Made by a program: the position numbers and the translations under genes. Positions 1 through 13,421 of a DNA stretch of 13,421 nt are shown here, in pieces. Source of the DNA: Archangium sp. (GTDB lineage Bacteria; Myxococcota; Myxococcia; Myxococcales; Myxococcaceae); contig JANLPS010000035.1 in assembly GCA_031367385.1 (NCBI GenBank), forward strand, positions 1-13,421, given 5' to 3'. Below the pieces are notes generated by a model. That model had not been told where the DNA came from. It saw only the letters and a program-made list of their open reading frames with translations, and made no database searches. Position 1 is the stretch's first letter, and each line of letters opens with the position of its first letter.

Positions 1-556
1 GACTCGCGGCCACCTCGAGGGTCCCTCCGTCTTGGCGGAGCCACCGGTCGACCAGCCCTTGATCAGGCACCTCTCGCAGCGCGCGGTGACCGAACCGGCC
101 AGCCCGGGCGCGGCCGAGCACCTTGGTGCTGAGGTCACTCGCGACGAGGTCGACCCGGCCGAGCACGTTCTTTTCGGCCAGCAACATCGCGAGGGTCAGC
201 GGCTCTTCGCCAGTCGAGCACGCCGCCGACCAGATGCGCGGCCGCTTGCCACGCTCGACCAGCGGCACCACGAAGCGCTCGACGAGCACCCGCAGAGGGT
301 GCAGCTCGCGAAAGAAGAAGGTCTCGTTCACCACCAGACCGTCGAGCAGCCTCTCGAGCTCAGCGGCGCTGCCCGGGTCGTAGCGAAGAAAATAATAGTA
401 ATCGAGCAGCGACTCGAAGCCGGCTTCAGAGGCCCGGGTGCCGACGCGATCCAAGAAGAGCTCTTTCTCGTCGGGGCCGTAATGCAAGCCCGCCCGGCTC
501 TCGACGAGCGCGCTCAAGATGGCGAATAACGGCTGTGAGGCGGCCATCGAGTTCAT
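1..556 (-). CDS. cheR: Chemotaxis protein-glutamate O-methyltransferase CheR (3' end runs off the window)
   Basis: Not in the ORF track; translated by hand from ATG at 556: MNSMAASQPLFAILSALVESRAGLHY...LLDYYYFLRYD...LVVNETFFFRE...RIWSAACSTGEEPLTLAM...LVASDLS. NETxFFRE and IWSAACSTGEEP are CheR signature motifs. Starts 4 nt after the HEAT gene stop. Confidence 0.96.
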   Translation of the reverse strand, partial: MNSMAASQPLFAILSALVESRAGLHYGPDEKELFLDRVGTRASEAGFESLLDYYYFLRYDPGSAAELERLLDGLVVNETFFFRELHPLRVLVERFVVPLVERGKRPRIWSAACSTGEEPLTLAMLLAEKNVLGRVDLVASDLSTKVLGRARAGRFGHRALREVPDQGLVDRWLRQDGGTLEVAAS

Positions 557-560
557 GGGT

Positions 561-2915
561 CTAGACGCTCACCAAGACCGCGCACACCTGGCGCACCTGA
601 GGCTCGGGGTCGCTGCTGGCGGCCCGAACCAGGGCCTCCATCGCGCGGGGCGTTCGCAACGAGGCCAATGAGGCGGCCGCGGCTTTTCGAACCGCCGTCG
701 AGGGCGAGCCCATCGCCGACAACAGCGCCTCGTCGGCCTCGTGGGTATGCAAGCGTGCGAGCGCCGAGGCCACCAGCGAGGCGAGCTCGTCGTCAGCTGT
801 CGCCAGCGCAGCCGAGAGCCCGGCGACCCGTGCGGCCCCGGGCACCGAGAGAAAAGGGCTGACCCGTTCGCGCTCGGCGGGCACCGCGGCCAAGGCCACC
901 AGCGCGGCGGTCGCCTCGACTCCGGGCAGCGCGGCGAGAAACCCCAGCGCAGCCGAAGCGACGTTCTCATCGGCATCGGTCGCGGCGGTGATCAGCGCGG
1001 GCAAGGCGGCGTCTGCCGCGCTCTCGGTCAGCGCGGAGAGCGCCACCAACCTGGTCGACGCATCTGTGTCTGCCGCGGCCTTGAGCAACACCGGCAGCGC
1101 CTCGGGGCCTCGGCTGAGCCCCAAGCCAATCAAGGCCGCCCGCTGCATGTCGGGGTCAGTGCCTTCGGCGGTACGTCGCAGCGCCTGTTGGGCCTGAGGC
1201 AGCTTGAACGCCGACAGCGCCTCGACCGCGGCCACTCGAACCTGGCCAGCGTCGTCATGCAGCAGCGCCTCGAGCCGGGCGCACGTGGCGTGGGCTTGGC
1301 GGCGGCCGAGCGCCTGGCACGCGTAGTACCGAACCCAGGCGCGGGCATCGTCGAGCGCGGCGAGACAGCAAGCGTCGATGCGGTCGTCGCGCAACGCGCA
1401 TTGGCCCAAAGCCCGCAGCGCCGCGGCTCGAATCTTCTCGTTGTCTTCACGGGCTTGGCCCAGCAAGGCCTCGACGGCTTCAGGCGCCTCGAGCAAGGCG
1501 AGCCCGGCCATCACGATTTCACGAGCCGGCACGTCATCACCGCGGAGCGCCTCGAGAAACAGCGGCAGCGCCTCGGGAAAAGCGAAGTAGCTCAAGACCT
1601 GCAGGGCACCCCGGCGAATCGCCGGCCTCGGGTCGGTGGCCGCGCGCAGGGCCATCGCCTTGGTCTGGGCGCTCCCGAGCGACTGAATGGCCCCACCCGC
1701 CGCCTGAACGACCCGGCGGTTGGAGTCGGCGAGCAGCTCGAACAGCGGGCCCGACGCCTCGACCGCACCGACCCGGGCCAGAGCCTCGCAGGCCAACGCA
1801 CGAACCAAGCCGTCGCCATCGGTGAGGCACTCGGAGATCTCGGCCTGCGCGCTCACGCTGCTCATGATCGGCAACAAAATCTGTCGGCGGGCGCTGTCAC
1901 CGCTCCGCAGCGCGCCTCGAGCCTGCTGATCGGCCTCTTTGCCGAGGCGCTTGAGGGCGGCAGCGGCCACTGCGCTGACGGCGCGAGGCTCGTCGAGCAG
2001 TGAGCACAGCCCGGCGATGGCATCGGGGCCGCCGAGCGCGCCGAAGAGCTGAGCCAAGGCCCTCTGTTCTTCTTCGCTCGCGGTCGCCAGGCTTCGGGCC
2101 ATGCGCGCGATGGCGCTGGCGTCGACCTGGGCACGCCTCAAGGTCTGCTGCGGCGCCTCGAGGTTGCCGTACCGCTCGAGGTGGCGGTGGTGGAGATCGG
2201 CCAACGCCATCGCCGCGACCCGCGTCACCGATTCGCTGGGGTGCGAGAGCAGCGCGAGCAGGGGGCTGATCGCCGCCGACTCTCCGGTTCGGCCCAGCGC
2301 GCGGGCGACCTCGAGCTGGTACATCGAATTCGAGATCAACTTCGCCAACGGAGGGATCGCGCGGGGGTCACCACACCGGCCCAGCACATCAATCGCGGGG
2401 AAAACTCGAAAAAAATTGCCGCTTTGCACGGCCGAGATCAGCGCTTCGATCGCTACCGGCCCGCCGATGCGGCCCAGTGCCTCGATCGCCGCCACCGCCA
2501 CGTTGTCATCGACGTGGTTCACCAGGGGCGCGAGCACCCGAACACCGTTGGCGTTTCGACGCCGCCCGAGCACCTGAGCGGCATCGGCGACGACCGCCGG
2601 GTTTGCTTCGAGCGCCAGCGCAGTGACGGCGCCCAGCACGTCTGAGAGGCTCGCCACCAGGGCATCGACCGCGGCGGCGATGCGCGCTTCGTTGTCGCGG
2701 CGCTTTCGCAGCACCTCACACAACGCGTCTACCGCTGGCTGACCCAGCAGGCTAAGCGCCGTGACCGCTTCGCGACGCACCGACCAGCTTGGGTCTGAGA
2801 GCCCCTCAATCAGCGCCGCCACGCCACCCTGCCCCAGCGCCAGCTGTTTCTGCACCTCATTGACCCGCTGCTGCTCGGCGGGGGTCAAGGCGGCGGCGAT
2901 GGGCCGGTGGTTCAT
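561..2915 (-). CDS. HEAT-repeat (PBS lyase-like) protein, Cpc7-like, 784 aa
   Basis: Repeated L..D....VR..A..ALG motifs along the whole length ([46 protein letters not shown]). Lies between mcp and cheR, as cpc7 does in the M. xanthus che7 cluster. ATGA overlap with the mcp stop. Confidence 0.92.
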
Positions 2916-5461
2916 GACTTCTCCGGGGCCCCTGGGTTCGGGTGCCCGCGTTCGGCCTTCGCAAACGCCGCTCCCAGAGAGACGACCTGCTCGGCCTGCT
3001 CGACGTTCGCGAGCCGAATCTTCTGAATGTCTGCGGCGACCGAGCGAATGTCGGCCGTGGCGAGGGTGGCGACCTTGAGCTGCTGGGCAACACCGCTGGC
3101 GACGTCGCGCGTTTGAACCCGCGCATCACCAATGACCTTCACCACCTGCTCACTGGCTGATTGTTGCTCGAGAATCGCTCGCGAGACGCCTTGGAGCGCG
3201 CCGGTCTGCCGCGCGACGGTCTGAGAGATGGAGCTGATCGCCTCGGCTTGCTCGGCCAAGCCCTTGGCCGAGACCCGGGCAGCCCGACGAACCTCGTCTG
3301 AGTTCTTGACCAGCGACGAGATGCCCTGGGTCTGCTCGATGGTCGCGGTGTTGAGCGAGGCCGACAAGCGGGCCAGCTCTCGGGCGGTGGCCTCGACCTC
3401 TTTCGAGACCTTGGCCTGCTCAGCGACGGCGCGGGAGGTGTGCACCGCCTGGTTGCGCGCATCGTCCATCGCGCGGGCGACCCCGGTGGCGCCCTTGGCC
3501 TGCTCGGCGAGGCCGGTGACCGCGCGCTGCAGCGACATCGACACCTCTTTGCTGGCGACGGCCTGGGTGGCCAACGCCTTGGTCTGCTCGCTGATCGAGC
3601 TGGCGGTCTTGTGCGTCAGCCCTCGCATCACCAACGAGGCCTTGGCCAGCTGGGCCGCGCTCGTGGCCTGCTCCTCCATGGCGCGTGACACGTGGGCCGC
3701 CCCGGCGGTGAGCCGCGCGTTGGCCTTGACGACCTCTCGCAGCGCCCGGGCCTGCTCGAGGGTGGCCTCGCGGGTCTGCCGAGCCATCTGCCGCATCTCG
3801 GAGGCGCCCTTGGTAAGCAGCTGCGTGGCTTGGGTCTGTTCGGCGGCGGCGCGGGCGATGTTGTGGCTCTCTTGGCTCAGCTTGAGCGCGTTCTTGCCCA
3901 GCGCGCTGACCGCGTCGCTCTGCTCGACGGAGGCCCGCTCGACCTCTTTGACCGAGGTGCTGACCTCATTGACTCCCCCGAGAATCGCGCTCAGCGCCTC
4001 GTTGGCCGACTCTGCAAGGCGGCTGCCCTCTTCGGCGACCTTGGTGTTCTCGGCTGACGCGGTGGCGGCTTGCCGCGCGGTCGACTGCAGGCTGCGCACG
4101 ATCTTCGCGACGTCGCTGCTGGCGGTGGCGGCGCGATCGGCGAGGGCTCGAATCTCTTCTGCGACCACCGCGAACCCGCGACCGTGCTCGCCAGCGCGGG
4201 CGGCCTCGATGCTGGCGTTGAGCGAGAGCAGGTTGGTGCGGTCAGCGATGAGATTGATGGTCTGAACGATGTCGCCGATCTCCTCGACCCGCTTGTCCAT
4301 TTCTTTCATCACCGCTGACGACTCGCCAATCGACGCCCGAATCGTCACCAGGCCCGAGATCGACTTCTTGAGCGTGACGGCGCCATCGCGCGCGTCGGTG
4401 CTAACCCGCGCCGCGGTCTGCCCCGCGCTCTGCACGATGCCCAAGATGCGCTTGGTGGCCACATCAAGCTCGCCAGCCCCGGCGGCGCTGGTCGAAGCCA
4501 TCAAGTTGAGCTGCTCGGCGCTCTTGGCGACCCCGGTGGCCGAGCGGGCTGACTGCTCGATCGCCGCAGCGTTCGAATCGACGGTGGCGGCGTTCTTTTC
4601 GGCGGTCGAGGCGACCTGTTCGACGGAGGCCGCGATCTGTTCGGCCGCGCTGGCGTTCGAAGCGGTGGTGGCCTCGAGCGCTTTGGCCTGTTCGGCGACC
4701 GCGCGCACCGAGCGCGACATCTCTTCTGCGGTGGCCGAGGTCTCTTCGACCGCGCTGGCCATCTCGAGTGCATCGCGCGCCACCACGTCGAGCCCGGCGC
4801 TGACTCCGGTCACGCCGCTCGACATCGCGACCACCTGGTCGGCGGCGGCCTTCGAATCGGTCGACAAGCGGGTGATGCCCTTGGCCATCTCTTCGATGGT
4901 CGATGAGACCTCTTCGATGGTGGCCGCAAGGCTCTGGCCCCGACCGGCGATGTCAGTGACGCTGGCGCTGGTCTGGGTCACGGTCGCGGCGAGCTCTTCG
5001 CCGAGGCTGGCCAGGTCGGCGACGTTCGAGCTGACGCCGGTCACGGAGCGGGCGAACTGCTCGAGGGTCACCGAGGTGCTCTCGGCCGAAATGGCCAGCG
5101 CTTCACCTGATTTTTGAGCGCTCGAGACCGACGCGGCGAGCTCAATCAGACCGGCGGCCGAGGTCTCGAAGCCGCCGAGCGTGTCGTTCACCGAAGCCGC
5201 GATGGTGGCCTGCGAGCGCGCCACCGACTGCACCGTGCTCAGCAGCTCTTCGATGCTGACCGCGAGGGTCTCGGCGCCGGTTCGAATCTCTTCGGCGCTG
5301 GCGGCCTGCTTGGCCCCGCCAGACGCCAGGCGGGTCGCAGCCTCTTCGACCGAGAGCGCATGCTTCGCGGTCTCACGCAGCGAGCTGGCGGTGCTCTTCA
5401 CCTGCGTCGAGGTGTCCGGGTGGCCATTCGTGCCGTTGGTGCTCTTCGTTTTTTTGGCCAT
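2912..5461 (-). CDS. mcp: Cytoplasmic methyl-accepting chemotaxis protein, 849 aa, no TM or sensor domain (Mcp7-like)
   Basis: Conserved signalling tip [37 protein letters not shown]; the rest is Ala/Ser/Thr-rich coiled coil with EE/EQ pairs; no hydrophobic TM stretch; AGGAG ribosome-binding site upstream of the ATG. Confidence 0.96.
2996..3925 (-). repeat. Degenerate 28-aa (84-bp) tandem repeat in the C-terminal arm of the MCP
   Basis: Twelve [E/Q]Q dipeptides at an exact 28-residue spacing: EQSDA, EQTQA, EQARA, EQATS, EQTKA, EQAKG, EQAKV, EQTQG, EQAEA, EQQSA, QQLKV, EQAEQ. First Glu codon at 3925, last at 3001, i.e. 11 x 84 bp apart. Confidence 0.9.
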
Positions 5462-5465
5462 GGTG

Positions 5466-5903
5466 CTACTCCTGTGGAAGTGCGTCTTGCCCGATGATTT
5501 TCGAAAAATCGATGCGCATCACCAACCGCGTGCCAGCCTGCGCGACCTGGCTCACGAACCCTCTTGACTGCTGCTCGACCACCGCTGGTGGGGGGTGAAA
5601 CGCGTCGCTCTCGATGCGAACGACCTCGCGGGCCGAATCAGCGAGCAGGCCCACGGTTCGAGCCCCGTCGCGCACCACGATCACCCGTGAATCGAGCCCT
5701 CGCGGCACCGGCTGAAGCCCGAAGCGCGCTCGCAGGTCGATCACCGGTATCACCTGGCCACGAATCTGAACCAGCCCGGCCACGTACGACGCCGCACCCG
5801 GCACCTCGGTCGCTCGAACGAACGACTCCATCTGCACAACGTCGGAGGCAGGTAAGACGTAGTCGGCGTCACCGACCTTGAACAACACGTGCAGCACGCT
5901 CAT
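5466..5903 (-). CDS. cheW: Chemotaxis coupling protein CheW, 145 aa
   Basis: [29 protein letters not shown] and VGLLAD are CheW motifs; lies between cheA and mcp; ATGA overlap with the cheA stop. Confidence 0.97.
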
Positions 5904-7915
5904 GACGCGGCCCCGCTGGTGCTTGCGCGTTCAACCAGCGCGAGCAGGTCGAGCACCAAGGTGGGCTGCCCGTCGCCCAGGTCAGTGCTGCCTGAGATGC
6001 CATCGACCGTCACCAGCGCGTCTTTGAGCGGTCGCACGACGATCTCTTGCTGGTTGAGCATCTTGTCGACCTCGAAGGCGAAGCGTTTGTCGCTCTTGGC
6101 GACGATGATGGCGATCGGCTGGGTCGCGGCGGCGCCAGAGAACCCGAGCAGCGCGCCCAGCTTGAACAGCGGCACCGACTGCCCCCGGTACTGCAGCAAC
6201 CGCGCGGGAGACCCGCGGCCTGTGAGCATCGGGGGCCCTGAGACGGCGGTGGGTGCGATCTCGACCAGGTCGTCGACCGAGCTGACCGGCACCACGAAGG
6301 TGCGCGTCGCCGACAGAAACGAGAAGGCGTCGAGAATGGTGACGCTGAGCGGCACCGTCAGCATGAACCGGGTGCCCCGCCCTGGCTCGGTGCGCAGCTC
6401 GAGCTGGCCGCCGAGGTCGTCGCAGACGATGCGCTTGACGATGTCCATGCCCAAGCCGCGGCCGCTGGTGTGGGTCGCCTTGTCGAGGGTCGAGAGCCCG
6501 GGCCGGGTGATCAGCGCGAGCAGACCAGCGTCATCGGGCGGCACGGGCTTGCCGGCGCGCCGGGCGACCTTCACCGCATCGATGCCGCGCCCATCGTCAG
6601 CCACCACGAGGGTGAGGTGGCTGCCAGACGAGGCGACGCAGGTGATGTCGATGCGCCCCTCGGCGGGTTTGCCGTTGGCTTTTCGTTCATCAGGCAATTC
6701 GATCGCGTGGTCGACCGCGTTTCGAAGCAGGTGCACGATCGCCGGCGCCAACCGGTCTGCCACCGACTTGTCGAGCTCGCTGCGCCCCGCGTCGAGGTGC
6801 AACTGCACCGGCTTGCCCGAGCTTCGGCTCAAGCCGCGAATCAGCAGCGGCGTGCGCTCGAGCATCTCGGCCACCGACACCATGCGGGCCCGCATCAAGG
6901 CGGCGCGCAGGTCTCGGAGCTGGCGCGCGTTCTCGCCCAGAATGGCGTTCAGCTCGCGAAATTGAACCTGGCCCTGCGACACCGCCGCCACCGAGCGCTG
7001 CAACCGCAGCCGGGTCACCATCAGCGCCGAGAGCACCTCGAGGGCGTCATCGAGCCGCTGCACCTCGACCCGCACCACGTTGCGACCCTGCCCCTGGTCG
7101 TCTGACCGGTCGAGCCCGTCATCGTCGAGGGCCGCGAGCGCAGGCTCCACGCTGACCGCGATCAGCTCTTGAATCTGGTCGGGAGCGACATCGACGACCC
7201 GCGCCAGCTCGTCGTTGCCGGCGTCGGTGACCACCAGCAAGATGAAGGCGACGGCAGCGGGGGTGGTGGCGGTGGCCGGCACGCTCCGCGGCAGCACCTT
7301 GACCAGCTCGCCCAGCGAGGCGATCTGCGCTCTGACCGAGGTGATGCTCAGCCCGCGCGCCGCCCGCTCTTGCGAGGGCATGAAATCGGCTCGAATCGCC
7401 CGCTTGCCTTGCGCCAGCCCCTGCAGCAGCTGCGCTTGCTCGGCCAAAGAGAGCTTGGCGAGCAGCTCAGCCTCGAGCGAGAGGGTGCCTGACTTGAGCG
7501 CCGGCCCTGCGTCGAGCTGCAGCGCCGCGAGCGCGGTGAGCAGCTCTTTGGGCGCGACCGGCAGCGTCTCTTTTCGCGAGAGGTTGCCGACGCGCTCTTC
7601 AATCGCCTTTAACGCCCGCACGATCTGGTCGACGGCCTGCGCGGGCAGCCGCCCCCCGGAGCGATCGGCCGAGCGCAGCAGCGTCTCGAGCTCGTGGGCG
7701 ATGTCGACGATCGGCTCGGCCCCGACCATCGCCGAGAGGCCCTTGATGGTGTGGAGCGCCCGAAACAGCTCACGAACGGCCTTGGGGTTCGCGCCACCCT
7801 TCTGCAGCGACGCATCGAGCGCCACCAGACAAGCCCTCGACGCCTTCAGGTGATCATCGACCTCAGCCAGATACCCGACGATGAACTCTTCGACGTCGAG
7901 CGAGTCGGTGGTCAT
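5900..7915 (-). CDS. cheA: Chemotaxis histidine kinase CheA, 671 aa
   Basis: Hpt motif LFRALHTIKG, dimerisation region VRVEVQRLDDAL, N box HLLRNAVDH, G1 DDGRGID, G2 SGRGLGMDIV, C-terminal CheW-like domain (QEIVVRPL...GISGSTDLGDG). No fused receiver domain. Confidence 0.97.
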   Translation of the reverse strand: MTTDSLDVEEFIVGYLAEVDDHLKASRACLVALDASLQKGGANPKAVRELFRALHTIKGLSAMVGAEPIVDIAHELETLLRSADRSGGRLPAQAVDQIVRALKAIEERVGNLSRKETLPVAPKELLTALAALQLDAGPALKSGTLSLEAELLAKLSLAEQAQLLQGLAQGKRAIRADFMPSQERAARGLSITSVRAQIASLGELVKVLPRSVPATATTPAAVAFILLVVTDAGNDELARVVDVAPDQIQELIAVSVEPALAALDDDGLDRSDDQGQGRNVVRVEVQRLDDALEVLSALMVTRLRLQRSVAAVSQGQVQFRELNAILGENARQLRDLRAALMRARMVSVAEMLERTPLLIRGLSRSSGKPVQLHLDAGRSELDKSVADRLAPAIVHLLRNAVDHAIELPDERKANGKPAEGRIDITCVASSGSHLTLVVADDGRGIDAVKVARRAGKPVPPDDAGLLALITRPGLSTLDKATHTSGRGLGMDIVKRIVCDDLGGQLELRTEPGRGTRFMLTVPLSVTILDAFSFLSATRTFVVPVSSVDDLVEIAPTAVSGPPMLTGRGSPARLLQYRGQSVPLFKLGALLGFSGAAATQPIAIIVAKSDKRFAFEVDKMLNQQEIVVRPLKDALVTVDGISGSTDLGDGQPTLVLDLLALVERASTSGAAS

Positions 7916-8298
7916 GGCGTTGCCGCGGCCGAGTCGATCAATGACCTCACCTCCGACAACAACCCTTCGGGGGTGAACGGCTTGGTCAAGAAGCGTGAGG
8001 CTCCGACGCTGAGCGCTTGCTCGCGAGAAGCATCGTCACCGCGGGTCGTGATCATGATGATCGGCAGGTCTTTGAGCGTGTCTTGGCTGCGTACGAACTC
8101 GACCACCTCGAGGCCGCCGATGTCGGGCATGTTCATGTCGAGCAGCAGCAGTTCGTAGGGCCTGAGCGACAGCTTCTCGATCGCCTCGAGCCCGCTCGCG
8201 GCATGGGTAAAGGCCAGCGAGCCCTCGGGCCGCAGACAGGCGACGATCATGTCGCGCATCACCTTGCTGTCATCGACGACGAGCACCTCTCGCACCAC
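7912..8298 (-). CDS. cheY: Single-domain response regulator CheY, about 128 aa
   Basis: VVDDS acidic pair, phosphoacceptor in LLDMNMP, ITT and FLTKPF motifs intact. Two tandem GTG codons; the GAGGG site is better spaced for the second GTG (8295), so the start may be 8295. ATGA overlap with cheA. Confidence 0.95.
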   Translation of the reverse strand: MVREVLVVDDSKVMRDMIVACLRPEGSLAFTHAASGLEAIEKLSLRPYELLLLDMNMPDIGGLEVVEFVRSQDTLKDLPIIMITTRGDDASREQALSVGASRFLTKPFTPEGLLSEVRSLIDSAAATP

Positions 8299-8371
8299 AG
8301 CCCTCTGGCGTGATCTCCGGTGGAAGTCAAAGGCTTATTCCCCAGTGAAACCGGGCATCTGAGGAGCCCCG

Positions 8372-8401
8372 TGACACATTTATTCCCACAGAAGACACTG
8401 C
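8372..8401 (+). promoter_or_regulatory. Candidate ECF-sigma promoter TGACACA-N17-CACTGC upstream of the sigma gene
   Basis: TGACACA at 8372-8378, 17-nt spacer, CACTGC at 8396-8401, ending 9 nt before ATG 8411. Both half-sites and the spacing recur exactly at 8944-8973. Confidence 0.65.
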
Positions 8402-8410
8402 CTTTGGTTC

Positions 8411-9037
8411 ATGCCCGGCCGAGCCCCCACCTCAGCAGACCTCGTCGCCTTGATGCAGGCGGGTGATCTCGCCGCCCTCGATCTCGTTGCCAGACAGTAC
8501 GGGCAGACGTTGCTGGCCGTGGCACGCCGGCGCTGCCACCTCGCGGCTGACGCCGAAGACGCGGTTCAGCAGGCGCTGATCACGGCCAGTGCTGCGATGA
8601 CCACCATTCGCGCCGAAGGCTCGCCCGTCGCTTGGCTGTCGACCCTGGTCTCGCGGCAGTGTCATCGAATGAATGAGCACGCCCAGAAAGAGCGCGCTGA
8701 AGGCGCCACCGACCTGCCGTGCACCTGTGACGACCCCGCCGCGCTCGCCGAGCAGCGCCAGCTTTCGGAGCGCCTGAGCGACGCGCTGATGGGCTTACCG
8801 CGCACCGACCGGCTACTGATCATGCTCTCGACCCAGGGCTTCACCAGCCTCGAGCTCGGCGAGCAGCTCGGGCTGACCAGCAACGCCGTGCGCAGCCGCC
8901 TCAAGCGCGCCCGGGCCCACCTTCGCGCGTCGCTGACACCCGCTGACACACTCGAACCGCTCGGGAGCACTGCTGAGGCGAACCCCACACCCGGAGTACC
9001 GCCCCATGCTGGAGCCCCGCCTCAAACAGACCGATGA
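8411..9037 (+). CDS. ECF-family sigma-70 factor with four Cys (C42, C84, C104-x-C106), 208 aa
   Basis: Sigma2 motifs DAEDAVQQAL and SPVAWLSTLV; sigma4 motifs ALMGLPRTDR and ELGEQLGLTSNAVRSRLKRARAHLR; Pro-rich low-complexity tail overlapping the next gene by 32 bp. Confidence 0.93.
   Translation: MPGRAPTSADLVALMQAGDLAALDLVARQYGQTLLAVARRRCHLAADAEDAVQQALITASAAMTTIRAEGSPVAWLSTLVSRQCHRMNEHAQKERAEGATDLPCTCDDPAALAEQRQLSERLSDALMGLPRTDRLLIMLSTQGFTSLELGEQLGLTSNAVRSRLKRARAHLRASLTPADTLEPLGSTAEANPTPGVPPHAGAPPQTDR
8944..8973 (+). promoter_or_regulatory. Second copy of TGACACA-N17-CACTGC, inside the sigma 3' tail and upstream of the thioredoxin
   Basis: TGACACA at 8944-8950, 17-nt spacer, CACTGC at 8968-8973, followed by GGAG (8993-8996) and ATG 9006. 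Confidence 0.65.
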
Positions 9038-9332
9038 AACCCACTTCGCCCAAGATCTGAGCTCGGCGCCACTGGTGTTGGTGAAGTTCACCGGCACCTG
9101 GTGCCCGCCCTGCCGAGCAATGCAGCCGACCCTCGACGCGCTGGTGAAAGACCGGGCCGACCTGGTGGTGCTCAGCGTCGACGTCGACACCGATCAGTCG
9201 GTCGCCCAGCAGTACGGCGTTCGCGCGATACCCACGTTGATCGCCTTTCGCGGCGGCAGACCCATCGGTCAGCTGGTGGGCAACGCTTCACGCACGGCGA
9301 TCGAGAAATTGCTCGGCGACGCTCCGCGCTAA
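9006..9332 (+). CDS. Thioredoxin-family protein (WCPPC active site), 108 aa
   Basis: LVLVKFTGTWCPPCRAM, VDVD, YGVRAIPTLIAF (cis-Pro loop); thioredoxin-sized; GGAG ribosome-binding site 9 nt upstream. Confidence 0.95.
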   Translation: MLEPRLKQTDETHFAQDLSSAPLVLVKFTGTWCPPCRAMQPTLDALVKDRADLVVLSVDVDTDQSVAQQYGVRAIPTLIAFRGGRPIGQLVGNASRTAIEKLLGDAPR

Positions 9333-9877
9333 AACCGGGGTTCAGACCCGCCGCTCTGCTCAGAGGCATAGGCCCGCGTGATCTTCTCGACGAAGGTGGG
9401 CCGGCCGATTTCGGTCAGCAACCCGTAGAGGTACCCGCTGGTGATCGCGCGGGCGAGCTCACCTTGAACGGCATTGAGCGCGAAGGCTTCGGGCACGGAG
9501 GTCAGCCGCGCCTGCGCTTTCGTGAGCGCTGCCATCACCTGGTCGTGCATCACTTTGGGCAGCGTGGCCATCGCGGTGGCGAAGGCGGCGGCGTTGGTCG
9601 GTCTGACCGCCTCGGGCGGGGGCCGCATCGGCGGCGGCGTCGGGTGCGAGGCGTCTTGCGAGTTGAAGTGCTCCCGCAGCGCGACGATGACTTCAGGGTC
9701 CATCTTTTGGGTGATTTCGAACTCTCCGCTCGCGGCCGCTCTGGCCTCTTCGGCTTTCGCGCGTTGCAACGCTGCGAGCAGGGGCTTCAAGTTCTCGTTG
9801 CTCAGACGCGAGGTCTTCTCGAGATCATCGGGCGAATCGACGATGGTCGATTGCTCGACCCGGCTTGAAGAACCCAT
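9329..9877 (-). CDS. Hypothetical protein: disordered N-terminus, Pro-rich linker, helical C-terminal region
   Basis: ORF filling the gap between the thioredoxin and pLGIC genes with gene-like codon usage. ATG at 9877 with GGAGG upstream is preferred over the GTG at 9898. Its stop overlaps the convergent thioredoxin stop. No family recognised. Confidence 0.7.
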   Translation of the reverse strand: MGSSSRVEQSTIVDSPDDLEKTSRLSNENLKPLLAALQRAKAEEARAAASGEFEITQKMDPEVIVALREHFNSQDASHPTPPPMRPPPEAVRPTNAAAFATAMATLPKVMHDQVMAALTKAQARLTSVPEAFALNAVQGELARAITSGYLYGLLTEIGRPTFVEKITRAYASEQSGGSEPRF

Positions 9878-9997
9878 AGGCGTGCGCGCCCTCCCCACTG
9901 CGAAGTAGGAGCGAGGCTATTCTGATTCGGTTCACAGCGATGCGTGTGAAGGGCCCCCACACCTGACACCCAGGTAACCGTTTCACCCACACGTCAG

Positions 9998-10921
9998 TCA
10001 GTCGATGATGCTGAACAGCAGCACCACGAACAGAATGGGAAAAGCGATCGACCCGAACCGGTCGACGCGCTGCCACCCTTTTTCTTTGCCGAGGTAATTG
10101 AGGGTGAGCGACGCCACGGTGCCGATCAGTGAAACCAGAATCATGCCCAGGCACAGAAAAACCGTCTTGTCGGTGAGGGTCATGTAGTTCAAGTCGGGCA
10201 GCTGGGCGTTGATGGCGAGCATGCCGGCTGCCCCAGCGAAGAGCGCGCCGACTGAGACCGAGACGCGCGGGCTGGCGTCTTTGGGCCGAATGAAAAAAGC
10301 GCACCACGAGACCAGCACCGAGATCAGCAAGACGAAAACGACCTTGAAGTAGCGGGCGAAGCCGCTTCGATTGGCGCTGATCAACACCTCGTAGCGGCTG
10401 AAGTGGGTCTCGGCGCTTTCTGAAATCGAAACGTCACCGTAGTTCGAGTCGTAGCGGTGGTCGACGACGTGGGTTTCGAGCTTGGGCTCGATCGTCCACC
10501 CCGAGACGGCGACGCTGGGGTCGACGCCCTGACTACCGGGGTCGACTGTGAAGACGCCGCGGCTCGAGTCGATCTCCGAGTCTTCGATCACCAGCGCGAT
10601 CTTGTGATTGTCGAGCGGGTAACGCCGCAAGTCCCAGTGCTGGTGCACGGTCGCGTTGACTCGGGCCGCCGAGTAGTCTTGCCCGTCGGGCATTTTTTTC
10701 TTGATGATGTTGGTCTTCGAGTTGATTCGGCCGTCAATGATCTCGAAGGTGTCGACCGGCGATATCGTTCGGGCCGGCCCTCGAAACCAGACCCAGAAGT
10801 CGATGGTGTACTGGTTGTTCTTCAGATCGATGCTGGCGACCTGGTTGATGTAGACGCCGATGTTCGTCGTGGTGGGGGCAGGCGCCTGCGCGACCAGCAG
10901 GGCCGTCAAGAGTGTGAGCAT
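9998..10921 (-). CDS. Prokaryotic pentameric ligand-gated ion channel (Pro-loop/Cys-loop superfamily, GLIC/ELIC-like), 307 aa
   Basis: Short hydrophobic N-terminus; beta-rich ectodomain (GVYINQVASID...YTIDFWVWFR); Pro-loop DLRRYPLD; GW in loop F; pre-M1 Arg; four TM helices; M2-M3 loop LPDLNYMTLTD; M4 DRFGSIAFPILF, similar to GLIC SRIAFP. Confidence 0.92.
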   Translation of the reverse strand: MLTLLTALLVAQAPAPTTTNIGVYINQVASIDLKNNQYTIDFWVWFRGPARTISPVDTFEIIDGRINSKTNIIKKKMPDGQDYSAARVNATVHQHWDLRRYPLDNHKIALVIEDSEIDSSRGVFTVDPGSQGVDPSVAVSGWTIEPKLETHVVDHRYDSNYGDVSISESAETHFSRYEVLISANRSGFARYFKVVFVLLISVLVSWCAFFIRPKDASPRVSVSVGALFAGAAGMLAINAQLPDLNYMTLTDKTVFLCLGMILVSLIGTVASLTLNYLGKEKGWQRVDRFGSIAFPILFVVLLFSIID

Positions 10922-10975
10922 CGAGGCACGATACTTTCGCCGCGCTTCGAAGTCAGCGACCTTGTTGAAAGCTCA

Positions 10976-11068
10976 CTGGTTGAATTCACCTCCGAGCGCG
11001 CCGGGCTGGTGGCTGACCGCGATGTCGAGATACCCGTCGAAGTTGAACTCGCGCACCACGACGCGCAG
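10976..11068 (-). pseudogene. Possible gene remnant with an FG-GAP/VCBS-like DxNxDGxxD motif
   Basis: The intergenic DNA translates to LRVVVREFNFDGYLDIAVSHQPGALGGEFNQ* with GC3-rich codons and has no convincing start of its own. Confidence 0.45.
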
Positions 11069-12109
11069 CTACCGCGACCCGGTCTGATCAACCGCCTTGG
11101 TCTCGACGAGCGCCTTGTCGGTTCTCAGCGCCGAGGTGGCGATATCGGCCTGCTGCCGAACCGGCGCCGTCTTGGTCTCGGCCGCCGCGAGCGCCCGCAA
11201 GCGCCGCCCGTTCTGAAAATCGAGCAGCTCTCGCGGCAGGCTCAGCAAATGCCGTCGCAGCTCGTTGGCCGAGGGCGTTCGCTTTTCTAAATCACGCTCG
11301 AGCAACCGCATCACGATCTCGTCGAGCTGCGGCGGCACGTCGGGCCGAAACGCCGACGGCGCTTGAATTGGCGCCTCGAGCACCTGCTTCATCACTTCGA
11401 GCTCGTTGTCTCCGCGAAAGACCCGGTTGCCGGTCAGGCACTCATGCAACGTCAACCCCAGCGCGAAGAGGTCGGCTCTCGCGTCATACAGCGCGCTCCG
11501 CAGCTGTTCGGGCGCCGCGTAGACGACCTTGCCCCTCATCACGCCGACCGCGGTCATGCGCTCCTGGCCCGCCACGAGCGCAATGCCAAAGTCGGCGAGC
11601 TTCGCGTCTCCGTTGTGGGTCAGCATGATGTTGGGCGGGTTCAAGTCTCGATGAACCAGGTTCAGCATTTTGCCGGAGTTGCTGACCCGGCTGTGAATGT
11701 AGTCGAGCGCCTCGGTGAGCTGCCACGCGATGTGCACCACGATCTGCACCGCGAGCGGCTGGTTGACCAACCGCGAGTGGCTGATCAGGTCTTTGAGCGA
11801 GACCCCGTCGATGTACTCCATCGCCAAGAACGAGGTGCCCTGGTAGGTGCCGAAGTCGAGCACCTGCACGATGCCCGGGTGCGCCAGCATCGCGCCGACC
11901 TCGGCCTCTTGGCGAAACATCGCCATCGCCACTTCTTGATCAGCGAACGACGGCAAGATGCGCTTGACCGCCACCCGGCGCTCGAAGCCGCCCTCGGGTG
12001 AATAGGTGGCCTCGAAGACCTCGGCCATGCCCCCCAACCCGATGCGCTTGCCCAGCACGTATTTGCCGAGCAGATCTTGCGCGCGCGAAGTGTGCACCAG
12101 GCCTCGCAT
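11069..12109 (-). CDS. Ser/Thr protein kinase domain (C-terminal part of the frameshifted gene above)
   Basis: IGLGGMAEVF, VAVKRI, HRDLNPPN, DFG, GKVVYAAPEQ, DLFALG: Hanks subdomains all present. Confidence 0.93.
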   Translation of the reverse strand: MRGLVHTSRAQDLLGKYVLGKRIGLGGMAEVFEATYSPEGGFERRVAVKRILPSFADQEVAMAMFRQEAEVGAMLAHPGIVQVLDFGTYQGTSFLAMEYIDGVSLKDLISHSRLVNQPLAVQIVVHIAWQLTEALDYIHSRVSNSGKMLNLVHRDLNPPNIMLTHNGDAKLADFGIALVAGQERMTAVGVMRGKVVYAAPEQLRSALYDARADLFALGLTLHECLTGNRVFRGDNELEVMKQVLEAPIQAPSAFRPDVPPQLDEIVMRLLERDLEKRTPSANELRRHLLSLPRELLDFQNGRRLRALAAAETKTAPVRQQADIATSALRTDKALVETKAVDQTGSR

Positions 12110-12665
12110 GCGACCGACGATGGCGAGCAGGGCCAGGGGTGATCACCGCCCACGACATCAAGGTGAGCCCGAGCACGCCGGGGCTCAAACCGACGTACGA
12201 GGCCCGGTAGAGAATCGGTACGAGGGCGATCATCGAGGTCAAGATGATCACCCGCTGCGAGAGCGACATCACCGTGACGACCATGAAGGCGAACATCATC
12301 GCCGGTGTGTTGACCATGCCCATCAGCGGCGACGGCAGGTGCGGCGTCTGCAACACCTGACCTACCGCCACGATCGGCACGTCGAAGAGCGGCACGATCC
12401 ACCCGGCGCTTTTGACCAGCTTGCCGGTGACCAGCAGCCGCCAGATCACGACCGAGAGCACCACGTGCATCGAGCCTGAGATCAGCGACGTCGTGTACGA
12501 GTGCCAGTCTCCGGTGATGCTGAAGATGATCAGCGCCACCACCGCCGCCAGCGAGCCAAAGATGCGCAGGCGAGCGAGCACCGTCGCGAGCACCACCCGC
12601 TCTGCGTCGAGCACCTTCTCGAGCGCGGCGCGAAACGATGAGTTCGAAACCTGCGCGGTCGCCAT
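11069..12665 (-). pseudogene. Six-TM membrane domain fused to a Hanks-type Ser/Thr kinase, interrupted by one extra base at 12136-12139 (real frameshift or sequencing error)
   Basis: From ATG 12665 (MATAQ...) a polytopic hydrophobic domain reads to ...LMSWAVIT. Deleting one G from GGGG (12136-12139) continues with LALLAIVGRMRGLVH...LLGKY into the kinase frame, giving one 531-aa ORF. Confidence 0.85.
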
Positions 12666-12834
12666 CGTTGGAGCGCAACCTAGCCGAATCGGCCTGGCGC
12701 CAGAGCCCTCTCGCCTCGCGAACCCCCTGACAGGTGACAGCCCCGCGTGCGACAGCGACGTAGCGGCACCCACATCAGCCTGCCTCGTTCTCTTGACTGT
12801 GCCGCCCGCTCGTCGAGAGTGGGCCTGCCGCAGC

Positions 12835-13421
12835 ATGACCACGAAAACCAAACCGGAGCGCAGCGAACCCGAAGACGAGGGCACCCTCACTGGGCGGGTC
12901 TTGGGCGACTTCTCTGTGCTCACCAAGCTCGGGCAAGGGGGCGTCGGCGCCGCGTACATCGCCAACCAGACGCTGCTGGGCCGCGAGGCGGTGATCAAGG
13001 TCTTGCGCGCCGGCAGTGAAGCAGACGGCTTCACCCAGTCACGCTTCTTGCGCGAAGCCCGCCTCGCCTCGCGAATCGATCACCCCTTCGCGGTGCAGGT
13101 CTACGCCTTCGGCGCCGAGCCCGACGGCCTGTTGTGGATCGCGATGGAGCTGGTGCGCGGGGTGCCGTTGTCGGCCTGGCTCAAAGAGCATGGCCCGATG
13201 CCGCTGGCCCAGTTCGCGCCCTTCTTCGACACTCTCTGTGACGTCGTCGACGCGGTGCACGAGAAAGGCATCGTTCACCGCGACTTGAAGCCGTCGAACG
13301 TGATGGTGATGGTGCGCAACGGGCGGTTGCTGCCAAAGCTGCTCGACCTCGGCATCGCCACGGTGGTCAGCCGCCCGAACGCCGCGAAGATCTCGATCGA
13401 CGAAGCGGCCTTTTTCGCGTC
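12835..13421 (+). CDS. Ser/Thr protein kinase, N-terminal part (runs off the window)
   Basis: Not in the ORF track; translated by hand from ATG 12835: MTTKTKPERS...LGQGGVGAAY...EAVIKVL...RFLREA...LWIAMELVRG...VHRDLKPSNVM...KLLDLGIA. Open to the window end. Confidence 0.95.
   Translation, partial: MTTKTKPERSEPEDEGTLTGRVLGDFSVLTKLGQGGVGAAYIANQTLLGREAVIKVLRAGSEADGFTQSRFLREARLASRIDHPFAVQVYAFGAEPDGLLWIAMELVRGVPLSAWLKEHGPMPLAQFAPFFDTLCDVVDAVHEKGIVHRDLKPSNVMVMVRNGRLLPKLLDLGIATVVSRPNAAKISIDEAAFFA

Follow-up and report, generated by a model that had tools for sequence, protein, structure and literature searches.

The analysed stretch of DNA, hereafter the window, comprises 13,421 nucleotides of an Archangium sp. 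contig. On its forward strand, the gene of an ECF sigma factor (8411-9037, 208 amino acids) lies directly 5' of a thioredoxin gene (9006-9332, 108 amino acids), and the two open reading frames overlap. The sigma factor matched the Pfam families Sigma70_r2 and Sigma70_r4 above the cut-offs, scored 71 bits with TIGR02937 against a cut-off of 42.9, and has the sequence traits of the ECF (group 4) class. In the case of the SigZ equivalog TIGR02959, its score of 54.8 bits was below the cut-off of 168.65 bits. The fold and PDB searches gave generic ECFs only as the best matches, and the atlas search resulted in generic sigma clusters only. The sigma-2 domain spans approximately residues 8-97 and the sigma-4 domain residues 109-175, followed by a disordered tail (residues 176-208) which runs into the thioredoxin reading frame.

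The protein search with the sigma factor resulted in 115 clusters at E <= 5e-31, with the next match at 7e-11; the named members of this clade belong to Myxococcota. Two cysteines of the sigma-2 domain were present in 115 of 115 members: Cys42 (8534-8536), at the end of the region 2.1 helix and five residues before the core-binding DAED motif, and Cys84 (8660-8662) in the region 2.4 helix. Within the DAED motif, D47 was conserved in 114, E49 in 112 and D50 in 111 of the 115 sequences. The linker between the domains carries a CxC pair (Cys104 and Cys106, 8720-8728), which was found in 97 of the 115 members, and 7 of the 115 had no cysteine in the linker. The C-terminal tails were free of cysteine in 109 members and had a single one in six. 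In the model of the sigma factor (pLDDT 86), C42 is located just past helix 20-41 and C84 in helix 72-97, and the order of the helices suggests that the two residues face each other. C42 and C84 align with V46 and A82 of AlgU, respectively. In a quick, unrooted tree of 165 rows, including 20 of the 115 clade members, the clade was recovered together (SH-aLRT 98) with a sister group, separately from the lineage with a fused zf-HC2 (ZAS) domain.

The thioredoxin of the window is atypical. It scored 80.8 bits with PF00085, and its score with TIGR01068, 77.9 bits, was below the cut-off of 96.8 bits. The WCPPC active site (9099-9113) and cis-Pro76 are accompanied by Lys at the position of Asp26 and Thr at the position of Trp28. 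W32, C33, P35, C36 and P76 were invariant in 26 of 26 aligned sequences, one row with WCGPC-type variants included. The Asp26 position of 32 cassette copies was occupied by K (22), E (5), A (2), D (2) or V (1), and Trp28 was absent in all 32, whereas the three other thioredoxins of the genome keep both residues. In model thioredoxins, Asp26 is reported to activate the resolving cysteine and its loss to lower the activity (PMC9601870). In a quick tree, the cassette thioredoxins fell outside the starred group with the housekeeping ones. Judged from these features, the cassette thioredoxin looks dedicated to the unit, as a reductase or as a binder.

Divergently from the sigma gene lies a chemotaxis-type operon (561-8298, reverse strand) encoding a receiver, CheA, CheW, an 849-aa MCP and a 784-aa HEAT-repeat protein. 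A 189-aa open reading frame, cysteine-free and without a Pfam match, is convergent to the unit. Neither a sigma-70 promoter nor a terminator was found on the forward strand between 8200 and 9500. A 307-aa membrane protein without a Pfam match is encoded at 9998-10921 on the reverse strand; its layout, with a beta-rich N-terminal part and four C-terminal hydrophobic segments, gives from its sequence the impression of prokaryotic ligand-gated ion channels.

The earlier note had reported the same motif, TGACACA-N17-CACTGC, before both genes, and the copies were recovered at 8372-8401 and 8944-8973 with 0 mismatches. At up to 2 mismatches no further sites were present in the window; the shuffled windows had at this limit a mean of 0.35 sites, with two or more sites in 10 of 200 shuffles. 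In the genome (7.97 Mb, 562 contigs), the exact pattern occurred twice at N17, both times in the window, once at N18 and at none of the other spacings from 12 to 23. When a weight matrix of 61 sites from outside the window was applied to the genome, only these two sites reached at least 19 bits at the right gap, and no such sites were located 5' of the three other thioredoxin genes or trxB. The first copy corresponds to a predicted ECF promoter, P1 (8372-8399), with the -35 element TGACACA at 8372-8378 and the -10 element ACACT at 8395-8399. The second, P2 (8944-8971, predicted start at about 8980), is indeed hidden in the sigma coding sequence as had been claimed: it lies inside the reading frame, in the tail, where the confidence of the model is low (pLDDT ~60). 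Just 5' of P2, a 10-nt tandem duplication (8930-8950) has created a second TGACAC, which has no matching -10 element.

The conservation of the motif was determined in 39 loci, i.e. the window and 38 clade loci (23 of 42 and 15 of 36 returned), and the remaining 40 loci served as distant-ECF controls. The clade loci are partly redundant, with 31 distinct site sequences upstream and 34 downstream and with six Nannocystis species among them; L022 and L097 are the same locus by coordinates. The records of L018, L020 and L021 carry names of other phyla and may be mislabelled. The earlier note had suggested a scan of homologous loci, and the motif was detected 5' of the sigma gene in 35 of the 35 loci with an intact 5' end (33 strict sites and two TAC variants, the latter from one genome). 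The second copy was found at the 3' end of the sigma gene, 5' of the thioredoxin, in all 38 loci with DNA there, L044 being excluded as its sequence ends inside this copy. The spacing was identical in all 71 sites. Over 282,902 bases, TGACAC-N18-CAC gave 73 matches, compared with 0-5 at each other spacing between 12 and 24. Both sites and the thioredoxin were also present in all of eight further loci, seven of which repeat genomes already counted. A TGACAC-type motif was found in 0 of the 40 distant-ECF loci and in 0 of 65 loci of related cysteine-pair sigmas.

The half-sites of the original proposal held in part. Across the distinct sites TGACACA and CAC were kept, whereas the terminal TGC lies outside the conserved core, TGACACA(C)-N15/16-[AG]CAC(T), or TGACACA-N16-RCAC in short form. 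The consensus reads TGACACAC(T)...[AG]CAC(T), and the final GC proposed at first is weak. At position 24, the upstream sites have A and G in about equal numbers and the downstream sites mostly G.

The sigma start codon was located 9 nt after CAC in 15 loci, 8 nt in 10, 10 nt in eight, 7 nt in one and 12 nt in the window, the distance being 8-10 nt in 33 of the 35 loci. This is where the promoter geometry of RpoE with one extra spacer base, which we assume to apply here, puts the +1 position, and the sigma mRNA is therefore predicted to be leaderless or nearly so. From the same geometry and the 7-12 nt distances in the 35 loci, the P1 start was placed at about 8408, which would leave a leader of about 3 nt. 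A close ATG without a Shine-Dalgarno site had been described earlier; the ATG lies 9 nt past the 30-nt motif, and a GGAG-type site is absent between them. The thioredoxin gene has a ribosome-binding-like GGAG (8993-8996) 9 nt 5' of its ATG, and GGAG or AGGA is similarly placed in most clade loci having a long thioredoxin leader.

Translated, the inner copy gives D-T-x5-x-T in 83 of 115 tails, compared with 0.5 expected from shuffling, and [VLM]-T-[HQ] in 13 of 115, this second frame being seen at the DNA level in L109. In L018 the copy forms a stop codon in the third frame, and in 19 of the 115 tails, many of them short or cut, it was not detectable. As the copy is kept in three reading frames, the constraint acts on the DNA. 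The sigma stop codon is usually the TGA formed by the T-D codons of the thioredoxin. A functional protein tail was considered and rejected, because the D-T signature is a one-frame reading of the motif and the stop codon derives from the thioredoxin codons.

The neighbouring genes were clustered using 1,790 open reading frames of at least 50 amino acids from the 39 loci. Only the sigma factor (39) and the thioredoxin (38), together with their shadow frames, were common, and the claim that no anti-sigma gene adjoins the unit is thereby borne out. The other clusters were confined to at most seven related loci (the six syntenic Nannocystis and other small kin groups). At +1, 38 of the 39 loci had the thioredoxin, the remaining locus being cut, and a soluble zinc anti-sigma, the trait of ECF12, was at +1 in none of the 38 loci with a readable +1 gene. 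No conserved metal transporter, oxidase or regulator gene was found near the unit across the 39 loci, and no sigma-thioredoxin fusion among the 115 close proteins (search up to 364 amino acids, the longest being 260). The clade is patchy, occurring in 3 of 61 relatives and 11 of 401 phylum genomes (E < 1e-70), in unrelated genomic contexts. In the host genome, TrxB is encoded elsewhere (C536) and one small soluble ZAS protein adjoins another sigma (C139). A second sigma factor of this genome (G000 C189, ~5352-5873) has the same sigma-2 cysteine pair (RRVCR...RNACT).

Some loci were rearranged. The thioredoxin of L022 is frameshifted. In Nannocystis punicea (L003, 5500-6900), an inserted NmrA-like oxidoreductase gene, encoded on the opposite strand, is flanked on both sides by a copy of the sigma end, inner promoter and thioredoxin start, and the intact thioredoxin retains a copy of the motif. 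Five other genomes had 1-5 motif matches each, 16 in total, and the six outside the cassette were not shared. These extra matches were rejected as regulon members, most of them being located within unrelated genes or antisense to such genes. One match, in a single Nannocystis genome (L092, 1501-1527), has a divergent TetR-like gene on one side and the gene of a likely flavin monooxygenase on the other, and is probably the operator of the TetR-like repressor.

The wider lineage was collected with a profile search of 1.84 billion representatives. Among 140 scorable distant ECFs, 85 had both C42 and C84, 26 had C84 only, two had C42 only and 27 had neither, these counts being inflated by kinship. 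C42 was accompanied by C84 in 85 of 87 cases, and C84 was present in 26 of the 53 sequences lacking C42. The tree-aware analysis of the coupling had too few independent pairs (one starred, six in all, p 1). The ZAS-fused cysteine-pair sigmas, possibly subgroup 3 of ECF276, were detected in 84 of 201 phylum genomes, an unpublished one of which served for this tally alone, with no copy found in the genome of the window. Within 1.5 kb of the sigma, a thioredoxin gene was present in 8 of 14 sister-lineage loci (L130, a clade member, being left out) and in 9 of 41 loci with a ZAS fusion, arranged in tandem or divergently; among the other related loci it was present in 0 of 10. The thioredoxins adjoining sister and ZAS-fused sigmas are mostly of the canonical DFW..WCGPC type. 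In L103, L139, L163, L164 and L172 the ZAS-fused sigma is followed by a thioredoxin, and there are 36 further ZAS-fused loci. In L115 and L116, a sister-lineage sigma and a divergent atypical thioredoxin surround the palindrome GATGCGTCACAC-N7-GTGTGACGCATC, about 40-85 nt upstream of the sigma, which is probably formed by two overlapping mirror-image promoters. The cysteine-pair sigmas of L099 and L102 lie directly 3' of a small membrane open reading frame with a terminal cysteine motif, recalling the DUF2892 context of ECF285.

A different motif, GAA[CT]C-N16-18-[GA]CTC[TC], was found in 26 of 51 ZAS-fused and 'other' loci, with 38 sites compared with 4-12 at control spacings; its overall geometry is the same as that of the TGACACA motif. 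The ZAS-fused sigma genes are often followed by GAA[CT]CC..GGCTC[TC]. The two -35 bases in which the motifs differ are -32 and -31 if T is -35. At the position of RpoE F175, K was found in 115 of 115 clade members versus H in 19 of 19 ZAS-fused sigmas, and at the position of R171, R versus K. In RpoE, these positions have been linked to the reading of the -32/-31 bases (PMC7776599). The base differences between the motifs are matched by fixed substitutions in the residues to which their reading has been attributed. The fit is imperfect, as in RpoE the Arg at R171 goes together with C at -31, where the preferred register has A. Arg82 was also considered as the cause of A in the -10 element and was dropped, relatives with T there often having Arg too.

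The claim that the sigma factor reads the promoter and has the thioredoxin as its target is well supported by the comparative evidence, i.e. the conservation of the motif and its tracking of the sigma lineage. TGACACA-N16-RCAC is very probably the promoter of the sigma itself, with a regulon of the sigma and the thioredoxin only. In the proposed circuit, the sigma would read P1 to make its own near-leaderless mRNA and P2 in its own tail to express the thioredoxin. Thiol oxidation would join Cys42 and Cys84, perhaps with the assistance of the linker CxC, and the disulfide would bring the helices that bear the DAED motif and the surface for reading the -10 element into their active state. P1 would then amplify the sigma and P2 would yield extra thioredoxin, which, fed by TrxB, would reduce the sigma and end the pulse. 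That the oxidised form would be the active one is argued from logic only: a sigma which activates itself has to be braked, and nothing but a reductase is produced as output.

Thiol sensing with thioredoxin feedback, as the earlier note had imagined it, is plausible, and the invariant C42/C84 pair, the recurrent sigma-thioredoxin linkage and the atypical thioredoxin add support. We judge the chances evenly balanced that the sigma responds through cysteines of its own and is returned to the off state by the thioredoxin. The boldest reading, a one-component redox sigma in which the sigma-2 disulfide is the switch and the Asp26-less thioredoxin made from the tail promoter replaces an anti-sigma, is a tentative one and is given somewhat less than an even chance. 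Against the proposed circuit speak C84 alone, common in unrelated ECFs as counted above, and the absence of a nearby thioredoxin in 32 of 41 loci with a ZAS fusion, in 6 of 14 sister loci and in all 10 of the other related loci. An anti-sigma may also be encoded at some other place in the genome. The thioredoxin itself, without Asp26 in 30 of 32 copies, is a further difficulty, since this loss could mean that it is no normal reductase.

The loss of Asp26 (30 of 32) and Trp28 (32 of 32), together with the separation from the housekeeping lineage, would suit a thioredoxin-fold protein which acts as a stoichiometric redox-gated anti-sigma, binding or staying disulfide-linked to the sigma and releasing it on oxidation, instead of reducing it as a catalyst, with the same promoters. 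This is unlikely, yet it stands best among the alternatives. Like rshA, the thioredoxin gene is at +1 and has a sigma-type promoter to itself, and relatives hold a fused or separate ZAS domain at the same position. However, both active-site cysteines and cis-Pro76 are invariant in the 26 aligned sequences, and most of the thioredoxins linked to the sister and ZAS-fused sigmas are canonical ones of the DFW..WCGPC type. As the ZAS-fused sigmas already bear an anti-sigma domain, the thioredoxin there looks like an output.

Slightly less probable still is a CorE-like sensor of metals or metalloids, in which the four cysteines would be the binding site of Cu, Zn, Cd or As(III), with the thioredoxin repairing metal-damaged thiols and exerting no feedback. 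The linker CxC of 97 of 115 members and the phylum shared with CorE argue for it; in CorE and CorE2 the linker CxC is reported to be essential (PMC4937300). However, conservation of the CxC in the clade falls short of that of the sigma-2 pair, and among the related cysteine-pair sigmas it is mostly missing. The cysteine contents of the tails speak against a C-terminal cysteine-rich domain, and a conserved metal transporter or oxidase is absent nearby.

It is improbable that the cysteines are structural and that an unlinked anti-sigma, proteolysis or upstream transcription exerts the control over the sigma, the thioredoxin being a target only. The cysteine pair is old and coexists with the fused ZAS domain in relatives, and ECFs without a neighbouring anti-sigma are described to use transcription, proteolysis or phosphorylation (PMC8999054). 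However, the patchy unit (11 of 401 phylum genomes) in unrelated contexts suits a self-contained cassette, the sole small soluble ZAS found in the genome adjoins another sigma, the DAED motif is intact and the tail is not conserved. It is very improbable that the motif serves a different regulator as its operator or results from conservation of the protein: many upstream sites do resemble a direct repeat, GACAC...GACAC, but the A/G mix at position 24 upstream turns mostly to G downstream, the start codon distance is fixed, three reading frames are used, the motif tracks the sigma lineage and a conserved regulator gene is absent nearby.

The two-gene ECF module is real and sharply conserved, and is apparently undescribed. 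The portion of the ECF classification supplement text that was searched gave 0 matches for TGACAC, GACAC and CACT, and its five thioredoxin mentions include no group with a lone +1 thioredoxin (PMC7826278). In the passages of PMC6180224 with TGACAC, the mentions were incidental. The clade, the motif and the pairing were not found in the open literature that was searched; subscription journals, the ECF Hub and the tables, logos and remaining text of the Casas-Pastor and Todor supplements could hold the motif.

How ECF sigmas without an anti-sigma are held off is an open question, and cysteine switches have been proposed for several groups and tested in few. The unit offers a clean test case, with two small soluble proteins, one sharp promoter, a two-gene predicted regulon and four cysteines, and its hosts include cultured Nannocystis with complete genomes. 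It adds a promoter specificity absent from the ECF classification text searched. If the proposed circuit is true, no closed ECF feedback loop would be smaller than that of the one-component sigma and the thioredoxin, and the unit would open the way to a broad, unstudied lineage in which ECFs with the sigma-2 cysteine pair are combined with thioredoxins, be it in tandem, back to back or with a fused ZAS domain. If redox-gated, it would provide a compact orthogonal thiol-stress switch for synthetic circuits.

The proposed logic resembles the OxyR-glutaredoxin loop, in which a disulfide formed within a transcription factor activates it and a reductase induced by the factor resets it. OxyR, however, is a LysR-type activator with a large regulon and not a sigma factor. 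Among the ECFs, the uncharacterised groups ECF276, ECF284 and ECF285 are described with a deltaproteobacterial C-terminal extension, the motifs AAC/TCT and GAATCCTTT/CTCTT, and DUF2892 at -1, and the related cysteine-pair lineages resemble them, compared by description only (PMC7826278). In these descriptions none of the three groups has TGACAC/CAC or a +1 thioredoxin (PMC7826278). A cysteine pair within the sigma is also known from SigK (ECF18-19), with a reported redox disulfide in sigma-4, and sigma-2 cysteine pairs of untested role from ECF40 (SigD) and ECF250 (PMC7826278). Unlike the clade sigma, these are described with membrane anti-sigmas and belong to other phyla, ECF40 and ECF250 to Actinobacteria or Firmicutes (PMC7826278).

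CorE and CorE2 of Myxococcus xanthus (ECF238, former ECF44) are likewise myxobacterial, without an anti-sigma and with the linker CxC, and they sense by the sigma's own cysteines (PMC4937300, PMC8999054), as is proposed for the clade sigma. Unlike CorE, the clade sigma has no C-terminal cysteine-rich domain, has the invariant sigma-2 pair and is accompanied by the thioredoxin instead of metal-handling neighbours. The ECF238 motifs are described as not conserved (PMC7826278), whereas the autoregulatory motif of the clade was present in 35 of 35 loci. The clade sigma falls outside ECF238/CorE, failing on both the cysteine-rich domain and the non-conserved motif.

SigR-RsrA of Streptomyces and SigH-RshA of Corynebacterium (ECF12) are ECF sigma systems which answer thiol stress via thioredoxin induction (PMC7826278), a response that is predicted here. 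In sigH-rshA, the SigH promoter drives only the brake gene, which was proposed to give a fast shut-off, and 83 genes were up in the rshA mutant (PMC3489674). The present unit is similar in having a sigma-type promoter before the +1 gene and differs in that the +1 gene is the thioredoxin itself. In ECF12, a separate zinc anti-sigma senses and the regulon is large, whereas here the cysteines are in the sigma and the predicted regulon consists of two genes.
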